Assembly: GCF_053078305.1 (NCBI RefSeq)
Contig: NZ_CP166879.1
DNA: 64,000 nucleotides
Reading direction: 5' to 3' (one strand)
In this document: one piece after another, positions 1 to 64,000 of the stretch
How positions within the stretch are numbered: the stretch's first letter is position 1
How the letters are laid out: each line of letters opens with the position of its first letter
Position numbers and translations under genes: made by a program
Notes under the pieces: model-generated
The model's input: the letters and a program-made list of their open reading frames with translations, nothing else
Database searches by the model: none
Told to the model about the DNA's origin: nothing

Positions 1-1
1 A

Positions 2-625
2 TTAATCCAGTTGCGTAATATCAAAAGCGGCGCGGTCGATCACCGCAATGATCTTTTTTATTTGTGCATCAGTGATATCGCTCTGGTTGACGCGTAAATC
101 CAGCACCGCTTTAAAATTATCCAGCGCCCGCTTCATTTGCGGGTTCTGGCGCAGCGCAGCACCAACGCAACGCGCTTTGATGCGTTCTTCAATCATCTCC
201 ACCTGTTCGCGGTTTTCTTCCAGCCACTGCGCGCCTTGTTCGGTCAGCGCAATCTGCTTCTTACCACCTTCCTCTTCGCGGATGGTAATCAGCGACTGCT
301 CCTGCAGAAAATCCAGCGTCGGGTAGATGACGCCCGGGCTTGGGGTGTAATTCCCCTGGGTTAGATTCTCAATCGCTTTAATCAATTCGTAACCGTGGCT
401 GTCATCGCGCGAGAGAATATCCAGAATCACCAGACGCAATTCACCGTGACCAAAGAAACGTTGCCGACGACCGCCGCCGCGACCGTGGCGACCACCGCAA
501 CATTGACCGTGTTCATGCTGGTGACCGTGTCCGCAGTGCTCGTGTTCTGACTTCTCACCTTTGCAGCAGCCCTCATGGCGTGGCTGGCCTTCATGTTTAC
601 AACACCCTTCGTGATGATGGCTCAT
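2..625 (-). CDS. yqjI: PadR-family transcriptional repressor YqjI (His/Cys-rich N-terminus)
   Basis: Complete 207-aa ORF; N-terminal HHHEGCCKHEG...HEH metal-binding-like tract followed by PadR-type winged-helix core; divergent from yqjH as in E. coli. Confidence 0.9.
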   Translation of the reverse strand: MSHHHEGCCKHEGQPRHEGCCKGEKSEHEHCGHGHQHEHGQCCGGRHGRGGGRRQRFFGHGELRLVILDILSRDDSHGYELIKAIENLTQGNYTPSPGVIYPTLDFLQEQSLITIREEEGGKKQIALTEQGAQWLEENREQVEMIEERIKARCVGAALRQNPQMKRALDNFKAVLDLRVNQSDITDAQIKKIIAVIDRAAFDITQLD

Positions 626-645
626 ATCAGCCTCCTTTTGCTTAA

Positions 646-659
646 TTAGATATATCTAA
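646..659. promoter_or_regulatory. Perfect 14-bp palindrome TTAGATATATCTAA, candidate YqjI operator
   Basis: Palindrome read directly; near-copy TTAGATATATCTGA at 876-889 on the other side of the divergent promoter region. Confidence 0.5.
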
Positions 660-725
660 TTTATATCTGATATGAGCGCTCTTGCAAGTGTAAAAATGAT
701 TTTTAAATGTGGACTCATCTCACAC

Positions 726-760
726 GTAGGCCGGATAAGGCGTTCACGCCGCATCCGGCG
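726..760. repeat. REP (repetitive extragenic palindrome) element
   Basis: GCCGGATAAGGCGTTCACGCCGCATCCGGC-type palindromic unit typical of E. coli REP. Confidence 0.7.
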
Positions 761-837
761 TTGAGTAATGATGCCTGAGAAGAGGCGGTTCGTCTTGTCA
801 GACTATAGACATATCAGTTCTACAAATCGCTTGCATT

Positions 838-866
838 TATCATGATTAACAATCATTATCATTTGC
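838..866. promoter_or_regulatory. Fur-box-like site upstream of yqjH
   Basis: TCATGATTAACAATCATTATCATT resembles GATAATGATAATCATTATC consensus; yqjH is known to be iron/Fur regulated. Confidence 0.5.
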
Positions 867-875
867 GAAAATTAT

Positions 876-889
876 TTAGATATATCTGA
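876..889. promoter_or_regulatory. Second copy of palindromic operator (TTAGATATATCTGA)
   Basis: Near-identical to 646-659 palindrome; located just upstream of yqjH start. Confidence 0.45.
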
Positions 890-912
890 TTACCATCACG
901 AAGGCGATAACA

Positions 913-1677
913 ATGAATAACTCCCCCCGCTACCCGCAGCGCGTTCGCAATGATCTGCGCTTCCGTGAACTGACTGTGTTACGCGTTGAGCGCATCAGCG
1001 CCGGTTTTCAGCGCATTGTCCTCGGCGGCGAGGCGCTGGACGGTTTTACATCGCGCGGCTTTGACGATCACAGCAAACTCTTCTTTCCTCAACCTGACGC
1101 TCACTTTGTGCCGCCAACGGTAACGGAAGAGGGCATCGTCTGGCCGGAAGGACCACGCCCACCGTCGCGTGACTATACGCCACTGTATGACGAACTACGC
1201 CATGAACTGGCGATTGATTTCTTTATTCACGAAGACGGCGTCGCCAGTAGCTGGGCAATGCAGGCCCAACCGGGCGATAAACTCACGGTGGCAGGTCCGC
1301 GCGGTTCGCTGGTGGTGCCGGAAGATTACGCGTATCAGCTGTATGTCTGCGATGAATCCGGAATGCCCGCACTGCGCCGCCGCCTGGAAACGTTGAGCAA
1401 ACTTGCCGTTAAACCGCAAGTTAGTGCGCTGGTTAGCGTGCGGGATAACGCCTGTCAGGATTATCTCGCGCACCTTGATGGTTTTAATATCGAATGGCTG
1501 GCACATGATGAGCAGGCGGTAGATGCGCGTCTGGCGCAGATGCAAATCCCTGCCGATGATTACTTCATCTGGATAACCGGCGAAGGTAAAGTCGTTAAGA
1601 ATTTAAGCCGCCGCTTTGAAGCGGAACAGTATGACCCACAGCGGGTACGTGCAGCGGCTTACTGGCACGCAAAGTAA
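913..1677 (+). CDS. yqjH: NADPH-dependent ferric-siderophore reductase (siderophore-interacting protein family)
   Basis: 254-aa ORF, FAD-binding/ferredoxin-reductase-like fold sequence matching E. coli YqjH; followed by hairpin terminator. Confidence 0.9.
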   Translation: MNNSPRYPQRVRNDLRFRELTVLRVERISAGFQRIVLGGEALDGFTSRGFDDHSKLFFPQPDAHFVPPTVTEEGIVWPEGPRPPSRDYTPLYDELRHELAIDFFIHEDGVASSWAMQAQPGDKLTVAGPRGSLVVPEDYAYQLYVCDESGMPALRRRLETLSKLAVKPQVSALVSVRDNACQDYLAHLDGFNIEWLAHDEQAVDARLAQMQIPADDYFIWITGEGKVVKNLSRRFEAEQYDPQRVRAAAYWHAK

Positions 1678-1696
1678 CTGATATATAAAAAGAAAA

Positions 1697-1725
1697 AGGC
1701 TGACGATTTCTCGTCAGCCTTTGCT
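1697..1725 (+). terminator. Rho-independent terminator of yqjH
   Basis: Hairpin AGGCTGACGA-TTTC-TCGTCAGCCT followed by T-rich tract. Confidence 0.6.
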
Positions 1726-1803
1726 ATATCTGGCCCTGCTGTCTTTGAACTGAATGCATATTTTGTTGATAAATAAAGATTATGTGTTTTTGATTTTCGT
1801 TTT

Positions 1804-1827
1804 GTATGCCTTTTTGTATGCCTTTTT
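1804..1827. repeat. Left direct repeat GTATGCCTTTTTGTATGCCTTTTT (putative att)
   Basis: Exact 24-bp copy of 10389-10412. Confidence 0.75.
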
Positions 1828-1985
1828 TGAAAAAGATACCCTTGTTGTTTGATCGTCGATAACGGGTATCAATGTGCACATGCAAATCGATGGCGTTTAT
1901 GTGTGCGCTGTCGAACGTTTGAAAATGGTTTTAGGGCGGTTTTAATGCTGGTTGATGTGGCGCTCTGTGGCGCTCGTTTTGGTGT

Positions 1986-2066
1986 GCTGGTGGCGGGGGT
2001 CGAACCCGCATACATGATCAGCCTGTACAGGCTGGCACCGACTCTACCCGTTGAGCGTACACCAGC
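1986..2066 (-). other. tRNA-like remnant (7-bp acceptor stem GCTGGTG/CACCAGC, canonical T-arm GCGGG-TTCGACC-CCCGC, aberrant anticodon arm, no CCA)
   Basis: Hand-folded from sequence; anticodon region replaced by perfect palindrome CAGCCTGTACAGGCTG. Confidence 0.45.
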
Positions 2067-2090
2067 AAAAAAGCGATGAGGTTGTTGGCT

Positions 2091-2178
2091 GCTGGTGGTG
2101 GGGGTCGAACCCACATAAACATCCCGCTTTCTGGAAGCTATACAAGCGGACGCCGCTTTACCGATTAAGAGTACACCA
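2091..2178 (-). other. Second tRNA-like remnant (T-arm GTGGG-TTCGACC-CCCAC plus CACCAGC 3' acceptor strand; 5' acceptor strand incomplete)
   Basis: Read from sequence; paralogous to 1986-2066 element. Confidence 0.35.
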
Positions 2179-2261
2179 TACAGCCAGGTAAAATAGTAAT
2201 CATGCGTTATGTGCGGGTAAAGTCTGTTTCGTCTGGTAGCACCAGATGAACGGGTATCATT

Positions 2262-2330
2262 ATTTCACCTGATTTCACGTGATTTCGCTTAATTTCACAA
2301 AAATCACCTTCTTTCACCTTCTTTCACAAA
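2262..2330. repeat. Array of six TTTCAC(C) direct repeats (iteron-like, crr-like)
   Basis: TTTCAC at 2264, 2274, 2294, 2313, 2323 plus degenerate copies; resembles P4 type I iteron TGTTCACC. Confidence 0.5.
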
Positions 2331-2461
2331 AAACAAATCATCATTAAAGCGCCTGATTCGCTCTCTGATGCGTTTTGGTGTTTTTGTGGCGTCCGTGATG
2401 CCCTGAAAGGGGATTTTTGCGATAGCGGCGCAAATATAACGGTTGCTGCTGGTATCTGTGG

Positions 2462-2869
2462 TTAGTCTTGCGTGATTTTATTGGCGTGCTTCTTTCTCAG
2501 TCGTCGTATGATGTCGTAAATATGGGTTTCGGATATTGCGTACTCTTTGCGTAATGCCTGCAATTTTTCGCCGTTATCCCACCTGTAGTAAATCTCGTAT
2601 TCGCGCAATGCTGCGAAAAGTGATCTGCCTGTTGGAAGGTAAAGACTTCGCCCACCAGCATAGAAGGCGATTGCAGCGACAACCCGCTTTGCGATTCTGA
2701 AAGCGTCTGCCTCCTCCATGCCATTACGGGTAAGTTCCGCTACTGAATGCGACACGATATCAGCAAGCGAATCACACCATGCATCACCTGGTTTATCTCC
2801 GTTGTCTATGGCGTCGATGAATTTAAGCCGCTCGATGTCTTTTGGTACGTGATGGGTTTGCTCGTTCAT
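2462..2869 (-). CDS. Mor-family-like transcriptional activator
   Basis: 135-aa ORF; C-terminal ...LYLPTGRSL...ISETHIYDIIRR pattern resembles Mor/C-type HTH domain. Confidence 0.55.
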   Translation of the reverse strand: MNEQTHHVPKDIERLKFIDAIDNGDKPGDAWCDSLADIVSHSVAELTRNGMEEADAFRIAKRVVAAIAFYAGGRSLYLPTGRSLFAALREYEIYYRWDNGEKLQALRKEYAISETHIYDIIRRLRKKHANKITQD

Positions 2870-2982
2870 CCGGTAGCCTCTTGCGTTGGTGTATCTGGTC
2901 CTACCAGTTTAATTTAACGTCGCAATAAAACGATATACACGCACACAATCAGAAAAGCCGTCTGACTGTTCCGGTCCCGTGC

Positions 2983-3255
2983 TTACTTCTGGTAGCTACG
3001 CCAGATTTTTTTACATCTCCCTCCTATCCCCATTTCTGCGTAAGTGCGGTTTACTGCTTTCCTCAGGTCTGCGTAGTTCTCCTCTGGCGGCTCCGGTGGC
3101 CTCTGTGCCTTCCCGTAACATTCTGCCCTGCGCATTGCCACCCGTTCGCGTTCCCTGTCAGTCTCCACCAGCATCATCACTTCAGCCCATCGCGCCGCCG
3201 CTCTCCGGTAAAAGCCCTTCGCCTCCAGCTCTTCCGCTATGCTGTCATGTACCAT
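2983..3255 (-). CDS. PerC-family transcriptional regulator-like protein
   Basis: 90-aa ORF with AEELEAKGFYRRAAARWAEVM motif typical of PerC/Pch proteins of prophage-like elements. Confidence 0.6.
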   Translation of the reverse strand: MVHDSIAEELEAKGFYRRAAARWAEVMMLVETDRERERVAMRRAECYGKAQRPPEPPEENYADLRKAVNRTYAEMGIGGRCKKIWRSYQK

Positions 3256-3265
3256 CGTTCACCCC

Positions 3266-3676
3266 TCAGAACGGAATATTGTCACCGTAAGGGTCATCGC
3301 CTCCCACTGGTGGCTGATTACCCTGTGTGCCTGTGGTCCTGCGTCTGTTGCCACCTGGTCGCGCCGTTTTCGCACTGATTACGCTGTCTGCAATGACCTG
3401 ATAACCCTGCCGCGTTTCCCCGTTCTGTCCGGTCCACTGACTGACCTGCATCACACCGGATACGCTGATTACGTTGCCTTTCTCATGTCCTGCCAGTTGG
3501 TCGGCCTGTTTGCCAAATGCCAGGACAGACAGCCATAACGTTGCCTGCCCGTCCTGCGCCTGACTGCATGGCAGCGATACCGCCATACGTGCCAGCGTCA
3601 TCGGTGTGCCCTTACTGGTCTGTTTTGTCTGCGGGTCGTCAATCAGTCGCCCGTAAGCTGCTATCTGCGCTGTCAT
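3266..3676 (-). CDS. Single-stranded DNA-binding protein-like (OB-fold, acidic ...DDPYGDNIPF tail)
   Basis: 136-aa ORF; glycine-rich linker and C-terminal acidic tip ending IPF as in SSB. Confidence 0.55.
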   Translation of the reverse strand: MTAQIAAYGRLIDDPQTKQTSKGTPMTLARMAVSLPCSQAQDGQATLWLSVLAFGKQADQLAGHEKGNVISVSGVMQVSQWTGQNGETRQGYQVIADSVISAKTARPGGNRRRTTGTQGNQPPVGGDDPYGDNIPF

Positions 3677-3777
3677 GATTCCACCTCTCCGGTTTTAACG
3701 TTGATGGTTGTTACCTGTTCCGCTTCTGCAATCTCCCGCTCTGTCAGCGTGGTAAAGTTTGCCGCTGCTGTGCTCAT
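3673..3777 (-). CDS. Small ORF (34 aa, MSTAAANFTTLTEREIAEAEQVTTINVKTGEVES) translationally coupled to ssb-like gene (ATGA overlap)
   Basis: Hand-translated; not in ORF track because below length cutoff. Confidence 0.3.
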   Translation of the reverse strand: MSTAAANFTTLTEREIAEAEQVTTINVKTGEVES

Positions 3778-3915
3778 GAATGCACTTATCAGCCAGGGGG
3801 CTTTCGCGTGTCTTTCTGCCGTGTTGTGGCCCTTCGTTCATGAGCAAAACACTTAAATAAAACTAAAGTGATTTTCTGTGTTTTCGTGCTGCTCTGCTCT
3901 GTGTTTTTTTGCCGT

Positions 3916-4130
3916 TTACTCACCACTACTCACTTTTTTTACTCACTTTTTGGAATCGCTCACTTCGTCTCACCTGAGATTTTTGGTGTTTTTATGTGTG
4001 TGTTTTATAAGTGGTTTTTTACTACTCACTTTTTTGCCTATATACAGGTGAGAAAGTGAGTAATTTTGTTAATTTTTTGTAAAATTACTCACTTTACTCA
4101 CTTTTGCTCCTCACTTTTTTACAGCGGTAC
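3916..4130. repeat. Iteron array: at least 8 copies of ACTCACTTT (one inverted), AT-rich; candidate replication origin
   Basis: Repeats read directly (e.g. TACTCACCACTACTCACTTTTTTTACTCACTTTTT; AAAGTGAGTA inverted copy); immediately 3' of replication helicase gene. Confidence 0.6.
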
Positions 4131-5516
4131 TACGTCATCGCCGTCAATGCGTATAGTCTCGTCTTTCTCCAGTTTTGCTAACCATCGCCGCATGTTTTTC
4201 ACGTCATACCCAAGCCGTTTCATGTCGTCGCGCAACAACGAAATAGTGCACTTGTCGCCGTGCTGTGTGCGTGACCGGATGCAGCCCCATAGCGCGGTAT
4301 GGTTTTCCGTCTTGTTGCCAGCCTCCTCGATGCGCTCCACTTCAACGGGATGACGCGGCTTATCCACCACAACCAGAGACGTGATTAACTCCCCGTCAGC
4401 GTCGGTAAAAAGCTCAACTACCCGCAAATCGTAGGCAGCTTCTTTGAGTTCCTCTGCGTCCTTCATTTTGGTACATGAGATAACCAGCGCTTCGCTTCCT
4501 GCGTCCTCCCTGCGTATCCGGTATTCAGCATCCAGTGATGCACGAAATGCACTGGAACCACGCGCCCCCTTTGTTTCATCCTTGCCGGAATGGTGAACCA
4601 CCAGCACCGTTGCCCCTGTGCGCCGTTTCAGTTCGTCACACCCACGGATAAACGCCCCCATATCACGGGAATCATTTTCATCATTGCCACCAAAGCAACG
4701 CGCCAGCGTATCCAGAATAATCATGCGTACAGGTTTACCCGTTTCCCGTTCCACCTGGCGGGCAGCGATAACCATTTCATCAACATCAAGCGGGGCAGCC
4801 GGAAAGATGGGGCGGTTTACCAGATACAGATTTTTCACCTGCTCACCGTGCACAACCTCCCAGGCTTTTACACGACGCGGAACGCCGATACCGCCTTCAC
4901 CAACCACATAGAGAACAGCGCCATGCGCCACCCTGCGGCCTCCCCACTGGCGGCCCGTGGAAACGTGACACGCCCACGAACCCGCAAGGAACGATTTATA
5001 GGAACCGCTCGCCCCGTATATGCTGCACAGCGATACCGCCGGAATAATCCCCTTAACCACGTAATCCAGTTGCGTGTCATATCCGGCAGAACCAACGCTC
5101 ATCGGTAGCTTTGTTTTGCGCTGGTGGCCTTTTTCTTCCTGCTTTTCCCCGCGCTCCCGTTCCAGATATTCGCGCCAGTTCTCCCGCTTCTGGCTGTGCA
5201 TCCCATCGGGGTAGTAATTCGCATCCTGTACGCCTGCCGCTGCCAGTTTTTGCGCGATGGCATTAATATTTGATGGTCTGATATGGCTTGCTTTGTACAG
5301 CCGGACGCAATAGCGCCCCTCGTCAATGATTTTCGTGTCTGCCAGTTCTGCCAGTTGCTGCTCCCCAAGCCATACAGGTGGCACATTATCGCCAGCAAGT
5401 CGGCCCTCCTGCTCCTGCCACTGCTTCGCGTGTGCCCAGGCATCACTACCCACAAAAATAATGACCTCGGTCATTTTGTCGTAAGGCTGTTTTTTTAAGT
5501 TCGGTGCGCTTTTCAT
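4119..5516 (-). CDS. Replication initiator/helicase (RecA-fold, AAA_25/RepA-like; P4 alpha-like role)
   Basis: 465-aa ORF; Walker A GASGSYKS, Walker B MIILDTLARCF...; C-terminal putative DNA-binding region; adjacent iterons. Confidence 0.8.
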   Translation of the reverse strand: MKSAPNLKKQPYDKMTEVIIFVGSDAWAHAKQWQEQEGRLAGDNVPPVWLGEQQLAELADTKIIDEGRYCVRLYKASHIRPSNINAIAQKLAAAGVQDANYYPDGMHSQKRENWREYLERERGEKQEEKGHQRKTKLPMSVGSAGYDTQLDYVVKGIIPAVSLCSIYGASGSYKSFLAGSWACHVSTGRQWGGRRVAHGAVLYVVGEGGIGVPRRVKAWEVVHGEQVKNLYLVNRPIFPAAPLDVDEMVIAARQVERETGKPVRMIILDTLARCFGGNDENDSRDMGAFIRGCDELKRRTGATVLVVHHSGKDETKGARGSSAFRASLDAEYRIRREDAGSEALVISCTKMKDAEELKEAAYDLRVVELFTDADGELITSLVVVDKPRHPVEVERIEEAGNKTENHTALWGCIRSRTQHGDKCTISLLRDDMKRLGYDVKNMRRWLAKLEKDETIRIDGDDVVPL

Positions 5517-5812
5517 TTCTTACCCCTGAATGCGTTAATCATCTTTTTCATCTTCTGTATTTTTGCCAGTGCCTTTACGTTGCTGGTGGGCACGTTACGC
5601 GGTACCGCCTGCACCAGAGAAAAATCACGGGAAAACTGATAAACAGGCATCACGCAGTCATATTCGTAGCCTTTACGGCGGTAGGTGACGCACCGCCCCG
5701 CCACGCCCTTAATCATTACCGTGCCGCCGTACTGGTCGCGGTAAATATCACCGCGCTTAAATTCAGGGCGAGGCTTGCCGCTGGCAGTTAAGCCAGTTTT
5801 TTTCATGTTCAT
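5513..5812 (-). CDS. Hypothetical small basic protein
   Basis: 99-aa ORF, stop overlaps helicase start (ATGA); no family recognised with confidence. Confidence 0.45.
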   Translation of the reverse strand: MNMKKTGLTASGKPRPEFKRGDIYRDQYGGTVMIKGVAGRCVTYRRKGYEYDCVMPVYQFSRDFSLVQAVPRNVPTSNVKALAKIQKMKKMINAFRGKK

Positions 5813-5885
5813 TTTTTTATCCTTTGTTCTGGTCAGTTACGCCGTTGCTGCATAAATGCGGTTAGCGGTGCCTGTCGTTGCCTTA

Positions 5886-6200
5886 TCACGAATGGCGATA
5901 ATCAGCACTGATATCTCCGTTACGACAACGCCAGTTGTACACCTCCACAACCTCACTGAATCCGGCCACAAGTTCAGCCGTAACAGCGATGGAATCGCCC
6001 AGGCTGCGCAGTTCGTCCATGTCAGGATCAATGCTGTCACTCATGCCAGAAAGTAAGCGCCCTGTGATAGCCAGCCCTTCAAGCAGTTTGCGGGCGTAGA
6101 AATCAGCATCATCAAACATCGCTCTCGCTTCCCGTGCGTCAGCTGCTTTTATGGTTGTAACCAGTTGTTCAAGTATTCTGGTGTTACACACATCACGCAT
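5886..6200 (-). CDS. Hypothetical protein
   Basis: 104-aa ORF in co-oriented gene train; no recognisable motifs. Confidence 0.45.
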   Translation of the reverse strand: MRDVCNTRILEQLVTTIKAADAREARAMFDDADFYARKLLEGLAITGRLLSGMSDSIDPDMDELRSLGDSIAVTAELVAGFSEVVEVYNWRCRNGDISADYRHS

Positions 6201-6363
6201 GACTCACCCCCTCACGAATAAGGGTGACAAAAATCAGATGGGTGTGCGGAAGTTGTGCGCGTGCTTCGTGCTCAGTGGCAGCGGTAACGGTGAATATTGC
6301 AATGCTGCCTGTCAGGCACTGCATAAAGCGCCAGACAAAGTAAGGGCGTGCGGATACAGCCAT
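6193..6363 (-). CDS. Icd-like small protein, copy C (56 aa; MAVSARPYFVWRFMQC...)
   Basis: Internal Met of ORF 6193..6687 preceded by strong SD (AGGAG, ~8-nt spacer); conserved C-terminal block shared by three tandem copies. Confidence 0.5.
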   Translation of the reverse strand: MAVSARPYFVWRFMQCLTGSIAIFTVTAATEHEARAQLPHTHLIFVTLIREGVSHA

Positions 6364-6649
6364 GTGAAAGGCTCCTATGTTTGAGGTAAGGAGTCTCGCT
6401 ACTACGCTGCTAAACATGGTGGCGAGACGTAACAGGGTTAGCAGACTGGCAACATAGAAACCAGCGAGCGCAAAGGCTCCCCCGTTACGCCCCGCCATAA
6501 TGCGGGTATGGGTAGGTTTACGGACACAAAAAAACCGCATATCGGAATGTAAGCGGCTGTCCGCTATGTTATTCAGGCTGCTAAACCCGGTCGCCATGTG
6601 GGTGACTCCGGCATCATACAGCCCGAAAGAAGAGGCGATCAACATGTTT

Positions 6650-6820
6650 TTATCCATGTGATGCCTCCTGACGGATACGGGCGACAAAAATCAGATGTGC
6701 GTGCGGCAGCCGGGCGCGTGCTTCGTGCTCAGTGGCAGCGGTAACGGTGAATACATCGATGTTACTGTGGTGGCACTGCATAAAGCGCCAGACAAAGTAA
6801 GGGCGTGCGAATACAGCCAT
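6650..6820 (-). CDS. Icd-like small protein, copy B (56 aa; MAVFARPYFVWRFMQC...)
   Basis: As copy C; SD AGGAG upstream of internal ATG at 6820. Confidence 0.5.
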   Translation of the reverse strand: MAVFARPYFVWRFMQCHHSNIDVFTVTAATEHEARARLPHAHLIFVARIRQEASHG

Positions 6821-7106
6821 GTGAAAGGCTCCTGTAGTGAAATTAAGGAGTCTCGCTACTACGCTGTCAAACATGGTGGCGAGACGTAACAGGGTTGACA
6901 GACTGGCACTACAGGAACCAGCGAGCGCAAAGGCTCCCCCGTTACGCCCCGCCATAATGCGGGTATGGGTAGGCTTACGGACACAAAAAAACCGCATATC
7001 GGAATGTAAGCGGCTGTCCGCTGTAGTATTCAGGCTGTCAAACCCGGTCGCCATGTGGACGACTCCGGCATCATACAGCCCGAAAGAAGAGGCGATCAAC
7101 ATGTTT

Positions 7107-7295
7107 TTAAGCATGACTCACCCCCTGACGAATACGGGCGGCGAATACAGCGACACAACCGGACGGGCAACGGTTACGCGCTTCGCGTTCCGTCCAGGCG
7201 GTTACGTGGATGATTTGACGTTCTGACGTGCCAAAGGTGATAAAGCGCCAGATAAAGGCGGTTTGAGAATGTACGAGGGCAGGGGTAGTAGCCAT
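7107..7295 (-). CDS. Icd-like small protein, diverged copy A (62 aa; MATTPALVHSQTAFIWRF...)
   Basis: SD AGGAGG upstream of ATG at 7295; C-terminus ...TEREARNRCPSG...ARIRQGVSHA homologous to copies B/C. Confidence 0.45.
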   Translation of the reverse strand: MATTPALVHSQTAFIWRFITFGTSERQIIHVTAWTEREARNRCPSGCVAVFAARIRQGVSHA

Positions 7296-7825
7296 GATGG
7301 CAGCCTCCTTTATCGTTGGGATATACCCACCGCTGGAGGTTCCAATCTCGCTGGCGGTGGACTGCACGGAGTTGGAACTACTGGCGATAAAGGAAACCAG
7401 CCTGACCGAAGTCAGCCCCATACAGCCCACCATTGATAAGGTGTGCGTGTGCGCCGATACAAAAAAAGACGCGTTCGGCGTCTGTATCGCCTTTATCTCC
7501 AGCGGGGTTCCAATCCCGACACCCGTTTTATGAGGTGCGCGGGAATCATAGCCATTTTTGATACTGGCGATCAACTGATTTTCTCTGGCGGGTATTTGGC
7601 GCGGATGCCTGTTACCTGTGGCAATATACACACGACTGTATACAATACACATCGGTTAACTCCTTATATTCCGTTGATGGCCCGTAGTGTTATTGCATTG
7701 CGGGTATTTTTTACCTGCCGTTAATTGAATGCGGCAAGGCATCACGACGGTTAACCCGTTTTGCATAACGTGAGGCGTTTTATTTTCTGCGCTGGTGGCT
7801 TTTATATTTCACATATGGGAATTTA

Positions 7826-8029
7826 TTATTCCTGCTGATAACGCTCCTCTACTTTCTTCTCAAGCCATGATTTCACCTCATCCTCAAACCAGCCAACGCG
7901 GCGTAATCCACGCTTAAAACCAGGAATAAATTCACCAGCCTTAACCATTGTGTCAATGCTCGTTGTACTAAGGCGAAGAAGATTTGCGACTTCTCGTTTT
8001 GTAAGGATTTTCTTTTCTGTAATGTTCAT
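7826..8029 (-). CDS. alpA: AlpA-family phage transcriptional regulator (HTH)
   Basis: 67-aa ORF, LTKREVANLLRLSTTSIDTMVKAGEFIP HTH typical of AlpA/prophage CP4-57 regulator family. Confidence 0.8.
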   Translation of the reverse strand: MNITEKKILTKREVANLLRLSTTSIDTMVKAGEFIPGFKRGLRRVGWFEDEVKSWLEKKVEERYQQE

Positions 8030-8121
8030 ACTTTGCGTTCCTTTTGTTTCAGGCGCTAACTTGCCTAAACTTGTTCAAGGATATGCAAACACGGTAAAAG
8101 CTGGCATTGCGGAATATTACG

Positions 8122-8145
8122 AAAAAAGCCCGTAATATTACGGGC
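8122..8145 (-). terminator. Rho-independent terminator after int-cargo unit
   Basis: Hairpin GCCCGTAATATTACGGGC followed on minus strand by U6. Confidence 0.65.
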
Positions 8146-8166
8146 GGTCATATGTTCAGAAGTCTG

Positions 8167-9063
8167 TCAGTCGTCAACGTCTGCAAGCCACTTACCTATG
8201 CATGTTGGTGTGGCACCGATATCAACGCCTGCTTTGGTTAGTGCGCGGCTTAACTTGCTGTGACCGTTTTCAAGCGCCCTTCGTGGGTTTGACGCCTCTT
8301 CTTCTCCGGCTATAGCGGTGATTAGTCTTTTGATAACTCTGGCCTGAAGATTGGTTGTTTTCTTTGATGGGGGTGGTTTATTGATGTTTAATTCATCCAT
8401 GTTTTCAATAGAAGCGGTACGCCCTCCGTTTATGGCTAAATCTATCTCACTTCTGGAAATAAAAATATCGTTACGTGATATATCCCATCCCTGTAATAAA
8501 ATCGCAGCTTTAAAATCATCCTCGTCATCGTTATCGATTATCTGAATGTATTTAGTATTTGTTGTATCGTGAAATGATAATCTTTCAATGTCTGCGCTGT
8601 TAGCCTTTACATTAAGCAATCCATCAGCTTTAACATATATTTCTTTTGCGGGTGTTATTATTTGTGCGTTTTTTATCTCTGGCTCATCTTCAGCAAAAAT
8701 ATTCATGCTGAAATAATCACCATATGATGAGTAATGATAGTTTATGTTGAGTCCTGCATGTGCATAATAAAAAACATCTATTGGAGTGAGTAGCTTATTT
8801 ATAGATGTGGCATCAATGATTACATTGCAATATTCATTTGTGTAATGCTGGTATAATGTTTTATTAGCACTGATAAGCTCAGGCTTTACCCCTTCATAAT
8901 ACTTTAATGTCAGTTTTTCATTTATATTAATGCGATACAAAAAACGCATCCTCCTCGTAGCGATGAAATGAAGCAAATCATCAACGTCACACTCAAGCCT
9001 TCTGGCTGCCTTGTCTAACGGGTAATAATCCCTTTCAGGAAGGTTTATTTTTTTGTTTGCCAT
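8167..9063 (-). CDS. Hypothetical protein, low-GC cargo (possible N-terminal excisionase-like HTH); function unknown
   Basis: 298-aa ORF 4 bp downstream of integrase stop; markedly AT-rich (about one third GC by eye) versus flanking genes; N/I/D-rich; followed by terminator. Confidence 0.6.
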   Translation of the reverse strand: MANKKINLPERDYYPLDKAARRLECDVDDLLHFIATRRMRFLYRININEKLTLKYYEGVKPELISANKTLYQHYTNEYCNVIIDATSINKLLTPIDVFYYAHAGLNINYHYSSYGDYFSMNIFAEDEPEIKNAQIITPAKEIYVKADGLLNVKANSADIERLSFHDTTNTKYIQIIDNDDEDDFKAAILLQGWDISRNDIFISRSEIDLAINGGRTASIENMDELNINKPPPSKKTTNLQARVIKRLITAIAGEEEASNPRRALENGHSKLSRALTKAGVDIGATPTCIGKWLADVDD

Positions 9064-9067
9064 GCCC

Positions 9068-10348
9068 TTAACCGTTAACCATTTTTAACCCACGATAGCC
9101 ACCCGTGGCGCTTACGCTCCCGCTGGCAGCTGCCTCTACAAAATCCCCCCACCACGCCATTAACGGGCGTCGCTGCTCGAGATAGGTTGAGCGGTTGTAC
9201 GCACGGCGAACCTCGTTTTTATCTATGTGTGACAATGCCGCCTCGATTACGTCAGAGTCAAAACCTTGCTCGTTAAGTGCGGTACTTGCTATTGAGCGCA
9301 AGCCATGAGCAACCAGCCGCCCACTAAAACCCATGCGTTTTATTGCTGCGTTTGCTGTTTGTACGCACATATGGCGCTGCGGGTCGCTGTTGTGTGGAAA
9401 TATAAACTCACGATGCCCGCTTATTGGCTTCATGACGTCCAGAATGGCTAACGCCTGCTTCGAGAGTGGTATTACGTGTTCCCTGCGTTGTTTAAGTCTG
9501 TGCTCTGGTATGCGCCATTCCTTCACCTCAAAATCAATTTCACACCAGCGCGCGCCAGCTGCTTCACCTGGTCGGCAAATTGTCAGTAGCTGCCACTCAA
9601 TGACCAGCCGCGTTTGTCGTTCCACCCGTGCCGTTGCCAGCTTCTGCATAAATTCGGGGAGTTCTTCAGGGCGTATTGCTGGCATGTTCTTAACGCTTGG
9701 CGCGTTAAATGCCTTGCTTATCTCTGATGCCGGATTCGCGGCAATCATTCCGGTATTAACGGCGTAATACATGACCTCATTGATTCGCTGTGCTGTCCTT
9801 CTGACGGTATCTAATTTCCCCTGGGCGGCTAATGGTTTTAATGCTTCGATGAAATTGCTTGCTATCAGGTCTGCTATTGGCCTGTTACCGACTGACGGGA
9901 ATACATTACGCTCCAGCGAACGCCATATATCGCGTAGTGTATCTTCTGCGAGTCCTTGCCCTTTTTTAAGTTCAAACCAGAGCGTAGCTACATGCCTGAA
10001 GGTGTTCTCTCTCTTCATCACTTCACTAAGGCGCTGTTTCTCTCTGTGCTCTTTTGGGTCAATGCCACCAGAAAGAAGCGCTCTGTATTCGTCTTTTATC
10101 TTTCGCGCGCCCGCAATGCTGATTTCTGGATATGCGCCAATGCTTAACATGGCCCGTTTTTTTGTGTGTGGCTTGTAGTAGCGGTAACGCCACAAGCAAG
10201 AGGCGCTTTTGTGCTTAATCACCAGTTCCAGCCCTTCGCCGTCAGTGATGAAAAGGTCCTTTTTTTCGTTGCTGGCTTTTCGCTGGAGGCTTTTTATCGT
10301 TGCGGGTGATAAAGACTTAACTTTTTTGGTCACCGGTTCAACTCCCAT
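9068..10348 (-). CDS. int: Tyrosine site-specific integrase, P4-type
   Basis: 426-aa ORF; catalytic tail ...AHGLRSIASTAL...RAYNRSTY; adjacent to tRNA and att repeat. Confidence 0.9.
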   Translation of the reverse strand: MGVEPVTKKVKSLSPATIKSLQRKASNEKKDLFITDGEGLELVIKHKSASCLWRYRYYKPHTKKRAMLSIGAYPEISIAGARKIKDEYRALLSGGIDPKEHREKQRLSEVMKRENTFRHVATLWFELKKGQGLAEDTLRDIWRSLERNVFPSVGNRPIADLIASNFIEALKPLAAQGKLDTVRRTAQRINEVMYYAVNTGMIAANPASEISKAFNAPSVKNMPAIRPEELPEFMQKLATARVERQTRLVIEWQLLTICRPGEAAGARWCEIDFEVKEWRIPEHRLKQRREHVIPLSKQALAILDVMKPISGHREFIFPHNSDPQRHMCVQTANAAIKRMGFSGRLVAHGLRSIASTALNEQGFDSDVIEAALSHIDKNEVRRAYNRSTYLEQRRPLMAWWGDFVEAAASGSVSATGGYRGLKMVNG

Positions 10349-10388
10349 AAGCTGTTAAAGGCATATGCAAATCTGTGTTTTTTCCGGC

Positions 10389-10412
10389 GTATGCCTTTTT
10401 GTATGCCTTTTT
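10389..10412. repeat. Right direct repeat GTATGCCTTTTTGTATGCCTTTTT (putative att)
   Basis: Exact 24-bp copy of 1804-1827, 41 bp upstream of int start. Confidence 0.75.
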
Positions 10413-10454
10413 AATCTTGCTTATACGCTATCAAACTGGCCCAAACTGAACAAT

Positions 10455-10484
10455 AAAAAACCCGCGTTCCTTGTCTGGCGCGGG
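10455..10484 (-). terminator. Rho-independent terminator of ileX
   Basis: Hairpin CCCGCG...CGCGGG followed by U6 on minus strand, ~50 bp 3' of tRNA. Confidence 0.7.
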
Positions 10485-10531
10485 TTTGCTTTGTTTAACT
10501 TGCCGTAACTTGTCTTTACTTGGTGTCGATT

Positions 10532-10607
10532 TGGTGGCCCCTGCTGGACTTGAACCAGCGACCAAGCGATTATGAGTCGCCTGCTCTAACCACTGAGCTA
10601 AGGGGCC
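10532..10607 (-). tRNA. ileX: tRNA-Ile2 (anticodon CAU, lysidine-modified), 76 nt with encoded CCA
   Basis: Reverse complement reads GGCCCCTTAGCTCAGTGGTTAGAGCAGGCGACTCATAATCGCTTGGTCGCTGGTTCAAGTCCAGCAGGGGCCACCA; cloverleaf and CAT anticodon. Confidence 0.9.
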
Positions 10608-10731
10608 ATGGTAGCGGATTATAAAGTAACTCCGTGTCGCAATCCAGCCATTACCGCGCGCCTGCTGTTTTTATAAACAATGTATTTTCAATCCGTTATA
10701 CTTTTCCTGATGATGTTAGAAAGGAGTAAAT

Positions 10732-11238
10732 ATGGTTGAGGATATTTTGGCTCCAGGGTTACGGGTCGTGTTTTGCGGTATCAACCCTGGGCTTTCATCC
10801 GCCGGGACTGGTTTTCCCTTTGCTCATCCGGCAAATCGCTTCTGGAAGGTGATATATCAGGCCGGGTTTACCGACCGTCAGTTGAAGCCGCAGGAGGCAC
10901 AGCATCTGCTGGATTATCGTTGTGGCGTCACCAAACTGGTAGACCGTCCAACGGTGCAAGCCAATGAAATTTCAAAGCAAGAGCTACACGCAGGTGGGCG
11001 TAAGCTGATTGAAAAAATTGAAGATTATCAGCCGCAAGCGTTGGCGATTCTGGGTAAACAAGCATATGAACAGGGATTCAGCCAGCGCGGTGCACAGTGG
11101 GGGAAACAAACGCTCAGCATTGGTTCGACGCAGATTTGGGTGCTGCCAAATCCCAGTGGTTTAAGTCGCGTTTCACTGGAGAAACTGGTTGAAGCGTATC
11201 GCGAGCTGGACCAGGCGCTGGTGGTGCGTGGGCGATAA
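10732..11238 (+). CDS. mug: G/U mismatch-specific DNA glycosylase
   Basis: 168-aa ORF with GINPGL motif; matches E. coli Mug. Confidence 0.9.
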
Positions 11239-11240
11239 AA

Positions 11241-11263
11241 AACGCCACCGAAAAGGTGGCGTT
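11241..11263. terminator. Bidirectional hairpin between mug and rpoD
   Basis: AACGCCACC-GAAAA-GGTGGCGTT flanked by A-run and T-rich tract. Confidence 0.5.
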
Positions 11264-11280
11264 TGTGCAAAGGGACAGGT

Positions 11281-11313
11281 GCCGGGTGCGGCGTAACGCC
11301 TGATCCGGCCTAC
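11281..11313. repeat. REP-like palindromic element downstream of rpoD
   Basis: GCCGGGTGCGGCGTAACGCCTGATCCGGCCTAC. Confidence 0.5.
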
Positions 11314-11316
11314 CGA

Positions 11317-13158
<1,842 letters not shown>

Positions 13159-13352
13159 AAGACGGTATCCACACTTATTTCATGAGGTTGGTGTTGGGCG
13201 ATTGACCCGATGTCCTTCAGCCGTTAACGCTGAAATCCAACGGTTGTTTACCGCCAACGATAATTACGAGGGCGTACTTATATATTTGCCGCTGCCTCTC
13301 AGTGCGGCTGTCGGGGGCTTCCCGATCGCTCTTCGGCACTTAAGCCGTTAAA

Positions 13353-15098
13353 TCACTTTTTCGCCAGCTCCTGGTTTAATGTCCAGAGCTCCAGGCGTTC
13401 TTCGTTGCTTAAACCATGCGTGCGCTCACGAGCGATTAACTCTTCCTGGCGCAGTTCAAGCAGCGAATCAAACATATGGTTGAGTGAGTCGGTGAAGGTT
13501 TGCTCAGCAATATTCTTATCTGCTATATCGTCCCACATCGACAGTTTTTCAAGGGTGGCAGCATTATTTGTACCACGATAGTGCTCTAAAAGTTGCCCGG
13601 TGGTCAGACCTGGCTGGGAGAGACAAGTGTTGACCAGTTCTCTGAATAAGCCAAGTCCAGGGAGCTTATTTTCATCCAGATTCTCAAGCGGCGGGACCAA
13701 CGTCGCTAATTCTGGATTTTGCACCAGCAACCCTATAAGTATACGCATGGTCGTGCGTTTTAGCTGCGGAACAGGGCGAGAAACGCCGCTCTCTGCCGCT
13801 TTTGGCATTAATCGTTCAAGCTGGCTGTCATCAAGTATGCCTAATTTGTTGCCTAATTCCTGACGAAGATATATTCGCAGCGTTTCGCCCGGCACTTGCG
13901 ATATCAATGGCAGTGCCAGCGTACTCAAACGTGCGCGCCCGTCAGGGGTACTCAGATCAACTTGCGGCATCAGGCTGTTAAACAGAAATGCGGAGAGTGG
14001 CATCGCCTGCTCCATCCGCGCTTCAAACGCTTCTTTACCTTCTTTTCGTACCAGCGTGTCAGGGTCTTCGCCATCAGGCAAAAACATAAAGCGTAGCTGA
14101 CGGCCGTCTGTCATGTAAGGCAGCGCCGTTTCCAGCGCTCGCCATGCGGCATCACGGCCTGCACGGTCGCCGTCATAACAGCAAATGACATTGTTGGTCG
14201 CGCGGAACAACAGTTGTATGTGATCGGCGGTGGTTGACGTACCTAACGACGCAACGGCGTAATTAATGCCGTATTGCGCCAGCGCCACCACGTCCATATA
14301 GCCTTCGACCACAAGCAGACGATTGGGTTCAGCGTTATCCTGCTGCGCTTCATAAAGACCGTAAAGCTGGCGGCCTTTATGGAAAATGTCTGTTTCCGGC
14401 GAGTTCAGGTATTTGGGGGTATCGTTGCCCAGCACACGCCCGCCAAAACCAATCACCCGACCGCGTTTATCGCGAATGGGGAACATCACCCGCTCGCGGA
14501 AACGATCGTAACTGCGCCCCTGATCGTTAGTGACCAACATGCCCGCATCAATCAATGACTGGCGATTTTCTGGATTGCCGCCAAACCTCTTCAGGACGTT
14601 GTCCCAGCCGGGGGGCGCAAAACCAATCGCAAAGCGGGCGATAACCTCGTGGCTTAATCCGCGTTTTTCCAGATACTGGCGCGCAGACGTGGCAACAGGT
14701 TGCTGTAAAGATTGTTGGTAAAACGTATTCAGACCGTCCATCAACTGATAAAGCGTTTGCCGCTGATGGCGCTCGATCTGGCTGGGGCCGCTACCTGCTT
14801 CAAATGGCACTTCAAGATTGTGCATTGCTGCCAGCTCTTCGACCGTTTCGACGAACTCGAGCTTGTCGTAGTTCATCAGGAAGTCGATCGCGTTGCCGTG
14901 CGCGCCACATCCAAAGCAGTGGTAAAACTGTTTCTCACCGTTAACGGTGAAGGACGGGGTTTTCTCGTTGTGGAATGGACAACACGCGTGGAAATTCTTG
15001 CCCTGCTTTTTCAGCTTCACACGGGCATCGATCAGATCGACGATGTCGGTGCGTGCCAGCAGATCATTAATGAATACGCGTGGGATTCGTCCAGCCAT
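13353..15098 (-). CDS. dnaG: DNA primase
   Basis: 581-aa ORF; zinc-ribbon CPFHNEKTPSF, Toprim core. Confidence 0.95.
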   Translation of the reverse strand: MAGRIPRVFINDLLARTDIVDLIDARVKLKKQGKNFHACCPFHNEKTPSFTVNGEKQFYHCFGCGAHGNAIDFLMNYDKLEFVETVEELAAMHNLEVPFEAGSGPSQIERHQRQTLYQLMDGLNTFYQQSLQQPVATSARQYLEKRGLSHEVIARFAIGFAPPGWDNVLKRFGGNPENRQSLIDAGMLVTNDQGRSYDRFRERVMFPIRDKRGRVIGFGGRVLGNDTPKYLNSPETDIFHKGRQLYGLYEAQQDNAEPNRLLVVEGYMDVVALAQYGINYAVASLGTSTTADHIQLLFRATNNVICCYDGDRAGRDAAWRALETALPYMTDGRQLRFMFLPDGEDPDTLVRKEGKEAFEARMEQAMPLSAFLFNSLMPQVDLSTPDGRARLSTLALPLISQVPGETLRIYLRQELGNKLGILDDSQLERLMPKAAESGVSRPVPQLKRTTMRILIGLLVQNPELATLVPPLENLDENKLPGLGLFRELVNTCLSQPGLTTGQLLEHYRGTNNAATLEKLSMWDDIADKNIAEQTFTDSLNHMFDSLLELRQEELIARERTHGLSNEERLELWTLNQELAKK

Positions 15099-15126
15099 AG
15101 GCCCCGATTTTTAGCAATTCATAAAC

Positions 15127-15162
15127 GAAAATAAGCCGCGCATTCCTTTCGGAAGCACGGCC
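15127..15162 (-). terminator. Internal terminator T1 between rpsU and dnaG
   Basis: Hairpin GGCCGTGCTTCCGAAAGGAATGCGCGGC followed by U-rich tract on minus strand. Confidence 0.65.
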
Positions 15163-15208
15163 TTACAACTACAACTCGGTCTGATCGGAGAGCAACGCTC
15201 TCGGGGAA

Positions 15209-15463
<255 letters not shown>

Positions 15464-15661
15464 TCAACGCCAGCTTATTTCAAAATGGTGCGGAATTTTA
15501 CTGCAATTGCTGCTGCTTTGTAAAGCACCGCGGCCTTTTTTGAAAGGGACTTTTATAAGGGTGAGGAGTATACACGAGGCTTTCTCCAGGGGCGAACAAA
15601 GTTTTACATCAACCCGCATTGGTCCTACACTGCGCGGTAATAAAGCGAGGTAAAACAAGTC

Positions 15662-16675
15662 ATGCGTGTACTGGGTATTGAAACTTCCTGCGATGAAACC
15701 GGCATCGCCATTTACGACGATGAAAAAGGTTTGTTAGCCAACCAATTGTATAGTCAGGTGAAATTGCACGCTGACTACGGGGGCGTTGTGCCTGAGCTGG
15801 CCTCCCGCGATCATGTGCGTAAAACCGTACCGTTGATCCAGGCGGCGCTAAAGGAGTCTGGTTTAACGGCAAAAGACATTGATGCTGTGGCCTATACCGC
15901 AGGCCCTGGATTAGTCGGCGCGCTGCTGGTTGGCGCGACCGTGGGGCGTTCTCTGGCGTTTGCCTGGGACGTTCCGGCGATCCCTGTACACCATATGGAA
16001 GGGCATCTGTTAGCGCCGATGCTGGAAGATAACCCGCCGGAATTTCCGTTTGTTGCGCTGCTGGTTTCCGGCGGTCATACGCAGTTAATCAGCGTGACTG
16101 GCATTGGTCAGTACGAGCTGCTCGGCGAGTCTATCGATGATGCCGCCGGTGAAGCGTTTGATAAAACCGCGAAGCTGCTGGGGCTGGATTATCCTGGCGG
16201 ACCGTTACTGTCGAAAATGGCGGCTCAGGGTACTGCCGGGCGCTTTGTTTTCCCGCGTCCGATGACCGACCGTCCGGGGCTGGATTTCAGCTTTTCTGGT
16301 CTGAAAACCTTTGCGGCGAACACGATTCGTGACAACGGCACCGACGACCAGACGCGTGCTGATATCGCCCGCGCCTTTGAAGATGCGGTGGTCGATACGT
16401 TGATGATTAAGTGTAAGCGTGCGCTGGATCAGACGGGCTTTAAGCGACTGGTCATGGCGGGCGGCGTGAGTGCTAACCGCACGTTACGGGCGAAGCTGGC
16501 TGAAATGATGAAAAAACGCCGCGGCGAAGTGTTCTACGCGCGTCCGGAATTTTGTACTGATAACGGCGCGATGATCGCCTATGCCGGAATGGTGCGGTTT
16601 AAAGCAGGCGCGACGGCGGATCTCGGCGTTAGCGTACGTCCGCGCTGGCCGCTGGCGGAGTTACCGGCTGCGTAA
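15662..16675 (+). CDS. tsaD: tRNA N6-threonylcarbamoyladenosine synthase TsaD (Kae1/YgjD)
   Basis: 337-aa ORF matching E. coli TsaD. Confidence 0.95.
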
Positions 16676-16717
16676 AACTATTGGGTGCCGGAGAGCAATT
16701 TCCGGCACCGTCCTCAC

Positions 16718-18181
16718 TTAAAGCAACACCACGGGCATCCACAGTAAGCCGGTAATCACCAGCAACACGAGGAATATCAACCCAAAAATCGCCCCCAGTC
16801 GCCAGTAATCCGCCGTTGGCAGATAACCACTACCGTAGTAAATCGGACTGGGTCCGGTGGCGTATGGTGTAAGAATGCTCCCCAGACCAATTGCCGCGCC
16901 AACCATCAGGCAGAACACCGGCAGCGGGATTTCCGGCATCGCCAGCGCGGCGGCAATCATCATCGGTGCGAGGGCGGAGGTATACGCCGTGGCGCTGGCG
17001 AAAAAGTAGCGCAGTAGATAAAACACCACAATCAACGCCACCATCACCATCGTTGGCGAATAACCGCTTAAGCTGCCTGCTAACAGTTTGCCAAACCAGC
17101 TAATAAAACCGGTGTTGTTGAGTCCGGTCGCGAGGGTGATAAGCGAGGCCAGCCAGAAGAAAACGTTCCACGCCGCTTTATTACTGACAATGTCGTCCCA
17201 ACTGATAATGCGCAGAAGCAGCATCAGCGCCACCACGCTGTAACCGACCATCGCGGCATCGATATAATCACCGCCGAAAATCCACAGCACCAGCGCGCCT
17301 ACCATCAGCCCCAGCATCCGTTTTTCACGCGAACAGAGCGGGCCCATTGCCTGCAGTTCCGTCTCTGCCCAGCGCGGCACCTGATCGCCTGACTTCAGTA
17401 CAGGCGGGTACAACACGTAAGCCAGCCAGGGAATCAGCAGGACCAGTAAAATACTGAGCGGCAACATCCCGAGGAACCAGTCGCCCCAACTCAGCGTGGC
17501 GTGAGATGCACTTTTCATCAGTCCAATTAACAGCAAGTTTGGTGCCATCGCCGTCAGGAAAATGGCGCTGGTCACGCAGTCGGCAACAATCCCCATCCAC
17601 ATGATGTACGAGCCAATGCTGCGTGAACTGCTGTCGTTTGGTTGTGATTGATAGAGCGGCGGCAGGTTACGGATGATGGGATAGATAATCCCCGCACCAC
17701 GCGCCGAGTTGGACGGTGTGACAGGTGCCAGGATCAGCTCGGAGAACATCACCGCATAGCCAAGAAACAGCGTGCGATGCCCCATCTTTTTCACCAGAAT
17801 CAGCGCGATACGTCGCCCCAGCCCGGTTTTTTCATAGCCTGTGCCAAACATAAAGGCGGCGAAAATCAGCCAGATAACCGAATTAGAAAAACCGGAAACG
17901 GCCCACGAGAGGGATTTTGCAGTGAATTTAAAGCCTGGCTGAGCGAGCTGCTCCGGGCTGAACAGCAGCCAGGGAGAGAGTATGGCGATGATGGATATAC
18001 CCACCATCGCCACCACGGCACCCGGCACGGGTTCGAGGATCAGTCCAACGATTACGCCAGTAAAAACGGCAAAGTAGAGCCAGGTATGACTCTCCAGCCC
18101 TGCGGGAACCGGAATTAGAGCAATAATGGCGATGACCGCCAGCGGCGCAAGGTATCGCCACCATTCAGTGGAAGGTTTCAT
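16718..18181 (-). CDS. ttdT: L-tartrate/succinate antiporter
   Basis: 487-aa polytopic membrane protein, DASS family; synteny with ttdAB. Confidence 0.85.
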   Translation of the reverse strand: MKPSTEWWRYLAPLAVIAIIALIPVPAGLESHTWLYFAVFTGVIVGLILEPVPGAVVAMVGISIIAILSPWLLFSPEQLAQPGFKFTAKSLSWAVSGFSNSVIWLIFAAFMFGTGYEKTGLGRRIALILVKKMGHRTLFLGYAVMFSELILAPVTPSNSARGAGIIYPIIRNLPPLYQSQPNDSSSRSIGSYIMWMGIVADCVTSAIFLTAMAPNLLLIGLMKSASHATLSWGDWFLGMLPLSILLVLLIPWLAYVLYPPVLKSGDQVPRWAETELQAMGPLCSREKRMLGLMVGALVLWIFGGDYIDAAMVGYSVVALMLLLRIISWDDIVSNKAAWNVFFWLASLITLATGLNNTGFISWFGKLLAGSLSGYSPTMVMVALIVVFYLLRYFFASATAYTSALAPMMIAAALAMPEIPLPVFCLMVGAAIGLGSILTPYATGPSPIYYGSGYLPTADYWRLGAIFGLIFLVLLVITGLLWMPVVLL

Positions 18182-18228
18182 CGTGTTATGCCTGCGAAAA
18201 AGGAGAGGGGCGAGCCTCTCCGGGAGGG

Positions 18229-18834
18229 TTATTTGATGTAATGGACGTGCTCGCAGATCTCTTCCACGATGGGATCGCGGCGTTCGGCGAACAGCTTTTT
18301 GTTTTCGGCTATCAGGTTGTTGCCGTGGGTATCAATAGAGACAATCAGCGGGCCGAACTCTTTGACCCGGCAGACCCACAGTGACTCCGGCATCCCGAGT
18401 TCTGTCCAGTGCACCTCTTCAATCTCTTCCACCTGGGTTGCCGCCAGCACCGCGCAGCCTGCCGGGAAAATCACATGTAGCGCCTTGAATTTCTGGCAGC
18501 CTTCTTCGGTCAGCGGCCCCATTCCGCCTTTGCCGACCACCAGTTTCACGCCGGTCTGCTCGATAAATTCACGTTCAAAACTTTCCATACGCATACTGGT
18601 TGTCGGACCGACGGAAACCATCTCCCATTTGTCGCCGTTTTTGCGCACGATGGGGCCAGCGTGGAAAATCGCTTTGCCGTTGAGATCGTAAGGGATCGGA
18701 CGTTTCAGTTCGATCAATCGGCGGTGACAAACGTCACGGCAGGTCACCAGCGTACCGGTCAGATAGATCACATCGCCGACGTGAATATCTTGCAGATCTT
18801 CAGCTTTGATCGGGGTTGTCAGGATCTTTTTCAT
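18229..18834 (-). CDS. ttdB: L(+)-tartrate dehydratase beta subunit
   Basis: 201-aa ORF, fumarate hydratase class I C-terminal-like. Confidence 0.9.
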
Positions 18835-19742
18835 AACGCGCTCCGGGTGTGAGACAGATTTTCAAAGGTGAGATCGGCATGAACTCGCAGTGTGCCGCGA
18901 CGATGCGCCCAGCAGCCGGTAGAAACAGCAACGCCGATGGTTGACGGATGGCGGGCGGCAGATTCGATATGCACGCCCATCACTGAACTGTTGCCAGTCA
19001 GCCCTTGTGGACCAATCCCCAGACGGTTGAGTCCTTCTTCCAGGCGTAGCTCCAGCTCTGCCGCTTTTGGATTGGGGTGGCGGCTGCCAATCGGGCGCAA
19101 AATGGCTTTACGCGAGAGTACGGCGGCGGTTTCCACCGAGGTGGCGATGCCCACGCCCACCAGTACCGGTGGACAGGCGTTTACGGCGAGGGTGGAGATA
19201 TTTTCGAAGACGAATTTCACTACGCCTTCGTAGCCTTCTGACGGCATTAACACTTTCGAGCGGCCAGGTAGCGTGCAGCCGCCGCCTGCCATGTAAACTT
19301 CGATTTCCGCATCGTCACCGTCGGGGACGATATCCCAGGTGACCCACGGTACGCCGCTGCCGGTATTTTTGCCTGTGTTCACTTCGTCAAAAATTTCTAC
19401 CGCATTGTGACGTAGTGGCGCTTTGACGGTTGCCTCTTCCACGGCTTGTTTGAGTATGCTTTGCAGCTCGCCAAGCAGTGGGAAGCGGGAACCGACTTTA
19501 ACGAAGAACATAATCTCCCCGGTGTCCTGACAGGCAGGACGATTCAGGTCAATCGCTTTTTGCATGTTGTCGAACATCGTATGGTAGATAATTTTCCCCA
19601 TCGACGACGTTTCGGCATCCTTTAGCTGTTTTAGTTTATCCACCACGTCATCAGGCATTCGGGTAGAAATCATGGCGGTAAAGTTAGCGACAATCTCCGT
19701 CAACTTATTCACTGCCTGTTGCTTATTACTTTCGCTCATCAT
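18831..19742 (-). CDS. ttdA: L(+)-tartrate dehydratase alpha subunit (start trimmed to MMSESNKQQ; ORF track extends to 19796)
   Basis: 303-aa protein from internal ATG; Fe-S hydro-lyase alpha-type. Confidence 0.85.
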
Positions 19743-19948
19743 GGCAACTCCAGTTTCTGTATTTGTCTGGAAAAATTCACCGCCACAAACTACCACTAAA
19801 AATGTGGTTTTATATTTTTTGCCACCGTGAATATGTAATTAACAGTTCGTGAATCAACGCGAAAATAAGTATGAATATTGCGCCAGAGCAGGGAATGGCA
19901 ATGTTTTGCGAAATACACTGCGCTTATCACAACTGCGGATAATTAACG

Positions 19949-20881
19949 ATGCTGAATAGCTGGCCTTTAGCCAAAGATTTGCAGGTACTGGTAGAAATCG
20001 TCCACAGCGGGAGTTTTAGCGCCGCAGCGGCGACGCTTGGGCAGACGCCCGCATTTGTCACCAAGCGGATCCAAATCCTTGAAAATACGTTGGCAACAAC
20101 GCTGCTGAACCGCTCCGCTCGCGGCGTGGCGCTGACTGAAAGTGGTCAACGTTGTTACGAACATGCGCTGGAAATCCTCACCCAATATCAGCGACTGGTC
20201 GATGACGTCACGCAAATCAAAACGCGCCCGGAGGGGATGATTCGTATTGGTTGCAGTTTTGGTTTTGGGCGCAGCCATATTGCGCCAGCCATTACCGAAC
20301 TGATGCGCAATTATCCTGAGTTACAGGTGCATTTTGAATTGTTCGATCGACAAATTGATTTAGTGCAGGATAATATTGATCTGGATATTCGTATTAATGA
20401 CGAAATTCCTGATTATTATATTGCGCATCTTTTGACAAAAAATAAAAGAATATTATGCGCAGCACCTGAGTATCTGCAAAAATATCCGCAGCCACAATCC
20501 CTACAGGAATTAAGTCGTCATGACTGTCTGGTGACCAAAGAGCGCGATATGACCCACGGAATATGGGAGTTGGGGAACGGTCAGGAGAAAAAATCGGTGA
20601 AGGTTAGCGGGCATCTTTCCTCCAATAGCGGCGAGATTGTGCTGCAATGGGCGCTGGAGGGCAAAGGGATTATGCTGCGTTCCGAGTGGGATGTGTTGCC
20701 GTTTCTGGAGAGTGGCAAACTGGTGCAAGTATTGCCGGAGTATGCACAAAGCGCCAATATCTGGGCTGTTTACCGGGAGCCGCTCTATCGCAGCATGAAA
20801 TTACGTGTCTGCGTGGAATTTCTGGCGGCATGGTGCCAGCAACGGCTGGGCAAACCCGATGAAGGCTATCAGGTCATGTAG
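19949..20881 (+). CDS. ttdR: LysR-type transcriptional activator of ttd operon
   Basis: 310-aa ORF with N-terminal LysR HTH. Confidence 0.85.
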
Positions 20882-20893
20882 ATCCACCAGAAA

Positions 20894-21511
20894 TCACTCG
20901 GGATCCTTTTCGCGCTTTCTTTTGAATTTCGTCCAGATTTTTGTCTCCTGACGACGCCACAGACGCTGGATGTTGTCATGATGACGCAGCAGGATCAGGC
21001 AAGAGAGCATCGAAACCGGGAAGGTGAATTGTGGCTTAAACCACCAGACATAAAACGGAGCAATCAGTGCACTGACAATCGCTCCCAGCGACGAGTATCC
21101 GCTCAATAGCACGGTCAGTAACCAGGTTCCCGCCATTACTCCGGTGAGATCCCAGCCAATGGGTGCGATGGCACCAAAAGCGGTAGCAACGCCTTTTCCT
21201 CCTTTAAATCCGAAGAAAACGGGCCAGATGTGTCCAAGACAGGCGGCGATGGCAATTAAGCCTAGCCAGAAGGGGCTGACACCTAATTCATACGCGCCCC
21301 AGACGGGCAACATTCCTTTCAGAACGTCGAAAATCAGTACTGCTACGGCTGCTCCCTTGCCACCGATACGTAACACATTGGTTGCGCCTGGATTGCCGGA
21401 GCCGCTGGTTCGCGGATCGGGCAGCCCACACAAGCGGCAAACCAGAATGGCACTGGAAATGGAGCCGCAGAGGTACGCGATGAGGATCATTCCAGGCGCG
21501 ATTGCACTCAT
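20894..21511 (-). CDS. plsY: Glycerol-3-phosphate acyltransferase PlsY
   Basis: 205-aa membrane protein matching E. coli PlsY (YgiH). Confidence 0.9.
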
Positions 21512-21615
21512 AAGCTGTTCCGTTTTGAAAATTCGTGTTCAACGATGAATCTGTGGATAATACGCACATTTCGCCGGAAGTGGTATCCGGTTAGCCAAAA
21601 AGCAGGCAGGACGTG

Positions 21616-21984
21616 ATGGATATTGTATTTATAGAGCAACTTTCGGTAATCACCACTATTGGTGTTTACGACTGGGAACAGACCATCGAACAGAAGTTAG
21701 TGTTCGATATCGAAATGGCGTGGGATAACCGTAAAGCGGCGAAAAGTGATGATGTGGCGGATTGCCTCAGCTACGCTGACATTGCAGAAACGGTGGTCAG
21801 CCACGTCGAGGGGGCACGTTTTGCGCTGGTGGAGCGCGTGGCGGAAGAGGTGGCGGAGCTGCTGTTAGCACGCTTCAACTCGCCGTGGGTGCGTATCAAA
21901 CTCAGCAAGCCAGGCGCAGTGGCGCGGGCGGCGAATGTTGGCGTAATCATTGAGCGTGGCAATAATCTGAAAGAAAATAATTAA
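21616..21984 (+). CDS. folB: Dihydroneopterin aldolase
   Basis: 122 aa from ATG (ORF track starts at GTG 21613). Confidence 0.9.
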   Translation: MDIVFIEQLSVITTIGVYDWEQTIEQKLVFDIEMAWDNRKAAKSDDVADCLSYADIAETVVSHVEGARFALVERVAEEVAELLLARFNSPWVRIKLSKPGAVARAANVGVIIERGNNLKENN

Positions 21985-22074
21985 TTTTACAGCTGTTAAA
22001 CCAAACGGTTATAACCTGGTCATACTGCAGTAGTTCGGACAAGCGGTACATTTTAATAATTTAGGGGTTTATTG

Positions 22075-22896
22075 ATGAGCGATATGCACTCGCTGCTGAT
22101 AGCGGCAATATTGGGTGTGGTCGAAGGATTGACAGAATTTCTGCCGGTATCCAGCACGGGCCATATGATTATTGTCGGTCACTTGTTGGGGTTTGAGGGC
22201 GACACGGCGAAAACCTTTGAAGTTGTGATCCAGTTAGGATCAATTCTGGCGGTAGTAGTGATGTTCTGGCGGCGTCTGTTTGGCCTGATTGGCATCCACT
22301 TTGGCCGCCCGTTGCAGCACGAAGGAGAAAGCAAAGGTCGTTTAACGCTGATCCACATTTTGCTGGGGATGATTCCGGCGGTGGTACTGGGGCTGTTGTT
22401 CCACGACACGATTAAGTCATTGTTTAACCCGATAAATGTGATGTATGCGCTGGTCGTTGGCGGTTTGTTGCTGATTGCCGCCGAATGCCTGAAGCCGAGA
22501 GAGCCGCGTGCGCCGGGTCTTGATGATATGACCTATCGTCAGGCGTTTATGATTGGCTGTTTCCAGTGTCTGGCGCTGTGGCCGGGTTTCTCCCGTTCCG
22601 GGGCGACCATTTCAGGTGGGATGCTGATGGGGGTGAGCCGTTACGCTGCTTCCGAGTTTTCGTTCCTGCTGGCGGTGCCGATGATGATGGGCGCAACGGC
22701 GCTCGATCTCTACAAAAGCTGGGGCTTCCTGACAAGCGGCGATATCCCGATGTTTGCCGTTGGGTTTATCACCGCTTTTGTGGTGGCGCTGATAGCGATT
22801 AAAACCTTCCTGCAATTGATTAAGCGCATTTCGTTTATCCCGTTCGCCATTTATCGCTTTATTGTGGCGGCTGCGGTGTATGTCGTGTTCTTTTAA
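22075..22896 (+). CDS. uppP: Undecaprenyl-diphosphatase (BacA)
   Basis: 273 aa from [11 protein letters not shown] (ORF track starts at TTG 22072). Confidence 0.9.
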
Positions 22897-22935
22897 TTGA
22901 GGAATAGTGTCGGATGCCTGGCGTTGTCCACGATT

Positions 22936-23065
22936 GCGTAGGCCGAATAAGGCGTTCACGCCGCATCCGGCAATCAACGCCTGATGCGACGCTTGCGCGT
23001 CTTATCAGGCCTACAACTGTCGTTGACGTGTAGCCGGATAAGGCGTTTACGCCGCATCCGGCAAA
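22936..23065. repeat. BIME: cluster of three REP palindromes between uppP and cca
   Basis: TAGGCCGAATAAGGCGTTCACGCCGCATCCGGCA / GCCTGATGCGACGCTTGCGCGTCTTATCAGGC / GTAGCCGGATAAGGCGTTTACGCCGCATCCGGCA. Confidence 0.8.
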
Positions 23066-23076
23066 ATGCCCAATAC

Positions 23077-24315
23077 TCATTCAGGCTTTGGGCAACGTTG
23101 TTCCTTCCAGCTGGCTACCGCCGCAATCCGCCGTCGGGTCAGCTCCTCGCGAATCTCCACGCCTTTAAATCCCGCTTCAACGACGGCTTTTGTCGGCACT
23201 GACTGCGCCACTTCCCAGGCTTCGCGCAACCAACGGCCTTGCGGGTAGTCCGCTGATTCAAAACCGGTTCTGCCGCGCACGTCAGCCTCGCTGGTCAGCG
23301 CCAGTTGCTCGACACGCTGCGGTTTACGCCAGGCATCGATGGAATCAAATAATTTGACGATGGTTTTTGGGTTCAGCATTGGGAAGGTGTGGATGAGATC
23401 GTGAAACTCAGCCACCAGTCTGGCTAAATCGCGAATTTCATTTGGCACGCGCAGACGCTGGCATAGTTGTTCCACTAACTTAACACCCGCCGGGCCATGA
23501 CCATGATGACGCGGCCAGAGTTCTGGCGGCGTCAGTCCTTTACCGAGATCGTGGCATAAAGTTGCGAAACGGACATCGACCTGCGGACTCAGCATCGCCG
23601 CCATTGAGAGCGTCATTAAGGTATGAATACCCGTGTCGATTTCCGGATGCCACCTGGCAGGGGCCGGAACGCCAAACAGGGCGTCAATTTCCGGGAATAA
23701 AACGCGAAGTGCACCGCAATCGCGCAGTACCTGGAAGAACACCTGGGGATTGCTGGTGGTGAGGGCGCTTTCCGTCTCTTTCCACACCCGTTCAGGCGTC
23801 AGGTGTTCCAGTTCACCCGCATGGGTCATCTCGCGCATCAACGCCAGAGTTTCATCGGCAATACGAAAACCGAGGTGGGCATAACGCGCAGCAAAACGCG
23901 CCACGCGCAGTACGCGTAACGGATCTTCGCCAAAAGCGGGGGAAACATGGCGCAACAGACGATTTTGCAGATCGCCCAGACCGTTGTACGGGTCGATAAT
24001 CTCGCCGTTATCGTCCTGGGCCAGCGCATTAATGGTCAGATCGCGACGCTTAAGATCATCTTCCAGCGTGACATCCGGTGCGGCATAGCAGGTAAAACCG
24101 GTGTAACCGGAGCCGGATTTCCGTTCGGTACGTGCCAGCGCATACTCTTCATGCGTTTGCGGATGCAGAAACACAGGAAAATCGCGGCCTACCTGCTGGT
24201 AGCCCGCGTCGAGCATCTCCTGTGGCGTACTGCCGACCACTACCCAATCTCTGTCTTTGACCGGTAGCCCTAACAATGCATCCCGAACAGCACCACCGAC
24301 CAGATAAATCTTCAC
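23077..24315 (-). CDS. cca: CCA-adding tRNA nucleotidyltransferase
   Basis: 412-aa [33 protein letters not shown] domain. Confidence 0.95.
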
Positions 24316-24378
24316 GCCATCATCCCTTCGTCAAATACACAATTCCTAATAATAAGACAGTGCAACGAAGAAGGCGAT

Positions 24379-24999
24379 TTAGTTCATCCAGCGATCTTTG
24401 CGTTTGCGGCTTGGGATCAGGTGCGGCAGTACCAGACCGAGCAGCAAGCCAAGCCCCAGCACGCCGCCGCCATACATAAACCATTGCATGATGATGGTGC
24501 GCTGTTTGTCATCCAGCTGTACGCTGGCGGCATCGACCTTTTTCTGCGCGACAATCAGCTCGTTTTTCAGTTTCTGATTTTCTTCTTTTAACCCATTGAT
24601 CACGCTGTCGCTCTGCGCCACTTTTTGCTGCATTTCTGCGGTGCGCTGATTCCAGGTGTTATCGATATTGGTGAGTTTATCGGTCAGGGTTTTGACCTGA
24701 TTTTCCAGATCTGGCACACGGGAGCGCAGGCTTGGCTCAGTGCTAAGTTGTTTCAACGGGATCCAGGCGGTACGGCCAGAGCTGTCTTTCACCTGGGCAT
24801 AATTGGTGTTGGCGTCAGTTTGTAATAAGGTCACTTCCTCGCCGGCGTTAACCGTGCCCACGAGGCGATAATGATCTCCCGGACCGCTGCGGACCCAGGT
24901 ATTCAGTTCGTCGGAAACATAGCGCGTTTCTTCAGCGTGTGAGACGGCAGTCGCGCTAAGTGCGAGTAAAGTTAATCCGATCAGGCGTAATTTTGGCAT
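24379..24999 (-). CDS. ygiM: SH3-domain membrane protein YgiM
   Basis: 206-aa ORF with signal peptide, SH3b-like domain, coiled coil and C-terminal TM. Confidence 0.85.
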   Translation of the reverse strand: MPKLRLIGLTLLALSATAVSHAEETRYVSDELNTWVRSGPGDHYRLVGTVNAGEEVTLLQTDANTNYAQVKDSSGRTAWIPLKQLSTEPSLRSRVPDLENQVKTLTDKLTNIDNTWNQRTAEMQQKVAQSDSVINGLKEENQKLKNELIVAQKKVDAASVQLDDKQRTIIMQWFMYGGGVLGLGLLLGLVLPHLIPSRKRKDRWMN

Positions 25000-25240
25000 C
25001 AGGCTGTCGTTATTGTCATGGAAAGTGGAACGATAGTAGTGGCATCAGTGTCGCTACGCAAAGCATTCGACATCAATCGGAATCCTCTGTGTCAGGTCTT
25101 GCCACTGCTTCAAACTTTTACGCCCGTCAAATTGCCCGTTGCATGGCAATTTGGCGCAAAATACTATCTACTGACAAAAAAGATCGCATTAAGTTCGCCG
25201 TTCATCGTCACTTATGTGACATAACCGATAAGTAAAGGCC

Positions 25241-26542
25241 ATGGCTCAGGAAATCGAATTAAAGTTTATTGTTAATCACAGTGCCGTTGAGGCGTTGCGT
25301 GACCATCTCAATACGCTGGGCGGCGAGCACCATGACCCCGTGCAGTTGCTGAATATTTACTACGAAACGCCGGATAACTGGCTGCGTGGGCACGATATGG
25401 GCTTACGTATTCGTGGCGAAAACGGTCGCTATGAGATGACCATGAAAGTTGCAGGAAGAGTGACAGGCGGCTTACACCAGCGCCCGGAATATAACGTGGC
25501 GTTGAGCGAACCGACGCTCGACCTGGCGCAGTTTCCCTCGGAAGTCTGGCCGAACGGCGAATTGCCCGCCGATCTCGCTTCCCGCGTACAACCGCTGTTC
25601 AGCACCGATTTTTATCGCGAAAAATGGCTGGTGGCGGTCGATGGCAGCCGAATTGAAATCGCTCTCGATCAGGGTGAGGTGAAAGCGGGGGAATTTGCTG
25701 AACCTATCTGTGAGCTGGAACTGGAGCTGCTTAGCGGCGACACGCGCGCGGTGCTGAAACTGGCGAACCAACTGGTATCGCAAATCGGATTACGCCAGGG
25801 CAGCCTGAGCAAAGCGGCGCGTGGCTATCATCTGGCGCAGGGCAATCCGGCGCGTGAAATCAAACCGACCACCATTTTGCATGTTGCGGCAAAAGCCGAT
25901 GTGGAACAGGGGCTGGAAGCGGCGCTCGAGCTGGCGTTAGCGCAATGGCAGTATCATGAAGAACTGTGGGTACGCGGCAACGATGCGGCGAAAGAACAGG
26001 TGCTGGCAGCCATTAGCCTGGTCCGTCATACGCTGATGCTGTTCGGTGGTATTGTGCCGCGTAAAGCGAGCACTCACTTACGTGATTTGCTGACCCAATG
26101 CGAAGCGACCATTGCTTCTGCGGTTTCTGCCGTGACGGCGGTCTACTCTACCGAAACGGCAATGGCGAAGCTGGCGTTGACCGAATGGTTGGTAAGCAAA
26201 GCATGGCAGCCATTTTTAGATGCCAAAGCGCAGGGCAAAATCAGCGACTCCTTCAAACGCTTTGCCGATATCCATCTTTCCCGCCATGCCGCTGAACTGA
26301 AAAGCGTTTTCTGCCAGCCGTTAGGCGATCGCTACCGTGACCAGTTGCCACGCCTGACGCGTGATATTGACTCAATACTGTTGCTGGCGGGTTACTATGA
26401 TCCTGTCGTCGCGCAAGCCTGGCTGGAGAACTGGCAGGGGCTGCATCACGCTATTGCGACCGGGCAACGCATCGAAATTGAACATTTCCGTAATGAGGCA
26501 AACAATCAGGAACCGTTCTGGTTGCACAGCGGAAAACGTTAA
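25241..26542 (+). CDS. ygiF: Inorganic triphosphatase (CYTH + CHAD domains)
   Basis: 433-aa ORF matching E. coli YgiF. Confidence 0.9.
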
Positions 26543-26564
26543 TCAGGCAAGGATAAAATCGCTT

Positions 26565-29405
26565 ATGAAGCCGCTCTCTTCACCGTTACAGCAGTACTGG
26601 CAGACCGTTGTTGAGCGGCTGCCAGAGCCTTTAGCCGAGGAATCACTTAGCGCACAGGCGAAGTCAGTACTTACTTTCAGTGATTTTGTGCAGGACAGCG
26701 TGATTGCGCATCCAGAGTGGCTGACGGAACTGGAAAGCCAACCGCCGCAGGCCGACGAATGGCAGCATTACGCGGCATGGTTGCAGGAGGCGCTCAGTAA
26801 TGTGAGTGACGAAGCCGGGTTAATGCGCGAGCTGCGGCTGTTCCGTCGGCGCATCATGGTACGTATCGCCTGGGCGCAAACGCTGGCACTGGTTACTGAA
26901 GAGAGCATATTGCAGCAGCTCAGCTATCTGGCGGAGACGCTGATTGTTGCGGCGCGTGACTGGCTATATGACGCCTGCTGCCGCGAGTGGGGAACGCCGT
27001 GCAATGCGCAGGGCGAAGCGCAACCGCTGCTGATTTTAGGCATGGGTAAGCTGGGCGGCGGGGAACTGAATTTCTCCTCTGATATCGATCTGATTTTTGC
27101 CTGGCCGGAACATGGTTGTACGCAGGGGGGACGCCGGGAACTGGATAACGCGCAGTTTTTTACCCGCATGGGGCAGCGGCTGATTAAAGTGCTGGATCAA
27201 CCAACGCAGGATGGCTTCGTCTATCGCGTGGATATGCGGCTGCGTCCGTTTGGCGAAAGTGGCCCGCTGGTGCTGAGCTTTGCCGCGTTGGAAGATTATT
27301 ACCAGGAGCAGGGGCGCGACTGGGAGCGTTACGCGATGGTCAAGGCGCGTATTATGGGCGATAGCGACGGCGTCTATGCTAACGAGTTGCGTGCGATGCT
27401 GCGCCCGTTTGTTTTCCGTCGTTACATCGATTTCAGCGTGATTCAGTCGCTGCGCAACATGAAAGGGATGATTGCCCGTGAAGTGCGTCGACGTGGTTTG
27501 ACCGACAATATCAAACTCGGCGCAGGCGGCATTCGCGAAATTGAATTTATCGTTCAGGTGTTCCAGCTCATTCGCGGCGGGCGCGAACCGTCGCTGCAAT
27601 CGCGCTCTTTACTGCCAACGCTCAGCGCCATTGCCGAGCTGCATCTGCTTTCTGAAAACGATGCTGAACAATTGCGAGTGGCGTATCTGTTCCTGCGGCG
27701 TCTGGAAAACCTGCTGCAGAGCATTAACGACGAACAAACCCAGACGCTTCCTTCTGATGAGCTTAACCGTGCGCGGCTGGCGTGGGCGATGGACTTTGCT
27801 GACTGGCAGCAACTGACTGGGGCGCTGACCGGACATATGACCAATGTGCGCCGGGTGTTTAATGAATTGATTGGCGACGACGAAAGTGAAACTCAGGAAG
27901 AGTCGCTGTCGGAACAGTGGCGTGAGCTGTGGCAGGACGCGTTGCAGGAAGATGACACTACACCAGTGCTGGCGCATCTTAGCGAGGACGATCGCAAACA
28001 GGTGCTGACGCTGATTGCTGATTTCCGCAAAGAACTGGATAAGCGCACTATCGGGCCACGCGGGCGTCAGGTGCTCGACCATCTGATGCCGCATCTGCTA
28101 AGTGATGTCTGTGCGCGTGAAGACGCTGCCGTTACGCTGTCGCGCATTACCGCCTTGCTGGTGGGGATTGTTACCCGCACCACCTATTTAGAATTGCTCA
28201 GTGAATTCCCCGCGGCGCTTAAACATTTGATTTCTCTGTGTGCCGCGTCGCCGATGATTGCCAGCCAGCTGGCGCGTTATCCATTATTGCTGGATGAATT
28301 GCTCGATCCAAACACCCTTTACCAGCCGACGGCGACCGATGCCTACCGCGATGAGTTGCGCCAGTATTTGCTGCGCGTGCCGGAAGATGACGAAGAGCAA
28401 CAGCTTGAGGCGCTGCGTCAGTTCAAACAGGCGCAGCTGTTACGCATTGCGGCAGCGGATATCGCCGGTACGCTGCCGGTAATGAAAGTGAGCGATCACT
28501 TAACCTGGCTGGCGGAAGCCATGATTGACGCCGTTGTTCAGCAGGCGTGGGTTCAAATGGTTGCCCGCTACGGTAAGCCAAATCACCTGAACGATCGCGA
28601 AGGGCGTGGTTTTGCGGTGGTCGGCTACGGCAAGCTGGGCGGCTGGGAGTTAGGCTACAGTTCCGATCTTGACCTTATCTTCCTCCATGATTGCCCAATG
28701 GATGCGATGACTGACGGTGAGCGGGAAATCGACGGGCGGCAGTTTTATCTGCGTCTGGCGCAACGCATTATGCATCTGTTCAGTACGCGTACCTCTTCCG
28801 GCATTTTGTATGAAGTGGATGCTCGACTGCGTCCGTCCGGGGCGGCGGGAATGCTGGTGACATCCGCAGAAGCATTTGCCGATTATCAGAAAAACGAGGC
28901 CTGGACGTGGGAACATCAGGCGCTGGTGCGTGCACGTGTAGTGTACGGCGATCCGCAGCTCACCGCGCACTTTGACGCGGTGCGTCGTGAGATTATGGCG
29001 CTGCCGCGCGAAGGCAAAACCCTGCAAACAGAAGTGCGGGAAATGCGCGAGAAAATGCGCGCTCATCTCGGCAATAAACATCGCGATCGCTTTGATATCA
29101 AAGCCGATGAAGGCGGAATTACCGATATCGAATTTATTACCCAATATCTGGTGTTGCGCTACGCTCATGAAAAACCGAAGTTAACGCGCTGGTCAGACAA
29201 CGTGCGCATTCTGGAACTGCTGGCACAAAACGACATTATGGAAGAGCAGGAAGCGATGGCGCTGACCCGTGCTTACACGACGCTTCGCGATGAACTTCAT
29301 CATCTGGCATTACAGGAATTGCCGGGCCATGTGTCGGAGGATTGCTTCACCGCAGAGCGTGAACTGGTGCGGGCAAGCTGGCAGAAGTGGCTGGTGGAAG
29401 AATGA
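26565..29405 (+). CDS. glnE: Glutamine synthetase adenylyltransferase/adenylyl-removing enzyme (start trimmed to MKPLSSP; ORF track starts 26361)
   Basis: 946 aa from ATG at 26565; two nucleotidyltransferase domains. Confidence 0.95.
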
Positions 29406-29452
29406 AGTATGGTATTATCGCGCGCAAATTTTGAATCTCTCAGGAGACAGGA

Positions 29453-30886
29453 ATGAAAGTAACGCTGCCAGAGTTTGAACGAGCAGGAGTGATGGTGGTT
29501 GGTGATGTGATGCTGGATCGTTACTGGTACGGTCCCACCAGCCGTATCTCGCCGGAAGCGCCGGTGCCCGTGGTTAAAGTGAATACCATCGAAGAACGCC
29601 CGGGCGGCGCGGCTAACGTGGCGATGAATATCGCTTCTCTCGGTGCTAATGCACGTCTGGTCGGGTTGACGGGCATTGACGATGCAGCGCGCGCGCTGAG
29701 TAAATCTCTGGCCGACGTCAACGTCAAATGCGACTTCGTTTCTGTACCGACGCATCCGACCATCACCAAATTACGGGTACTTTCCCGCAACCAACAGCTG
29801 ATCCGTCTGGATTTTGAAGAAGGTTTCGAAGGTGTTGATCCGCAGCCGCTGCACGAGCGGATTAATCAGGCGCTGAGTTCGATTGGCGCGCTGGTGCTTT
29901 CTGACTACGCCAAAGGTGCGCTGGCAAGCGTACAGCAGATGATCCAACTGGCGCGTAAAGCGGGCGTTCCGGTGCTGATTGATCCAAAAGGTACCGATTT
30001 TGAGCGCTACCGCGGCGCTACGCTGTTAACGCCGAATCTCTCGGAATTTGAAGCTGTTGTCGGTAAATGTAAGACCGAAGAAGAGATTGTTGAGCGCGGC
30101 ATGAAACTGATTGCCGATTACGAACTCTCGGCTCTGTTAGTGACCCGTTCCGAACAGGGTATGTCGCTGCTGCAACCGGGTAAAGCGCCGCTGCATATGC
30201 CAACCCAGGCGCAGGAAGTGTATGACGTTACCGGTGCGGGCGACACGGTGATTGGCGTCCTGGCGGCAACGCTGGCAGCGGGTAATTCGCTGGAAGAAGC
30301 CTGCTTCTTTGCCAATGCGGCGGCTGGCGTGGTGGTCGGCAAACTGGGAACCTCCACGGTTTCGCCGATCGAGCTGGAAAACGCTGTACGTGGACGCGCA
30401 GATACCGGCTTTGGCGTGATGACCGAAGAGGAACTGAAGCTGGCTGTAGCGGCAGCGCGTAAACGTGGTGAAAAAGTGGTAATGACCAACGGTGTCTTCG
30501 ATATCCTACATGCCGGGCACGTCTCTTATCTGGCAAATGCCCGCAAGCTGGGTGACCGCTTGATTGTTGCCGTCAACAGCGATGCCTCCACCAAACGGCT
30601 GAAAGGGGATTCCCGCCCGGTAAACCCACTCGAACAGCGTATGATTGTGCTGGGCGCACTGGAAGCGGTCGACTGGGTAGTGTCGTTTGAAGAAGACACG
30701 CCGCAGCGTCTGATCGCCGGGATCCTGCCAGACCTGCTGGTGAAAGGCGGTGACTACAAACCGGAAGAGATCGCCGGGAGTAAAGAAGTCTGGGCCAACG
30801 GCGGCGAAGTGTTGGTGCTCAACTTTGAAGACGGTTGCTCGACCACTAACATTATCAAGAAGATCCAACAGGATAAAAAAGGCTAA
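29453..30886 (+). CDS. hldE: Bifunctional D-beta-D-heptose 7-phosphate kinase / heptose 1-phosphate adenylyltransferase
   Basis: 477-aa ORF; ribokinase-like N-domain and cytidylyltransferase C-domain (VFDILHAGH). Confidence 0.95.
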
Positions 30887-30965
30887 CCGGAAAGCGGTTC
30901 ACAGATCTCGCTTCGTACATGGCAGGCCTATTGACGCTGTTGTTTTTTCAACCTAGAGTAAAGGA

Positions 30966-31108
30966 ACAAGGGTAAGGGAGGATTTCTCCCCCCTCTGATG
31001 AGTTGTTAGTAAGTCGGGAAACTTAACAGTAACAACACAACCAGTATGATGACGAGCTTCATCATAACCCTTTCCTTCTATAAGGCCCCTTCCTCGGGAG
31101 GGGCTTTC
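30966..31108 (+). ncRNA. sibD: Sib-type antisense sRNA (antitoxin of ibsD); coordinates approximate
   Basis: Sigma70-like promoter TTGACG-17-TAGAGT at 30931-30959; transcript covers ibsD antisense; terminator hairpin GGCCCCTTCCTCGGGAGGGGC near 31083-31103. Confidence 0.6.
31006..31065 (-). CDS. ibsD: Type I toxin Ibs, 19 aa (MMKLVIILVVLLLLSFPTY)
   Basis: Hand-translated from reverse complement; hydrophobic 19-mer identical in form to E. coli Ibs toxins; missed by ORF track. Confidence 0.8.
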   Translation of the reverse strand: MMKLVIILVVLLLLSFPTY

Positions 31109-31341
31109 CCGTTTCAGCCCCTTGCTGACTCCCCGATTGTTGATGAGCGCCGGACCCCGCGCAACGCTTTCCCTGAAGCAGTTTTGCCTTCCCCGAGCGG
31201 TCACGCAAAACGCTGCAACGTCCTGAGCATTTGCACCTTTTAGCGGAACGCAGATATAAAAAATCCCCGGCTTTTTGGGCCAGGGATATGCGTTAATGAA
31301 ACCTTCTTGACGCTGATTTTTTTTCAACCTAAAGTAAAGGA

Positions 31342-31483
31342 ACAAGGGTGAGGGAGGATTTCTCCCCCTCTGATTGGCTGTTAATAAGCTGCGAAACTTA
31401 CGAGTAACAACACAATCAGTATGATGACGAGCTTCATCATAACCCTTTCCTTATACAAGGCCCCTTCTTCGGGAGGGGCTTTC
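31342..31483 (+). ncRNA. sibE: Sib-type antisense sRNA, second tandem copy; coordinates approximate
   Basis: Promoter TTGACG-17-TAAAGT at 31307-31335; tandem ~375-bp duplicate of sibD unit. Confidence 0.6.
31381..31440 (-). CDS. ibsE: Type I toxin Ibs, 19 aa (MMKLVIILIVLLLVSFAAY)
   Basis: Hand-translated; second copy in tandem repeat. Confidence 0.8.
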   Translation of the reverse strand: MMKLVIILIVLLLVSFAAY

Positions 31484-31678
31484 CCGTTTCAGCCCCTTGC
31501 TGACTTCCCGATTGTTGATGAGTGCCGGATCCCGCGCAATGCTTTCCCTGTGGCAGTTTTGCCTTCCCCGAGCGGTCACGCAAAACGCTGCAACGTCCTG
31601 AGCATTTGCACCTTTTAGCGGAACGCAGATATAAAAAATCCCCGGCTTTTTGGGCCAGGGATGTTCATAGCTGAAAAT

Positions 31679-33340
31679 TTATTCTACGTTTTCGGCGACG
31701 GGAGTTGTTGAGGTTAAGGGTGAAGTCAATGCCGCCAGCGAGCCGCCTGAAACGCCAATTTCATTGAGCAAGGAGTCAATCAGCGGTGCCTGTGTGCGGT
31801 AAGAAAGGGCGGCAGACAATGCCTGCTCTGCAAGGTTTCCTCCACTAACGCTACCTGCGCTCGCATCACCCGCAGTACCACCACGATTCAGTCCATCGAC
31901 CTGAATGATCTTAATACCATCGATCGACTTCATCGGCTCAACGGATTTCTCAATTACCGCAGGCAGCGCCTGCAATAATGCCAGTTTGAATTTAAGGCTG
32001 GTTTGTTCATCAGAAAGTACGTTGATAGCATCGTTCAGCGCACGTTGTGCTTCTGCTTCCGCCAGACCTTTTTTACGCGTAGCTTCAGCTAACTCAACGA
32101 TCGCCGCCGCCTGCATCTCTGCGGCTTCTTTTTCTGCTTTTGCCCGCACGGTCAGTTCAACCGCTTTGGTTTCTGCATCCTGCGCGGCAGCGATTAGGGC
32201 AACTTGTTTAGCACGATCGGCTTCTGCGGTCTGGCGAGTGGTTTCAACGTTTTGTTGGGCGCTTACTGCTTCTGCGAGTGCAAGGTTAGCACGCGCTTCT
32301 GCCTGGGACTGTTGTTCCGATTTGGCGGCAATAGCGATCGATTTCGTCTGGTTAGCGATTTCGGTGACCTGCTGCTGTTCGATCTCTTTAATGCGAACTT
32401 CACGTTCAGCTTCAACTTTTCTTGAGCGGACGGCCTGTTCGCGGTCGATTTCTGTTTCCTGAATCTGTCGTTCAGCCAGAATTCGCGTCTGCTCTGCTTC
32501 ACGACGACGTTCAGCTTCAAAAGCCGCAATTTTCGCATTCTGCTCAGCGGTACGGGTTTTAACCTGCTGCTCCTGCTCAAGCGTCATAAACGCTTCTTGT
32601 TGTTCAATCTCCAACTTGCGCGAAAGTGCATCACGGTTTTTCTCACGCACCGCAACTTCTACATCCTGTTCAACTTCGTTACGCTCGCGGCGACGGCGCT
32701 CCGTCTCCTGAGTCAGTTTGGTTAAACCTTCGGCGTCAAAGGCATTGTTCGGATTGAAATGTTCTTTCGAGGTCTGGTTAAAGTTGGTAAGTGAAACGCT
32801 TTCCAGTTCCAGGCCGTTTTTCGACAGATCTTCAGCTACGGTATTTTGTACTCCCTGCACGAAGTTCTCGCGGGTATCCTGTAACTCATGCATGGTCATT
32901 TGCGCAGCTGTTGCACGGAGGGCATCGACAAATTTATCTTCAACCAACATACGTAAGTCTTCAGGCGACAGGGTGCGTTGCCCCAGCGTCTGGGCAGCGG
33001 TGGCAATCCCTTCTACTGAAGGTTTTACCCGCACAAAGAAAGCGACTACTACATCGACGCGCATACGATCTTTCGTAATCAGGCTATCAATGGTTGAGCG
33101 GCTGACTTCCAGCTTCAGAGTATTCATATTGATGGGGATTATTTCATGAAAGATCGGCATCACGATTGCGCCACCGCTCATTACCACTTTTTGCCCACCT
33201 AAACCAGTACGAACAAAAGCTTGCTCTGCCGAAGCGCGACGATAGAGCCTGGCGAAAATAATTCCAATAATAAACAGAATGCATACGGCAATAATCGCGG
33301 TAAACATCCAGGAGGGCACAGAATTAACAATATCATCCAT
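31679..33340 (-). CDS. yqiK: Flotillin-family (SPFH/band 7) inner membrane protein
   Basis: 553-aa ORF, N-terminal TM, SPFH domain and long coiled-coil rich in E/A/Q. Confidence 0.9.
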   Translation of the reverse strand: MDDIVNSVPSWMFTAIIAVCILFIIGIIFARLYRRASAEQAFVRTGLGGQKVVMSGGAIVMPIFHEIIPINMNTLKLEVSRSTIDSLITKDRMRVDVVVAFFVRVKPSVEGIATAAQTLGQRTLSPEDLRMLVEDKFVDALRATAAQMTMHELQDTRENFVQGVQNTVAEDLSKNGLELESVSLTNFNQTSKEHFNPNNAFDAEGLTKLTQETERRRRERNEVEQDVEVAVREKNRDALSRKLEIEQQEAFMTLEQEQQVKTRTAEQNAKIAAFEAERRREAEQTRILAERQIQETEIDREQAVRSRKVEAEREVRIKEIEQQQVTEIANQTKSIAIAAKSEQQSQAEARANLALAEAVSAQQNVETTRQTAEADRAKQVALIAAAQDAETKAVELTVRAKAEKEAAEMQAAAIVELAEATRKKGLAEAEAQRALNDAINVLSDEQTSLKFKLALLQALPAVIEKSVEPMKSIDGIKIIQVDGLNRGGTAGDASAGSVSGGNLAEQALSAALSYRTQAPLIDSLLNEIGVSGGSLAALTSPLTSTTPVAENVE

Positions 33341-33366
33341 TATTAAATTTCCTTTTGATTAATAAA

Positions 33367-33996
33367 TTACAATATTTGGGGCCAGGGATTGTTTTCCGCC
33401 AAATATCGCGTTGCAGAAAGTCGGCAAATAATTAACACTTTGTCTCCTTTAGTGAAAATTTTTCCTTCTTCAGGCTCCAGTAGTAAATAATGTATTTGGC
33501 CAAATTGATCGGTGAGTTTTCCTTCGCAGGGATTACCTGAAGTGGCTTGATGACCGGTAATTAATGCCATGCTACCAATATATTCTTCTTCTGTAATAGC
33601 TGAACTATGGTCGCGTGGAATCCAGGGCGCAACTATTTTACCGGTATAATGCACCGCAATAATCGTAAACAGTAAACTGACAGGAACCACGAACAGGTTC
33701 GACAGTGGTGATTGCCAGACCATGATGCAGGCATGCTGCAACAGGATGCCAATAAGACCAAAAAAACCAGCCAGCAAGCAGAGAACGACGAGAGCTGGCA
33801 ATCTTCCGATATTGAGATAATGAAGTGCCTGGCTAATATGACCTGTGGTTATGGAATCATAATGGTCAAGATGTGCATCAAGAGCACCGGAGAGCATGTG
33901 ACCGCAGATAAGCGCAAAAATTTCTAAAAGGCCGATCAACAGTACAAAGGAAATAGCGAAAAGATAAGGGGTATTATAGTCGGCGAATAAAATCAT
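33367..33996 (-). CDS. yqiJ: NfeD-like inner membrane protein, partner of YqiK
   Basis: 209-aa ORF with N-terminal TM helices and C-terminal OB-like domain. Confidence 0.85.
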
Positions 33997-34264
33997 ATGT
34001 CACTCCAATGTCCATTTAGTGACGCAATATTTACTTTGGGATAGTTTCCTTGCTTACATTTATCTTTGTTAATAATAACACATGTTAGAGAAGTTCTGGA
34101 AGAGAAAGTCTTTTAATATGGTTTTTTATTTTTCACTAAAAAGTGTGATCGAGGACAATATATTTACGCACGTTATGTTTAAAGGCACTACACTGATTGG
34201 GGAATACTGAAATCAGAAAAAGCATATGGCCTTAAAAGGTATGCGATAACCGGAGGATGTGCTT

Positions 34265-34465
34265 ATGGATCATAGTCTTAATTCTTTAAATAATTTCGAT
34301 TTCCTGGCGCGTAGTTTTGCCAGAATGCACGCAGAAGGTCGCCCGGTCGATATTCTGGCCGTTACTGGTAACATGGATGAAGAACATAGAACCTGGTTTT
34401 GCGCACGTTATGCCTGGTATTGCCAACAGATGATGCAAACCAGAGAACTTGAATTAGAACACTGA
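34265..34465 (+). CDS. glgS: Surface composition regulator GlgS
   Basis: 66 aa from [16 protein letters not shown]; SD GGAGG 7 nt upstream. Confidence 0.9.
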
Positions 34466-34470
34466 TATTA

Positions 34471-34491
34471 CGGGCCGTCTGGCCCGTTTTT
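34471..34491. terminator. Hairpin terminator between glgS and ubiK
   Basis: CGGGCC-GTCT-GGCCCG followed by TTTTT. Confidence 0.6.
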
Positions 34492-34499
34492 GTGTTGCT

Positions 34500-34799
34500 T
34501 TATTCTGCTTTATCAATAGGCGGGATAGCCGGAGGAGATTGAAGATCTGCTACCGAATTATTGCGCGCTTCCAGTTCACTGATGCGCTGCTCCAGTAACG
34601 CCAGTTTTTCACGAGTCCGTAACAGGACTTGCGTCTGTACGTCGAATTCTTCGCGGCTCACCAGATCGAGACGCGTCAGCTGCGCTTGTAGGGTTTGGCG
34701 GATTTTTTTCTCCACATCTTCCCCGAACTCCCTGATTCCTTTAGGCATTGATTCGTGAACCTGGCGAGCGATTTGCTCAATTTTTTTCGGGTCAATCAT
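34500..34799 (-). CDS. ubiK: Ubiquinone biosynthesis accessory factor UbiK (YqiC); start trimmed to MIDPKK
   Basis: Coiled-coil small protein; internal ATG at 34799 preferred over ORF-track start 34859. Confidence 0.75.
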
Positions 34800-34920
34800 T
34801 GTAGTTTCCCTGTACTGATAGGTGTTGAGTGCCATTGTAGTGCGATAAGGGTAAGTCATAAACCAGAATTATGTGAAGCTATGCGTTGCTGCCGCTAATC
34901 ATTAGCGTTATAGTGAATCC

Positions 34921-35174
34921 GCTTATTCTCAGGGCGGGGCGAAATTCCCCACCGGCGGTAAATCAACTCAGTTGAAAGCCCGCGAGCGCTTTGGGTGCGA
35001 ACTCAAAGGACAGCAGATCCGGTGTAATTCCGGGGCCGACGGTTAGAGTCCGGATGGGAGAGAGTAACGATTCTGTCGGGCATGGACCCGCTCACGTTAT
35101 TTTGGCTATATGCCGCCACTCCTAAGACTGCCCTGATTCTGGTAACCATAATTTTAGTGAGGTTTTTTTTTACC
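34921..35174 (+). ncRNA. FMN riboswitch (RFN element) leader of ribB
   Basis: Conserved aptamer AGGGCGGGGCGAAATTCCCCACCGGCGGTAAATCAACTCAGTTGAAAGCCCGCGAGCGCTTTGGGTGCGAACTCAAAGGACAGCAGATCCGGTGTAATTCCGGGGCCGACGGTTAGAGTCCGGATGGGAGAGAGTAACG upstream of ribB. Confidence 0.85.
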
Positions 35175-35828
35175 ATGAATCAGACGCTACTTTCCTCTTT
35201 TGGTACGCCTTTCGAACGTGTTGAAAATGCACTGGCTGCGCTGCGTGAAGGACGCGGTGTAATGGTGCTTGATGATGAAGACCGTGAAAACGAAGGTGAT
35301 ATGATCTTCCCGGCAGAAACCATGACTGTTGAGCAGATGGCGCTGACCATTCGCCACGGTAGCGGTATTGTTTGCCTGTGCATTACTGAAGATCGCCGTA
35401 AACAACTCGATCTGCCAATGATGGTAGAAAATAACACCAGCGCCTATGGCACCGGTTTTACCGTGACCATTGAAGCGGCTGAAGGTGTGACTACCGGTGT
35501 TTCTGCCGCTGACCGTATTACGACCGTTCGCGCAGCGATTGCCGATGGCGCAAAACCTTCTGATCTGAATCGCCCGGGCCACGTTTTCCCACTTCGCGCG
35601 CAGGCAGGTGGAGTACTGACGCGTGGCGGTCATACTGAAGCGACTATTGATCTGATGACGCTGGCAGGCTTTAAACCGGCTGGTGTGCTGTGTGAGCTGA
35701 CTAATGACGATGGCACGATGGCGCGTGCACCAGAGTGTATTGAGTTTGCCAATAAACACAACATGGCGCTCGTGACTATTGAAGACCTGGTGGCATACCG
35801 TCAGGCACATGAGCGTAAAGCCAGCTGA
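35175..35828 (+). CDS. ribB: 3,4-dihydroxy-2-butanone 4-phosphate synthase (start trimmed to MNQTLLSSF; ORF track starts 35082)
   Basis: 217 aa from ATG at 35175. Confidence 0.95.
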
Positions 35829-35863
35829 AAACCGCTGCTTAATTTACTGCCTTAATCAAGAAA

Positions 35864-35895
35864 CCGAAGTTGTAGCAGGCTTCGGTTTTTATTTT
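35864..35895 (+). terminator. Rho-independent terminator of ribB
   Basis: CCGAAG...CTTCGG hairpin followed by TTTTT. Confidence 0.7.
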
Positions 35896-36089
35896 TCCCT
35901 GCTATGCAAGATGTTAATTCCGCTTCTCTTTCTATGAGAAAATTTCATTAATATCAGGCATTCTTTTTCATTATGATCAAAATCATATAATTGTTCCGTT
36001 ATTATGCGACCATATGAATATATCCGAAAAAGGATATGTGAAATTTATGCGCTAAATGTTTAGTATTGTTAAATATTAAGGGTAAAAGG

Positions 36090-36260
36090 ATGTTTATCGC
36101 CTGGTACTGGATTGTATTGATTGTTCTGGTTGTGGTGGGTTATTTCCTGCATTTGAAACGTTATTGTCGGGCATTTCGCCAGGACAGAGACGCACTGCTT
36201 GAAGCGCGGAACAAATACTTAAACAGTACGAGAGAAGAGACAGCCGAAAAGGTAGAATAA
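36090..36260 (+). CDS. Small membrane protein (single N-terminal TM helix), function unknown
   Basis: 56 aa from ATG with SD AAGG; ORF track begins at upstream TTG 36066. Confidence 0.5.
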   Translation: MFIAWYWIVLIVLVVVGYFLHLKRYCRAFRQDRDALLEARNKYLNSTREETAEKVE

Positions 36261-36317
36261 GGCTTTAGTGAAACTAGCAGAAGTTGTCCATGCGCTGGAC
36301 AACTTCTGATGTTGCTT

Positions 36318-37091
36318 TTAACCAATTCCCGCCGTTTGTAGCAGCACTAAACTGAATCCCATCACTGACATTCCACATAGTACGCCATAGCTGGGGTTAT
36401 TATTAGGGTCAATCTCTTTGGCGAGCGGCATTAATTCATCAACCGAGAGCGCCACCATAATTCCTGCAACCGCCGCCATGATTGCCGCCATGACCACGGG
36501 GGAAATCATGCTACCGAGGATTAACCACGCCAGCACACCACCAAGAATTTCTGCCAATCCAGAAATCCCCGCCCACAGAATTGCCGTGCGTTTAGAACCC
36601 GTTGCTGCATAAACCGGGCCTGCAACCGCCAGACCTTCAGGAATATTGTGCAACGCGACGGCCAGTGCGATGCCAAATCCCAGCTCCAGGTTGCTGCTTG
36701 CCGTGACAAAGGTGGCAATCCCTTCCGGGAAGTTATGCAGACTGATGCCGAGAGTGAGCAGAATGGCTGTGCGCTTGATCGATTTTGGCAACGGCTGCAC
36801 CGATTTTTGCATTAAATCCTGCGGATGCGCATGTGGCAACATGCGGTCCAGGCCAAAATAGCCAAGCAGACCGAAGATAAACATTCCATAACCCAACACA
36901 GGCGACATTCCTTCAGCTGCTAGTGCGGCAGGAAGCATTTCCATTAATGAGATGAGCAACATGATCCCCGCCGCAAATCCTAGCGAAAACGCCAGTAAGC
37001 GGTTCGAGGGTTTTTGCCCGAGAACGCCGAGAAACGCGCCAATAAACGTGGCTGCCCCCGCCAGTATGGTCAGAATGAGAGGTACTGACAT
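36318..37091 (-). CDS. zupT: Zinc transporter ZupT (ZIP family); start trimmed to [10 protein letters not shown]
   Basis: 257 aa from internal ATG; ZIP-family membrane protein. Confidence 0.9.
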
Positions 37092-37206
37092 CGACAACTC
37101 CTTATAAATCTTCACCTTCAGGCAGATCGTCAAAATAACTGATGATCATCATCATTGTTATCCGGGTTCTTACTCCGCCGAACAAGCGTATTGTGAGGAT
37201 ATCAAA

Positions 37207-38022
37207 ATGACACCTTTAGTTAAGGATATCATCATGTCTTCAACACGTATGCCAGCATTGTTTTTAGGTCACGGTAGTCCGATGAACGTGCTGGAAGATA
37301 ATTTGTATACCCGCAGCTGGCAGACGTTAGGGATGACATTGCCACGCCCGCAAGCGATTGTGGTAGTTTCGGCTCACTGGTTTACCCGTGGAACAGGAGT
37401 GACCGCGATGGAGACGCCGCCCACGATTCATGACTTTGGTGGCTTCCCGCAGGCGCTGTACGATACGCATTATCCTGCTCCGGGTTCGCCTGCGCTGGCA
37501 CAGCATCTGGTTGAGCTGTTAGCGCCGGTCCCGGTGACGCTGGATAAAGAAGCCTGGGGCTTTGACCACGGTTCCTGGGGCGTGCTGATTAAGATGTATC
37601 CTGACGCGGATATCCCGATGGTGCAGTTGAGTATCGATAGTAGCAAACCTGCCGCCTGGCATTTCGAAATGGGGCGAAAACTCGCGGCGCTGCGTGATGA
37701 AGGAATAATGTTGGTCGCCAGCGGCAACGTGGTGCATAACCTGCGTACAGTGAAGTGGCACGGTGATAGTTCACCGTATCCGTGGGCGACGTCGTTTAAT
37801 GAGTATGTGAAAGCGAATCTGACGTGGCAAGGGCCAGTAGAGCAGCATCCTCTGGTGAATTATCTCGACCATGAAGGTGGCGCGTTATCGAACCCAACGC
37901 CAGAGCACTATCTGCCGTTGTTGTATGTGTTAGGTGCGTGGGATGGGCAGGAGCCAATTACCATTCCGGTCGATGGTATAGAAATGGGCAGTTTAAGTAT
38001 GCTGTCGGTGCAGATAGGCTAA
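37207..38022 (+). CDS. ygiD: 4,5-DOPA dioxygenase extradiol-like protein
   Basis: 271-aa ORF (true start may be the internal MSSTRMPALF); extradiol dioxygenase class III fold. Confidence 0.85.
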   Translation: MTPLVKDIIMSSTRMPALFLGHGSPMNVLEDNLYTRSWQTLGMTLPRPQAIVVVSAHWFTRGTGVTAMETPPTIHDFGGFPQALYDTHYPAPGSPALAQHLVELLAPVPVTLDKEAWGFDHGSWGVLIKMYPDADIPMVQLSIDSSKPAAWHFEMGRKLAALRDEGIMLVASGNVVHNLRTVKWHGDSSPYPWATSFNEYVKANLTWQGPVEQHPLVNYLDHEGGALSNPTPEHYLPLLYVLGAWDGQEPITIPVDGIEMGSLSMLSVQIG

Positions 38023-38059
38023 CAATTACCGGATGGCGAATGCCATCCGGCATCATTGA

Positions 38060-39220
38060 TTATTCAACAAAAATATGTGGATAAAACCGAGACATATCCT
38101 GGGTGATCAATGCACGGTCTTCACGAATGCCAATTCCGGCGGGTTGATCGTTCACCAGCCAGCTACCAATCAGCATATAGCTGTCGCCGAATTTCGGTAA
38201 CGGGTGGAATTGCTGAACAATCATCCCTTCTTCGCCATACGGACCTTCCGCTGCTTCAATGGTTTTGCCGTTCTCAATGATCGACACGTTTGCGCCTTCA
38301 CGGGAGAAGATCGGTTTAACCACATATTTTTCCATTTGCGGATGATCATCTTCCGCAAAATAAGCGGGCAGCAGGTTCGGGTGATTCGGGAACATCTCCC
38401 ACAGTAGCGGTAGAAGTGCCTTGTTGGAGATAATGCTCTTCCACGCCGGTTCCAGCCAGCGTACGCCTGCATCCTCCAGCTTGGTGGAAAACATCTCACG
38501 CAACATAAATTCCCACGGATACAGCTTGAACAGGTTGGAAATTACCTGATCCTGTAAATCCGTGAACTGACCTTTTTCACCTAACCCGATATCGTCAATG
38601 TAGAGGAACTCGGTAGCGATTTCAGCTTCCGTCGCGCAGTCCTGCAAATACTGAATGGTACCGCGATCTTCCACCGTGTCGCGACAGCAGGTGAGATGCA
38701 GCAACTGGAAGCCATACTGTTCACGCAGCTCAACGAAGCGATCGATCAGTTTTTCTTGCAGACTGTTAAACTGGTCGCTGCCCTCCGGCAAGTTACCGGC
38801 GTTAAGCTGATCTTCCAGCCAGATCCACTGAAAGAACGCCGCCTCGTATAGTGACGTTGGCGTATCGGCGTTATTTTCCAGAAGTTTAGGTTCGCCAGTG
38901 CCATCCCACGCCAGATCAAGACGCGAATAAAGCGATGGCTGGTGCGTCAGCCATGACTGGCGCACAAAACTCCAGGTGTGTTTTGGTATGCGGAATTTGG
39001 TCATCAGCTCATCGCTGGCGATCACTTTTTCCACCACTTTCAGGCACATCTGGTGCAGTTTGGCGGTGACTTCTTCCAGCTTTTCAACCTGGGCGAGGGT
39101 CAACTTGTAGTAAGCATCTTCACACCAGTACGGCTCGCCGTACATGGTGTGAAAATTGAAACCGTATTCGTGGGCTTTCTCACGCCAGTCCGGGCGCTCG
39201 GTAATACTGACTCTTTCCAT
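38060..39220 (-). CDS. ygiC: Glutathionylspermidine synthase-like ATP-grasp protein
   Basis: 386-aa ORF matching E. coli YgiC. Confidence 0.9.
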
Positions 39221-39225
39221 CGGTA

Positions 39226-39897
39226 TCAGCCACCCATTGAACGAGAAGAGGTACCGGTTGCGCTACGCTGCATAGTGCTTTGTTTGGCAACAGATTCACC
39301 AAAACCGCCACGGGTAACGGTAGTGGTGGTCGCCGGTTTTGGTGCCATGGCTGTCTTCGGTACGGTCATGGTGCGGCCTGGCTGGGCTGCGCCATAGTTT
39401 TTACCCGTCGCGTCGGTATATTTACCGTAAGCCGGGCTGGCTGGGTTTTTCGAGGAGAACAGCGGCTGCTGTGCAAATCCCGCACCGCCGCCCATCAGAC
39501 GACCCATCATGTAACCGGCCATCAGCGGCATCCAGAAACTCCCGCTGGATTGCTGGGCCTGCGCCTGGTTTTCTGGTGCCATGCCAGCCTGGGCTGGTGC
39601 CTGCTGGCACTGACCTTCACCAAATTCAGCAACACAGTCTTCACGGGTGGCGTATTTCGGCGCAGTACGTTCGGCTTCTTTCAGCGCATTGTTGTACGCG
39701 GTGGTACATTCGGCGCTTTTGCCTGGGTTTGCAGCTGAACAGTCGTCAGCATTTTGATAGAGAGACACTGTTTCATCACTCTTTTCACAGCCAGCCAGCA
39801 TAAAAACAGTGGCAACTGCGAGAGCGACTGGTGTCAGATGGCGTGCGCTCCAGTTTTTGCGGAACGATGCGTGGCGTATGGATTTTGTCCGTTTCAT
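39226..39897 (-). CDS. ygiB: DUF1190 lipoprotein YgiB; start trimmed to [10 protein letters not shown]
   Basis: 223 aa from internal ATG; lipobox ...LAGC. Confidence 0.85.
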
Positions 39898-40044
39898 TTT
39901 TGTCTTCCGGGACCAGTGGTAAATACCCATCAGAATAGAGGATGGCTGGTCGAAATTGAAGCGAGAAGGGGGAAGAATGCGGCAGATAACCCGTATCTTT
40001 ACGTTGCCTTACGTTCAGACGGGGCCGAAGCCCCGTCGTCGTCA

Positions 40045-41526
40045 TCAGTTACGGAAAGGGTTATGACCGTTACTGGTGGTAGTGCGTGCGGATGTTTGCT
40101 GAACGACGGGTGCAGGGCTATCAGGCGCATAACCATCAGCAATAGCATTCTGTTCCGGCGTTTGCGGGGCAACGTTTTCCGGATTAGTGGAAACCGGTTT
40201 GCTCAGCGCATTGTTCAGTGCCAGCAGATCCTGCTCGTTCAATGTACCCAGGGCTGACTTAATATTCAGCTGATTAATCAGGTAGTTATAACGCGCATTC
40301 GCCAGCTCTTGCTTGGCGTTGTACAGCGTGGTGGTCGCATCCAACACATCAACAATGGTACGCGTACCGACCGAGTAGCCCGCTTCCATCGCGTCTAATG
40401 AGCTTTGGGCGGAAACCACGGCTTGTTTGTAGGCGTTAATACTACTGATAGAAGCATTAATGTTGTTGAAGGAGGAACGTACGGTTTGCACGACGCTACG
40501 ATGCGCGCTTTCCAGTTGCTCGCTGGCACCAACAAAGTTGTACTGGGCCTGTTTCACCTGCGAGTTAACCATTCCGCCCTGATAAATCGGCAGCGAGAAG
40601 CTCAGGCCAACTTTGTTCTGGCCCATATTGCTATCGTCATACTGGGTACCAGCGGCACCACGGGTTTTCGAACCGCTATAAGAGGTGTCAGAAATCCCGG
40701 TAGAAGCCGTTAAATCCAGAGTCGGTAAGTGACCATCCTGCGCCTGGCGAATTTGCTCGCGCGCCAGGTCCTGGCTCAAGCGTGCCTGTAACAGCGACAG
40801 GTTGCGTTTTTCGGCTTCTTTCAGCAGCGCGTTAACCGGCTGTGGTTTGTCGGTTTTAAAGTTTTCGACATTCAGCGCCGCCAGTTCCGGATAGTAGTTA
40901 CCGGTGATCTGGCGCAGCTGCTCTACCGCGTTATCAAGGTTATTACGTGCGGTCACTTCGTTCGCCAGCACGGTATCGTACTGCGCGCGGGCGTTCTGCA
41001 CGTCGGTGATCGCTACCAGGCCCACGTTAAAACGTTGGGTGGTTTGATCTAATTGACGGTAGATCGCTTCTTTTTGCGCCTGTGTATAGGAAAGAACGTC
41101 AATAGCATTCAACACGTTGAAATAAGCGGTCGCGGTGTTGAGGATCAAGGTTTGCTGATCGGTCTGATACGTGACGTCCTGAATCCCTGCTGCTTTTTCC
41201 TGCAGCGTTAACGCACGCCATTTCGACATATCAAAAATGGATTGAGTTAACTGCAGGGACGCACTGGTCGCGTTAGAGTTGATGCCGTTCGCGTCGCGGT
41301 AGCCGTTGCTATAGGTGTAATCTGCACCTAAACCAAGCTGTGGCAGTAATGGACTGCGCGCTTCATTAATTTTTTCAAAGGCAGCATCACGATCGGCGGC
41401 AGACTTACGCAATTCCGGGTTACTAAGGCGTGCTTGCTGATAAACTTGCATCAGGTTCTCGGCCTGGCTCAACGAACTGAACCCAGAAAGGCTCAGGCCG
41501 ATAAGAATGGGGAGCAATTTCTTCAT
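40045..41526 (-). CDS. tolC: Outer membrane efflux channel TolC; start trimmed to MKKLLPILIGLSLSGF
   Basis: 493 aa precursor with signal peptide; ORF track begins 13 codons upstream. Confidence 0.95.
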   Translation of the reverse strand: MKKLLPILIGLSLSGFSSLSQAENLMQVYQQARLSNPELRKSAADRDAAFEKINEARSPLLPQLGLGADYTYSNGYRDANGINSNATSASLQLTQSIFDMSKWRALTLQEKAAGIQDVTYQTDQQTLILNTATAYFNVLNAIDVLSYTQAQKEAIYRQLDQTTQRFNVGLVAITDVQNARAQYDTVLANEVTARNNLDNAVEQLRQITGNYYPELAALNVENFKTDKPQPVNALLKEAEKRNLSLLQARLSQDLAREQIRQAQDGHLPTLDLTASTGISDTSYSGSKTRGAAGTQYDDSNMGQNKVGLSFSLPIYQGGMVNSQVKQAQYNFVGASEQLESAHRSVVQTVRSSFNNINASISSINAYKQAVVSAQSSLDAMEAGYSVGTRTIVDVLDATTTLYNAKQELANARYNYLINQLNIKSALGTLNEQDLLALNNALSKPVSTNPENVAPQTPEQNAIADGYAPDSPAPVVQQTSARTTTSNGHNPFRN

Positions 41527-41730
41527 TTGCATTCCTTGTGGTGAAGCAGTATTTAGCGCGATCAAACTGTAAAATTATTGCGGATTCTAGCAGAAGCCGC
41601 TACCGCAAAAGGTTGGCGTTACGTGCCATAGGGCGTTAATGTGCCTCAATTTAACACATGACTGCTCAAACGGCAGTCAAACGTCGCTGAAATTCACATT
41701 TAATTCACTATTAGTGCCAGGACATTAACA

Positions 41731-42360
41731 ATGCTTAAGCCAGACAACCTGCCCGTTACATTTGGCAAAAACGATGTAGAAATTATTGCACGAGAAACAC
41801 TTTATCGCGGCTTTTTTTCATTAGATCTTTATAGATTTCGTCATCGTCTATTCAACGGGCAAATGAGTCATGAGGTACGGCGGGAAATTTTTGAGCGCGG
41901 TCACGCCGCAGTCTTGCTACCCTTTGACCCAGTGCGTGATGAAGTTGTGCTGATTGAGCAGATTCGAATTGCCGCGTACGACACTAGCGAAACCCCCTGG
42001 CTACTGGAGATGGTTGCCGGGATGATTGAAGAGGGTGAAAGTGTGGAAGATGTTGCCCGTCGCGAAGCGATTGAAGAGGCGGGGCTGATAGTCAAACGGA
42101 CCAAACCGGTGTTAAGTTTCCTGGCAAGCCCGGGGGGCACCAGTGAGCGTTCGTCAATTATGGTGGGCGAAGTGGACGCCACGACCGCAAGCGGTATTCA
42201 CGGTCTGGCTGATGAAAACGAAGATATTCGCGTTCATGTGGTAAGCCGGGAACAGGCATACCAGTGGGTAGAAGAGGGGAAAATCGACAACGCAGCGTCG
42301 GTCATCGCTTTGCAATGGCTGCAGCTGCATCATCAAGCGTTAAAAAATGAGTGGGCATAA
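41731..42360 (+). CDS. nudF: ADP-ribose pyrophosphatase (Nudix)
   Basis: 209-aa ORF with Nudix box. Confidence 0.9.
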
Positions 42361-42783
42361 ATGAAGCGTTACACACCTGACTTTCCTGAAATGATGCGCC
42401 TGTGCGAGATGAACTTTTCACAATTGCGCCGTTTGTTACCGCGCAATGACGCACCCGGCGAAACTGTAAGCTATCAGGTGGCAAACGCACAATATCGGCT
42501 GACGATTGTGGAATCGACCCGATACACTACCCTGGTGACAATAGAACAGACTGCGCCCGCGATCAGTTACTGGAGCCTTCCGTCAATGACGGTGCGTCTG
42601 TATCATGACGCGATGGTGGCTGAAGTGTGTTCAAGCCAGCAGATTTTTCGCTTCAAAGCGCGGTATGATTATCCTAATAAAAAGTTGCATCAACGCGACG
42701 AAAAGCATCAAATTAACCAGTTTTTAGCGGACTGGTTGCGATACTGTTTAGCACATGGAGCGATGGCGATTCCGGTTTACTAG
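42361..42783 (+). CDS. yqiB: DUF1249 protein YqiB
   Basis: 140-aa ORF immediately after nudF. Confidence 0.85.
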
Positions 42784-42807
42784 CGTCGTGAAACCTAAGG
42801 ACACCAT

Positions 42808-43635
42808 TTGGAAAGCCTGTTAACCCTTCCTCTGGCTGGTGAGGCCAGAGTCAGGATTTTACAAATTACCGATACTCACCTGTTTGCACAAAAGCACGAA
42901 GCCCTCTTAGGGGTAAACACCTGGGAAAGCTACCAGGCGGTGCTGGAGGCGATTCGTCCACACCAGCACGAATTCGACCTGATTGTCGCGACAGGTGATT
43001 TAGCGCAGGATCAATCCTCTGCGGCCTATCAGCATTTCGCTGAAGGCATCGCAAGTTTTCGTGCGCCCTGCGTCTGGCTGCCGGGCAACCACGATTTCCA
43101 GCCCGCGATGTACAGCGCGTTACAGGATGCGGGTATCTCCCCGGCGAAGCGGGTGTTTATTGGTGAGCAATGGCAAATCCTGTTGCTGGATAGCCAGGTG
43201 TTTGGCGTGCCGCACGGTGAGCTAAGCGAGTTTCAGCTTGAGTGGCTGGAACGTAAACTGGCTGATGCGCCAGAGCGCCATACGTTGCTGCTGCTGCATC
43301 ATCATCCGCTACCTGCGGGTTGTAGTTGGCTTGATCAACACAGCCTGCGTAACGCGGGCGAACTGGATACCGTGCTGGCGAAGTTTCCGCACGTCAAATA
43401 CTTGCTGTGCGGTCATATTCATCAGGAGCTGGATCTCGACTGGAACGGTCGCCGCCTGCTGGCAACGCCGTCGACCTGTGTGCAGTTTAAGCCGCACTGT
43501 TCCAACTTTACGCTGGATACTATCGCGCCCGGCTGGCGTACTCTCGAGTTACATGCTGATGGCACGCTGACCACCGAGGTGCATCGCCTGGCGGACACAC
43601 GTTTCCAACCTGATACCGCTTCAGAAGGCTACTGA
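42808..43635 (+). CDS. cpdA: 3',5'-cyclic AMP phosphodiesterase
   Basis: 275-aa metallophosphoesterase (GDLAQD, GNHD motifs). Confidence 0.9.
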
Positions 43636-44216
43636 TGTCTACGCTTCTTTATTTACACGGTTTCAACAGCTCGCCGCGCTCTGCAAAAGCGAGCTTGTTA
43701 AAAAACTGGCTGGCGGAACATCACCCTGACGTTGAGATGATCATTCCGCAGTTGCCGCCGTATCCTTCCGACGCGGCAGAGCTGCTGGAATCCATTGTCC
43801 TAGAACATGGCGGCGATTCGCTGGGTATTGTCGGTTCGTCACTGGGGGGATATTACGCCACCTGGTTGTCACAATGTTTTATGCTGCCCGCAGTGGTGGT
43901 AAACCCGGCGGTGCGCCCGTTTGAACTGCTGACGGACTATCTCGGTCAGAACGAGAACCCCTACACCGGGCAGCAATATGTGCTAGAGTCACGCCATATT
44001 TACGATCTTAAAGTCATGCAGATTGACCCGCTGGAAGCGCCGGATTTGATCTGGCTGCTGCAACAGACGGGAGATGAAGTGCTGGATTACCGCCAGGCGG
44101 TGGCGTACTACGCTTCCTGCCGCCAGACTGTCATAGAAGGCGGCAACCACGCATTCACGGGCTTCGAAGATTATTTCAACCCGATCGTCGATTTTCTTGG
44201 TCTGCACCATCTCTGA
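43635..44216 (+). CDS. yqiA: Esterase YqiA (alpha/beta hydrolase)
   Basis: 193-aa ORF, GSSLGG nucleophile elbow. Confidence 0.9.
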
Positions 44217-44241
44217 CGATCAACTCGAATTGCTAACTTAA

Positions 44242-46137
<1,896 letters not shown>

Positions 46138-46166
46138 TAATCCTCCCGCCAGAAGAATAAAACATA

Positions 46167-46198
46167 GCCCGGTATACAAGTGTATACCGGGCTTTTTT
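46167..46198. terminator. Bidirectional hairpin terminator between parE and receptor gene
   Basis: GCCCGGTATACAAGTGTATACCGGGC followed by TTTTTT. Confidence 0.75.
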
Positions 46199-46200
46199 GA

Positions 46201-48342
46201 TCAAAATTCCATTTTCACCGTGAATTGCACTTCACGCGGATCGCCAATCTGATTCCCCAGATTATTTGTGGCGATGGAAGAGGTGTAATACGTTTTATCA
46301 AACAGGTTTTTGACGTTTAATTGCAGTGTGACCGGATACTGCAATTTCATTTTGTATGCGGCGAAGGCATCGGCAACGAAATAGCCTGGCAGATAATAGT
46401 CAGCCCCATTGGTTGCCGAACGACGGCTTACGCCATGTCCACCACCGCCAAACGTCAGTGTGTTATTGCCAGGCATGTTATGAATGTCATAGGTCAGGAA
46501 TAGCGAACCGGTATGACGAGGAACATTCGGCAATGGTTTCCCTGCATAATCAGGATCTTCCAGAACCTTAGCATCGGTATAGCCGTAGCTGGCAATGATA
46601 TTAATGTTTTCAGTTAATGCTCCCGCAAGGTCGACTTCTACCCCTCTTGAACGAACGCGGCCTGCCGTTTTGGCGATGGTTTCATCACCAATACTTTCGG
46701 TATACAACACGTTACGTTTATGGATATCAAACAGCGCAATATCTGCGGTTATACCATCGAACAGCTCGAATTTTGCCCCGACTTCGTAAGCATTAGATGA
46801 TTCCGGTGGAAGATCTCCGATGTAGCTGGCAATTGACGATTGCGGCATAAATGTTTGCGAATAATTAGCAAATAAGGATACCGATGGCGTCAGTTTGTAG
46901 ACTAACCCCAGTTTGGGCGTCCATTGTTCATCGCGGCTGTCAGTATTGACATTAAAAGGACGGCCTTTACCCGCATACTGCGTGTAATACTGATAGCGGA
47001 TCCCGGCGACGGCAATCCAGTTATCGGTCAGATAGAGCGCATCCTGTGCATAAGCTGAGTAGCTCTCCTGTTTGATCGTCTGATCACTGTCCGACGCCGA
47101 AACCGTTGTGCATTTGCTGGTATTGCCATAAACGGGGTTGTAGATATTGAAATCTTTAGCGTTTTTACAGCGAATCATATCTGTGCGCAGAAGATCATAA
47201 TATTCATATGACACCCCACCCAGAATCTCATTATAGAACCCAGCAATATCAACATTCCCTTGCAGATCCGCACGAGTAGAATGCATACGCTGGGTAGATC
47301 CCTGAGTTGCATCAACACGCCGTGTCAGCGTTCCTGTCGTTGCATCATACGCGGTAACGCGAGCCTGATTGTCGCTGTATTTATCCTGGCTGTAGCTGTA
47401 ATCAAAGCGCGCTGTCCACTGGCTATTGAGATGATATTCTGCGTTGAGTTGCGCCAGATCGGACTGACCATCTGTAATATTAAACGGTTCGTCAAAACGT
47501 ATTTTTCGATCAACGTTTACGGGCTGTTTCGTCGTAAGGTCGAAAATCGTTCCACGATCGAACGGAGTTTTATAGTCCCGATGGGAATAGAGCATGGTTA
47601 CTGTTGCATTATCACCAAACCAGGTGAGTGACGGGGCAATAAATGTACTGCGCTCTTTACCGAAGTTTCGCCAGTAATCTTCATCCTGCACTTCCCCCGT
47701 CAGGCGGTATGCCAGCTGAGTGCCTTCAATGGGACCTGTGATATCAAGTTGCCCAGTGCCTCCGCCAAAACTGGAGGACGTGGCTGAGACAGAACCATGG
47801 AATGTTTTTTCCGGGCGCTTGGTCACGACGTTAATCAATCCACCAGGATCGAGAATGCCATACAGCGTGGAGGCCGGACCTTTTAGCACTTCCACACGTT
47901 CTGTGGCGGCGTTGAAACTGCGAGGAAGTACAGTTCGCAGGCCGTTGGTCATGATGGAGCCATCCCGGTTAGCACCAAACCCACGACGTACAAAGGCGTC
48001 CTGAGTTCCGCCTAATGTATTGGTCTGTACCACGTTACTGACGTTATAAAGCGCTTCATCCAGCGTCGTTGCATTCTGATTTTCCAGAACCTGATCGCTA
48101 ACCGTATTGACCACCTGCGGGATATCCAGCATCGGCATATCGGTTAATGTCGCCGTGGAAGTGCTCAGAGGTTGATAACCATCGGTCGCCTCAGTTGCGG
48201 TATTTGCATCCGCTGTAACAGTGATTGTTTCGCCATCTTTGGTCGTTGCAGTGTCGGTTGCATGAATCATTGGTGCTGCAAAGAGCAGTGAAAAGAGCGC
48301 CCGACCTTTGATTCCTGAGAATGAAGGTGTGAACTTAGCCAT
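46201..48342 (-). CDS. TonB-dependent outer-membrane siderophore receptor (Fit-like)
   Basis: 713-aa ORF; signal peptide, TonB box (ETITVTA), C-terminal ...FTVKMEF beta-barrel terminus. Confidence 0.85.
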   Translation of the reverse strand: MAKFTPSFSGIKGRALFSLLFAAPMIHATDTATTKDGETITVTADANTATEATDGYQPLSTSTATLTDMPMLDIPQVVNTVSDQVLENQNATTLDEALYNVSNVVQTNTLGGTQDAFVRRGFGANRDGSIMTNGLRTVLPRSFNAATERVEVLKGPASTLYGILDPGGLINVVTKRPEKTFHGSVSATSSSFGGGTGQLDITGPIEGTQLAYRLTGEVQDEDYWRNFGKERSTFIAPSLTWFGDNATVTMLYSHRDYKTPFDRGTIFDLTTKQPVNVDRKIRFDEPFNITDGQSDLAQLNAEYHLNSQWTARFDYSYSQDKYSDNQARVTAYDATTGTLTRRVDATQGSTQRMHSTRADLQGNVDIAGFYNEILGGVSYEYYDLLRTDMIRCKNAKDFNIYNPVYGNTSKCTTVSASDSDQTIKQESYSAYAQDALYLTDNWIAVAGIRYQYYTQYAGKGRPFNVNTDSRDEQWTPKLGLVYKLTPSVSLFANYSQTFMPQSSIASYIGDLPPESSNAYEVGAKFELFDGITADIALFDIHKRNVLYTESIGDETIAKTAGRVRSRGVEVDLAGALTENINIIASYGYTDAKVLEDPDYAGKPLPNVPRHTGSLFLTYDIHNMPGNNTLTFGGGGHGVSRRSATNGADYYLPGYFVADAFAAYKMKLQYPVTLQLNVKNLFDKTYYTSSIATNNLGNQIGDPREVQFTVKMEF

Positions 48343-48441
48343 TTAGTCTGTTATCCCAAAAACTCACGGATTGTCGTGAGTGAAAATTGTTTCTTGTTGC
48401 TCACTAAGCACTATCCGTTTGTTATTTCACCATCGGATATG

Positions 48442-48460
48442 TAATTGAGAATCATTCAAC
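48442..48460. promoter_or_regulatory. Fur-box-like site in divergent promoter region
   Basis: TAATTGAGAATCATTCAAC resembles Fur consensus (one or two mismatches in core). Confidence 0.4.
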
Positions 48461-48715
48461 CATGCGGTAATGTAGTAGTAAATGAGAAATAACAAAAAAT
48501 TGCTACATGTGTTTTTTTGAGAGGTTAATGCAATTCAATTGATGGTAATTTATTAATATTTAATGATTTTATTTTTATCTTTAAAAATATTTCACCTGTT
48601 ATTTACCTTGTTTTTGTATGGCTTTTAACTTCTTGACTACTACATTTTGTGGCGTCAAACTCTCAAAAGAGAATGAGTTTTATTTTTGTTTGTCTTTGAT
48701 TAAGTTGGCGTACAC

Positions 48716-49525
48716 GTGGCACATAACGCAAAAGGGCAGGGGCTGATCCTCGACAATGTTTCTGCCGGGTATCACAAGAAAATCATTGTTGATGGTGTTT
48801 CTTTCTCCGTTCCCACAGAAAAAATGACCGTTCTGGTTGGGGCAAACGGCTGTGGAAAGTCGACGTTGCTCAGCACCATTGCACGTATCTTGCAACCCAT
48901 GGGCGGCTCAATATTGCTGGATGGTAAAGCGATTCACGAGCAACCAACGAAAGCGTTATCCCGTAGACTTGGGATCTTGCCGCAGTCGCCATTATTGCCG
49001 GAGGGCTTAACCGTTTATGAACTGGTGTCGCGTGGGCGTTTTCCCTGGCAAAATTTCATACGTCAATGGAGCGACGCCGACGAGCAGGCGGTAGAAGAGG
49101 CCCTGAAATTAACCGGTACGCAGGAGTTTGCTCATTTACCTGTTGAAAAACTCTCTGGTGGGCAGCGCCAGCGTTGCTGGATTGCGATGGTGTTGGCGCA
49201 AAAGACGCCTTATATCCTACTGGATGAACCCACAACCTGGCTTGATTTACGTTATCAGGTTGAAATTCTTGAGTTATTACATGATTTAACGCGTCATCAC
49301 GGGCGTACAGTCGTCGTGGTGTTGCATGATCTGAATTTTGCCGTCAATTATGGTGATACGTTGATATTTTTACGCCAGGGGAAAGTGGTGCGTGTGTTGA
49401 ATGAGGGGGAGCATTGCACGCCTGAGCTGGTAAAAGCTGTCTTTGACGTTGATGTTCACGCATCAATAAATACTCTGACGGGAAAGCCGTTCTTCATGCC
49501 GTTTCGTGGTGTAGAAAAAGTATGA
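48716..49525 (+). CDS. ABC transporter ATP-binding protein (iron-siderophore type)
   Basis: 269-aa ORF; Walker A GANGCGKST, signature LSGGQRQR, Walker B ILLDEP. Confidence 0.85.
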   Translation: MAHNAKGQGLILDNVSAGYHKKIIVDGVSFSVPTEKMTVLVGANGCGKSTLLSTIARILQPMGGSILLDGKAIHEQPTKALSRRLGILPQSPLLPEGLTVYELVSRGRFPWQNFIRQWSDADEQAVEEALKLTGTQEFAHLPVEKLSGGQRQRCWIAMVLAQKTPYILLDEPTTWLDLRYQVEILELLHDLTRHHGRTVVVVLHDLNFAVNYGDTLIFLRQGKVVRVLNEGEHCTPELVKAVFDVDVHASINTLTGKPFFMPFRGVEKV

Positions 49526-50505
49526 TGCGCACAGGGCTGGTTACTGTAATTTTCCTCACCTTACTGCTGGTGGGATGCGTGGTATATCCAGGGATTGGTG
49601 CCCGATTTATTGCACCACAAACGGTGTTGCAGGCATTTCTTCATTTTGATCCGCAAAACTTCGATCACAGCGTAATTGTAAGACTCCGTTTGCCGCGTTT
49701 AGCGGCAGCATTGCTTACCGGTGCTTCTCTTGGTGTTGCCGGTGCTTTGTTGCAGGCTGTCATTCGTAACCCATTGGGGGAGCCACATATTTTAGGCTTA
49801 AATGCCGGAGCCGCTCTTGCTGTCGTTGCCGCCAGTGCGCTTGGACTGGCCTTTCCGGCTGGACGCCCACTGCTGGCATCTACGGGGGGCGCGTTATTGT
49901 TCCTGTTGATATTGCTGCTTTCCTCCGCAGGGCGTTCAGGGTTAACGCCAATGAAAGTTACTTTATGCGGCGTGGCGCTATCGGCGTTCGTGTCCTCAAT
50001 AACGGCTGCAATCCTGATTCTTGACGAACAAACACTGCTGGCGATGCGGACATGGCTAGCAGGTGATTTAGCGGGGCAGGATTGGGTGACGCTGGGTACG
50101 TCCGTCTGGTTTTCTCTGGGGGGATTTGTGTTAGCCATTTACCTTGCGCCCTCTCTTAACATGTTGGCACTGGGTGATCGCATGGCGCAGGGGCTGGGCG
50201 TCTCGGTACTCCGCACGCGAACATTCACCCTGCTTGCGATCGCGTTGCTCTGTGGCGCAGCCGTATCGATTGCTGGCCCCATTGGTTTTGTCGGCCTGCT
50301 AGTACCGCAGATTGTCCGGCGTCTGGTATCAGCGGATCTGCGCGTTCTGCTCCCTCTTTCAGCTTGTGTCGGCGCGCTTTTGTTATTACTGGCAGATATT
50401 ATTGCTCGGACGCTCTTCACGCCCCATGAGTTAGCGACCGGTGTCATGACGGCGTTAGTTGGTGCGCCTGTTTTTGTCATTATGGCGACGAGGATGTTCA
50501 AATGA
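49522..50505 (+). CDS. ABC permease (FecCD family)
   Basis: 327-aa polytopic membrane protein, overlapping stop/start with flanking genes. Confidence 0.8.
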   Translation: MMRTGLVTVIFLTLLLVGCVVYPGIGARFIAPQTVLQAFLHFDPQNFDHSVIVRLRLPRLAAALLTGASLGVAGALLQAVIRNPLGEPHILGLNAGAALAVVAASALGLAFPAGRPLLASTGGALLFLLILLLSSAGRSGLTPMKVTLCGVALSAFVSSITAAILILDEQTLLAMRTWLAGDLAGQDWVTLGTSVWFSLGGFVLAIYLAPSLNMLALGDRMAQGLGVSVLRTRTFTLLAIALLCGAAVSIAGPIGFVGLLVPQIVRRLVSADLRVLLPLSACVGALLLLLADIIARTLFTPHELATGVMTALVGAPVFVIMATRMFK

Positions 50506-51551
50506 GTCGGATAATGAACGTCGGGCTACGCCCACTACGTGTTGGTAAGTTTTCGACACTGGTACGCCCTAAAAATCTGGTGTTGCTTGGTGGGCTGTTT
50601 CTGTTTGCGGTTGGAATACTGATATTCGGTCTGATGCATGGTTCTTTTTCTGTCCCGGCATCGGAAGTAGGACGAGCGTTGTTTGCTCCAGAAAACGTAA
50701 GCACAGACGCACGTTATATTGTGCAGGATATTCGCTTGCCGAGAGTCATCATGGCATTGCTATGCGGAGCCATGTTAGGTATGGCGGGGGCCGCGATGCA
50801 ATCCATTGCGCGTAACGGCCTTGCCGATCCTGGTTTAATCGGCGTCAAAGAAGGATGTAGCGTGGCGGTGCTGTGGCTGATTTTCCAGTTTCCAATGCTG
50901 GGAATGTTCTGGCGTCCAGTGGCTGGTCTTGCTGGTGGCTTGTTGGTGGCTTTAATCGTGATTTTTTGTGCACGCGATATTTCCCGCCCGCGATTTGTTC
51001 TGATTGGTATTGGTGTTTCCTGGTTTTTCGCCGCCGGTATCGGTGTATTTATGACCACTGCAGATGTTCGAGATGTACAAACTGCATTGATGTGGTTATC
51101 GGGAAGCCTGCATGCAGCTAACTGGATGTTAGTCGGTATTTCAGCCTGTTGGATGTTGCCAGCCACTCTTTTATTGCTGTTCACCGCCAGGACGGCGGAT
51201 ATCGCTCTGCTTGGTCATCAGGTTGCAACCGGGTTAGGGGTGAATAGTTCTCGTCTGGCGTTGTTACGTGTCGCCGCACCAATAATCCTGACAGCCGTCT
51301 GCGTTTCGTGTGTTGGTAACATCGGTTTTGTCGGATTGATAGCACCCCATATATCACGTTTTATTCTACGTGGCGGGCAGACGACATTACTGCTGGGGAG
51401 CGCCGTATCGGGGGCGTTGTTAGTCATCCTGGCGGATAGCATTGGTCGTTTGGCTTTTTTGCCTTTGCAACTGCCTGCCGGAATCATTATTTCATTGATT
51501 GGTGGACCATTCTTTTTGCTACTGCTCTGGCAGTGCAGGAACAGTTTTTAA
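50502..51551 (+). CDS. ABC permease (FecCD family), second subunit
   Basis: 349-aa polytopic membrane protein. Confidence 0.8.
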   Translation: MSRIMNVGLRPLRVGKFSTLVRPKNLVLLGGLFLFAVGILIFGLMHGSFSVPASEVGRALFAPENVSTDARYIVQDIRLPRVIMALLCGAMLGMAGAAMQSIARNGLADPGLIGVKEGCSVAVLWLIFQFPMLGMFWRPVAGLAGGLLVALIVIFCARDISRPRFVLIGIGVSWFFAAGIGVFMTTADVRDVQTALMWLSGSLHAANWMLVGISACWMLPATLLLLFTARTADIALLGHQVATGLGVNSSRLALLRVAAPIILTAVCVSCVGNIGFVGLIAPHISRFILRGGQTTLLLGSAVSGALLVILADSIGRLAFLPLQLPAGIIISLIGGPFFLLLLWQCRNSF

Positions 51552-51561
51552 TGGGAGTTAT

Positions 51562-52509
51562 ATGCGTTTATTTTTTTCTCTGCTGATACTGTTGTCATTC
51601 TTTGCCCGCGCGACAGAACCTGTTCAGGTCTTTACTGATGATTTAGGGCGCAAAGTCACTGTTCCTGCTCATCCAAAGAGAATTGTCTCTTTACACGATC
51701 TTGATATCACTATTCCTCTGATTGAGCTCGGTGTACCTCCTGTCGCCAGCCACGGGCGAACTCGGCCTGACGGTAGCCATTTCATTCGATCAGGCGCGTT
51801 ATTGACAGGTGTCGACTTTGATAATTCATCGATCGCTTTTATTGGCACCGCTGATATTGATATTGAAGCGATTGTGGCGGCAAAGCCTGACCTGATTATC
51901 ACAGAACCGACCCGTAATACGCCCATTGAACAACTGGAAAAAATTGCGCCCACGGTGAGCATTGATCATCTCAAAGGAGGCGCGCCAGAAATCTACCGCA
52001 AGCTGGCAGAACTGACAGGAACGCAGTCGCAGCTGGCGATACTTGAACGCCGCTATCAGGCACAAATCAATGCGCTGAAGGCGACGCTGGACAGCCAAAA
52101 AATAACGGTATCGGTGATTCAGGCAAATCAGGGAAAAATTAATGTGATGCATAGCTATCATTCGCTGGGGCGGGTATTACGCGATGCTGGTTTTCGCTTT
52201 CCGCCGCTGATTGAGAGCATTCCTGAAGGTGGGCGAATGGATGTGAGCGCGGAGCGTTTACCTGAACTGGATGCCGATTTTGTTTTTGCAACCTGGCGCG
52301 GTGACACCGGTGGTAAACCTCAGGATGAGCTGGCAGCAATGGAAAAAGTCATGCCGGGATGGTGTCAGTTTCTGACTGCCTGTCGTTCCGGGCGTTATGT
52401 GCTGATTTCTCGTGAAGAGGCAATTTCTAACTCCTTTGCATCTCTGGGGCTGATGGCTGCGCAGATACAATCACAAATTGCGGGGCGACCTTTACCGGAG
52501 GCCAAATGA
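51562..52509 (+). CDS. Periplasmic iron-siderophore binding protein (start trimmed to MRLFFSLLIL signal peptide)
   Basis: 315 aa from ATG with SD GGGAG; FecB/FhuD-like binding protein. Confidence 0.75.
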   Translation: MRLFFSLLILLSFFARATEPVQVFTDDLGRKVTVPAHPKRIVSLHDLDITIPLIELGVPPVASHGRTRPDGSHFIRSGALLTGVDFDNSSIAFIGTADIDIEAIVAAKPDLIITEPTRNTPIEQLEKIAPTVSIDHLKGGAPEIYRKLAELTGTQSQLAILERRYQAQINALKATLDSQKITVSVIQANQGKINVMHSYHSLGRVLRDAGFRFPPLIESIPEGGRMDVSAERLPELDADFVFATWRGDTGGKPQDELAAMEKVMPGWCQFLTACRSGRYVLISREEAISNSFASLGLMAAQIQSQIAGRPLPEAK

Positions 52510-53393
52510 TTCAGAAAGACAAAACGCGGGTTGATATTTATGGTGAGCGTTTTCGCACTCGCGCGAGTCAGTTAACGCCTGGGTTAAGAGCTGTCGCCAG
52601 CTATATTAATGAGCATCGTGAAGTGGTACTCGAGCAAACGGCGATGGAAATTGCGGCCACGTTGAACACTTCCGATGCCACAGTTATCAGGGCTATACAG
52701 GCCCTGGGGTTTGCCGGGCTGCGTGATCTGAAACGCACTCTGGAACAGTGGCTTGGTCCAGCCCTTAGTTCCAGCGAAAAGATGTCTACGACGGTGAGTA
52801 ACTTGACGAGCGATGTTAACACCGCAATCGACTTTGTTCTTGAAGGGCATTTGTATACCTGTAATGTCCTGTCAGAGCCTGAAAACCGCCACGCGCTTGC
52901 GCAAGCGGTAGCGTTGTTGGTACAGGCACGGCAAGTCGCAATTTTTGGCATTGGCGCTTCGGGTATTCTGGCGGACTATACCGCACGACTATTCAACCGC
53001 ATAGGTTTGCCAGCCACGGCACTAAACCGTACGGGTATTGGCCTTGCCGAGCAACTGATCGCGCTTCAACGTGGCGATGTTCTGATCATGATGGCGCAAA
53101 AATCTGCGCACCGGGAAGGGCTGACAACGCTGCGTGAAGCGAGACGGCTGGGGATCCCTGTTATTTTGCTGACAAACGCGCTGGATTCACGTTTTAGCAA
53201 AGACGCCAGTATCGTGATTCATGTTCCGCGCGGGGATGAAAAGGGGAAAACGCCACTACATGGTACGGTATTGTTGTGCCTGGAAATGATTGTCTGGTCG
53301 GTGGCTTCCGCGGTGCCGCAGCGTGCGGTTAAAACCATTAAGCGAATTAACGATTTCCATCGGGGGCTGAAAACGGGAAGAAAGAATGGCTAA
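52506..53393 (+). CDS. RpiR/MurR-family transcriptional regulator (HTH + SIS domain)
   Basis: 295-aa ORF; N-terminal HTH and central SIS fold. Confidence 0.75.
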   Translation: MIQKDKTRVDIYGERFRTRASQLTPGLRAVASYINEHREVVLEQTAMEIAATLNTSDATVIRAIQALGFAGLRDLKRTLEQWLGPALSSSEKMSTTVSNLTSDVNTAIDFVLEGHLYTCNVLSEPENRHALAQAVALLVQARQVAIFGIGASGILADYTARLFNRIGLPATALNRTGIGLAEQLIALQRGDVLIMMAQKSAHREGLTTLREARRLGIPVILLTNALDSRFSKDASIVIHVPRGDEKGKTPLHGTVLLCLEMIVWSVASAVPQRAVKTIKRINDFHRGLKTGRKNG

Positions 53394-53437
53394 TCTGACC
53401 TGAGGCCGGTAGCAACACCGGCCTCTTTTCAGGAATG

Positions 53438-53752
53438 TTAAATCCCCGGTTGCAGAATACGGATATTCATCTCCAGCACGTCGCCTTTTACGGCTTCGCT
53501 GTACGCCTTCATGTGCGGGGTTTGCAGATGCGCTTCAAGGTGCGCGATGCTTTCCCACTGCTCAATCATCACGATAGAGTCCGGTGCCATAGACTGGAAA
53601 CTCACGCCAGCAGCGCAATCCACCATTGGCGCATAGCCGTGGCAACCTTCTTCTTTCAGTACGGTTGGAACGATTTTAGCAAACTGATCCAATACCGCCT
53701 GACGGTGATGTTGACCAGGACGAGTACGGATTTCTGCGATTACGGTAAGCAT
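53438..53752 (-). CDS. ygiN: Quinol monooxygenase YgiN
   Basis: 104-aa ORF, ABM-domain protein. Confidence 0.9.
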   Translation of the reverse strand: MLTVIAEIRTRPGQHHRQAVLDQFAKIVPTVLKEEGCHGYAPMVDCAAGVSFQSMAPDSIVMIEQWESIAHLEAHLQTPHMKAYSEAVKGDVLEMNIRILQPGI

Positions 53753-53782
53753 GGTTAACTCCTTCTAAAGCCTGAGCTCTAG

Positions 53783-54364
53783 TTAACCAAAAATTTCCAC
53801 AAGATGCTTGCGATATTCTTCAGTATAGCGGGGAACATCAGGCATTTTTATCACGTCATTAGCGATAAATGTCGGCAGCGGTTCCATGCCAAGGAATTGG
53901 TTTGCTTTATGGAACGGCAGATACACACCGTCGACGCCAACGCCGTGGAAGAATTGATCTTTTTCGGTGAAGGCTTCCATTGGTGCGTTCCAGGTCAGAG
54001 AAAGCATATATTTTTTGCCCTGTACCAGGCCGCCGGAACCGTATTTTTTCGACGGATCTTTGCGGGTACGACCATCGCTGGCATACAGCGTCCCGTGACC
54101 TTCGGTGAATACATCATCAATGTATTTTTTCACTGTCCACGGCGCGCCCATCCACCAGCCTGGCATCTGCCAGATCACCACATCAGCCCAGAGAAAGTTT
54201 TGTACTTCCGCTTTGACATCGTAGTCGCTGTCGGCGCGAACGATGCGAACATCATGCCCGAGGTCGCGCAGTGTGCCATCCGCGACTTCGGTCAGGGTGT
54301 CGTTCAGTTGACCATTGGAGTGGGCGAATTTTTTCGCGCCGTTGATAATCAGGATGTTGCTCAT
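53783..54364 (-). CDS. mdaB: NADPH:quinone oxidoreductase MdaB
   Basis: 193-aa flavodoxin-like ORF. Confidence 0.9.
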   Translation of the reverse strand: MSNILIINGAKKFAHSNGQLNDTLTEVADGTLRDLGHDVRIVRADSDYDVKAEVQNFLWADVVIWQMPGWWMGAPWTVKKYIDDVFTEGHGTLYASDGRTRKDPSKKYGSGGLVQGKKYMLSLTWNAPMEAFTEKDQFFHGVGVDGVYLPFHKANQFLGMEPLPTFIANDVIKMPDVPRYTEEYRKHLVEIFG

Positions 54365-54473
54365 TTTTTAACCTCAAGGTGAGACGTTTGCCGACTATAG
54401 TACGTCACAGAGCGGTACGGTGAAATTAGCAAAATGTGCAAAGTCTTTTGCGAATTTAGCAAAAGTCTTACCC

Positions 54474-55823
54474 TTACCAGCTTACCTTCGCCTCAAATCC
54501 ACCTTGTTCCGCATTCCCAAACTCAACATTCATGCCATGCAGCTTGGCGATTCGCTGGACAATCGATAGCCCAAGTCCACTGCCGGTAGCGGTTTGTCCG
54601 GGTGGGCGATAGAAGCGTTCGCCAATTCGCGCTAGTGCCTCTGGCGTCACACCGGGGCCGTTATCCCTCACGATGAAATTATCGGCATTCAGCGTGACGT
54701 CTACCACGCTGCCCTGTGGACTGTAGCGCACGGCGTTATCCAGCAAATTTCGCACCAACAAACTTAGCAATAGCGGTTGCCCGGTGCGTTTGATGCTGTG
54801 GGCATTGAGTGTCAGTCGCACGTCAATTTTCGCCTGCTGCGCCGTGTGGTAAATATCCATCACCGACGATTGCAGGAGATCTTCAAGCGGGATCTCCGCG
54901 ACGTCCTGAAGGTTATCCAGTGAGTCCAGCCGCGATAGCGTGAGCAGTTGATCAACCAGACGAGTAGCGCGATCGATCCCGTAATGTAATTGAAGCAGTG
55001 CTTTTTTCCGCGCCTGCGGATCATCGTCAGAGAGCTGCGCAACTTCGGTTTGCACTTTCAGCGCCGTTAACGGGCTACGAAGTTCGTGAGCTGCGTCGGA
55101 GGTAAAGCGTCGTTCACGAACCATCATCGCATGTGTGCGGGCGAACAGTTGATTTAGCGACTCAACCAGTGGTCGCACTTCGCTGGGTACGCCAGTCGCG
55201 TTTAGTGGTTTTTCCGAGTCAGGGTCACGCATACGTAGTGCCAGCGCCAGTTTGTTCAGCGGCGCGAGTTCACGACCCAGTAGTACCATCATGATGATTA
55301 ACATAATCGGCAGTGCGACCAACCACGGGATCAATTGCCCGGCAACAATCGCCAGCGCCATGTCTTCACGGTATTCCCATTCCTGACCAACAACGATGCG
55401 ATATTTGCCATCAGGTGAGGTCATCCAGACAAAACGCCATTGATCTTTATCGCCCACCAGTTGCCCGTCAGCAAAACCTTCCCGTTGATAGCTATAGGGA
55501 ATATCTTCTCCGTTATCGCCATCGTTAAGGACCATTCTGCCGTCGTGGGTAAAGATGGCAAAGGTCAGCGCATCGTCATCAACATGACCGTGTTTTAATT
55601 TATTTGGCGTCTGTGCCATGCGATCCGCCGCGTTGATTTCGTTGAGATCGAGCGTACTTAACCGCTTGGCAAACAGCATCAGTTGGGTGTCGAACAACTC
55701 ATCGACGTTATCCGTTGTTTGTTTCCAGGCGACAAAGCTGGAAAGCAGCCAGGTCACCGAGGCCAGAATTAAAAAGATTAGCGTCAGCCTGACGCGCAGA
55801 CTAAGACGTTGGGTAAATTTCAT
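54474..55823 (-). CDS. qseC: Sensor histidine kinase QseC
   Basis: 449-aa ORF; two TM segments, HAMP, H-box ...HELRSPL, HATPase. Confidence 0.9.
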
Positions 55824-56479
55824 TTCTCACCTAATGTGTAGCCAATACCATGCACGGTACGAATAAAATCACTACCGAGTTTGCGTCGCAGATGATGCAC
55901 ATGCACTTCAACGGCATTACTGGTGACATCTTCGTCCCAGGTATACAGTTTCTCTTCAATCAGTTTGCGCGGCAGTACCCGACCAGCGTTACGCATCAGT
56001 AATTCCAGCAGGGCAAATTCTTTTGGTTTCAGCGTTAAGGGTTCGCCAGCCAGCGTGGCGATACGTTTGCCGGGGTCGAGCATGACGTTCCCGTGGCGCA
56101 GTTCGTTGCTGGCCTGGCCGTTGGTTCGGCGCATCAGTGCTTCCAGCCTGGCGGCGACTTCTATCAACGCAAAAGGTTTACACAGATAATCGTCAGCTCC
56201 CAGACGCAGCCCCTCTACACGTTCCGCCAGCGCATCGCGCGCGGTCAGGATCAGTACCGGCTCACGCTGACCTTTTTCTCGCCATTCGCGCAAAATATCG
56301 CGACCATCCATGCCTGGTAAGGTTAAATCCAGGATCACCGCATCATAAGGCGCGCTATAAAGCGCCTCTTTTCCCTGACGACCTTGTGTAAACCAGTCGA
56401 CGCTAAAACCCATTTTACTAAGGCCCGTTTTGATGCCGTCGCCAATCAGCATGTCATCTTCTATCAGTAAAATTCGCAT
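55820..56479 (-). CDS. qseB: Response regulator QseB (OmpR family)
   Basis: 219-aa ORF, receiver domain MRILLIEDD..., winged helix. Confidence 0.9.
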
Positions 56480-56630
56480 TTTTTCATCCCTGCGATAACC
56501 GTATTTGCTGCCAGTAAACCGTGTTGTAACGCGCTCTGTACAGCATTAAATTTTATTTTTTTCCCTTAAGAAGTTGTTAAGGACTATCTTGTTAAATGCT
56601 CGGAAACAGACATTAAAGGGAGTAACAAAC

Positions 56631-57023
56631 ATGAAAAAATTCGCAGCAGTAATCGCAGTAATGGCCCTGTGCAGTGCACCGGTGATGGCAGCAGAGCAGG
56701 GCGGTTTTTCTGGCCCATCGGCAACGCAAAGTCAGGCTGGAGGATTCCAGGGGCCGAACGGCAGCGTAACGACTGTAGAAAGCGCAAAATCCCTGCGTGA
56801 CGACACCTGGGTAACCCTGCGCGGCAATATCGTTGAACGCATCTCTGACGATCTCTACGTGTTCAAAGATGCCAGCGGTACTATCAATGTTGATATCGAT
56901 CACAAACGCTGGAACGGCGTGACGGTGACGCCGAAAGATACGGTTGAGATTCAGGGTGAAGTCGATAAAGACTGGAATTCTGTTGAAATTGACGTCAAAC
57001 AGATCCGCAAAGTAAATCCGTAA
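56631..57023 (+). CDS. ygiW: BOF/YgiW-family periplasmic OB-fold protein (start trimmed to MKKFAAV)
   Basis: 130 aa with signal peptide; SD AAAGGGAG. Confidence 0.85.
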   Translation: MKKFAAVIAVMALCSAPVMAAEQGGFSGPSATQSQAGGFQGPNGSVTTVESAKSLRDDTWVTLRGNIVERISDDLYVFKDASGTINVDIDHKRWNGVTVTPKDTVEIQGEVDKDWNSVEIDVKQIRKVNP

Positions 57024-57075
57024 TTGTTACCGCTCCCGGGATGCGTTCCCGGGAATAATTTCGCAGGGAGGCAAC

Positions 57076-57558
57076 ATGACAAACCTGACACTGGATGTAA
57101 ACATTATCGATTTCCCATCAATCCCTGTGGCGATGTTGCCGCACCGCTATAGCCCTGAGTTGCTCAACTACAGCGTGGCGAAATTTATCATGTGGCGTAA
57201 AGAGACGGGGCTTTCTCCTGTTAACCAAAGCCAGACTTTTGGCGTCGCCTGGGACGACCCTGCCACCACCGCACCGGAAGCGTTTCGCTTTGATATCTGC
57301 GGCAGCGTTAGCGAACCGATTCCCGATAATCGTTATGGTGTGAGCAATGGTGAACTTACCGGTGGACGTTATGCCGTGGCCCGCCACGTTGGCGAGCTGG
57401 ACGATATTTCACACACGATATGGGGCATTATTCGCCACTGGCTGCCTGCAAGCGGCGAGAAAATGCGTAAAGCACCGATTCTGTTTCACTACACCAATCT
57501 TGCCGAAGGGGTGACGGAGCAGCGACTGGAAACGGATGTTTATGTGCCGTTAGCGTGA
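57076..57558 (+). CDS. ygiV: GyrI-like/AraC effector-domain protein YgiV
   Basis: 160-aa ORF matching E. coli YgiV. Confidence 0.85.
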   Translation: MTNLTLDVNIIDFPSIPVAMLPHRYSPELLNYSVAKFIMWRKETGLSPVNQSQTFGVAWDDPATTAPEAFRFDICGSVSEPIPDNRYGVSNGELTGGRYAVARHVGELDDISHTIWGIIRHWLPASGEKMRKAPILFHYTNLAEGVTEQRLETDVYVPLA

Positions 57559-57666
57559 TGGGGAATCTTTACCGGAGTGTGAGCCAAATCACTCGCGATA
57601 AGTTTGAGCGAACAATGCCACAGGCGTATTGTTGTTGGGCTTATAATTTCTCCGGTAAGGAATACC

Positions 57667-59274
57667 ATGTATACGCGAAATTTATTATGGCTGGTCAGCC
57701 TGGTAAGTGCGGCTCCTCTCTACGCTGCTGACGTTCCCACCAACACACCGCTCGCTCCGCAACAAGTCTTTCGTTACAACAATCATAGCGACCCAGGTAC
57801 GCTCGACCCGCAAAAGGTGGAGGAGAATACTGCCGCGCAGATTGTGCTGGATCTGTTTGAAGGTCTGGTATGGATGGACGGTGAAGGCCAGGTGCAGCCC
57901 GCTCAGGCTGAACGCTGGGAGATAATGGACGGCGGCAGGCGCTATATTTTCCATCTGCGTAGCGGTTTGCAGTGGTCCGACGGTCAGCCTCTGACGGCAG
58001 AGGATTTTGTCCTCGGCTGGCAGCGCGCGGTTGACCCGAAAACGGCAAGCCCTTTTGCTGGCTATCTGGCACAGGCGCACATTAACAATGCCGCGGCTAT
58101 TGTTGCGGGTAAAGCAGATGTTACATCGCTGGGTGTCAAAGCGACGGATGATCGAACTCTTGAAGTTACGCTTGAGCAGCCGGTTCCTTGGTTCACGACG
58201 ATGCTCGCCTGGCCGACGCTCTTCCCGGTTCCTCATCATGTCATCGCTAAACATGGCGATAGCTGGAGTAAGCCAGAGAACATGGTTTACAACGGTGCCT
58301 TTGTGCTTGATCAGTGGGTAGTTAACGAAAAGATTACTGCACGCAAAAATCCAAAGTACCGCGATGCGCAACATACAGTATTGCAACAGGTTGAGTATCT
58401 GGCGCTGGATAATTCGGTCACCGGCTATAACCGCTATCGCGCGGGAGAGGTCGATCTCACCTGGGTTCCGGCGCAGCAAATTCCCGCCATTGAAAAATCA
58501 CTGCCTGGCGAGCTACGAATTATTCCGCGTCTGAACAGCGAATATTACAACTTCAACCTTGAGAAACCGCCATTTAACGATGTGCGAGTGCGTCGGGCGC
58601 TATATCTTACGGTTGATCGACAGCTTATTGCGCAAAAGGTACTGGGGTTGAGGACGCCCGCAACCACGCTGACGCCGCCAGAGGTAAAAGGCTTTAGCGC
58701 GACGACGTTCGATGAACTGCAAAAGCCAATGAGTGAGCGCGTCGCGATGGCAAAAGCCTTGCTGAAACAGGCGGGATACGACGCCTCTCATCCGCTACGC
58801 TTTGAGCTGTTCTACAACAAGTACGATCTGCATGAAAAGACCGCGATAGCGTTGTCTTCCGAATGGAAAAAATGGCTGGGTGCACAGGTGACGCTGCGCA
58901 CAATGGAGTGGAAAACCTATCTTGATGCCCGACGAGCCGGTGATTTCATGCTGTCTCGGCAGTCGTGGGATGCGACGTACAATGATGCTTCCAGCTTCCT
59001 GAACACGCTCAAAAGCGATAGTGAAGAAAACGTCGGTCACTGGAAAAATGCGCAGTATGACGCCTTACTAAACCAGGCCACGCAGATCACTGATGCGACA
59101 AAGCGTAATGCGTTGTATCAGCAGGCAGAAGTGATCATCAACCAACAGGCACCGCTGATTCCTATCTACTATCAGCCGTTAATCAAACTGCTTAAACCCT
59201 ACGTTGGCGGTTTTCCGCTGCATAATCCCCAGGATTATGTCTACAGCAAAGAGTTGTATATCAAGGCACATTGA
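57667..59274 (+). CDS. ygiS: Periplasmic oligopeptide-binding-like protein YgiS (start trimmed to MYTRNLLWL)
   Basis: 535 aa with signal peptide; ABC family-5 solute-binding fold. Confidence 0.85.
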   Translation: MYTRNLLWLVSLVSAAPLYAADVPTNTPLAPQQVFRYNNHSDPGTLDPQKVEENTAAQIVLDLFEGLVWMDGEGQVQPAQAERWEIMDGGRRYIFHLRSGLQWSDGQPLTAEDFVLGWQRAVDPKTASPFAGYLAQAHINNAAAIVAGKADVTSLGVKATDDRTLEVTLEQPVPWFTTMLAWPTLFPVPHHVIAKHGDSWSKPENMVYNGAFVLDQWVVNEKITARKNPKYRDAQHTVLQQVEYLALDNSVTGYNRYRAGEVDLTWVPAQQIPAIEKSLPGELRIIPRLNSEYYNFNLEKPPFNDVRVRRALYLTVDRQLIAQKVLGLRTPATTLTPPEVKGFSATTFDELQKPMSERVAMAKALLKQAGYDASHPLRFELFYNKYDLHEKTAIALSSEWKKWLGAQVTLRTMEWKTYLDARRAGDFMLSRQSWDATYNDASSFLNTLKSDSEENVGHWKNAQYDALLNQATQITDATKRNALYQQAEVIINQQAPLIPIYYQPLIKLLKPYVGGFPLHNPQDYVYSKELYIKAH

Positions 59275-59411
59275 TGCCTTTATCGCCGTCGGAGCACGTC
59301 CGGCGGCGCTATTCACGCTGATCTCCTGTGACTCGACGCGGCAGATAATGTAGTATCTCCGGCAATATTGCCCCTTTGAAGGCTGGCGAATAAGTTGAGG
59401 AATCAGAATTA

Positions 59412-61670
59412 ATGAGCGATATGGCAGAGCGCCTTGCGCTACATGAATTTACGGAAAACGCCTACTTAAACTACTCCATGTACGTGATCATGGACCGTGC
59501 GTTGCCGTTTATTGGTGATGGTCTGAAACCTGTTCAGCGCCGCATTGTGTATGCGATGTCTGAACTGGGCCTGAATGCCAGCGCCAAATTTAAAAAATCG
59601 GCCCGTACCGTCGGTGACGTACTGGGTAAATACCATCCGCACGGCGATAGCGCCTGTTATGAAGCGATGGTCCTGATGGCGCAGCCGTTCTCTTACCGTT
59701 ATCCGCTGGTTGATGGTCAGGGGAACTGGGGCGCGCCGGACGATCCGAAATCGTTCGCGGCAATGCGTTACACCGAATCCCGGTTGTCGAAATATTCCGA
59801 GCTGCTATTGAGCGAGTTGGGGCAGGGGACGGCTGACTGGGTGCCAAACTTCGACGGCACTTTGCAGGAGCCGAAAATGCTACCTGCCCGTCTGCCAAAC
59901 ATTTTGCTTAACGGCACCACCGGTATTGCCGTCGGCATGGCGACCGATATTCCACCGCATAACCTGCGTGAAGTGGCTCAGGCGGCAATCGCATTAATCG
60001 ACCAGCCGAAAACCACGCTCGATCAGCTGCTGGATATCGTGCAGGGGCCGGATTATCCGACTGAAGCGGAAATTATCACTTCGCGCGCCGAGATCCGTAA
60101 AATCTACGAGAACGGACGTGGTTCAGTGCGTATGCGCGCGGTGTGGAAGAAAGAAGATGGCGCGGTGGTTATCAGCGCATTGCCGCATCAGGTTTCAGGT
60201 GCGCGCGTACTGGAGCAAATTGCTGCGCAAATGCGCAACAAAAAGCTGCCGATGGTTGACGATCTGCGCGATGAATCTGACCACGAGAACCCGACCCGTC
60301 TGGTGATTGTGCCGCGTTCCAACCGCGTGGATATGGATCAGGTGATGAACCACCTCTTCGCTACCACCGATCTGGAAAAGAGCTATCGTATTAACCTTAA
60401 TATGATCGGTCTGGATGGTCGTCCGGCGGTGAAAAACCTGCTGGAAATCCTCTCCGAATGGCTGGTGTTCCGCCGCGATACTGTGCGCCGCCGACTGAAC
60501 TATCGTCTGGAGAAAGTCCTCAAGCGCCTGCATATCCTCGAAGGTTTGCTGGTGGCGTTTCTCAATATCGACGAAGTGATTGAGATCATTCGTAATGAAG
60601 ATGAACCGAAACCGGCGCTGATGTCGCGGTTTGGCCTTACGGAAACCCAGGCGGAAGCGATCCTCGAACTGAAACTGCGTCATCTTGCCAAACTGGAAGA
60701 GATGAAGATTCGCGGTGAGCAGAGTGAGCTGGAAAAAGAGCGCGACCAGTTGCAGGGCATTTTGGCTTCCGAGCGTAAAATGAATAACCTGCTGAAGAAA
60801 GAACTGCAGGCAGACGCGCAAGCCTACGGTGACGATCGTCGTTCGCCGTTGCAGGAACGCGAAGAAGCGAAAGCGATGAGCGAGCACGACATGCTGCCGT
60901 CTGAACCTGTCACCATTGTGCTGTCGCAGATGGGCTGGGTACGCAGCGCTAAAGGCCATGATATCGACGCGCCGGGCCTGAATTATAAAGCGGGTGATAG
61001 CTTCAAAGCGGCGGTGAAAGGTAAGAGCAACCAACCGGTAGTGTTTGTTGATTCCACCGGTCGTAGCTATGCCATCGACCCGATTACGCTGCCGTCGGCG
61101 CGTGGTCAGGGCGAACCGCTCACCGGCAAATTAACGTTGCCGCCTGGGGCGACCGTTGACCATATGCTGATGGAAAGCGACGATCAGAAACTGCTGATGG
61201 CTTCCGATGCGGGTTACGGTTTCGTCTGCACCTTTAACGATCTGGTGGCGCGTAACCGTGCAGGTAAGGCTTTGATCACCTTACCGGAAAATGCCCATGT
61301 TATGCCGCCGGTGGTGATTGAAGATGCTTCCGATATGCTGCTGGCAATCACTCAGGCAGGCCGTATGTTGATGTTCCCGGTAAGTGATCTGCCGCAGCTG
61401 TCGAAGGGCAAAGGCAACAAGATTATCAACATTCCATCGGCAGAAGCCGCGCGTGGCGAGGATGGTCTGGCGCAACTGTACGTTCTGCCGCCGCAAAGCA
61501 CGCTGACCATTCATGTTGGGAAACGCAAAATTAAACTGCGTCCGGAAGAGCTACAGAAAGTCACTGGCGAACGTGGACGCCGCGGTACGTTGATGCGCGG
61601 TTTGCAGCGTATCGATCGTGTTGAGATCGACTCTCCTCGCCGTGCCAGCAGCGGTGATAGCGAAGAGTAA
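59412..61670 (+). CDS. parC: DNA topoisomerase IV subunit A
   Basis: 752-aa ORF; GyrA-like with active-site Tyr region. Confidence 0.95.
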
Positions 61671-61903
61671 TATGCCGGGGAGGGCGCTGTTTCCTCCCGC
61701 TTGCAAGGAACGCCGGATGAAACGTTAAGTCGTCATCCGGCAGCGTATTCAACCCCCGGAAACGATAAAAATTCCCTTGAAACCGTTGTTTATTCATGCG
61801 TTGCGATTAACAATACGCTTTTCCAGAGAGCGGCTTTTAACAATGCCCTAACCTGATTTCAGGTGACGTACAATGCCAGTCTCTCAGACCTTCAGAGGGT
61901 GTT

Positions 61904-62641
61904 ATGCTATATATCTTTCGTCTTATTATTACCGTGATTTACAGCATCTTAGTCTGTGTATTCGGCTCCATTTACTGCCTTTTCAGCCCGCGTAACCCGA
62001 AACATGTGGCCACCTTTGGGCATATGTTTGGTCGTCTTGCGCCGCTGTTCGGCCTGAAAGTTGAGTGCCGCAAACCTGCAGATGCTGAAAGCTACGGCAA
62101 TGCTATCTATATCGCTAACCACCAGAACAACTATGACATGGTGACAGCATCGAACATTGTGCAACCGCCGACGGTGACGGTAGGTAAAAAGAGCTTGCTG
62201 TGGATCCCCTTCTTCGGGCAGTTGTACTGGTTAACCGGCAACTTATTGATCGACAGAAACAATCGCACTAAAGCTCACGGCACTATTGCGGAAGTAGTGA
62301 ATCATTTCAAAAAACGCCGTATTTCCATTTGGATGTTCCCGGAAGGTACCCGCAGCCGTGGTCGCGGCCTGCTACCGTTCAAGACCGGGGCATTTCACGC
62401 GGCAATTGCGGCGGGCGTCCCGATTATTCCCGTGTGCGTCTCTACAACTTCGAATAAGATTAATCTTAATCGACTGCACAACGGTCTGGTGATTGTCGAA
62501 ATGCTGCCGCCAATTGACGTCAGTCAGTATGGCAAAGATCAGGTTCGTGAGCTGGCTGCCCATTGTCGTTCGATAATGGAACAAAAAATCGCCGAGCTCG
62601 ATAAAGAAGTCGCAGAGCGCGAAGCCGCCGGAAAAGTTTAA
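61904..62641 (+). CDS. plsC: 1-acyl-sn-glycerol-3-phosphate acyltransferase
   Basis: 245-aa ORF with HX4D motif (NHQNNYD) and PEGTR. Confidence 0.95.
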   Translation: MLYIFRLIITVIYSILVCVFGSIYCLFSPRNPKHVATFGHMFGRLAPLFGLKVECRKPADAESYGNAIYIANHQNNYDMVTASNIVQPPTVTVGKKSLLWIPFFGQLYWLTGNLLIDRNNRTKAHGTIAEVVNHFKKRRISIWMFPEGTRSRGRGLLPFKTGAFHAAIAAGVPIIPVCVSTTSNKINLNRLHNGLVIVEMLPPIDVSQYGKDQVRELAAHCRSIMEQKIAELDKEVAEREAAGKV

Positions 62642-62715
62642 GTCGGCAATCTGTATTTTTGCGGGGAACACTTTCCTGCACGGTATTACTTTAGCCAGTT
62701 TTACATGGAGCAAAT

Positions 62716-64000
62716 ATGTCACTCAGTCGGCGTCAGTTCATTCAGGCATCGGGGATTGCACTTTGTGCAGGCGCTGTTCCCCTGAAGGCCAGCGCAGCCG
62801 GGCAACAGCAACCGCTACCCGTTCCGCCGCTGCTTGAATCTCGCCGTGGGCAACCGCTGTTTATGACTGTACAACGTGCGCACTGGTCATTTACGCCAGG
62901 GACACGCGCGTCGGTCTGGGGAATCAATGGTCGTTACCTGGGGCCGACTATCCGCGTCTGGAAGGGCGACGATGTTAAGCTTATTTACAGCAACCGCCTG
63001 ACAGAAAATGTCTCAATGACGGTGGCCGGGCTACAGGTACCAGGCCCGCTGATGGGCGGTCCGGCACGGATGATGTCGCCAAACGCTGACTGGGCACCCG
63101 TACTGCCCATTCGCCAGAACGCAGCTACTCTGTGGTATCACGCCAATACTCCCAACCGCACGGCTCAGCAGGTCTATAACGGCCTTGCCGGAATGTGGCT
63201 GGTGGAAGATGAAGTCAGCAAGTCGCTGCCTATCCCCAACCATTATGGTGTGGATGATTTTCCGGTCATTATCCAGGATAAACGGCTGGATAACTTTGGT
63301 ACGCCAGAATACAACGAACCGGGAAGCGGCGGCTTTGTTGGTGATACGCTGCTGGTTAACGGTGTGCAAAGCCCGTACGTTGAAGTCTCGCGTGGCTGGG
63401 TGCGCTTGCGACTGCTGAACGCGTCGAACTCTCGTCGCTATCAACTACAGATGAGCGATGGTCGCCCGTTACATGTGATTTCTGGCGATCAGGGATTCCT
63501 GCCTGCTCCTGTATCGGTGAAGCAACTTTCGCTGGCACCGGGCGAGCGCCGCGAGATTCTGGTGGATATGAGCAACGGTGATGAAGTGTCGATCACCTGT
63601 GGTGAAGCGGCGAGCATTGTTGATCGTATTCGCGGCTTCTTTGAGCCATCCAGTATTCTGGTTTCTACCCTGGTGCTAACGCTGCGCCCAACCGGCCTTC
63701 TGCCGCTGGTCACAGACAGTCTTCCGATGCGCCTGCTGCCAACTGAAATCATGGCCGGTTCGCCGATTCGCAGTCGCGATATCAGTCTGGGTGATGACCC
63801 GGGTATTAATGGACAGCTGTGGGACGTCAACCGTATTGATGTCACCGCGCAGCAAGGAACGTGGGAACGCTGGACGGTACGCGCGGACGAGCCGCAAGCG
63901 TTCCATATTGAAGGCGTGATGTTCCAGATCCGTAACGTGAATGGTGCGATGCCGTTCCCGGAAGACAGAGGCTGGAAAGATACCGTTTGGGTTGACGGAC
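62716..64000 (+). CDS. ftsP: Cell division protein FtsP (SufI), 5' portion; truncated by window end
   Basis: ATG at 62716 followed by Tat signal MSLSRRQFIQASGIALCAGA; multicopper-oxidase-like fold; no stop within window. Confidence 0.85.
   Translation, partial: MSLSRRQFIQASGIALCAGAVPLKASAAGQQQPLPVPPLLESRRGQPLFMTVQRAHWSFTPGTRASVWGINGRYLGPTIRVWKGDDVKLIYSNRLTENVSMTVAGLQVPGPLMGGPARMMSPNADWAPVLPIRQNAATLWYHANTPNRTAQQVYNGLAGMWLVEDEVSKSLPIPNHYGVDDFPVIIQDKRLDNFGTPEYNEPGSGGFVGDTLLVNGVQSPYVEVSRGWVRLRLLNASNSRRYQLQMSDGRPLHVISGDQGFLPAPVSVKQLSLAPGERREILVDMSNGDEVSITCGEAASIVDRIRGFFEPSSILVSTLVLTLRPTGLLPLVTDSLPMRLLPTEIMAGSPIRSRDISLGDDPGINGQLWDVNRIDVTAQQGTWERWTVRADEPQAFHIEGVMFQIRNVNGAMPFPEDRGWKDTVWVDG

Follow-up and report, generated by a model that had tools for sequence, protein, structure and literature searches.

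The window, the whole 64,000-nucleotide stretch that was analysed, carries a real, recently mobile phage-satellite island of the PICI kind, 8.8 kb long and inserted at the 3' end of the tRNA gene ileX. We give a probability of about 60% to the reading in which this is a Gram-negative-PICI satellite with integrase arm repeats, C4 immunity and RepA replication, and in which an Sp18-like Mu prophage is the putative helper. The element belongs to a known PICI kind, and its end module sets it apart: where related islands have capsid genes, there are a Mor activator, two tRNA-like RNA genes and a repeat cluster.

Borders, insertion site and arm repeats

The features that define the borders and the integration module are as follows.

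1742..10537, minus strand: element-specific DNA of the satellite, about 8.8 kb
1734..1741, no strand assigned: attL core copy CCCTGCTG
10532..10607, minus strand: tRNA ileX, anticodon CAT, the attB target (detected with ARAGORN)
10538-10546, within ileX, minus strand: attR core CCCCTGCTG
10458..10487, no strand assigned: element-derived terminator hairpin that now lies downstream of ileX
9068..10348, minus strand: P4-type tyrosine integrase with a predicted arm-binding domain (NF007246, 527.7 bits; Arm-DNA-bind_3, Phage_int_M, Phage_integrase)
1804..1827, plus strand: distal-arm tandem 12-mers (GTATGCCTTTTT x2), candidate arm-type Int-binding sites, 62 bp inside the left end
10389..10412, plus strand: Int-proximal-arm tandem 12-mers, 125 bp from the core

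The borders follow from comparison with an empty K-12-like site (L002), where mug, ileX and yqjH (nfeF) are contiguous as the preliminary description had stated, and with four other assemblies (L003, L004, L156, L160) that carry the same element inside mdtP with identical ends. At the empty site, the yqjH/nfeF terminator directly abuts the ileX 3' end and positions 1742-10537 are absent. The left end of the element starts TCTTTGAACTGAATGCAT and its right end finishes TCGATTTGGTGG, so that the last bases of ileX come from the element. The duplicated core CCC(C)TGCTG sits inside ileX, and a matching 9-bp core was found at the mdtP junctions. The occurrence of copies at both of these places shows that the element is mobile. 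The attL core derives from the ileX 3' end, as a copy that is displaced, degenerate and 4 nt short of the expected TGGTGGCCCCTGCTG; because of this imperfection, the ileX copy may excise poorly. Judged from these sequence comparisons, the element has inserted into the 3' end of the tRNA, as is classical for P4-type integrases, and not downstream of an intact tRNA and terminator. The integrase would have recombined the attP core with the ileX 3' end, and the element would have rebuilt the tRNA end and brought in a new terminator.

In the preliminary description, the island was instead an 8.6-kb element bounded by a 24-bp att duplication, about 120 bp 3' of an ileX left intact together with its terminator, a reading that we consider very improbable. 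The repeats are perfect and flank all element genes, and GTATGCCTTTTTGTATGCCTTTTT indeed occurs at 1804-1827 and 10389-10412 and nowhere else in the window (0 expected in shuffles). Nor is the 24-mer a common motif: 241 million metagenome records yielded 8 matches, one from this element and seven from unrelated coding repeats. However, the 72 bp and 125 bp that separate the repeats from the host flanks are missing from the empty site and accompany the element to mdtP, where both 24-mers are internal; these two observations contradict an att duplication. A site with a single 24-mer, as such a duplication would predict, was present in 0 of 5426 complete E. coli genomes, and the supposedly intact ileX terminator, the hairpin at 10458-10487, is element DNA that the empty site lacks.

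Each 24-mer consists of tandem 12-bp repeats, one pair on each attP arm, with an inverted degenerate 12-mer copy at 10355-10366. A similar internal layout recurs in related islands: in three elements with other integrases, tandem 12-mers of another sequence adjoin int, and in the two whose distal arm was compared, the copy there is tandem in L006 and single in L152. Based on their sequence and position, the 24-bp repeats are probably internal arm sites, which the N-terminal arm domain of the integrase would bind. The attributes of a tRNA-targeting tyrosine-integrase island are all present, namely a core shared with the tRNA 3' end, an integrase arm domain and candidate arm repeats on both sides. 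It is tempting to read perfect direct repeats close to the two ends of an island as att sites, but this can be a misreading.

Backbone genes, immunity units and class membership

All genes of the element are on the minus strand, as first described, and all ORFs are intact. Those upstream of the end module are listed here in their order from int.

8167..9063, minus strand: 298-aa cargo protein without assigned function
7826..8029, minus strand: AlpA-type regulator or excisionase (phrog_66, 4.7e-12), positioned as in relatives
6193..7652, minus strand: three tandem immunity units (NF033153 in all three ORFs)
7350-7437, 6872-6959 and 6415-6502, minus strand: three C4 antisense RNAs (Rfam C4, 72-78 bits against a gathering score of 45)
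5886-6200, minus strand: 104-aa protein without assigned function, an ORF in the block 5513..6200
5513-5812, minus strand: DUF4222 protein (profile search), in the same block
4119..5516, minus strand: RepA-family helicase with an AAA_25 domain (domain and profile matches)
3920..4120, no strand assigned: predicted iteron-containing replication origin; the iteron TACTCACTTT is present at 3921-4120 in 7 direct copies, and there are also inverted arms
3266..3676, minus strand: single-stranded DNA-binding protein (TIGR00621, 55.2 bits against a cut-off of 53.95; phrog_44)
2983..3255, minus strand: PerC-family regulator (PHROG-type profile match), also present in the relatives L152 and L153

The identities given earlier for int, AlpA, the three Icd-like units, the RepA-type helicase, the iterons, SSB, PerC and Mor are supported; overlooked in that inventory were the two tRNA-like genes and the three C4 antisense RNAs. 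The 298-aa protein, for which only 10 homologs were found, is conserved at both its N and its C terminus and hypervariable between them in the alignment, and it matched nothing in Pfam, PHROG, NCBIfam or PADLOC. In nucleotide sequence, 85-88% identity links the RepA-DUF4222-SSB-PerC module to those of a PICI with a capsid gene (L152) and a cfPICI with a full head module (L153), and PerC is a backbone gene common among Gram-negative PICIs (PMC11773190). Thus, of the P4-like backbone proposed in the preliminary description, the immunity part stands, with a P4/P1-type RNA, whereas replication relies on an AAA_25 RepA module of the PICI/cfPICI type. Similarly, its view of an atypical gene set applies only to the last 1.1 kb, the rest being a PICI backbone.

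Each immunity unit comprises, in order, a promoter-like site, a1/b1 targets (isrK-like), the C4 RNA, a2/b2 targets over the ribosome-binding site and an Icd-like ORF, with an Ash domain in addition in unit 1. The C4 RNAs are complementary to their cognate targets only, over 7-10 nt at about -82/-68 and +89/+121. All components of C4/CI antisense-RNA immunity as in P1 immI and P4 cI are therefore in place: the RNA, upstream and downstream targets, and the Icd-like ORF. The a'/b' pair of the RNA matched with a1/b1 and a2/b2, and b2 lying over the icd ribosome-binding site, are as in immI (c4-icd-ant) of P1/P7; unlike there, no ant follows in the element, and the unit is triplicated with three specificities. 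In the integrated state, each of the three RNAs would base-pair with its cognate targets, one set ahead of the RNA and the other across the ribosome-binding site of the Icd-like ORF, and in this way prevent read-through into the replication genes. Induction would lead to AlpA-driven excision and to replication of the excised circle by the RepA helicase, starting at the iteron origin.

Measured against the SatelliteFinder core set for PICIs (PMC10085698), the element has the integrase and, by int, the AlpA regulator; its AAA_25 RepA helicase with iterons, a module also present in L152 and L153, is a candidate for the primase-replicase component. No ORF has a PHROG, Pfam or NCBIfam match to a capsid morphogenesis gene, terminase, Sid, Psu or Delta, in agreement with the first inventory, and profiles likewise gave no match for a small terminase (terS), capsid-remodelling or packaging-redirection gene. 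Lacking capsid and terS genes, the element would therefore score as 'Type C' with three components, the class to which the validated EcCIMP1 also belongs (PMC11773190), and it offers a concrete case for this large grey zone of PICI-like islands without recognisable packaging genes. The capsid, portal, connector and terL genes that a cfPICI carries, and that L153 has, were not found. Of the seven components that P4-like satellites have as their core, only int and alpA are present, with no match for psu, delta, sid, epsilon or alpha.

The island follows the four-zone layout described for PICIs (PMC10111431). With the Gram-negative PICIs (EcCICFT073, EcCIEDL933, EcCIMP1) and the E. coli cfPICIs it shares int-(accessory)-alpA, a Bro/Ash zone that holds CI-like RNAs, then replication and late zones, as well as PerC and SSB, a size in the 9-20 kb class and the absence of lysis or tail genes; EcCIMP1 also lacks capsid and terS genes and yet is mobilised by a helper (PMC11773190). 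Unlike them, the element has three immunity units, a transposable Mu-like phage as candidate helper, and a late zone in which Mor, two tRNA-like genes and repeats stand without a capsid, protease, terS or Rpp-type gene. P4 resembles it in the same type of tyrosine integrase at a tRNA 3' end, arm repeats, an AlpA/Vis-type regulator, C4/CI antisense RNA immunity embedded in an Ash/Eta-like ORF and, by analogy, a homolog of the helper late activator (P4 Delta/P2 Ogr; here Mor). The element differs from P4 in the use of the AAA_25 RepA helicase and in lacking Sid, Psu, Delta, Epsilon, the Alpha primase-helicase and cos.

The end module

The last part of the element contains four features.

2462..2869, minus strand: Mor-family late transcription activator (phrog_532, 2.7e-28; 47% identity over 116 aa to the Sp18-like Mor)
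2250..2340, minus strand: GTGAAA/AGGTGA repeat cluster, similar to nt 34-90 of the Sp18-like Mu left end and a candidate for pac or for a mimic of the end
2090..2184, minus strand: tRNA-like RNA gene tl2, a homolog of the Mu-like phage gene in its type 2; relatives have it annotated as tRNA-OTHER
1985..2066, minus strand: tRNA-like RNA gene tl1 (Rfam tRNA, 35 bits); type-1 homolog of the Mu-like phage gene

For a 99%-identical homolog of the element Mor (P0011), the precomputed domain is PF08765. The equivalent of tl1 in relatives is annotated as tRNA-Tyr by PGAP, and tl1 itself is 86% identical over 73 nt to Mu-like prophages; its central hairpin has a 6-nt loop. All 19 Mu-like contigs found have a homologous tRNA-like gene between gpF and gpG, which brings to light a conserved gene of these phages, and the element RNAs are antisense to this gpF-gpG junction. 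The canonical tRNA search (ARAGORN) returned only ileX and neither tl1 nor tl2, which have 4-6 nt loops or long variable hairpins in place of the 7-nt anticodon loop on a 5-bp stem. The acceptor, D and T arms are conserved and 5 of 16 base pairs covary; without canonical loops but with conserved, covarying arms, tl1 and tl2 are therefore tRNA-like RNAs and not decoders. By eye, tl2 has a promoter-like sequence of its own, TTTACC-17-TACTAT.

The repeat cluster is the best match in the window to the Mu-like end (blastn-short E 0.068), a short similarity of 19/21 nt plus small blocks. Its gapped score of 34 compares with a maximum of 27 in 5079 control windows and was reached by 1 of 2000 shuffles (p about 5e-4). 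The left-end block is conserved in 6 Mu-like contigs, and pac in Mu is presumably located at about nt 32-54.

Candidate helper and alternative readings

An Sp18-like prophage, identified by its Mu-like MuA/gpT, is present in 11 of 13 genomes that bear the end module (two lack it), versus about 232 of 5426 overall (about 4%), an association confounded by the STEC/bovine lineage (lineage-collapsed test, p = 0.056 if the background is 35%). Four genomes share int and cargo but have no end module, and these lack Mu-like MuA/gpT. From this co-occurrence and the homologies of the end module, we infer an Sp18-like Mu prophage as the helper. Weighing against this reading are the absence of any identifiable packaging gene and the failure to find an excised circle in viral or metagenome contigs. 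Mor would activate the late genes of the helper or respond to them, in analogy to P4 Delta with P2; the tRNA-like RNAs would form an array taken over from phages of the Mu-like kind, and the repeat cluster would steer satellite concatemers into headful packaging. For PICMI, packaging of concatemers in full-size heads is described, which serves as a model for this step; these minimalist satellites of Vibrionaceae likewise have a small gene set without capsid-remodelling genes, although their genes and hosts are unrelated and their helpers are virulent phages. PICIs mobilised by a Mu-family myovirus, PmCI172 and PmCI86, exist in Pasteurella multocida (PMC6092414), another host family; the likeness is one of description, and helper use has experimental support there, whereas here it is inferred.

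More tentatively, and as a possibility rather than an expectation, this could be the first satellite found in E. coli whose helper is a transposable Mu-like phage of the Sp18 type, in which a 1.1-kb 'Mu kit' has replaced the capsid module, the kit consisting of a transactivating Mor, a left-end packaging mimic and tRNA-like RNAs that tune or sabotage the helper. If the Mu link is true, a satellite can retarget to a very different helper, a transposable, headful-packaging myovirus, by swapping about 1 kb.

It is rather unlikely, but deserves weight, that the helper is not Mu-like and that the end module is anti-Mu interference or defence cargo, whose activator and end would be decoys and whose RNAs would be decoys or antisense. 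Other E. coli PICIs use, for example, lambdoid or P22-like helpers, the close backbone relatives use HK97-type capsid modules, and interference with phages is common among satellites. The antisense orientation of the RNAs to gpF-gpG would suit this role, and the co-occurrence with Mu-like prophages also fits defence against, or regulation of, a resident prophage. Yet no packaging determinant was found for any other helper type, the end module occupies the exact place of helper-derived late genes in relatives, and pure defence cargo would need no homolog of a helper late activator.

Still less probable is a decaying, immobile PICI remnant, stripped of its late module and passed on vertically at ileX. 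The imperfect attL core and the lack of packaging genes would agree with decay, as would the presence of the element in just 7 of 5426 complete genomes and the failure to find the excised circle or attP junction in public viral or metagenome contigs. Against this stand the intact ORFs, the matching core at mdtP, the two chromosomal sites, both occupied in one genome, and the end module itself, which occurs on three replicase backbones with two integrase types and whose Mor cluster is present on 506 contigs. Movement by conjugation, as an integrative mobilisable element or plasmid-like replicon, is highly doubtful: the iterons and RepA-family helicase form an autonomous replication module, with related modules on a few plasmid records, but these matches are limited to that module, profile searches for a relaxase, oriT and coupling protein gave no match, and the architecture is that of PICIs.

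Under the 'Mu kit' reading, each RNA corresponds to a single allelic type of a structured gpF-gpG RNA gene that had not been described before, the RNAs would act on helper head morphogenesis, and Mor would be functionally like P4 Delta. The carriers are mostly STEC and bovine E. coli, where both Mu-like prophages and regulators of the PerC family matter for prophage traffic and for the regulation of virulence.

Borders, mobility and probable integrase arm sites

In a K-12-like genome with an empty site, nothing separates the nfeF (yqjH) terminator '...cagcctttgctatatc' from the ileX 3' end, TGGTGGCCCCTGCTGGAC; the window has TGG-CCCTGCTG-TCTTTGAACTGAATG after that terminator. The element is also found inside mdtP, in STEC17-183, JNEC-KY203, one draft assembly and one metagenome contig, with the same ends as at ileX (the left end begins TCTTTGAACTGAAT, and ...CGATTTGGTGGCCC closes the right end). 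The two 24-bp repeats, which the preliminary description had taken for the insertion borders, move with these mdtP copies together with the outer 62 bp and 125 bp. The identical ends and outer flanks at mdtP and the comparison with the empty site place the borders outside the repeats, and the element-specific DNA is therefore 1742-10537. The satellite-like element is real, was recently mobile and integrates at the ileX 3' end, but it had been delimited wrongly (1804-10412). Among 5426 complete E. coli genomes, none has the predicted empty site with one copy of the 24-mer, and each aligns to only ~74% of the query junction. The empty-site comparison also moves the insertion point, previously placed ~120 bp 3' of ileX, into the 3' end of the tRNA gene, whose last bases the element restores; the hairpin terminator at 10458-10487, formerly attributed to ileX itself, is supplied by the element.

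The core duplicated on insertion reads CCC(C)TGCTG for ileX; for mdtP it reads CC(C)GGGATG, and the mdtP site looks like the T-arm region of ileX (...TTGAAC..GCGAC). At ileX, attL is an imperfect copy: both in the window (1731-1741 vs 10532-10546) and in locus L001 it lacks 4 nt (TGGC) of the host sequence expected there, which may reduce excision of the ileX copy or lock it in place. In the mdtP insertions (L003, about 2501-2513 and 10930-10945; L004; L156; L160), the core CC(C)GGGATG is present at both junctions, which suggests a sub-lineage whose attP overlap now corresponds to the secondary site; at the left junction, genomes differ by 1-2 nt. The attP junction, expected as ...CGATTTGGTGGCCC(C)TGCTGTCTTTGAACTGAAT..., was not found by a pattern search of viral and metagenome contigs.

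The coordinates of the 24-mer GTATGCCTTTTTGTATGCCTTTTT, a 12-mer repeated twice, were confirmed: the window has it at 1804-1827 and 10389-10412 only (0 expected from shuffles). Nor is it a frequent motif, with 8 matches in 241 million metagenome records, one in the same element and seven in unrelated coding tandem repeats. In the reconstructed attP, the core has a 24-mer on each side, both in direct orientation, at a distance of 125 bp towards int and of 62 bp in the other direction. A degenerate inverted 12-mer copy lies at 10355-10366, and the integrase N-terminus is an arm-DNA-binding domain (Arm-DNA-bind_3). Judging by their sequences, relatives with different integrases and different repeats share this design: the island L006 has two copies of TATGTACAC adjoining int and two more on the distal arm, the capsid-encoding PICI L152 has CGTATAACTAAA twice adjoining int plus inverted copies and a single copy on the distal arm, and the cfPICI relative L153, of which the int-side arm was inspected, has ATTAACTACACC twice adjoining int. 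This layout is the signature expected of arm-type sites to which the integrase would bind, and the 24-bp repeats are most likely such sites, with GTATGCCTTTTT as the candidate target of the Int N-terminal domain.

Matches to the naRNA4 (REP-type) family lie on either side of the region (729-804, 11236-11310 and 22941-23011), the last alone reaching the gathering score. Two Sib antitoxin RNAs and an FMN riboswitch (30931-31080, 31307-31455 and 34921-35069) are ordinary chromosomal content.

Gene plan and immunity units

All genes between the repeats are on the minus strand, and profile matches uphold the gene list of the preliminary description.

Features from the integrase to PerC
Minus strand: integrase, P4-type (NF007246, 527.7 bits; Arm-DNA-bind_3, central and catalytic domains)
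Minus strand: AlpA (supported by profile match)
Minus strand: three Icd-like ORFs (profile-supported)
7350-7437, minus strand: C4 antisense RNA, unit 1 (Rfam, above gathering score)
6872-6959, minus strand: C4 antisense RNA, unit 2 (Rfam, above gathering score)
6415-6502, minus strand: C4 antisense RNA, unit 3 (Rfam, above gathering score)
4119-5516, minus strand: RepA-family helicase (AAA_25 domain only)
3921-4120: iterons, TACTCACTTT in 7 direct copies plus inverted arms
Minus strand: SSB (profile-supported)
Minus strand: PerC (profile-supported)

The order, with int, an accessory gene and alpA followed by an Ash/Icd zone with immunity RNAs, one zone for replication and a final zone, matches the four-zone plan reported for Gram-negative PICIs (PMC10111431). 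At the DNA level, the DUF4222-RepA-SSB-PerC block shares 85-88% identity with that of islands at other sites (L152 and L153), which have the replication block in common with the element but differ in the final zone, occupied by a prohead protease/major capsid fusion in the classical PICI L152 and by a full head and terminase set in the cfPICI L153. PerC genes are common in such PICI-type islands (PMC11773190). The P4-like replication backbone proposed previously did not hold up, because the helicase belongs to the RepA family and the block is shared with a PICI and a cfPICI; profile searches found none of the P4 proteins Sid, Psu, Delta, Epsilon and Alpha among the element ORFs. Its sequence identifies the element as a satellite of the PICI type and not as a derivative of P4. 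Three of the five PICI components of the SatelliteFinder scheme (PMC10085698) would be present, as scored from gene content, with the RepA helicase and iterons as the candidate primase-replicase module, and the element would belong in the 'Type C' class, judged from the published scheme rather than program output; EcCIMP1, also 'Type C', has been experimentally mobilised (PMC11773190).

The full element is rare (7 of 5426 complete E. coli genomes), and plasmid records matched only pieces of its replication module. Its flanks and tail recur elsewhere, combined with either of two integrase types and with one of three replicases (RepA in the window, D5_N/DUF5906 in L156, and Toprim with DUF927 in L006). 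Comparison of L006, L154 and L156 with window positions 4119-5516 reveals replicase swapping, with three unrelated replicases between shared flanking modules.

Each C4 RNA is preceded by an isrK/a1b1-like segment and a promoter-like TTGATC-18-TATGAT. The loop and 3' single-stranded elements vary from unit to unit, and each RNA has 7-10 nt of complementarity to the targets of its own unit only (at ~-82/-68 and +89/+121), the downstream target overlapping the ribosome-binding site of the Icd-like ORF; by this complementarity, the RNAs would pair with their targets. Units 2 and 3 are recent duplicates that differ mostly in the paired elements. The immunity logic is that of P1 c4-icd and P4 cI, here in three units with three specificities.

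The cargo protein between int and alpA (298 aa, 8167-9063) had no match in Pfam, PHROGs, NCBIfam or PADLOC, only ~10 homologs and an AlphaFold model with a pLDDT of 50.7. Its HTH-like N-terminus (residues 1-45) and C-terminus (235-298) are nearly invariant, with a hypervariable middle, and in L006 a non-homologous protein at the same position has the same N-terminal motif. From its sequence, it could be a sensor, a repressor or a defence gene.

A Mu-related end module

The new part of the element is its end module, or tail, which by sequence comparison is homologous to Mu-like phages.

Features of the end module
2462-2869, minus strand: mor, downstream of perC
2250-2340, minus strand: repeat cluster, downstream of perC
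2090-2184, minus strand: tRNA-like gene tl2 (PGAP tRNA-OTHER in relatives; Rfam tRNA, 20.6 bits)
1985-2066, minus strand: tRNA-like gene tl1 (PGAP tRNA-Tyr in relatives; Rfam tRNA, 35 bits)

ARAGORN called neither tl1 nor tl2. Over 73 nt, tl1 is 86% identical to a tRNA-OTHER gene of the Sp18-like Mu prophages of O157:H7. In these prophages the gene sits, on the opposite strand, between a gpF-like (head morphogenesis) and a gpG-like (virion morphogenesis) gene. When Mu-like viral contigs were searched for the T-arm pattern, a tRNA-like gene was recovered at the gpF-gpG position in 19 of the 19 contigs found, including divergent phages (gpF 73% identical), with a conserved TAAAAT upstream. Such genes are seen at 5996-6075 in L005, at 23755-23834 in L007 and in L008-L031, which comprise Sp18-like and more distant Mu-like phages. 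The phage genes fall into two types with different central hairpins, and the satellite has one gene per type (three genes in some relatives). Covariation supports the acceptor, D and T arms, with compensatory changes in 5 of 16 pairs and 91.9% of alignment cells paired vs 35-59% in slid controls, and the central arm has either 4-6-nt loops or long variable hairpins. On this alignment, tl1, tl2 and their phage homologs are tRNA-like RNAs, not decoding tRNAs. Literature searches found no description of this RNA gene of Mu-like phages, nor of a satellite carrying Mor or tRNA-like genes. A role of the tRNA-like genes as attB mimics for the element integrase was rejected, their T-arm and acceptor being, by eye, unlike the ileX core.

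Over 116 aa, Mor of the satellite shares 47% identity with its Sp18-like counterpart, a late activator of the Mor family; the satellite protein has no close relative in viral contigs, and its cluster is seen on 506 contigs, all named E. coli. Recent insertion of a Mu fragment was rejected as an explanation, the identity of Mor being only 47% and tblastn having found neither MuA nor another Mu-like protein in the element. Searched as a whole against phage records, the element yielded the 73-nt tRNA-like match inside Mu-like inserts and nothing else, and intergenic regions of Mu-like phages and the satellite shared only chance-level 10-11-mers when compared for promoter or activator motifs.

No other segment of the 64-kb window matches the first 96 nt of the Mu-like left end as well as the repeat cluster does, with 19 of 21 nt identical at end nt 35-55 (E 0.068); Mu pac lies at ~nt 32-54. 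The gapped alignment score of the cluster, 34 (maximum 27 in 5079 same-size control windows), was reached by 1 of 2000 shuffles. The 16-mer GTGAAAGRAGGTGAAA was unspecific against viral contigs (>120 mostly unrelated matches) and yielded five more Mu-like left ends; the first ~95 nt are conserved in six contigs, and the sequence further in diverges. Packaging of Mu DNA begins at the left end (PMC5557969).

Co-occurrence with Mu-like prophages and a candidate helper

Searches with chimeric queries and a cargo-only control revealed co-occurrence of the tail with a Mu-like prophage. Sp18-like MuA was found in OkiPb01678, OkiPb01685, OkiPb01712 and STEC2018-607 and not in the JNEC-KY179 genome; JNEC-KY203 has MuA and gpT, and STEC17-183 has neither. 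Both genes were present in all six genomes with a different island (other integrase, dinD-yicC site, Toprim/DUF927 replicase) and the same SSB-PerC-Mor-tRNA-like tail, and a Mu-like prophage in none of the four genomes with the same integrase and cargo without the tail. Altogether, 11 of 13 tail-bearing genomes carry a Mu-like prophage vs ~232 of 5426 overall (Fisher P-value 5e-14, uncollapsed). The carriers, STEC and bovine strains, are related to one another, and when lineages are collapsed and a background of 35% is assumed, the P-value is only 0.056.

That the helper is an Sp18-like Mu prophage is a well-motivated hypothesis, not a result, and we put it at somewhat below even odds (about 0.45). 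Pasteurella provides a precedent, a PICI whose helper is Mu-like (PMC6092414). Under such a scheme, helper induction would trigger AlpA-driven excision and RepA-driven replication, for which the iteron origin is in place. Mor would either act on late promoters of the helper, as the analogous case of P4 Delta and P2 Ogr suggests, or respond to the helper, and the Mu-like headful machinery would package concatemers starting from the repeat cluster, into full-size heads, following in outline the PICMI model. The tRNA-like RNAs might act on the helper by mimicking the phage RNA or as antisense RNAs against the gpF-gpG junction.

In O157:H7 ECP19-798 (L007, 4624-6072), a sulfatase-like gene is interrupted by an Sp18-like Mu prophage, and two Stx-converting phage records contain an inserted Mu-like phage with the tRNA-like gene.

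Follow-up and report, generated by a model that had tools for sequence, protein, structure and literature searches.

Does the short open reading frame (ORF) that runs into the start of an ssb-like gene represent a small gene in its own right, coupled in translation to ssb, or a part of something larger? We examined this locus in a 64,000-nucleotide stretch of contig NZ_CP166879.1 (assembly GCF_053078305.1), referred to here as the window. The ORF comprises 34 codons and a stop on the minus strand (ATG at 3777-3775, TGA at 3675-3673), and its translation is MSTAAANFTTLTEREIAEAEQVTTINVKTGEVES. The TGA overlaps the ssb ATG (3676-3674) as ATGA, with the junction reading ...ggagaggtggaatcATGAca / ...GGAGAGGTGGAATCATGACA. 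The ORF listing and a reading of the sequence confirmed the coordinates and the overlap reported in a preliminary description, which had presented the ORF as unannotated and translationally coupled to ssb.

Within the first 9 kb of the window, 115 ORFs reached 25 aa or more, and we calculated the chance of finding 34 open codons in random sequence to be about 20% ((61/64)^34). As a bare ORF, the 34-codon frame is no better than chance; homology lifts it above that level. We conclude that the ORF is very probably the 3' relic of a pseudogenized phrog_1231 gene and not a separate small gene, a reading supported by homology, by lesions, by Shine-Dalgarno energies and by loss of the frame in a sister island. 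The family to which the relic belongs is known and uncharacterized, and PGAP already calls the relic a pseudogene in sister genomes.

Homology to the end of a longer protein

The 34-aa peptide matched the PHROG family phrog_1231 (E = 1.8e-17, 64 bits) at profile positions 50-83 of 83 only. The ORF corresponds to residues 50-83 of the strain 042 protein WP_000192401.1 (83 aa; MTQKRRDRTEPKYKALDMTEHTLKVAIRTIDRHTREGYAKEHPDLISAFMTTAAANFATLTEREIAEAEQVTTINVKTGEVEL), and what serves as its ATG is Met50, an internal codon of the family. Over these last 34 residues, the window was 91-94% identical to the phrog_1231 proteins WP_000192401.1 of 042 and WP_001260558.1 of CFT073. BLAST matched the region in 1033 out of 5426 complete E. 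coli genomes. At the protein level, a search gave 170 clusters, most of them 80-104 aa long, and scanned viral contigs yielded 352 relatives. The exact 34-aa sequence was absent from a collection of 15 billion proteins. What homologues conserve is this frame as the 3' terminus of a longer gene, of about 83 codons, and not as a 34-aa gene.

Intact family genes and the window relic occupy the same slot: the origin iterons lie on one side, and on the other is the next gene, whose start overlaps their stop. The next gene is ssb, overlapping as ATGA, in strains 042 (L002 6145-6396; WP_000192401.1, 83 aa), CFT073 (L004 7903-8160; 85 aa), EC100 (L094 2905-3162; 85 aa) and ERL05-1306 (L096 2783-3034; WP_000192401.1, 83 aa); in LH50-c (L095 2922-3173; 83 aa), a 101-aa hypothetical gene follows with the ATGA overlap, and then ssb. 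In the annotated records of intact loci, the slot is filled by an 82-85-aa "hypothetical protein". The stop overlapped the next ORF as ATGA in 85 of the 88 related loci examined, this ORF being SSB in most cases and a 101-aa protein starting MSEPKFGEK in about ten. The ATGA overlap is therefore an inherited family feature. The window shares the slot, the overlap and the last 34 residues with intact phrog_1231 loci, but it lacks residues 1-49, has an in-frame stop upstream and is annotated as a pseudogene by PGAP in its sisters.

The C-terminal 34 residues are the best-conserved stretch of the phrog_1231 family. When 1.84 billion cluster representatives were searched with a profile, 633 superfamily hits had E <= 0.001. 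The superfamily core, I-D-x3-G-x-G-Y-A-K-x-H-P-E-L-I-x-A-F-M-x-T-A-A, lies at about profile positions 15-62, and its I-D-x3-G-x-G-Y-A-K-x-H-P-E-L-I part was nearly invariant across 105 superfamily sequences; the C-terminal tail was not common to distant members. The superfamily members tested fall in phrog_1231. Searches of Pfam returned nothing above threshold for either the 34-aa peptide or the intact 83-aa protein, and distant superfamily members matched no Pfam family. The superfamily is large and may be linked to AlpA/primase modules of integrative elements: one distant member (L089 5001-5255), in an integrase-bearing element, shares an overlap with an AlpA gene and is followed by a DUF927 protein.

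An AlphaFold2 model of the intact protein, built with 105 sequences, predicted a helical hairpin (helices at residues 11-33 and 43-81; pLDDT 82.8) with a confident core at about residues 11-65 (pLDDT 87-98) and a low-confidence stretch at residues 63-83. In the model, residues 50-62 pack on helix 1, which is missing from the remnant. A sequence-profile search of the PDB with the family returned designed helical bundles only (E > 0.009), Foldseek gave no match with E < 6 against the PDB, and its matches in BFVD were uncharacterized phage proteins only. Gene position by itself suggests an accessory role in replication or early regulation for phrog_1231, a widespread, conserved and uncharacterized small protein of phage-satellite replication modules. 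In the four loci compared, the hypervariable N-terminal part tracked the type of upstream initiator: MTQKRRDR/MNRKTRDK-type N-termini followed RepA-family helicases (L002 and L095), and MRTSGKLNNQKK-type N-termini followed "DNA primase family" proteins (L004 and L094).

Decay of the 5' part

Reading in frame upstream of ATG 3777, beyond the remnant of residues 50-83 (3673-3777, minus strand), we obtained ...TKGHNTAERHAKAPWLISAF, preceded by a TGA at 3840-3838 that closes the frame; at the aligned position, residue 28, strain 042 has AGA. The extension between this stop and the ATG (3778-3837; TKGHNTAERHAKAPW) was homologous by tblastn to family residues 29-49 and carried several lesions in the (nearly) invariant motif, namely G37R, Y38H, a one-codon deletion removing H42, and D/E44W. 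The ORF thus lacks residues 1-49, which include the family's invariant GxGYAKxHP(E/D)LI core. Farther upstream, the decayed 5' part (3841-3929, minus strand) was only about 48% identical to intact alleles, and the start codon of strain 042 aligned with an ACG at 3915-3913 (alignment A1). The ORF had been placed directly downstream of the iterons; the iteron region is real, but some 150 nt (3778-3929) of former coding sequence, now decayed, intervene before the ATG.

Identity between the window and intact alleles was 0.48 in the N-terminal part, 0.61-0.67 over 17 middle codons and 0.90-0.95 over the last 40 codons, compared with 0.57-0.61, 0.82-0.88 and 0.92-0.97, respectively, among different intact allele types. 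The decayed 5' sequence (3793-3935) was present in 7 out of 5426 complete E. coli genomes. A "distant" BLAST search for an intact allele with the window's 5' sequence matched only the seven broken-allele genomes. The PGAP records of five of these sister islands carry a pseudogene of 126 nt ("hypothetical protein; incomplete; missing N-terminus") that begins at the equivalent of window position 3798 and ends at the ssb start. The description "unannotated" therefore holds for the raw window, but not for the equivalent stretch in the RefSeq records of its sisters.

We also considered two longer ORFs with alternative start codons, a GTG ORF at 3926-3789 (45 aa) and a TTG ORF at 3847-3695 (50 aa). 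Both were rejected, as each lies in a non-homologous frame and has a weak ribosome-binding site; their resemblance to the family N-terminus reflects A-rich low complexity.

In related E. coli phage-inducible chromosomal islands, the gene for a helical-hairpin protein of about 83 aa is located right after the origin iterons, with its stop overlapping the next start, usually that of ssb. In the window's island lineage, the 5' two-thirds of this gene has been destroyed, with the start lost in the alignment, an in-frame TGA present and the core mutated; the open remainder begins at an internal Met codon and extends to the former stop. This remainder would encode only the distal portion of helix 3 together with the low-confidence tail, and so could not adopt the family fold. 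An orderly small ORF whose ATGA overlap looks like a textbook case may simply be what remains at the end of a dead gene; "unannotated" ORFs below a length cutoff beside real genes should first be compared with longer homologues.

One observation runs counter to a simple relic: the remnant has diverged from intact alleles by 5-10%, whereas the stretch just upstream has diverged by 33-39%. This step could reflect residual constraint or recent recombination at about position 3792.

Translation, selection and competing explanations

Overlapping stop and start codons couple translation in bacterial operons at ATGA or TGATG junctions. Like such systems, the window has a 4-nt ATGA junction and a frame upstream of ssb. 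To compare the two start codons, we calculated anti-Shine-Dalgarno duplex energies. The value for the 20 nt upstream of ATG 3777 was -2.0 kcal/mol, weaker than the median of -2.9 kcal/mol over all 191 minus-strand ATGs in the first 11 kb. By contrast, the ssb ATG reached -11.0 kcal/mol, with its Shine-Dalgarno sequence, GAGGTG (3682-3687, minus strand), located 5 nt before the ATG and inside remnant codons 31-33. Because ATG 3777 has no Shine-Dalgarno sequence, few ribosomes would be expected in the remnant; ssb, with its own strong site, does not need coupling. The proposal of translational coupling thus stands as far as the ATGA overlap is concerned, which is real and family-wide, but with a Shine-Dalgarno sequence only at ssb, a coupled route would probably receive few ribosomes and would be superfluous.

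RNA folding of 3640-3800 revealed no significant structure around the ssb start (z = -1.28), and RNAalifold gave no covariation support across 27 alleles (term +0.41). A promoter scan of 2400-4300 found no match to the sigma-70 consensus. Terminator-like matches in the same interval were on the plus strand, and one of them, in the origin, is the iteron palindrome.

The intact alleles showed a pN/pS of 0.05 over residues 50-77. All six window-type alleles carry T51S and A58T, five out of six carry A55T, and one carries R63W; none of T51S, A55T and A58T occurred in the 31 unique intact alleles. We counted five synonymous and four nonsynonymous events among the window-type alleles (P = 0.02 for omega = 0.05; P = 0.05 for omega = 1). 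The protein-level constraint on the remnant appears relaxed, and the count of nine events also fits full neutrality poorly.

A more distant sister island, L097 (assembly GCA_020148725.1), occupies the same nfeF insertion site, with flanks 99.9% identical to E. coli, and shares the decayed 5' part with the window at 0.90 identity. Conservation of the reading frame in related islands had been put forward as a check on the ORF, and in L097 this conservation fails: a 2-nt deletion in the remnant shifts the frame into a TAA stop located 18 nt short of the ssb ATG, and the ATGA is gone, with ssb, perC and mor all intact. The remnant block was the least conserved segment between the window and L097 (identity 0.80, compared with 0.93 for ssb and repA). 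Its pN was 0.149 (0.032 for ssb) and its pN/pS 0.44, compared with 0.14 for repA, 0.19 for ssb, 0.37 for perC and 0.09 for mor.

These results bear on three other explanations. The remnant might be kept as a short leader ORF that influences SSB yield: ribosomes would terminate at the ATGA and start again on ssb, the peptide sequence being irrelevant. Such a frame-only role would fit the presence of the overlap in the window, its recurrence in 85 of 88 family loci even where the next gene is not ssb, and the tolerance of changes at family-invariant amino acids. The ATG and open frame are also kept in the window and in the five near-identical sister islands read, but this is expected by chance because those islands are 97-99% identical. 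The weak start at ATG 3777, the strong ssb Shine-Dalgarno sequence with its 5-nt spacer, and the lack of any significant RNA structure hiding the ssb start all argue against a leader, as does L097, in which the frame is broken and ssb remains intact and under purifying selection. We therefore regard a leader function as improbable. That the 34-aa peptide is a functional micro-protein, with the C-terminal module of the family working alone, appears extremely unlikely. The module is the family's most conserved part, and the database ORFs P0140, P0141 and P0162 join unrelated N-termini to it; however, the conserved core lies at about profile positions 15-62, distant members do without the C-terminal tail, residues 63-83 are modeled with low confidence, and residues 50-62 would pack on the missing helix 1. 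The window-type alleles, moreover, have substitutions of their own at positions otherwise invariant, L097 no longer has the frame, and the ATG has no Shine-Dalgarno sequence.

The third explanation is that 3673-3792 has been retained for a role at the level of nucleic acid, as a block of homology for recombination or as an unrecognized regulatory or replication signal. Variable modules lie on both sides of the block, BLAST matches from many lineages start at or just upstream of 3792, the unrelated N-termini in database ORFs are joined exactly at LISAFM, and divergence in the window is much lower within the block than immediately upstream of it. Synonymous diversity in intact genes points the same way: in a locus sample biased toward one allele type, pS was 0.10 over the last 39 codons, as against 0.21 elsewhere in the gene and 0.30 in ssb. 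For pairs with diverged ssb genes, pS rose to 0.44 in ssb and was still 0.10 in the 3' block. Against this explanation, we detected neither covariation nor significant secondary structure in RNA or in the DNA of either strand of 3673-3792 (z = -1.42 and -0.76), the sigma-70 consensus was not matched, and between the window and L097 the block is the least conserved segment and contains an indel, a pattern that speaks against constraint in the lineage whose gene is dead. We consider retention of the window's block for such a role very unlikely. For phrog_1231 genes in general, it is unlikely, though worth stating, that the last approximately 120 nt (window 3673-3792) form an island junction block or an unrecognized cis-acting signal; either would explain both the 3-4-fold lower synonymous diversity and the survival of the block amid the decay of the gene. 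If it were a junction block, islands would swap replication modules (initiator, origin and N-terminal half) against downstream cargo (ssb, perC and others).

Under the preferred reading, that of a pseudogene relic, the remnant, for want of a Shine-Dalgarno sequence, is probably not translated to any appreciable extent. Its last 15 or so nucleotides, which carry the strong ssb Shine-Dalgarno sequence, would be its sole working part. The ssb gene would be translated on its own, without dependence on coupling, and would be co-transcribed with repA through the origin. The ATGA overlap would be a fossil of ancestral coupling, lost altogether in L097.

The island around the relic

The relic lies in an island of about 8.6 kb (1804-10412, minus strand) with perfect 24-nt direct repeats (GTATGCCTTTTTGTATGCCTTTTT) at both ends (1804-1827 and 10389-10412, 8585 bp apart), which are probably its attachment sites. 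A tRNA gene with anticodon CAT (10532-10607) adjoins the island; the inner repeat lies about 120 nt downstream of this gene, not inside it. The island's genes run in the order integrase, an unknown 298-aa protein, AlpA, Ash/Icd-like genes, DUF4222 and RepA helicase, followed by the iterons, the relic, ssb, perC and mor. The integrase (9068-10348) is of the P4 type (Pfam Phage_integrase), and AlpA (7826-8029) scored 23 bits in Pfam against a cut-off of 21. The RepA-family helicase, or replication initiator, spans 4119-5516 on the minus strand (Pfam AAA_25, E = 9e-43). Directly after its stop, the origin iterons (3929-4116, minus strand) comprise eight copies of an AAGTGAG core in two sets flanking an A+T-rich spacer. 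The remaining 63.8 kb or so of the window held five further copies of AAGTGAG, and the total of 13 was reached in none of 100 shuffles. Downstream of the relic on the same strand lie the ssb-like gene (3266-3676; 136 aa, ending ...DNIPF; Pfam SSB PF00436, E = 1.7e-15), a PerC-family regulator (2983-3255) and a Mor-family transcription activator (2462-2869), the last gene of the island.

Fillol-Salom et al. (2018, PMC6092414) describe Gram-negative phage-inducible chromosomal islands in which an initiator gene is followed by an iteron origin, located directly 3' of the initiator and consisting of two iteron sets around an A+T-rich spacer. PerC homologues are reported in PMC11773190 as common cargo of such islands. 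The window's island has the corresponding features, namely an integrase beside an attachment repeat, AlpA, an initiator with a two-set iteron origin, and unidirectional transcription, with a PerC homologue as an accessory gene, as in the islands described in PMC6092414. It differs from the islands described there in that no capsid, terminase or packaging-redirection gene was recognized among the ORFs examined in its 8.6 kb, and in having a Mor-family regulator and terminal tRNA-like sequences. Searches for terms in the text of PMC6092414, PMC11773190 and bioRxiv 10.1101/2022.09.08.507074 located no discussion of the small gene or of ssb.

Islands with the broken gene were found next to nfeF (the window, L001, L007, L008 and L097) and next to a truncated mdtP/fdhF (L005 and L006), and the integrase protein accessions differ between the two sites. 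Since the same broken gene is present at both, the island has changed site after the gene was broken, and this movement without an intact gene suggests that phrog_1231 is dispensable for the window's island lineage. In L005 (E. coli JNEC-KY203), a C-to-T change at the equivalent of position 3622 converts ssb codon 19 from CAG to TAG, so that the PGAP annotation shows a shortened SSB; the stop is a sign of further island decay in one strain.

Two other parts of the island deserve mention. At its distal end, tRNA-like sequences occupy 1976-2117 (minus strand), with an Rfam tRNA match of 35 bits at 1985-2066 and a related copy at 2081-2117. ARAGORN called no tRNA at 1976-2117 in the window, and PGAP calls "tRNA-OTHER" and "tRNA-Tyr" at the equivalent positions in sister islands. 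Toward the other end, 6197-7538 (minus strand) consists of three tandem units of about 457 bp, each with a match to the C4 antisense RNA (RF01695; 6415-6502, 6872-6959 and 7350-7437, minus strand, 72-78 bits), and a match to isrK (RF01394; 7462-7538) follows the three C4 units. The ORFs overlapping the C4 units encode paralogous "Icd-like"/Ash proteins, and the whole stretch looks like a triplicated immunity-like module of the P1/P7 c4-icd type.

Follow-up and report, generated by a model that had tools for sequence, protein, structure and literature searches.

Immediately 3' of a helicase gene in Escherichia coli lies an AT-rich tract of short repeats, and the question it raises is whether this tract is where the surrounding DNA starts to replicate. 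The tract is in a 64-kb window, which is the whole stretch of DNA analyzed, and belongs to an 8.6-kb island beside tRNA-Ile(CAT). A first-pass annotation proposed that the tract is an origin to which the Rep protein encoded next to it binds, and the proposal gains support from conservation of the array across homologous loci, concerted change among its copies, and agreement with published PICI origins. We conclude that the array is very probably the vegetative replication origin of a PICI-type phage-satellite island. The reading is supported by comparative and structural evidence plus the match to a published PICI origin; binding by Rep and origin function are inferred from sequence comparisons, structural models, and analogy.

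Across positions 3917–4117 there are 11 copies of a 9–10 bp repeat with a CTCAC core (full form TACTCACTTT on the plus strand and AAAGTGAGTA on the gene strand; table 1). The 11 CTCAC/GTGAG cores in 3905–4135 agree with an earlier count of at least eight and compare with 0.35 expected per 230 bp from the window-wide frequency, an enrichment of ∼30-fold over background; other 230-bp stretches of the 64 kb have three or fewer each. Exact ACTCACTTT is present six times (five on the plus strand and one on the minus strand), always within 3928–4104; the rest of the 64 kb has none. A seventh copy, with one mismatch, is at 4109. Nine copies are direct and two, rather than the one first reported, are inverted. 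Since the two inverted copies form a tandem pair whose orientation opposes that of the three copies nearest rep, CAGGTGAGAAAGTGAGTA is not itself the head-to-head pair it was taken for. The description of the region as AT-rich holds (GC of 0.32–0.36 vs. ∼0.55 in flanking genes), as does its placement between the helicase stop codon (4119–4121) and the small ORF coupled to ssb. The first iteron core starts 4 nt beyond the stop codon.

Table 1. Features of the island replication module and its surroundings (iteron sequences in plus-strand spelling for the Rep-proximal set).
Feature	Position	Strand	Details
24-bp direct repeat GTATGCCTTTTTGTATGCCTTTTT	1804-1827	.	Probable island end, nfeF side
Island single-strand DNA-binding protein (ssb)	3266-3676	-	Pfam SSB E=2e-15; phrog_44
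34-codon ORF	3673-3777	-	Stop overlaps ssb start
Distal iterons, 5 direct	3917-3976	-	3967-3976 GTCTCACCTG, 3957-3966 CGCTCACTTC
Remaining distal iterons	3940-3949, 3927-3936, 3917-3926	-	TACTCAC core
Central gap between iteron sets	3977-4022 (46 bp)	.	74% A+T; second candidate melting site
Single direct iteron and conserved element	4023-4044	-	4023-4032 TACTCACTTT; inverted repeat I2
Inverted iterons, 2	4045-4062	+	4045-4054 CAGGTGAGAA, 4053-4062 AAAGTGAGTA
Spacer between convergent iterons	4063-4085 (23 bp)	.	~92% A+T; candidate melting site
Rep-proximal iterons, 3 direct	4086-4117	-	4108-4117 TCCTCACTTT, 4095-4104 TACTCACTTT, 4086-4095 TACTCACTTT
rep, 465-aa RepA-family helicase-initiator	4119-5516	-	Pfam AAA_25 E=9e-43
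Predicted winged-helix DNA-binding domain, rep codons 404-465	4122-4307	-	AF2 model
Predicted recognition helix VKNMRRWLAKLEK, codons 439-451	4164-4202	-	Helix 3 of winged helix
AlpA-type HTH regulator	7826-8029	-	Pfam Phage_AlpA 23 bits (cut-off 21), HTH_17
Island tyrosine integrase	9068-10348	-	Pfam Phage_integrase, Phage_int_M, Arm-DNA-bind_3
Identical 24-bp repeat copy GTATGCCTTTTTGTATGCCTTTTT	10389-10412	.	Probable island end near tRNA-Ile(CAT) 10532-10607

Reading away from rep, the array consists of three direct iterons, a 23-bp spacer, two inverted iterons, one direct iteron, a 46-bp gap, and five direct iterons. The gap therefore separates five distal from six proximal copies. Orientation is opposed across the spacer (three vs. 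two copies) but alike across the central gap. Many of these features are conserved. The Rep-proximal slots are kept in all E. coli homologues, the spacer is AT-rich in most of them, the same two slots are inverted in homologues and change along with the rest of the array, and there are five conserved distal slots. The gap has conserved AAAAA..TT..AAACA columns. Beside the single direct iteron, a conserved element, TATATACAGG (gene strand, CCTGTATATA), is at the center of a dyad, and CCTGTATA columns are nearly invariant across aligned homologues.

An array in the corresponding position is found in ∼70 related Enterobacterales loci, from E. coli and ∼60 other species, and its layout is conserved. 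Nine E. coli loci keep both position and layout, as do loci of Xenorhabdus, Kosakonia, Serratia, Pectobacterium, Photorhabdus, Morganella, and others. A clear array was absent within 330 bp in homologues L027, L067, L069, L070, L071, and L079. Two plus-strand ORFs (3868–4059 and 4066–4353) that overlap the region are mechanically present, but no CDS is annotated for them in the RefSeq locus that is 97% identical, and we flag both as non-genes, in line with the first-pass annotation.

Rep is a RecA-fold AAA_25 (SF4-type) helicase ending in a confidently predicted winged helix. The protein is a full-length match to phrog_2850, and its 97%-identical RefSeq orthologue (locus L001) is annotated as a helicase RepA family protein. 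In the AF2 model, an N-terminal domain (residues ∼1–130) and the AAA_25 core (147–314) precede the winged helix (404–465), whose predicted elements are helices 404–418, 425–434, and 439–451 followed by strands 455–458 and 461–464. Its pLDDT is 90–94 in the model of full Rep and 90.1 when modeled alone. The best fold matches of this domain are the winged helices of MCM, IclR/PcaR, RPA2, and SelB, with TM of 0.6–0.7 and E-values that are weak, as expected for 70 aa. Searching solved structures with the sequence of Rep gave no match, and when the model of full-length Rep was compared with known folds, the matches were weak ones to RecA-fold proteins and T7 gp4 only, with nothing useful for the N-terminal domain. 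Relatives in other genera have a Zn-ribbon/Toprim primase domain that is missing from this allele. In other E. coli PICIs that share only the N-terminal domain of Rep, the proteins are annotated as DNA-primase-family, DUF927, or P4-family primase. Residue 441, an asparagine in this allele (codon at 4194–4196), is predicted to be in helix 3, and K440, R444, and W445 are invariant across the Rep family.

Covariation between helix 3 and the iterons suggests that the C-terminal extension of Rep is, as was first proposed, the DNA-binding domain. Each iteron has a half, AAAGTG, that is fixed across loci and a variable half that changes in all copies together. For example, in an O157:H7 PICI (L002), every copy, inverted ones included, has GTGGG versus GTGAG here, with AAAGTG and spacing unchanged. 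Across ∼70 loci, the variable half tracks Rep residues 438–442 at the start of the predicted recognition helix, with the pairs being Asn441 and GTGAG, His and GTGGG, Lys-Lys and GTGGGGG, and Arg-Lys-Ser and GTGCGGC. Over the 260 bp that follow the rep stop codon, loci with K-N-[F/M] helices have 188 GTGAG versus 3 GTGGG (GTGAG is the majority in 23 of 24 loci), those with K-H-[F/L] helices have 88 GTGGG versus 3 GTGAG, those with K-K-F helices have 134 GTGGG in the form of GTGGGGG, and those with R-K-S-F helices have 28 GTGCG, found in five of five loci. The Asn/His alternative is found in three E. coli C-terminal-domain backgrounds and matches the iteron each time (L002 with L006, L004 with L005, and the window with L007/L008); the C-terminal domains of L002 and L006 differ at four residues, the Asn/His position included. 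The alternative recurs in Xenorhabdus and Kosakonia-like genera. However, the recognition helix is encoded ∼75 bp from the array, hence linkage or recombination of the two as a cassette would give some association without direct contact.

These patterns also bear on what else the repeats could be. Because the region is AT-rich and regulator genes are nearby, the repeats could be a packaging signal, sites for another island regulator (Mor, PerC, or AlpA), or simply low-complexity intergenic DNA. We consider this very improbable, as the motif variant follows the C-terminal helix of Rep and not the downstream genes, which are capsid modules, ProQ, or Mor depending on the locus. Moreover, the repeats are enriched ∼30-fold, and packaging-related genes in the relatives are kilobases away.

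Alternatively, the array could be bound by Rep yet not be the start of replication, serving instead as a cis enhancer, in handcuffing and copy control, or as an operator by which Rep controls read-through into ssb-perC-mor. Phage P4 provides a precedent, in that its crr repeats are immediately 3' of the alpha gene and ori proper is ∼4.5 kb away, and transcription must cross the array because island genes are all codirectional. Still, we regard a non-start role as unlikely. The motif has no second cluster in the island or the 64-kb window, this is precisely where published PICI origins map, and AT-rich gaps with iteron sets on either side are laid out as a melting site would be. No sigma-70-like promoter and no gene-strand terminator are predicted in 3600–4300, where the sole terminator-like site (4023–4062, plus strand) is the inverted-iteron hairpin. 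The array folds as ssDNA with z=-2.7, but the inverted iterons drive this score and we did not count it as evidence of a structured element. An Rfam scan of the array found no RNA family, its sole match being a chance miRNA (E=0.05).

The context of the array is that of a PICI. Island genes encode an integrase, AlpA, Ash/Icd, DUF4222, Rep, SSB, PerC, and Mor, and all are on the minus strand. PICIs are defined by int, alpA, unidirectional genes, a specific att site, a size of ∼8–15 kb, and a lack of structural and lysis genes; the island has int, alpA, one-strand gene order, flanking repeats at tRNA-Ile(CAT), and a size of 8.6 kb. In E. coli PICIs, the role of master activator belongs to AlpA (PMC6092414). 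The island SSB is likely accessory to the replicon. Near-full-length rep is present in 568 of 5426 complete E. coli genomes, roughly a tenth, and 589 E. coli genomes have a match to the origin. In a phage collection, megablast with the replication module found no match, and tblastn found distant AAA_25 helicases only and no full-length relative.

Whether the origin is still in use is a separate matter. There is a small chance, greater than that of a non-start role, that the array is an intact-looking relic in a decaying PICI that is without its packaging module. Searches with Pfam and PHROGs recognized no packaging or interference genes in the island (terS, cos, capsid-size redirection, or a capsid of its own), unlike the 15-kb O157:H7 relative, in which packaging functions are present. 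Truncation has affected the small ORFs that separate the origin from ssb: L002 has two of them intact, of which the 34-codon ORF is what remains here, and its counterpart in L001 is annotated as an incomplete pseudogene. The nearest relative has an Ash pseudogene, and this allele, at ≥90% identity, is in only 7 of the 5426 genomes. Conversely, the rep ORF is full length and retains all residues that are invariant in the family, the ORFs of int, alpA, and ssb are intact, and the core is kept in 10 of 11 iterons in the 97%-identical relative. Decay and the lack of recognizable packaging and interference genes suggest the replicon may no longer be used, but this bears on present use and not on the identity of the sequence.

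The array is organized like known PICI and SaPI origins, and their rep-ori unit is its closest model. In PICIs, the origin directly follows the 3' end of rep, and an AT-rich region separates its two sets of iterons, as tested for EcCICFT073 (PMC6092414, in which iteron maps are given in figure form only). SaPI Reps are self-loading and bind iterons, which point in opposite ways across an AT-rich region, via a C-terminal winged helix (PMC9371898). For EcCICFT073 and SaPIs, a rep-ori segment drives autonomous replication, for which both parts are required (PMC6092414, PMC9371898). As in SaPI1, SaPIbov1, and EcCICFT073, the array is immediately 3' of the initiator gene, likewise in all homologous loci with an array, and its numerous short iterons, some of them reversed, fall into two sets with AT-rich DNA between them. 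Also shared are a Rep/Pri-Rep-type helicase, with an iteron-specific C-terminal winged helix that is here indicated by prediction and covariation, the absence of a DnaA box, and a context of int, alpA, unidirectional genes, and perC. Differences are that the motor is AAA_25/RecA-fold SF4-type rather than SF3 or MCM-like SF6 (PMC9371898), that the iterons fall into three blocks separated by two AT-rich gaps instead of a simple two-block arrangement, and that the iteron is 9–10 bp with a fixed and a variable half.

A second close comparison is to the capsid-forming PICI of O157:H7. L002 fits the description of EcCIEDL933, an O157:H7 element of 15.5 kb that has HNH and terL and is reported to replicate after helper induction. 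L002 shares DUF4222-rep-ori-ssb-perC at 87% nucleotide identity and has identical iteron slots, but pairs GTGGGGA with His441 rather than GTGAGTA with Asn441. L002 has a full capsid and terminase module, whereas the island in the window has Mor and two tRNA-like genes.

Two other classes of origin were considered and rejected. Like P4, the island is an integrative satellite with Ash/AlpA-type regulators and a helicase-initiator associated with short repeats, and in both a cluster (crr in P4) is directly 3' of the gene. But the suggested comparison to P4 type I iterons yielded no sequence match: the P4 repeat is TGTTCACC, which occurs once in the 64-kb window, at 51178, and GTGAGTA is absent from P4. 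P4 needs two separate cis sites, and BLASTP detected no similarity between Rep and alpha (best E=2). A P4-type ori/crr with alpha is rejected because repeats and initiator protein are unrelated. Rep also resembles RepA of IncQ plasmid RSF1010 in having a helicase core of family AAA_25. IncQ plasmids encode a separate protein, RepC, that binds iterons of ∼20 bp, as well as a primase of their own, RepB'. In the island, the predicted DNA-binding domain is fused to the helicase, and no homologue of RepC or RepB' and no separate initiator were found among island ORFs. Iteron plasmids of the IncQ or Rep_3 type are defined by a separate initiator, iterons of ∼17–22 bp, and usually DnaA boxes. The 9–10 bp unit, the lack of a separate initiator, and the absence from 3840–4140 of DnaA boxes (TTWTNCACA or a relaxed form) rule out this class; IHF sites and GATC are likewise absent from 3840–4140.

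If the array is the origin, the winged helix of each Rep protomer would dock on one iteron, with K440, R444, and W445 reading AAAGTG and residues 438–442, notably Asn441, reading the variable bases. Oligomers of Rep assembled on the two iteron sets would melt an AT-rich spacer, for which 4063–4085 and 3977–4022 are candidates, and Rep would load itself as the replicative helicase, with no need for DnaA. Loading geometry may differ from that of SaPIs because their Reps are SF3 or SF6 and not SF4 (PMC9371898). Island SSB would coat the unwound DNA, and priming would be supplied by the host or helper given that the allele lacks the Zn-ribbon/Toprim primase domain. Replication is predicted to fire after helper-phage induction via AlpA, as in other E. 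coli PICIs.

More tentatively, the last ∼30 codons of rep (recognition helix and wing) and the adjacent array may form a swappable specificity cassette, in which one helix position largely sets replicon identity; we give this slightly less than an even chance. In this reading, the base at iteron position 4 would be matched to the helix residue: A to Asn441, G to His or Lys, and C to Ser (of R-K-S-F). Occurrence of Asn and His in three E. coli backgrounds and their recurrence in Xenorhabdus and Kosakonia-like genera fit a cassette. Three loci of Xenorhabdus hominickii nonetheless share one specificity, and orthogonality among coresident elements is therefore no strict rule.

This kind of origin is already known from PICIs and SaPIs, and the finding is sound rather than surprising. 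Its value is that the RepA-type replication module, which is common to about one in ten complete E. coli genomes, capsid-forming PICIs of O157:H7 included, gains a concrete putative origin and a domain predicted to read it; in the literature examined, we found no dissection of the origin of the latter. Natural variants with matched helix and iterons, such as L002 and L006, are ready test pairs for specificity and incompatibility of phage-satellite replicons. If the tentative cassette is real, a family of SF4-type self-loading initiator-helicases would have a simple, readable, and reprogrammable protein–DNA code, one that could define compatibility groups among coresident PICIs and cf-PICIs.

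The array follows directly on rep (Pfam AAA_25, E = 9e-43), beginning a few bases beyond its stop codon. Its repeat unit is AAAGTGAGTA in gene-strand orientation and TACTCACTTT in plus-strand orientation. The CTCAC/GTGAG core occurs 11 times in 3905–4135, where 0.35 are expected from its window-wide frequency, and the densest other 230-bp stretch has at most three; all six exact copies of ACTCACTTT in the 64 kb are in 3928–4104. The multi-copy array that the first-pass annotation reported 3' of the helicase gene is therefore real, but two copies are inverted rather than one, and these stand in tandem to each other and not head-to-head. GC content falls to 0.32–0.36 in the array. It has no DnaA box, IHF site, or GATC, and neither a sigma-70-like promoter nor a gene-strand terminator is predicted in the region.

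Coordinates of the array, listed going away from rep, and of other island features
Feature	Position	Strand	Remark
rep, 465 aa	4119–5516	−	stop codon 4119–4121
Direct iterons, rep-proximal (3)	4086–4117
Spacer, 23 bp			~92% A+T
Inverted iterons (2)	4045–4062
TATATACAGG element (plus strand)			CCTGTATATA on gene strand
Direct iteron (1)	4023–4032
Gap, 46 bp			74% A+T
Direct iterons, distal (5)	3917–3976
24-bp direct repeats	1804–1827, 10389–10412		identical
tRNA-like genes (2)	1985–2066, ~2090–2185	−	island end past mor
TTTCAC repeats (5–6)	2260–2330		between mor stop and tRNA-like genes
Tandem units (3), ~457 bp each	6193–7652	−
C4 antisense RNAs (Rfam RF01695)	6415–6502, 6872–6959, 7350–7437	−	72–78 bits; one per tandem unit
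tRNA-Ile(CAT)	10532–10607

The comparison took in eight more loci of E. coli and 80 sampled at one genome per species. Rep extends to the C-terminus in ~70 of these, and in nearly all of them the array begins at most a few bases after the rep stop, bearing out conservation of the repeats in homologous islands. The pattern of iteron slots is kept between E. coli and Xenorhabdus and still recognizable in Kosakonia, Serratia, Pectobacterium, Photorhabdus, and Morganella. In the iteron, AAAGTG (left half) is invariant and the right half varies by allele: GTGAGTA in the window, GTGGGGA in the O157:H7 PICI, GTGAGGA in E. coli locus L006 and Xenorhabdus, GTGGGCA in E. coli loci L007 and L008, GTGGGGG in the Serratia–Pectobacterium group, and GTGCGGC in the Kosakonia group. 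Within any allele, all copies, inverted ones included, have the same right-half variant. That ~11 dispersed copies change in concert while their spacing stays fixed is the outcome expected if selection acts on sites for a single protein. Of 5426 complete E. coli genomes, only 7 have the exact GTGAGTA allele at ≥90% identity, making it rare, and 589 have related arrays. In L006 (E. coli UMNF18), extra iteron-like GTGAGTA and CCTCAC copies surround a TATATA center ~250 bp past the main array (1023–1300 of the locus) and may be a partial second origin.

The C-terminal extension of Rep, previously proposed as a candidate DNA-binding domain, is supported in that role by structure prediction and by covariation with the iterons. 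An AlphaFold2 model built from a 68-sequence alignment is modest overall (pLDDT 75), but the final 62 residues reach pLDDT 90–94 as three helices followed by a hairpin, and the domain modeled by itself has a pLDDT of 90.1. By fold it best matches winged-helix domains of MCM, IclR-type regulators, RPA2, and SelB (TM 0.6–0.7), with weak E-values, as expected at 70 residues. The predicted recognition helix, helix 3, spans residues 439–451 (VKNMRRWLAKLEK); K440, R444, and W445 are invariant throughout the family, and residues 438–442 hold most of the variation of an otherwise conserved domain. The helicase core has a RecA fold whose top solved-structure match in a fold search, a weak one, is T7 gp4. 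Whereas relatives in other genera are 680–700-aa fusions of Zn-ribbon, Toprim, and AAA_25, this E. coli allele lacks the primase domain and has in its place a 130-aa N-terminal domain with no Pfam match, modeled as an alpha/beta fold of unknown function. In other E. coli PICIs, this domain also occurs on primases of the DUF927, D5, and P4 types. The segment for residues 1–130 (5127–5516), along with the DUF4222 gene upstream, recurs in many E. coli genomes at 67–87% nucleotide identity in PICI primases of these other types, a pattern indicating domain shuffling at a fixed junction.

Variation at residues 438–442 tracks the iteron variant. We counted cores in the 260 bp past the rep stop and took a type with at least three copies as the majority. 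Loci with K-N-F or K-N-M in helix 3 have 188 GTGAG and 3 GTGGG cores (majority GTGAG in 23 of 24; one lacks an array), and those with K-H-F or K-H-L have 88 GTGGG and 3 GTGAG (majority GTGGG in 9 of 11; two lack an array). K-K-F accompanies 134 GTGGG cores, as GTGGGGG (majority in 27 of 31 loci), and R-K-S-F accompanies 28 GTGCG cores (5 of 5). Three different domain backgrounds within E. coli show the Asn/His alternative, matching the array each time (L002/L006, L004/L005, and window/L007 and L008). Because the helix 3 codons are only ~75 bp from the array, part of the association comes from linkage and cassette recombination. Despite linkage, the pattern is the one predicted by a direct relationship between reader and site, and it assigns the specificity determinant to the predicted recognition helix. 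Several RepA-type loci are found per genome in Xenorhabdus hominickii (L018, L019, and L022) and X. yunnanensis (L014 and L026). All three loci of X. hominickii have the same helix and GTGAGGA iterons; thus, co-resident elements do not always differ in specificity.

With 99.8% identity to E. coli, the mug–rpoD flank identifies E. coli as the host. The array is inside an 8.6-kb island adjoining tRNA-Ile(CAT) and bounded by copies of GTATGCCTTTTTGTATGCCTTTTT, itself an internal 12-bp duplication; these are probably the att sites and are ~120 bp from the tRNA gene, not within it. The genes are all co-directional, on the minus strand, in the order integrase, 298-aa unknown, AlpA-type HTH, Ash/Icd-like ORFs, DUF4222, rep, array, short ssb-coupled ORF, ssb, perC, and mor. 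The DUF4222–rep–array–ssb–perC block is 87% identical to that of the O157:H7 element, which is of the capsid-forming PICI type and runs on into capsid, protease, portal, HNH, terS, and terL genes. The latter fits the 15.5-kb EDL933 element in the supplement of PMC6092414, an element that was subsequently given the name EcCIEDL933 and found to replicate upon helper induction. In the island itself, Pfam and PHROGs recognized no packaging genes, and its ORFs adjoining the origin are truncated; this reduced look is the main uncertainty on present-day function. The tandem units each have an isrK-like RNA, two have a c4 a1b1 target, and they overlap the Icd-like and Ash ORFs; together they resemble a triplicated P1-type C4/icd/ant immunity cassette. 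ARAGORN called neither tRNA-like gene; the first scores 35 bits to Rfam tRNA, and orthologues of both are labeled tRNA-Tyr and tRNA-OTHER in RefSeq. The TTTCAC array could be a Mor-dependent promoter region.

In position and architecture the array resembles PICI origins and is of an already known kind, although the helicase is of a different superfamily and the iterons fall into three blocks. The motor is a RecA-fold AAA_25 and not SF3 or MCM-like as in the SaPI Reps; therefore, polarity and loading geometry may differ. The suggested comparison with P4 extends to logic alone, in that P4 too has repeats (crr) clustered directly 3' of alpha. Membership was rejected because the P4 repeat is TGTTCACC, P4 depends on another site at a distance of 4.5 kb, and P4 alpha has no BLASTP similarity to Rep. 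IncQ RepA has the AAA_25 core in common, and in IncQ plasmids iterons are bound by a separate protein. A 97%-identical orthologue is labeled "helicase RepA family protein" in RefSeq, and a literature search found no published description of the origin of the RepA-type module.

Anatomy, conservation, fold prediction, and covariation support the earlier interpretation of the array as an origin bound by the adjacent Rep, and a self-contained satellite replicon is the best-supported reading. In SaPI Reps, a C-terminal winged helix binds iterons and loading occurs without a loader (PMC9371898). By analogy with these and with the pri-rep-ori test of EcCICFT073 (PMC6092414), Rep would attach to iterons through its winged helix, oligomerize on both iteron sets, open an AT-rich spacer, and load itself as replicative helicase. 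The bubble would be stabilized by the island SSB, with priming presumably from host or helper. Among by-products, the most interesting is a simple correspondence between helix and iteron, which provides natural test pairs for replicon specificity.

What the first reader, a model, noticed from the sequence alone, without database searches (positions are those of the whole stretch)
4119..5516. Replication protein combines a RecA-fold AAA_25-type ATPase with unassigned N- and C-terminal domains
Seen: Walker A GASGSYKS and Walker B MIILDTLARCFGG in the central region; about 150 N-terminal residues and about 100 C-terminal residues have no motif I can place (no obvious Toprim or zinc ribbon). Inference: a RepA-like helicase/initiator distinct from the canonical P4 alpha primase-helicase; primase activity, if any, would reside in a non-canonical N-domain.
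Basis: partly seen in the sequence, partly recalled or inferred. Interest (0 to 1): 0.35.

Follow-up and report, generated by a model that had tools for sequence, protein, structure and literature searches.

The report
Phage-satellite replication helicase with dead primase-like domain
This gene encodes the replication initiator-helicase of a small phage-satellite island in an E. coli-type chromosome; it belongs to a common, already annotated family, and its two unassigned ends are most likely an inactive primase-like module and a DNA-binding domain that reads the adjacent replication origin.

Summary
The ORF at 4119-5516 (-) encodes 465 aa with Walker A GASGSYKS, Walker B MIILDTLARCFGG and one Pfam hit, AAA_25 (residues 147-314). 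The ends have no Pfam match.

It is the replication protein ("Pri-Rep") of a Gram-negative PICI-type phage satellite at tRNA-ileX, with the order int, alpA, C4/isrK RNAs, Icd-like, DUF4222, rep, ori, ssb, perC, mor.

The C-terminus is predicted to be a winged helix. Just downstream lie 11 RGTGAG iterons around an AT-rich core. Across 84 related loci, residue 441 (N/H/G) tracks the iteron base (GTGAG/GTGGG/GTGCG) without exception.

RefSeq annotates the family in 1035 of 5426 complete E. coli genomes. This is a known kind of element and of low interest.

The parts
4119..5516 (-). rep gene, 465 aa: the satellite's replication initiator-helicase (the 'Pri-Rep' slot of a Gram-negative PICI)
   Evidence: ORF; Pfam AAA_25; RefSeq name 'helicase RepA family protein'; AlphaFold pLDDT 92.8
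5139..5516 (-). N-terminal module, residues 1-126: alpha/beta domain with a TOPRIM-like fold that lacks the catalytic Glu, the DxD motif and a zinc ribbon; it is swapped among three helicase classes
5067..5138 (-). Linker, residues 127-150 (low-confidence region; the motif LP.S.GS.GYD is conserved in AAA_25 relatives)
   Evidence: pLDDT 61-73 for residues 121-140; homologue alignments begin here
4362..5066 (-). RecA-fold SF4 helicase core, residues 151-385
4992..5015 (-). Walker A, GASGSYKS (K174)
   Evidence: K174 is invariant in 144/144 homologues
4686..4724 (-). Walker B, MIILDTLARCFGG (D269)
   Evidence: D269 and T270 are invariant in 144/144 homologues
4545..4601 (-). Helicase motifs H3/H4, VVHHSGKDETKGARGSSAF (H308, H309, arginine R319)
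   Evidence: H308 and H309 in 144/144, R319 in 143/144, G320 in 144/144 homologues
4122..4322 (-). C-terminal winged-helix domain, residues 399-465 (helices 404-418, 425-434, 442-451; beta hairpin 455-464): the origin-binding domain
   Evidence: DSSP on the AlphaFold model; weak profile match to the MCM winged helix 2m45, E 0.06; covariation with iterons
4194..4196 (-). Codon of N441, the N-cap of the recognition helix: candidate specificity residue for the fourth base of the GTGNG iteron
   Evidence: K-N-[M/F] goes with GTGAG in 44 loci, K-H-[F/L] with GTGGG in 39 loci, K-G-F with GTGCG in 1 locus, with no exceptions; numbering
3915..4118 (-). Replication origin: 11 RGTGAG iterons in two sets (4088-4115 with the inverted pair 4047-4060, and 3919-3974, plus one at 4025-4030) around an AT-rich core (27% GC at 4000-4099)
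   Evidence: Sequence; composition. All 6 exact AAGTGAGYA matches in the window fall here. 11 of the 63 RGTGAG in the 64-kb window lie within 197 bp. Relatives have the same layout. It matches the published GN-PICI ori layout (PMC6092414).
5513..5812 (-). DUF4222 gene, 99 aa, translationally coupled (ATGA overlap) to rep; a recurrent but not universal upstream partner
   Evidence: Pfam DUF4222 E 1.8e-23; overlap; the same pairing; absent in L004, L001, L002 and L005
3266..3676 (-). Satellite SSB, 136 aa, ending in ...DNIPF; it belongs to the replication zone downstream of the ori
   Evidence: Pfam SSB E 1.7e-15; the same position in EcCICFT073 and in L008

Best explanation
The gene encodes the single-polypeptide replication initiator and replicative helicase of a Gram-negative PICI-type phage satellite integrated at tRNA-ileX. 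My reading of how it works has four parts.

(1) The C-terminal winged helix binds the RGTGAG iterons that begin right after the stop codon. Residue N441, at the start of the recognition helix, helps to read the variable iteron base.

(2) The central RepA-like SF4 RecA core then assembles, presumably as a hexamer, at the AT-rich region between the iteron sets and unwinds the DNA using ATP.

(3) The N-terminal 126 residues are a self-contained module with a TOPRIM-like fold that has lost the primase active site. It most likely serves as an adaptor or structural collar, not as an enzyme. Priming would then be done by the host primase DnaG, possibly helped by the satellite's own SSB.

(4) Expression follows AlpA-dependent induction of the island by a helper phage.

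Shown here: the fold assignments, the intact ATPase motifs, the position and architecture of the ori, the covariation between protein residue and iteron, and the modularity of the N-domain. Inferred: the hexameric state, the polarity of unwinding, the adaptor role of the N-domain, and the use of host DnaG.
For: Context. The island has the published GN-PICI order: tRNA, int, cargo, alpA, isrK/C4 RNAs, Icd-like, DUF4222, rep, ori, ssb, perC, mor. This compares with PMC10111431 and PMC6092414, and with EcCICFT073 itself.

Initiator. The model shows a winged-helix topology at residues 404-464, with a weak MCM winged-helix profile hit. There are 11 RGTGAG iterons in 197 bp directly 3' of the stop, against 0.19 expected from the window-wide density. 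The ori layout is the same in relatives but with a changed iteron core. The association between residue 441 and the iteron base is perfect in 84 loci, including helix motifs (YEMKNFRRWL and YEMKHFRRWL) that differ by that one residue.

Confidence: 0.8

Rival explanations
1. The N-domain is an active primase of a non-canonical kind. The protein would then be a true primase-helicase, as the database name 'DNA primase' on many relatives implies.
For: The domain occupies the slot that Zn-ribbon plus Toprim_3 or AEP/PriCT_2 primase modules hold in close relatives of the ATPase-wHTH core. Its fold is nearest to DnaG, T7 and Twinkle primase domains. Three polar positions are conserved: E/D17, Q54 and E112. 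Many fragments are named 'DNA primase' by their sources.
Against: The invariant and near-invariant residues are almost all structural: G23, A26, P47, L55, I63, A4, P5, I20, A22, L50, G77, L91, A92. The positions I mapped to the TOPRIM Glu and DxD are Ala/Val and x-Leu-x. There is no zinc ribbon, and the N-terminal subdomain of the DnaG catalytic core is missing. No profile hit was found. The source names are inherited from the attached D5-type helicase families and were not tested. Core-only relatives manage without any N-module.
Confidence: 0.07
2. The N-domain, and not the C-terminal winged helix, is the origin-recognition domain.
For: It is a conserved, separately folding domain of unknown role. 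TOPRIM-like folds can bind nucleic acid.
Against: N-domain sequence type shows no association with iteron type: cluster 0 has 29 GTGAG and 25 GTGGG loci, cluster 1 has 11 and 12. A 67%-identical N-domain sits on EcCICFT073 Pri-Rep, whose iterons are unrelated. Residue 441 in the C-terminal helix tracks the iteron base perfectly.
Confidence: 0.04
3. The protein is not a replication factor but a RecA-fold ATPase with another role (a RadA or KaiC-like recombination, defence or regulatory ATPase) carried as island cargo.
Against: The best structural and profile match is the replicative helicase RepA. The gene sits in the replication slot of a PICI with an iteron ori, and it covaries with that ori. 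There are no PADLOC hits. Relatives of the same core carry primase or DnaB-N domains.
Confidence: 0.03
4. The island is a decaying remnant, and rep and ori are present but no longer used.
For: The island has no capsid, terminase or recognisable packaging genes, unlike relatives L003, L008 and L009 and EcCICFT073. No att direct repeat was found. SatelliteFinder would class elements with only int, AlpA and primase as low-confidence 'Type C' (PMC10085698).
Against: The ORF is intact with every catalytic residue present. The iteron array is intact. The whole 9-kb island is 97-98% identical in 7 complete E. coli genomes. EcCIMP1, a PICI that also lacks identifiable capsid and terminase genes, is still induced and mobilised (PMC11773190).
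Confidence: 0.1

Closest known systems
Pri-Rep of Gram-negative PICIs (EcCICFT073 C_RS06985, 'DNA primase family protein'; Fillol-Salom et al. 2018, PMC6092414)
   Same: It holds the same position in the same island plan: int, alpA, Icd-like, DUF4222, pri-rep, ori, ssb, perC. The N-terminal module is the same (67% identity over 125 aa, E 9e-54). The ori lies directly downstream, with two iteron sets around an AT-rich region.
   Different: The helicase engine is unrelated. EcCICFT073 uses D5_N, DUF5906 and Pox_D5 (SF3), whereas this protein uses AAA_25 (SF4, RepA-like). The iterons differ (TCTACC versus RGTGAG). This allele has not been tested experimentally.
RepA helicase of plasmid RSF1010 (PDB 1g8y)
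   Different: RSF1010 RepA is a bare 279-aa helicase. It depends on a separate initiator (RepC) and a separate primase (RepB'); this is from established knowledge and was not tested here. The present protein adds an N-terminal TOPRIM-like module and a C-terminal winged helix that supplies origin recognition in the same chain.
Phage P4 alpha protein
   Same: It has the same functional logic in a satellite of enterobacterial phages: one polypeptide with an N-terminal primase-slot domain, a central hexameric helicase and a C-terminal origin-binding winged helix acting on iterons (established knowledge of P4 alpha). Close relatives of the present core carry a Zn_Ribbon_Prim plus Toprim_3 primase with the EGYAT motif.
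   Different: P4 alpha has an active zinc-ribbon/TOPRIM-type primase and an SF3 helicase. Here the primase slot holds a module without catalytic residues, and the helicase is SF4.
T7 gp4 / mitochondrial Twinkle primase-helicases
   Different: The present protein has no zinc-binding domain and no N-terminal subdomain of the primase core. It has an extra C-terminal winged helix and acts as its own initiator at an iteron origin. Its sequence similarity to TOPRIM is not significant.

Membership tests
AAA_25 / RSF1010 RepA-like SF4 helicases | Profile match above the curated threshold | tested here: met
   Pfam PF13481 scores 146.6 bits against a cut-off of 27. The PDB profile hit to RepA has E 3.9e-11.
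AAA_25 / RSF1010 RepA-like SF4 helicases | Intact Walker A Lys, catalytic Glu, Walker B Asp, sensor His and arginine (motifs H1, H1a, H2, H3, H4) | tested here: met
   K174, E207, D269, H308, H309 and R319 are present and conserved in 143-144 of 144 homologues.
AAA_25 / RSF1010 RepA-like SF4 helicases | RecA-type fold closest to replicative hexameric helicases | tested here: met
AAA_25 / RSF1010 RepA-like SF4 helicases | Hexameric ring and 5'-3' DNA unwinding | not testable with these tools
   Needs biochemistry or multimer modelling.
Gram-negative PICI replicon (Pri-Rep + ori) | Unidirectional island with int, alpA and a replication gene at a dedicated att site | tested here: met
   tRNA at 10532-10607, int at 9068-10348, alpA at 7826-8029 and rep at 4119-5516, all on the minus strand.
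Gram-negative PICI replicon (Pri-Rep + ori) | Origin directly downstream of the replication gene: two iteron sets flanking an AT-rich region | tested here: met
   the published description is in PMC6092414.
Gram-negative PICI replicon (Pri-Rep + ori) | Homology to an experimentally validated Pri-Rep | tested here: inconclusive
   Only the N-domain is homologous to EcCICFT073 Pri-Rep (67% identity). The helicase and the C-terminus are unrelated.
Gram-negative PICI replicon (Pri-Rep + ori) | Packaging or capsid-morphogenesis module (capsid, terS or similar) | tested here: not met
   Downstream of ssb there are only PerC, Mor and tRNA-like genes. Relatives do carry protease-capsid fusions.
Gram-negative PICI replicon (Pri-Rep + ori) | Helper-phage induction, autonomous replication and transfer | not testable with these tools
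   Experimental.
TOPRIM (DnaG/T7-type) primase | Conserved catalytic Glu (motif 1) and DxD (motif 2) | tested here: not met
   In a manual alignment the corresponding positions are V22 (Ala in the consensus) and H78-I79-R80 (x-L-x in the consensus). There are no invariant acidic residues.
TOPRIM (DnaG/T7-type) primase | Zinc-ribbon template-recognition domain | tested here: not met
   The N-domain has a single Cys (C70) and no Zn_Ribbon_Prim hit, whereas relatives P0212, P0214 and P0216 have one.
TOPRIM (DnaG/T7-type) primase | Profile-level sequence similarity to a Toprim family | tested here: not met
   hhalign probability below 1%. hmmsearch scores are 5 bits or less. One of 28 members hits Toprim_3 at E 0.017.
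TOPRIM (DnaG/T7-type) primase | TOPRIM fold | tested here: inconclusive
P4 alpha-type primase-helicase | SF3 (D5_N/DUF5906) helicase | tested here: not met
   No such Pfam hit; the engine is AAA_25.
Winged-helix origin-binding domain | Three-helix bundle followed by a beta-hairpin wing | tested here: met
   AlphaFold/DSSP gives helices 404-418, 425-434 and 442-451 and strands 455-458 and 461-464, with pLDDT 88-97.
Winged-helix origin-binding domain | Sequence or fold match to known wHTH families | tested here: inconclusive
   Only weak profile hits: MCM winged helix 2m45 at E 0.06 and Nse1 at E 0.14. No fold search of the isolated domain was possible.
Winged-helix origin-binding domain | Specific recognition of the cognate iterons | tested here: met
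   This is covariation, not binding. Residue 441 N/H/G goes with GTGAG/GTGGG/GTGCG in 84 of 84 loci.

The most novel reading that the evidence does not exclude
The 126-residue N-module could be a previously unrecognised, minimal primase (or another nucleotidyl-transfer enzyme) built on a TOPRIM-like scaffold, with a relocated active site that uses E/D17, Q54 and E112. PICI satellites would plug it onto three unrelated helicase engines (SF4 AAA_25, SF3 D5-like, DUF927). A milder version is more likely (about 0.4) but less striking: the module is a dead-primase adaptor that recruits host DnaG or another replisome factor, which would make the field's name 'Pri' a misnomer.
Probability: 0.06. Interest if true: 0.7.

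Novelty: new member of a known kind. Interest (0 to 1): 0.22.

Why it matters
It matters little for discovery. The gene family is abundant: it is present in 1035 of 5426 complete E. coli genomes, is named by RefSeq, and fits the published replicon plan of Gram-negative phage-inducible chromosomal islands.

Three modest points may be useful.

(1) The 'primase' label on PICI Pri-Rep proteins appears unfounded for the shared N-module. This raises the question of who primes satellite replication.

(2) A single residue (N441 or H441) predicts whether the origin uses GTGAG or GTGGG iterons. This gives a simple handle on replicon specificity and incompatibility among co-resident satellites.

(3) The ATPase-wHTH core combines with at least five alternative N-terminal arrangements: the dead TOPRIM-like module, Zn-ribbon plus Toprim_3, PriCT_2, the DnaB N-domain, or none. 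This is a clear example of domain shuffling in the replication proteins of mobile elements.

Tried and rejected
Sequence-level tests of TOPRIM homology for the N-domain all failed. hhalign of the 28-sequence N-domain alignment against a 17-sequence Toprim_3 alignment taken from relatives of the same core was not significant in local or global mode. hmmsearch with that Toprim profile, with filters off, gave 5 bits or less. The PDB profile search gave nothing. A per-member Pfam scan gave one weak Toprim_3 hit in 28.

The Foldseek afdb50 library was unavailable. BFVD gave only one significant hit, to an uncharacterised 112-aa phage protein.

The N-domain searches in the 5.8-billion-protein set returned mostly short fragments and reached no taxa beyond Enterobacterales and Pasteurellaceae, apart from a single Xanthomonas-labelled fragment.

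A first guess at the position of EcCICFT073 in the CFT073 genome landed on a lambdoid prophage; the second attempt found it.

A defence-system role was considered and dropped because there were no PADLOC hits.

DUF4222 as an obligate partner of the N-domain was dropped, because it is missing upstream of the N-domain genes in L004, L001, L002 and L005.

A search for an att repeat of the tRNA 3' end found none, so the distal island boundary is not defined.

Full report
**Observation**

It encodes 465 aa. Walker A GASGSYKS is at residues 168-175 and Walker B MIILDTLARCFGG at residues 265-277. Pfam assigns only AAA_25 to residues 147-314 (E 9.2e-43). Nothing is assigned to the first ~145 or the last ~150 residues. 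NCBIfam gives only sub-threshold RadA hits. The start codon overlaps the stop of an upstream DUF4222 gene (ATGA), which indicates translational coupling.

**Context**

The window is E. coli-like chromosome; it carries yqjI, yqjH/nfeF, mug and rpoD. Between nfeF and a tRNA with anticodon CAT lies a ~8.5-kb island in which every gene is on the minus strand. ARAGORN calls this tRNA Met; a near-identical RefSeq island annotates it as tRNA-Ile. The gene order is:

- integrase, 9068-10348
- a 298-aa ORF with no family match
- an AlpA-type regulator, 7826-8029
- isrK and three C4 antisense RNAs, each followed by an Icd-like ORF
- a 104-aa ORF
- DUF4222
- the target gene
- an AT-rich repeat region
- an SSB
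- a PerC-family protein
- a Mor-family protein

This is the four-zone plan published for Gram-negative phage-inducible chromosomal islands: an integration zone, a zone with C4/isrK immunity RNAs, a replication zone with primase, SSB and ori, and a late zone (PMC10111431; PMC6092414). The experimentally studied EcCICFT073 has the same order: int, HTH regulator, Icd-like, DUF4222, 'DNA primase family protein', SSB, PerC, capsid.

The whole island is 97-98% identical in 7 complete E. coli genomes, where the gene is named 'helicase RepA family protein'. Similar genes occur in 1035 of 5426 complete genomes.

**The core**

In 144 non-redundant homologues K174, E207, D269, E280, H308 and H309 are invariant, and R319 is present in 143. 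The ATPase is therefore intact and of the SF4 replicative-helicase type.

**The C-terminus and the origin**

The model ends in three helices (404-418, 425-434, 442-451) and a beta hairpin (455-464), which is a winged-helix topology. The only profile support is weak: MCM winged helix at E 0.06.

Directly after the stop codon lie 11 copies of RGTGAG within 197 bp. There are three direct copies, an AT-rich stretch (27% GC), two inverted copies, one single copy and five more direct copies. All six exact AAGTGAGYA matches in the 64-kb window fall in this stretch. [quoted passage not shown]

Relatives keep the layout but change the iteron core. L008 uses GTGGG, L009 uses GTGCG, and the Toprim-bearing relative L007 uses GTGAG.

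I then examined 84 loci: the window, three loci from assemblies and 80 from IMG/VR. The residue at the N-cap of the third helix predicts the iteron without exception. K-N-[M/F] goes with GTGAG (44 loci), K-H-[F/L] with GTGGG (39 loci) and K-G-F with GTGCG (1 locus). The set includes helix motifs (YEMKNFRRWL and YEMKHFRRWL) that differ only at that residue. In the target this residue is N441.

The loci are related to one another, so these are few independent events. The switch is nonetheless seen on at least two sequence backgrounds. I take this as good evidence that the winged helix is the origin-binding domain and that the protein is its own initiator.

**The N-domain**

Residues 1-126 fold confidently (pLDDT 93.3 when modelled alone) into a four-stranded alpha/beta domain. 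No profile library recognises it.

A manual alignment keeps the spacing of the TOPRIM elements:

- the TOPRIM motif-1 residues E-G correspond to V22-G23 (A-G in the N-domain consensus)
- GNL corresponds to x-Q54-L55
- AGDxD corresponds to A76-S77(G)-x-L-x
- DW corresponds to N113-W114

It places non-acidic residues at every catalytic position. There is no zinc ribbon. The conserved residues are almost all structural.

My reading is that the fold is TOPRIM-like but not proven, and that the domain is very unlikely to be a primase.

**Modularity**

The ATPase-wHTH core recurs behind different N-terminal modules:

- Zn_Ribbon_Prim plus Toprim_3 (P0212, P0214, P0216, P0225)
- PriCT_2 (P0218, P0219)
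- a DnaB N-terminal domain (P0215)
- nothing at all

Conversely, the target's N-module recurs in front of two unrelated helicase types. One is the SF3 type (D5_N, DUF5906, Pox_D5). The other is DUF927. These occur in PICIs and capsid-forming PICIs of Escherichia, Klebsiella, Salmonella, Arsenophonus and Pasteurella.

The tested EcCICFT073 Pri-Rep has the module at 67% identity, while the rest of that protein and its iterons (TCTACC) are unrelated.

Among the 78 loci analysable for this, N-domain type is independent of iteron type. One cluster has 29 GTGAG and 25 GTGGG loci, the other has 11 and 12. The N-module is therefore not the origin reader.

Three facts bear on its role. EcCICFT073 Pri-Rep plus its ori replicates a plasmid in E. 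coli without a helper phage. That protein also has no recognisable catalytic primase domain. Core-only relatives sit in islets with no primase gene nearby. The simplest inference is that host DnaG does the priming, and that the N-module is an accessory adaptor or collar. This last step is inference, not evidence.

**Comparison and verdict**

The protein works like P4 alpha: a primase slot, a helicase and a winged-helix origin binder in one chain of a phage satellite. It is not a member of that family, because its helicase is SF4 and its primase slot is catalytically empty.

It is a member of the AAA_25/RepA-like helicases, and it occupies the Pri-Rep slot of a GN-PICI-type island. That island lacks the packaging module, so it would count only as a low-confidence 'Type C' PICI.

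The gene, the island type and the origin layout are all known and annotated. What this analysis adds is the domain dissection, the N441/H441 iteron rule and the doubt about the 'primase' name. I found no paper that covers these points, but they are incremental.

Interest is low (0.22), and the novelty rating is a new member of a known kind.

Noticed in passing
window 6193-7652 (-); C4 RNAs at 6415-6502, 6872-6959 and 7350-7437; isrK at 7462-7538: There are three tandem units of a C4 antisense (P4 CI-like immunity) RNA, each followed by an Icd-like ORF, preceded by one isrK element. The 98%-identical island in E. coli OkiPb01678 is annotated with only two Icd-like genes, so the unit number varies.
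   Followed up: partly
window ~2290-2345 (-), downstream of the Mor-family gene 2462-2869: A cluster of about six GTGAAA/GGTGAAA repeats (gtgaaagaaggtgaaagaaggtga...gtgaaattaagcgaaatcacgtgaaatcaggtgaaata). It is a second repeat array in the island, possibly a regulator or packaging site.
   Followed up: no
window 1985-2066 (-) and ~2090-2185 (-): There are tRNA-like genes at the distal end of the island. Rfam scores one as tRNA at 35 bits, and ARAGORN did not call either. The RefSeq twin island annotates a tRNA-Tyr and a 'tRNA-OTHER' at the corresponding place.
   Followed up: partly
window 8167-9063 (-): A 298-aa ORF lies between the integrase and alpA in a low-GC stretch (44%). It has no Pfam or PADLOC match. 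This position is the usual accessory-cargo slot of satellites.
   Followed up: partly
window 10532-10607 versus the rest of the window: No second copy of the tRNA 3' end (AAGTCCAGCAGGGGCCACCA, up to 3 mismatches) was found, so the distal attachment-site repeat and the exact island boundary were not located.
   Followed up: partly
L009 1-2451 (Enterobacter cloacae, GCA_000755525.1): A relative of the island sits immediately after prophage portal and ClpP-protease genes. This resembles the published helper-embedded PICI configuration.
   Followed up: no
proteins P0127, P0129, P0399: Some database proteins join the N-module directly to an SSB domain (233 aa). These are presumably deletion variants that have lost the helicase and the ori.
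   Followed up: no
L094 2544-3578; L095 2173-3171: Minimal int-HTH-rep islets encode only the RepA-wHTH core (332-344 aa), with no N-terminal module and no primase gene within the short contigs.
   Followed up: partly
window 2983-3255 (-): The island carries a PerC-family regulator. In EcCIMP1 a PICI PerC homologue silences LEE expression (PMC11773190), so it is a possible virulence-regulation cargo.
   Followed up: no

Follow-up and report, generated by a model that had tools for sequence, protein, structure and literature searches.

The locus considered here raises the question of what two small reading frames do immediately upstream of the replication gene of a satellite-like element, and of whether they belong together at all. 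The window, that is, the whole stretch of 64,000 nucleotides analysed from contig NZ_CP166879.1 (RefSeq assembly GCF_053078305.1), had been described in an initial annotation as carrying there two unknown genes of no recognisable family, whose products might form a single epsilon-like module for derepression or helper interaction, or else be small accessory factors. The reading favoured here, to which we give a probability of roughly 0.6, is that they are two independent genes of the early operon of an AlpA-type satellite, joined by module exchange, the 99-aa protein (RgdR) being an accessory of the replication module and the 104-aa protein (ORF104) a binder of a helper or host protein. The features at the centre of the question are the following.

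5886-6200, minus strand: ORF104, 104 aa, encoding an orphan acidic protein, in the slot directly 3' of an Icd-like ORF (the "epsilon slot").
5813-5885, minus strand: untranslated spacer of 73 nt between ORF104 and ORF99, holding the recombination joint between two island lineages.
5513-5812, minus strand: ORF99, an rgdR-like gene, 99 aa, DUF4222.
5513-5516, minus strand: ATGA in which the rgdR stop and the replicase start overlap, with the same ATGA in 80/80 IMG/VR loci and in six distant DUF4222 loci.
4119-5516, minus strand: replicase (RepA/AAA_25 helicase) gene, 465 aa, Pfam AAA_25 146.6 bits, phrog_2850.

As had been described, both reading frames lie in the same orientation 5' of the replication gene, and the overlap of ORF99 with the helicase start is seen at 5513-5516, where the TGA of ORF99 (5515-5513) and the ATG of the helicase (5516-5514) form the ATGA, read as tcat on the plus strand. 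The Shine-Dalgarno of the replicase lies inside the last rgdR codons, TTT AGG GGT AAG AAA TGA (FRGKK*). At the other end of the pair, the start of ORF104 shares 8 nt with the stop of the upstream Icd-like ORF (ATGCGTGA, 6193-6200). ORF104, ORF99 and the replicase gene all have Shine-Dalgarno-like sequences (GAGGGGG, AAGGA and AGGGG), and a scan by consensus only saw no terminator-like site on the minus strand from 7467 to 3600, so that co-transcription of the three genes is compatible with the sequence. ORF104 and ORF99 are genuine genes rather than chance reading frames: the RefSeq annotation of near-identical islands has both at the same coordinates, their homologues keep their length without frameshifts, pairwise dN/dS of about 0.25-0.45 for unsaturated pairs of both ORFs indicates purifying selection, and the AlphaFold2 models are confident, with a pLDDT of 87 for ORF104 and 79 for ORF99.

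The product of ORF99 does have a family. It matches Pfam DUF4222 (PF13973) over the full profile at residues 16-68, with 82.3 bits for a cutoff of 27 and an E value of 1.8e-23, as well as phrog_285 (E 9e-29), and it aligns over its full length and without gaps to ECs1581, the 99-aa RgdR of E. coli O157, with 73/99 identical residues (74%, E 3e-53). The RGD at 20-22 (KRGDIY) and K35 (MIKGV) are both kept; in distant DUF4222 proteins the RGD is not conserved, the consensus there being PGD. By these matches, ORF99 can be assigned as an orthologue of RgdR and a member of the known DUF4222 family. Its AlphaFold2 model consists of a disordered N-terminus, a five-strand SH3/Tudor-like barrel at about 20-68 and a basic C-terminal helix at 77-96, and the pI of 10.3 and net charge of +15 would be consistent with DNA binding. 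The Tudor/SH3-like barrel is a very common fold, and the bacterial Tudor-like domains that interact with RNA polymerase (UvrD/PcrA C-terminal, CarD/CdnL N-terminal) and KOW are 11-18% identical to RgdR, without sequence-level relation.

The protein was moreover described as unknown, which no longer applies, RgdR (ECs1581) having published phenotypes: it activates LEE1 and type III secretion, represses motility and binds DNA weakly and non-specifically (PMC3378721). Deletion and complementation affected LEE1, type III secretion, adherence and sheep colonisation; these phenotypes are protein-level and depend on single residues, both RGD and K35 mattering for activity (PMC3378721). Increased Congo-red binding is, together with raised LEE1 and lowered motility, among the published RgdR effects on host genes, and loss of Hha, an H-NS partner, gives the same pair, LEE up and motility down (PMC3897532). 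RgdR was found in about 23% of 5426 complete E. coli genomes, LEE-negative lineages included (the latter also in PMC3378721), and homologues were also found in other genera and in metagenomes. All analysed E. coli PICIs are reported to carry it.

Around the two genes, the following parts of the island are needed for the comparison with known satellites.

1804-10412, minus strand: satellite-like island of 8.6 kb, with 24-bp exact direct repeats at 1804-1827 and 10389-10412, 8585 bp apart.
7826-8029, minus strand: alpA-like regulator gene at the operon head (Pfam Phage_AlpA 23 bits, cutoff 21, plus HTH_17).
6193-7652, minus strand: immunity unit of P1/P4 type in three tandem 457-bp copies (repeats D1, D4 and D8), 5' of ORF104 and translationally linked to it.
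7350-7437, 6872-6959 and 6415-6502, minus strand: C4/CI antisense RNAs (Rfam C4 72-78 bits, gathering score 45).
3921-4120, no strand assigned: iteron-like repeats TACTCACTTTTT, direct repeat families D2 and D5, directly 3' of the replicase gene.

The island lies between nfeF (yqjH) and the ileX tRNA and reads int, hyp298, alpA, the three immunity copies, ORF104, rgdR, repA, ori, ssb, perC, mor and two tRNA-like genes. It has the features of Gram-negative AlpA-type PICIs, namely tyrosine integrase domains, alpA, a replicase with an adjacent putative ori, a size within about 8-15 kb and att-like repeats. Helper-packaging hijack genes (terS, rpp/ppi, cf-PICI capsid) were not found among the island ORFs with Pfam and PHROGs, the ORFs left over being ssb, perC, mor and hyp298. 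AlpA is the PICI activator (PMC6092414), and Gram-negative PICIs are reportedly induced by helper-driven alpA transcription, not by derepressing the helper (PMC6092414). The iteron-like repeats, whose position is analogous to that of PICI origins (PMC6092414), are the probable origin of replication. In the replicase, an N-terminal domain of about 125 aa, modular and common to satellite replicases, precedes a RepA-type AAA_25 helicase core; no primase domain was detected in it, nor a Toprim/Zn-ribbon homologue. Several strains carry the same island at nfeF/ileX, and one strain has it inside mdtP, which bears only indirectly on helper-dependent transfer. In the Sakai prophage-like element Sp7 (O-island 51) and in EcCICFT073, ECs1581 and C1493 are 99 aa long and collinear with ORF99, with the same DUF4222 core, RGD and K35, and the order is that found here: small ORFs, rgdR, ATGA, replicase, ssb, perC/pchE. 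The differences concern the replicase 3' of rgdR, a 465-aa AAA_25 helicase here and a 710-aa DUF927 protein there, the 5' neighbour, which is ORF104 here and usually a 77-aa family elsewhere, and capsid or packaging genes, none of which is present in this island, unlike in Sp7/EcCICFT073.

In every satellite locus opened (about 95, with identity down to 26%), the DUF4222 gene overlaps the replication gene by ATGA, including 80/80 IMG/VR loci, Sakai Sp7, one cfPICI and six distant DUF4222 contexts at 26-37% identity; the loci sampled represent few lineages many times each, so these counts overstate the number of independent observations. The partners comprise AAA_25, D5_N/DUF5906/Pox_D5 and DUF927 proteins and a Zn-ribbon primase-type protein. 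Besides, short forms of DUF4222 are found directly 5' of HTH_36/DnaD-like replication initiators in the phages KpnBHU6, SaltyDalty and SfIV and in the prophage e14; these lambdoid proteins reach 50-73 bits to the same Pfam domain, belong to the early operon and overlap the initiator gene, and with 59-73 aa they correspond to the barrel only, without the N-terminal tail or the C-terminal basic helix. The initiators with which the ATGA coupling is constant, those of satellites and of lambdoid phages, belong to at least five unrelated architectures. Against strict linkage counts ST64B, where the DUF4222 ORF is separated from the replication gene by an Ash/Rha gene. Replication of P4 and of the Toprim/DUF927 islands proceeds in the absence of a DUF4222 gene, so that such a gene is not generally required.

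RgdR does not appear to be matched to the replicase that it accompanies. RgdR identity and replicase N-domain identity do not correlate (Spearman 0.05), identical RgdR alleles sit 5' of different replicase types, and one RgdR protein (P0196) precedes two unrelated replicase N-domains. Because of this lack of correlation and of the identical alleles before different replicases, the target of RgdR would be generic rather than replicase-specific. Binding of RgdR to the shared N-terminal domain of the replicases was considered as well and is weakened by the lack of co-variation, by the shared alleles and by the partners with other N-termini. A Toprim/Zn-ribbon homologue was present in 0/87 RgdR loci, and the primase query was matched in 71/72 non-RgdR loci; the idea of RgdR as a stand-in for a missing primase was dropped as a rule, since in one locus (L171) the protein coupled to DUF4222 is itself of the Zn-ribbon primase type. 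Fusions of DUF4222 to Rha/Ant antirepressors, suggested by record annotations of phages, were rejected, the matches being out of frame and the annotated proteins devoid of a DUF4222 domain.

ORF104 was found in 0/80 RgdR loci and RgdR in 0/9 native ORF104 loci, and the pair occurs in 7/5426 complete E. coli genomes. In blastn comparisons with 13 related loci, and in alignment A4, homology of PICI type stops at 5823 and that of ORF104 type at 5875; the two genes derive from separate island lineages, and a module swap at 5824-5874 brought them side by side. With rgdR came repA and ori, which took the place of Toprim and DUF927 while the rest of the backbone is shared. Spacer homology to the ORF104 lineage covers the first 11 nt after the ORF104 stop only, and the spacer as a relic of the 5' end of the native primase gene was rejected, since 188/1000 shuffles reach the observed local alignment score. 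The proposal of one module therefore does not survive these data. Synteny across homologous islands holds for each gene in its own context, RgdR with the replicase and ORF104 with the Toprim primase, and fails for the pair.

ORF104 itself belongs to a family of about 60 clusters, 55-99% identical and 103-105 aa long, all in Enterobacterales-type islands, where the native context is Ash/C4, ORF104 and Toprim primase with 8-nt overlaps. For this protein, the absence of a recognisable family was borne out, no match being obtained in Pfam, PHROG, NCBIfam, PADLOC or PDB sequences; membership in a defence system was rejected on the PADLOC result, and no ANT/KilAC or other antirepressor domain was found with Pfam. 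The acidic protein (pI 4.55) is modelled by AlphaFold2 as a three-helix bundle, with generic helical fold matches only and no significant match among viral models. After the replicase swap, ORF104 is present in 7 genomes at at least two insertion sites, and one genome contains three matches to the gene, of which the two opened are at the mdtP and nfeF/ileX sites; this persistence and spread argue that ORF104 is not a replicase-specific cofactor. Between Icd and rgdR, islands differ greatly in content (11 ORF families) and in length (200-1300 bp). We read ORF104, of an orphan family, as cargo carried in this variable epsilon slot.

The slot owes its name to P4. Each immunity copy of the island comprises a promoter-like site, isrK (Rfam 63.8 bits), a C4/CI RNA, a1b1-like targets and an Ash/Icd-like ORF, and the Icd-like domain NF033153 (NCBIfam) is present in all three Icd-like ORFs. 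Counting from the C4/CI RNA and the Icd-like ORF, ORF104 comes next, its start overlapping the Icd-like stop, and epsilon holds this same place in P4. At aligned positions, the window has ATGCGTGA and P4 has GTGCGTAA, with an 8-nt overlap in both, and the Icd-like/ORF104 junction is homologous to the P4 cI-ORF/epsilon junction. The likeness extends to the order of functions in the P4 left operon (vis/orf88, CI RNA, epsilon, orf151, cnr, alpha): both elements show an AlpA/Vis-type HTH, isrK with C4/CI RNA and an Ash/Icd-like ORF, a small ORF with the 8-nt overlap, an ORF of about 100 aa and a replicase, ORF99 lying immediately 5' of the replicase as does the 106-aa cnr of alpha. However, the island replicase is without the Zn-ribbon/Toprim primase half of P4 alpha, and sid, delta and psu are absent. 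The immI region of P1/P7 (c4 - icd - ant) likewise shares with the island a C4 RNA, a1b1-type targets and an Icd-like ORF whose stop overlaps the next start, whereas in the island the unit is triplicated and the next gene is ORF104; in P1, the gene after icd (ant) encodes an antirepressor.

At the protein level, BLASTP and hhalign were negative throughout for ORF104 and RgdR against epsilon, ORF151 and Cnr of P4, and homology was rejected as unsupported. The epsilon family (PF25738), to which epsilon itself scores 170 bits, gave no Pfam match at E<=0.1 to ORF104 or ORF99, and hhalign of the ORF104 alignment A1 with epsilon gave a probability of 0.25%. For ORF99 and Cnr (PF17345, DUF5375; Cnr itself 211 bits), BLASTP returned an E value of 0.12 over 12 residues and hhalign a probability of 0.07%. 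The proposed epsilon-like role has support from position only, and for ORF104 only, and is not reflected in any likeness of either protein to epsilon, ORF151 or Cnr; the more general idea of small satellite accessory factors is supported. With a profile of ORF151 from 16 P4-like loci, the hhalign probability with DUF4222 came to only 9%, which is not significant. Two motifs are curiously shared by ORF151 and DUF4222, a likeness at motif level only.

Could the two proteins nevertheless act jointly, as an epsilon-like derepression or helper-interaction module directed at a helper phage repressor? The exact P4 epsilon position of ORF104 with the same 8-nt overlap, its small size and acidity, and the variability of the slot, expected for partner-specific factors, would fit such a role. 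Yet we hold it to be unlikely, as neither protein resembles epsilon, ORF151 or Cnr, no significant viral fold match exists for ORF104, the two genes almost never occur together and have a recombination joint between them, and the reported induction of Gram-negative PICIs goes through alpA transcription driven by the helper (PMC6092414). An improbable alternative for RgdR is a role like that of P4 Cnr towards alpha, in which it would set copy number through protein-protein contact with the replicase. It would account for the position and size shared with cnr, for a stoichiometry fixed by the ATGA coupling and for the N-terminal domain of about 125 aa common to most partner replicases, but it conflicts with the lack of sequence relation to Cnr/DUF5375, with the lack of co-variation with that domain (rho 0.05), with identical alleles serving different replicases, with P0196 preceding two unrelated N-domains and with partners, including the Zn-ribbon primase and the DnaD-like initiators, that have no common domain.

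Morons usually lie at the ends of elements with a promoter of their own, which counts against RgdR being a dedicated virulence regulator of this type, kept for host benefit without a role in the satellite life cycle and next to the replicase only incidentally. The ATGA coupling to replication genes, invariant at 26-100% identity, the same placement in lambdoid phages, the travel of the gene with the replication module and the fact that about 23% of the complete E. coli genomes carry it, LEE-negative lineages among them, as do other genera and metagenomes, make this view unlikely as well, despite the LEE1, type III secretion, adherence and sheep colonisation phenotypes (PMC3378721), the treatment of rgdR as an accessory virulence gene in PMC6092414 and the PerC/Pch homologues of the same islands, which also act on LEE. 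Very improbable is the view that the small ORFs mainly relay translational coupling from icd to the replicase against Rho-dependent polarity, their proteins having little function. P1 c4-icd-ant is the model for ribosome traffic preventing such polarity, and in many islands the Icd-like ORFs are connected to the replicase, through freely exchangeable slot ORFs, by successive overlaps of 4 and 8 nt. However, selection on both proteins is purifying and their predicted folds are confident and compact, the RgdR phenotypes are protein-level and single-residue dependent (PMC3378721), and in the window the chain is broken by the 73-nt spacer, yet the island spread.

In the preferred reading of two independent genes joined by module exchange, the locus would be the early operon of an 8.6-kb AlpA-type, PICI-like satellite, with AlpA at its head and the C4/CI antisense-RNA unit as its gate. 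In the replication module, rgdR would always come first and be translated in tandem with the replicase via the ATGA; its product would be a low-specificity DNA-binding accessory factor, directed at the nucleoid or RNA polymerase, made together with the initiator and helping the origin to fire or the silenced island to be expressed. Its host effects (LEE1 up, motility down, Congo-red binding up) would be by-products rather than its purpose. Given the invariant ATGA coupling and the movement with the replication module, the primary job of RgdR therefore probably belongs to the replication or early programme of the mobile element, the published functional data concerning host virulence regulation only; the ATGA coupling could also serve only to set replicase expression. 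ORF104 would stem from the Toprim-primase/DUF927 island lineage. It follows directly on the Icd-like ORF, where P4 has epsilon and P1 has ant, and the C4/CI RNA would therefore be expected to gate its translation. Its position, charge and predicted fold suggest that it most likely binds a helper or host protein.

RgdR has been cited as a horizontally acquired activator of EHEC type III secretion, and PICI papers list it as virulence cargo. Were its primary job that of the element, the crosstalk between satellites and virulence islands would become readable as the side effect of a takeover factor. ORF104 would add one more unrelated family to the slot of the helper-directed antirepressors of P4 and P1, and the epsilon/ant slot would be a place to look for new helper-interaction proteins. 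More speculatively, and with clearly less confidence than the preferred reading, DUF4222/RgdR may widely accompany the replication initiators of temperate phages and satellites, whatever their architecture, as a small basic Tudor/SH3-like protein, co-translated with them, that acts on a conserved host component (H-NS/Hha silencing, RNA polymerase, or the division/replication machinery) and is not primarily a virulence regulator. The EHEC effects on LEE1, motility and Congo-red binding would then be collateral, and ORF104 would be a new, sequence-unrelated family at the epsilon/ant position, with the C4/CI RNA gating its expression.

The DUF4222 ORF has no annotation in e14 (NC_000913.3, 1204001-1204180) or in SfIV, where it is contained in the annotated ymfM in another frame. 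Because this ORF hides inside ymfM, the filamentation attributed to e14 ymfM might be another collateral effect of DUF4222, and the hidden ORF poses a concrete annotation question for E. coli K-12.

ORF104 (104 aa) and ORF99 (99 aa) both lie on the minus strand where the initial annotation had placed them, and the ATGA overlap it had read between ORF99 and the helicase gene was also borne out (tcat at 5513-5516 on the plus strand). The last Icd-like ORF and ORF104 overlap by 8 nt at the stop of the former and the ATG of the latter, 73 nt of spacer lie between ORF104 and ORF99, and a minus-strand scan from 7467 to 3600 found no terminator-like site. Since homologues of each ORF are constant in length, dN/dS is 0.25-0.45 in both families, structure models of both proteins are confident and the RefSeq calls are identical, the two ORFs are considered real genes. 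They belong to an 8.6-kb island, inserted between nfeF and the ileX tRNA, of which every gene is on the minus strand.

Features of the island, in gene order (window coordinates)
9068-10348, minus: integrase gene
between the integrase and AlpA-type genes, minus: 298-aa protein of no family
7826-8029, minus: AlpA-type HTH gene (Phage_AlpA score 23 bits, cutoff 21)
between the AlpA-type gene and ORF104, minus: three tandem Ash/Icd-like ORFs
6193-7652, minus: P1/P4-type immunity unit, three tandem 457-bp copies, in the Ash/Icd region
7350-7437, 6872-6959 and 6415-6502, minus: C4/CI antisense RNAs (72-78 bits, gathering score 45)
5886-6200, minus: ORF104
5513-5812, minus: ORF99
4119-5516, minus: 465-aa AAA_25/RepA helicase (replicase), directly after ORF99
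3921-4120: iteron-like repeats TACTCACTTTTT, directly downstream of the replicase gene, probable ori
next in order, minus: SSB gene
2983-3255, minus: PerC/Pch-family gene
2462-2869, minus: Mor-family activator gene
2265-2332: second repeat cluster, TTTCAC-type, near the mor end
1985-2066 and about 2090-2170, minus: two tRNA-like sequences, at the far island end

The chromosomal neighbours in the window are those of E. coli, namely nfeR/yqjI, nfeF/yqjH, a tRNA with anticodon CAT (ileX), mug, rpoD and dnaG. The island ends in a 24-bp exact direct repeat, GTATGCCTTTTTGTATGCCTTTTT (1804-1827 and 10389-10412), which lies about 120 bp away from the ileX tRNA and not within it. Near-identical islands with an identical annotation scheme are held by seven complete genomes. 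In strain JNEC-KY203, whose genome matches the ORF104 gene at three places (two examined), mdtP is a second insertion site for the same island; its occurrence both beside ileX and inside mdtP suggests recent mobility. The tRNA-like sequences, named tRNA-Tyr and tRNA-OTHER by RefSeq in sister islands, have a 37-nt repeat (D3) in common; that at 1985-2066 scores 35 bits with the Rfam tRNA model, and ARAGORN detects neither.

The initial annotation had recognised no family in either ORF, which holds for ORF104 but not for ORF99: judged by its sequence, ORF99 is RgdR. Both Pfam DUF4222 (82.3 bits, cutoff 27) and phrog_285 match it, and comparison over the full 99 residues with ECs1581 from O157 Sakai gives 74% identity, the RGD at 20-22 and K35 being kept. 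Flockhart et al., who gave ECs1581 the name RgdR, reported that it activates the LEE1 promoter without need for Ler, that type III secretion and Congo-red binding go up and motility goes down under its influence, that its DNA binding is weak and without specificity, and that residues 20 and 35 influence how active it is (PMC3378721). According to Fillol-Salom et al. (PMC6092414), all analysed E. coli PICIs encode RgdR, which they classed as accessory virulence cargo; no later functional or structural study of it was found in the literature searched. The island carries two families that act on the LEE elsewhere, RgdR and PerC/Pch, along with a Mor-family activator, a combination that looks less like virulence cargo than like core regulators of the satellite.

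In 80 of 80 IMG/VR loci, which are many samples from few lineages, close RgdR relatives have 99 codons and overlap the next gene by ATGA. That gene encodes a replicase of variable architecture: AAA_25 (465-469 aa), the P4-alpha C-terminal half (D5_N/DUF5906/Pox_D5, 582-601 aa) or DUF927 (710-717 aa). Most of these replicases have in common an N-terminal domain of about 125 aa, which stands where P4 alpha has its Zn-ribbon/Toprim primase half. In the window it forms residues 1-125 of the replicase, with the motif MKxAPN...EVIIFAGSDAW... and no Pfam family; it is joined to the unrelated AAA_25, P4-alpha C-terminal and DUF927 helicase halves (also in loci L002, L003, L048, L091, L167 and L169). 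The same RgdR allele stands upstream of different replicase types, and RgdR and replicase do not co-vary (Spearman 0.05). The 4-nt overlap recurs in loci of other hosts and metagenomes whose DUF4222 proteins are only 26-37% identical, and the partners of such distant proteins are DUF927, SF3-type and AAA_25 replicases and one Zn-ribbon primase-type protein. A short, barrel-only DUF4222 form occurs in 114 temperate-phage records; in KpnBHU6, SaltyDalty, SfIV and e14 (K-12) it sits between cro/cII-like genes and an HTH_36/DnaD-like initiator, whose start it overlaps. In ST64B an Ash/Rha gene stands between the DUF4222 ORF and the replication gene.

ORF104 finds zero matches in Pfam, PHROGs, NCBIfam, PADLOC and PDB sequences. 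The roughly 60 clusters of its family form a tight group (55-99% identity, 103-105 aa), are acidic throughout (pI 4.3-4.9) and come from E. coli, Salmonella, Klebsiella, Citrobacter, Lelliottia, Plesiomonas and freshwater metagenomes; among 5426 complete E. coli genomes the gene is rare, occurring in 38. The model is a predicted three-helix bundle (pLDDT 87) with generic structural neighbours only. The native order is int, (cargo), HTH, Ash/C4, ORF104, Toprim_3 primase and DUF927 helicase; ORF104 overlaps each of its neighbours by 8 nt, and no DUF4222 gene occurs in the islands examined.

The earlier, tentative grouping of the two ORFs into one module did not survive, and DNA comparison indicates that they are separate parts. 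PICI-type homology (rgdR, repA, ori) ends at 5823, ORF104-type homology spans 5875-6212, and ORF104 is present in 0 of 80 RgdR loci. The window and island L164 have the mor-perC-ssb, ORF104 and Icd units in common and differ at 3512-5908, where Toprim plus DUF927 is replaced by rgdR, repA and ori. In ordinary PICIs, one to five small ORFs of other kinds, from several unrelated families, lie between Icd and rgdR.

Each 457-bp immunity copy comprises a promoter-like TTGATC-18-TATGAT site, isrK, a C4/CI RNA, a1b1-like targets and an Icd-like ORF; sister islands of other strains have two copies. The C4/CI RNA also precedes ORF104 in native islands and epsilon in P4, and the Icd-like ORF end and next-gene start are homologous between the window (ATGCGTGA) and P4 (GTGCGTAA), so ORF104 holds the epsilon position. 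The proposed epsilon-like role is supported by position, for ORF104, and not by sequence. rgdR lies where the P4 left operon has cnr, likewise an equivalence of place, and sequence and profile comparisons found no relation of ORF104 or RgdR to epsilon, ORF151 or Cnr of P4. P4 ORF151 (locus L009, 7440-7895) and the DUF4222 alignment A2 have two motifs in the same order (PGEIYR vs PGDIYRD; IPLGRFLREF vs PxxRFxREF); a remote kinship with a 20-residue insertion is possible, the profile comparison giving only 9% probability.

As to function, we favour RgdR as a generic DNA- or host-directed accessory factor of the replication module, which would be made alongside the initiator, whatever its architecture, and whose effects would spill onto host transcription. 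Counter-silencing is a plausible route by analogy, since loss of the H-NS partner Hha in O157 is reported (PMC3897532) to raise LEE1 and lower motility, as RgdR does, and the DNA binding of RgdR is non-specific. RNA polymerase binding through the predicted Tudor-like barrel would be an alternative route, the fold similarity used for comparison being generic. ORF104 may be a protein-binding factor under C4/CI RNA gating; a role as replicase-specific cofactor is unlikely because it was kept through a replicase swap in a still-spreading island, and one directed at helper or host is more likely.

Some DUF4222 ORFs are hidden in phage annotations. That of e14 (59 aa, Pfam 67 bits; locus L177, 6002-6181, NC_000913.3 1204001-1204180) is unannotated and nested, in another frame, in ymfM ('cell division inhibitor'), whose own frame has no Pfam family, and the replication gene ymfN/oweE starts within it. 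The ymfM filamentation preprint used the cloned ymfM ORF, and a search of its text found no frame-specific ymfM mutants. An unannotated DUF4222 ORF likewise lies within an annotated ymfM gene in SfIV (locus L176, 2959-3180). In ST64B sb41 (locus L174, 2858-4015) and Stx-phage 'antirepressor/Rha' genes, DUF4222-like tblastn matches fall in a frame other than that of the gene's 5' part; such genes are annotated as Rha, antirepressor or transcriptional regulator, and the N-terminal 114 or so residues of their proteins are without a domain. Their starts are probably annotated too far upstream, masking the DUF4222 ORF.
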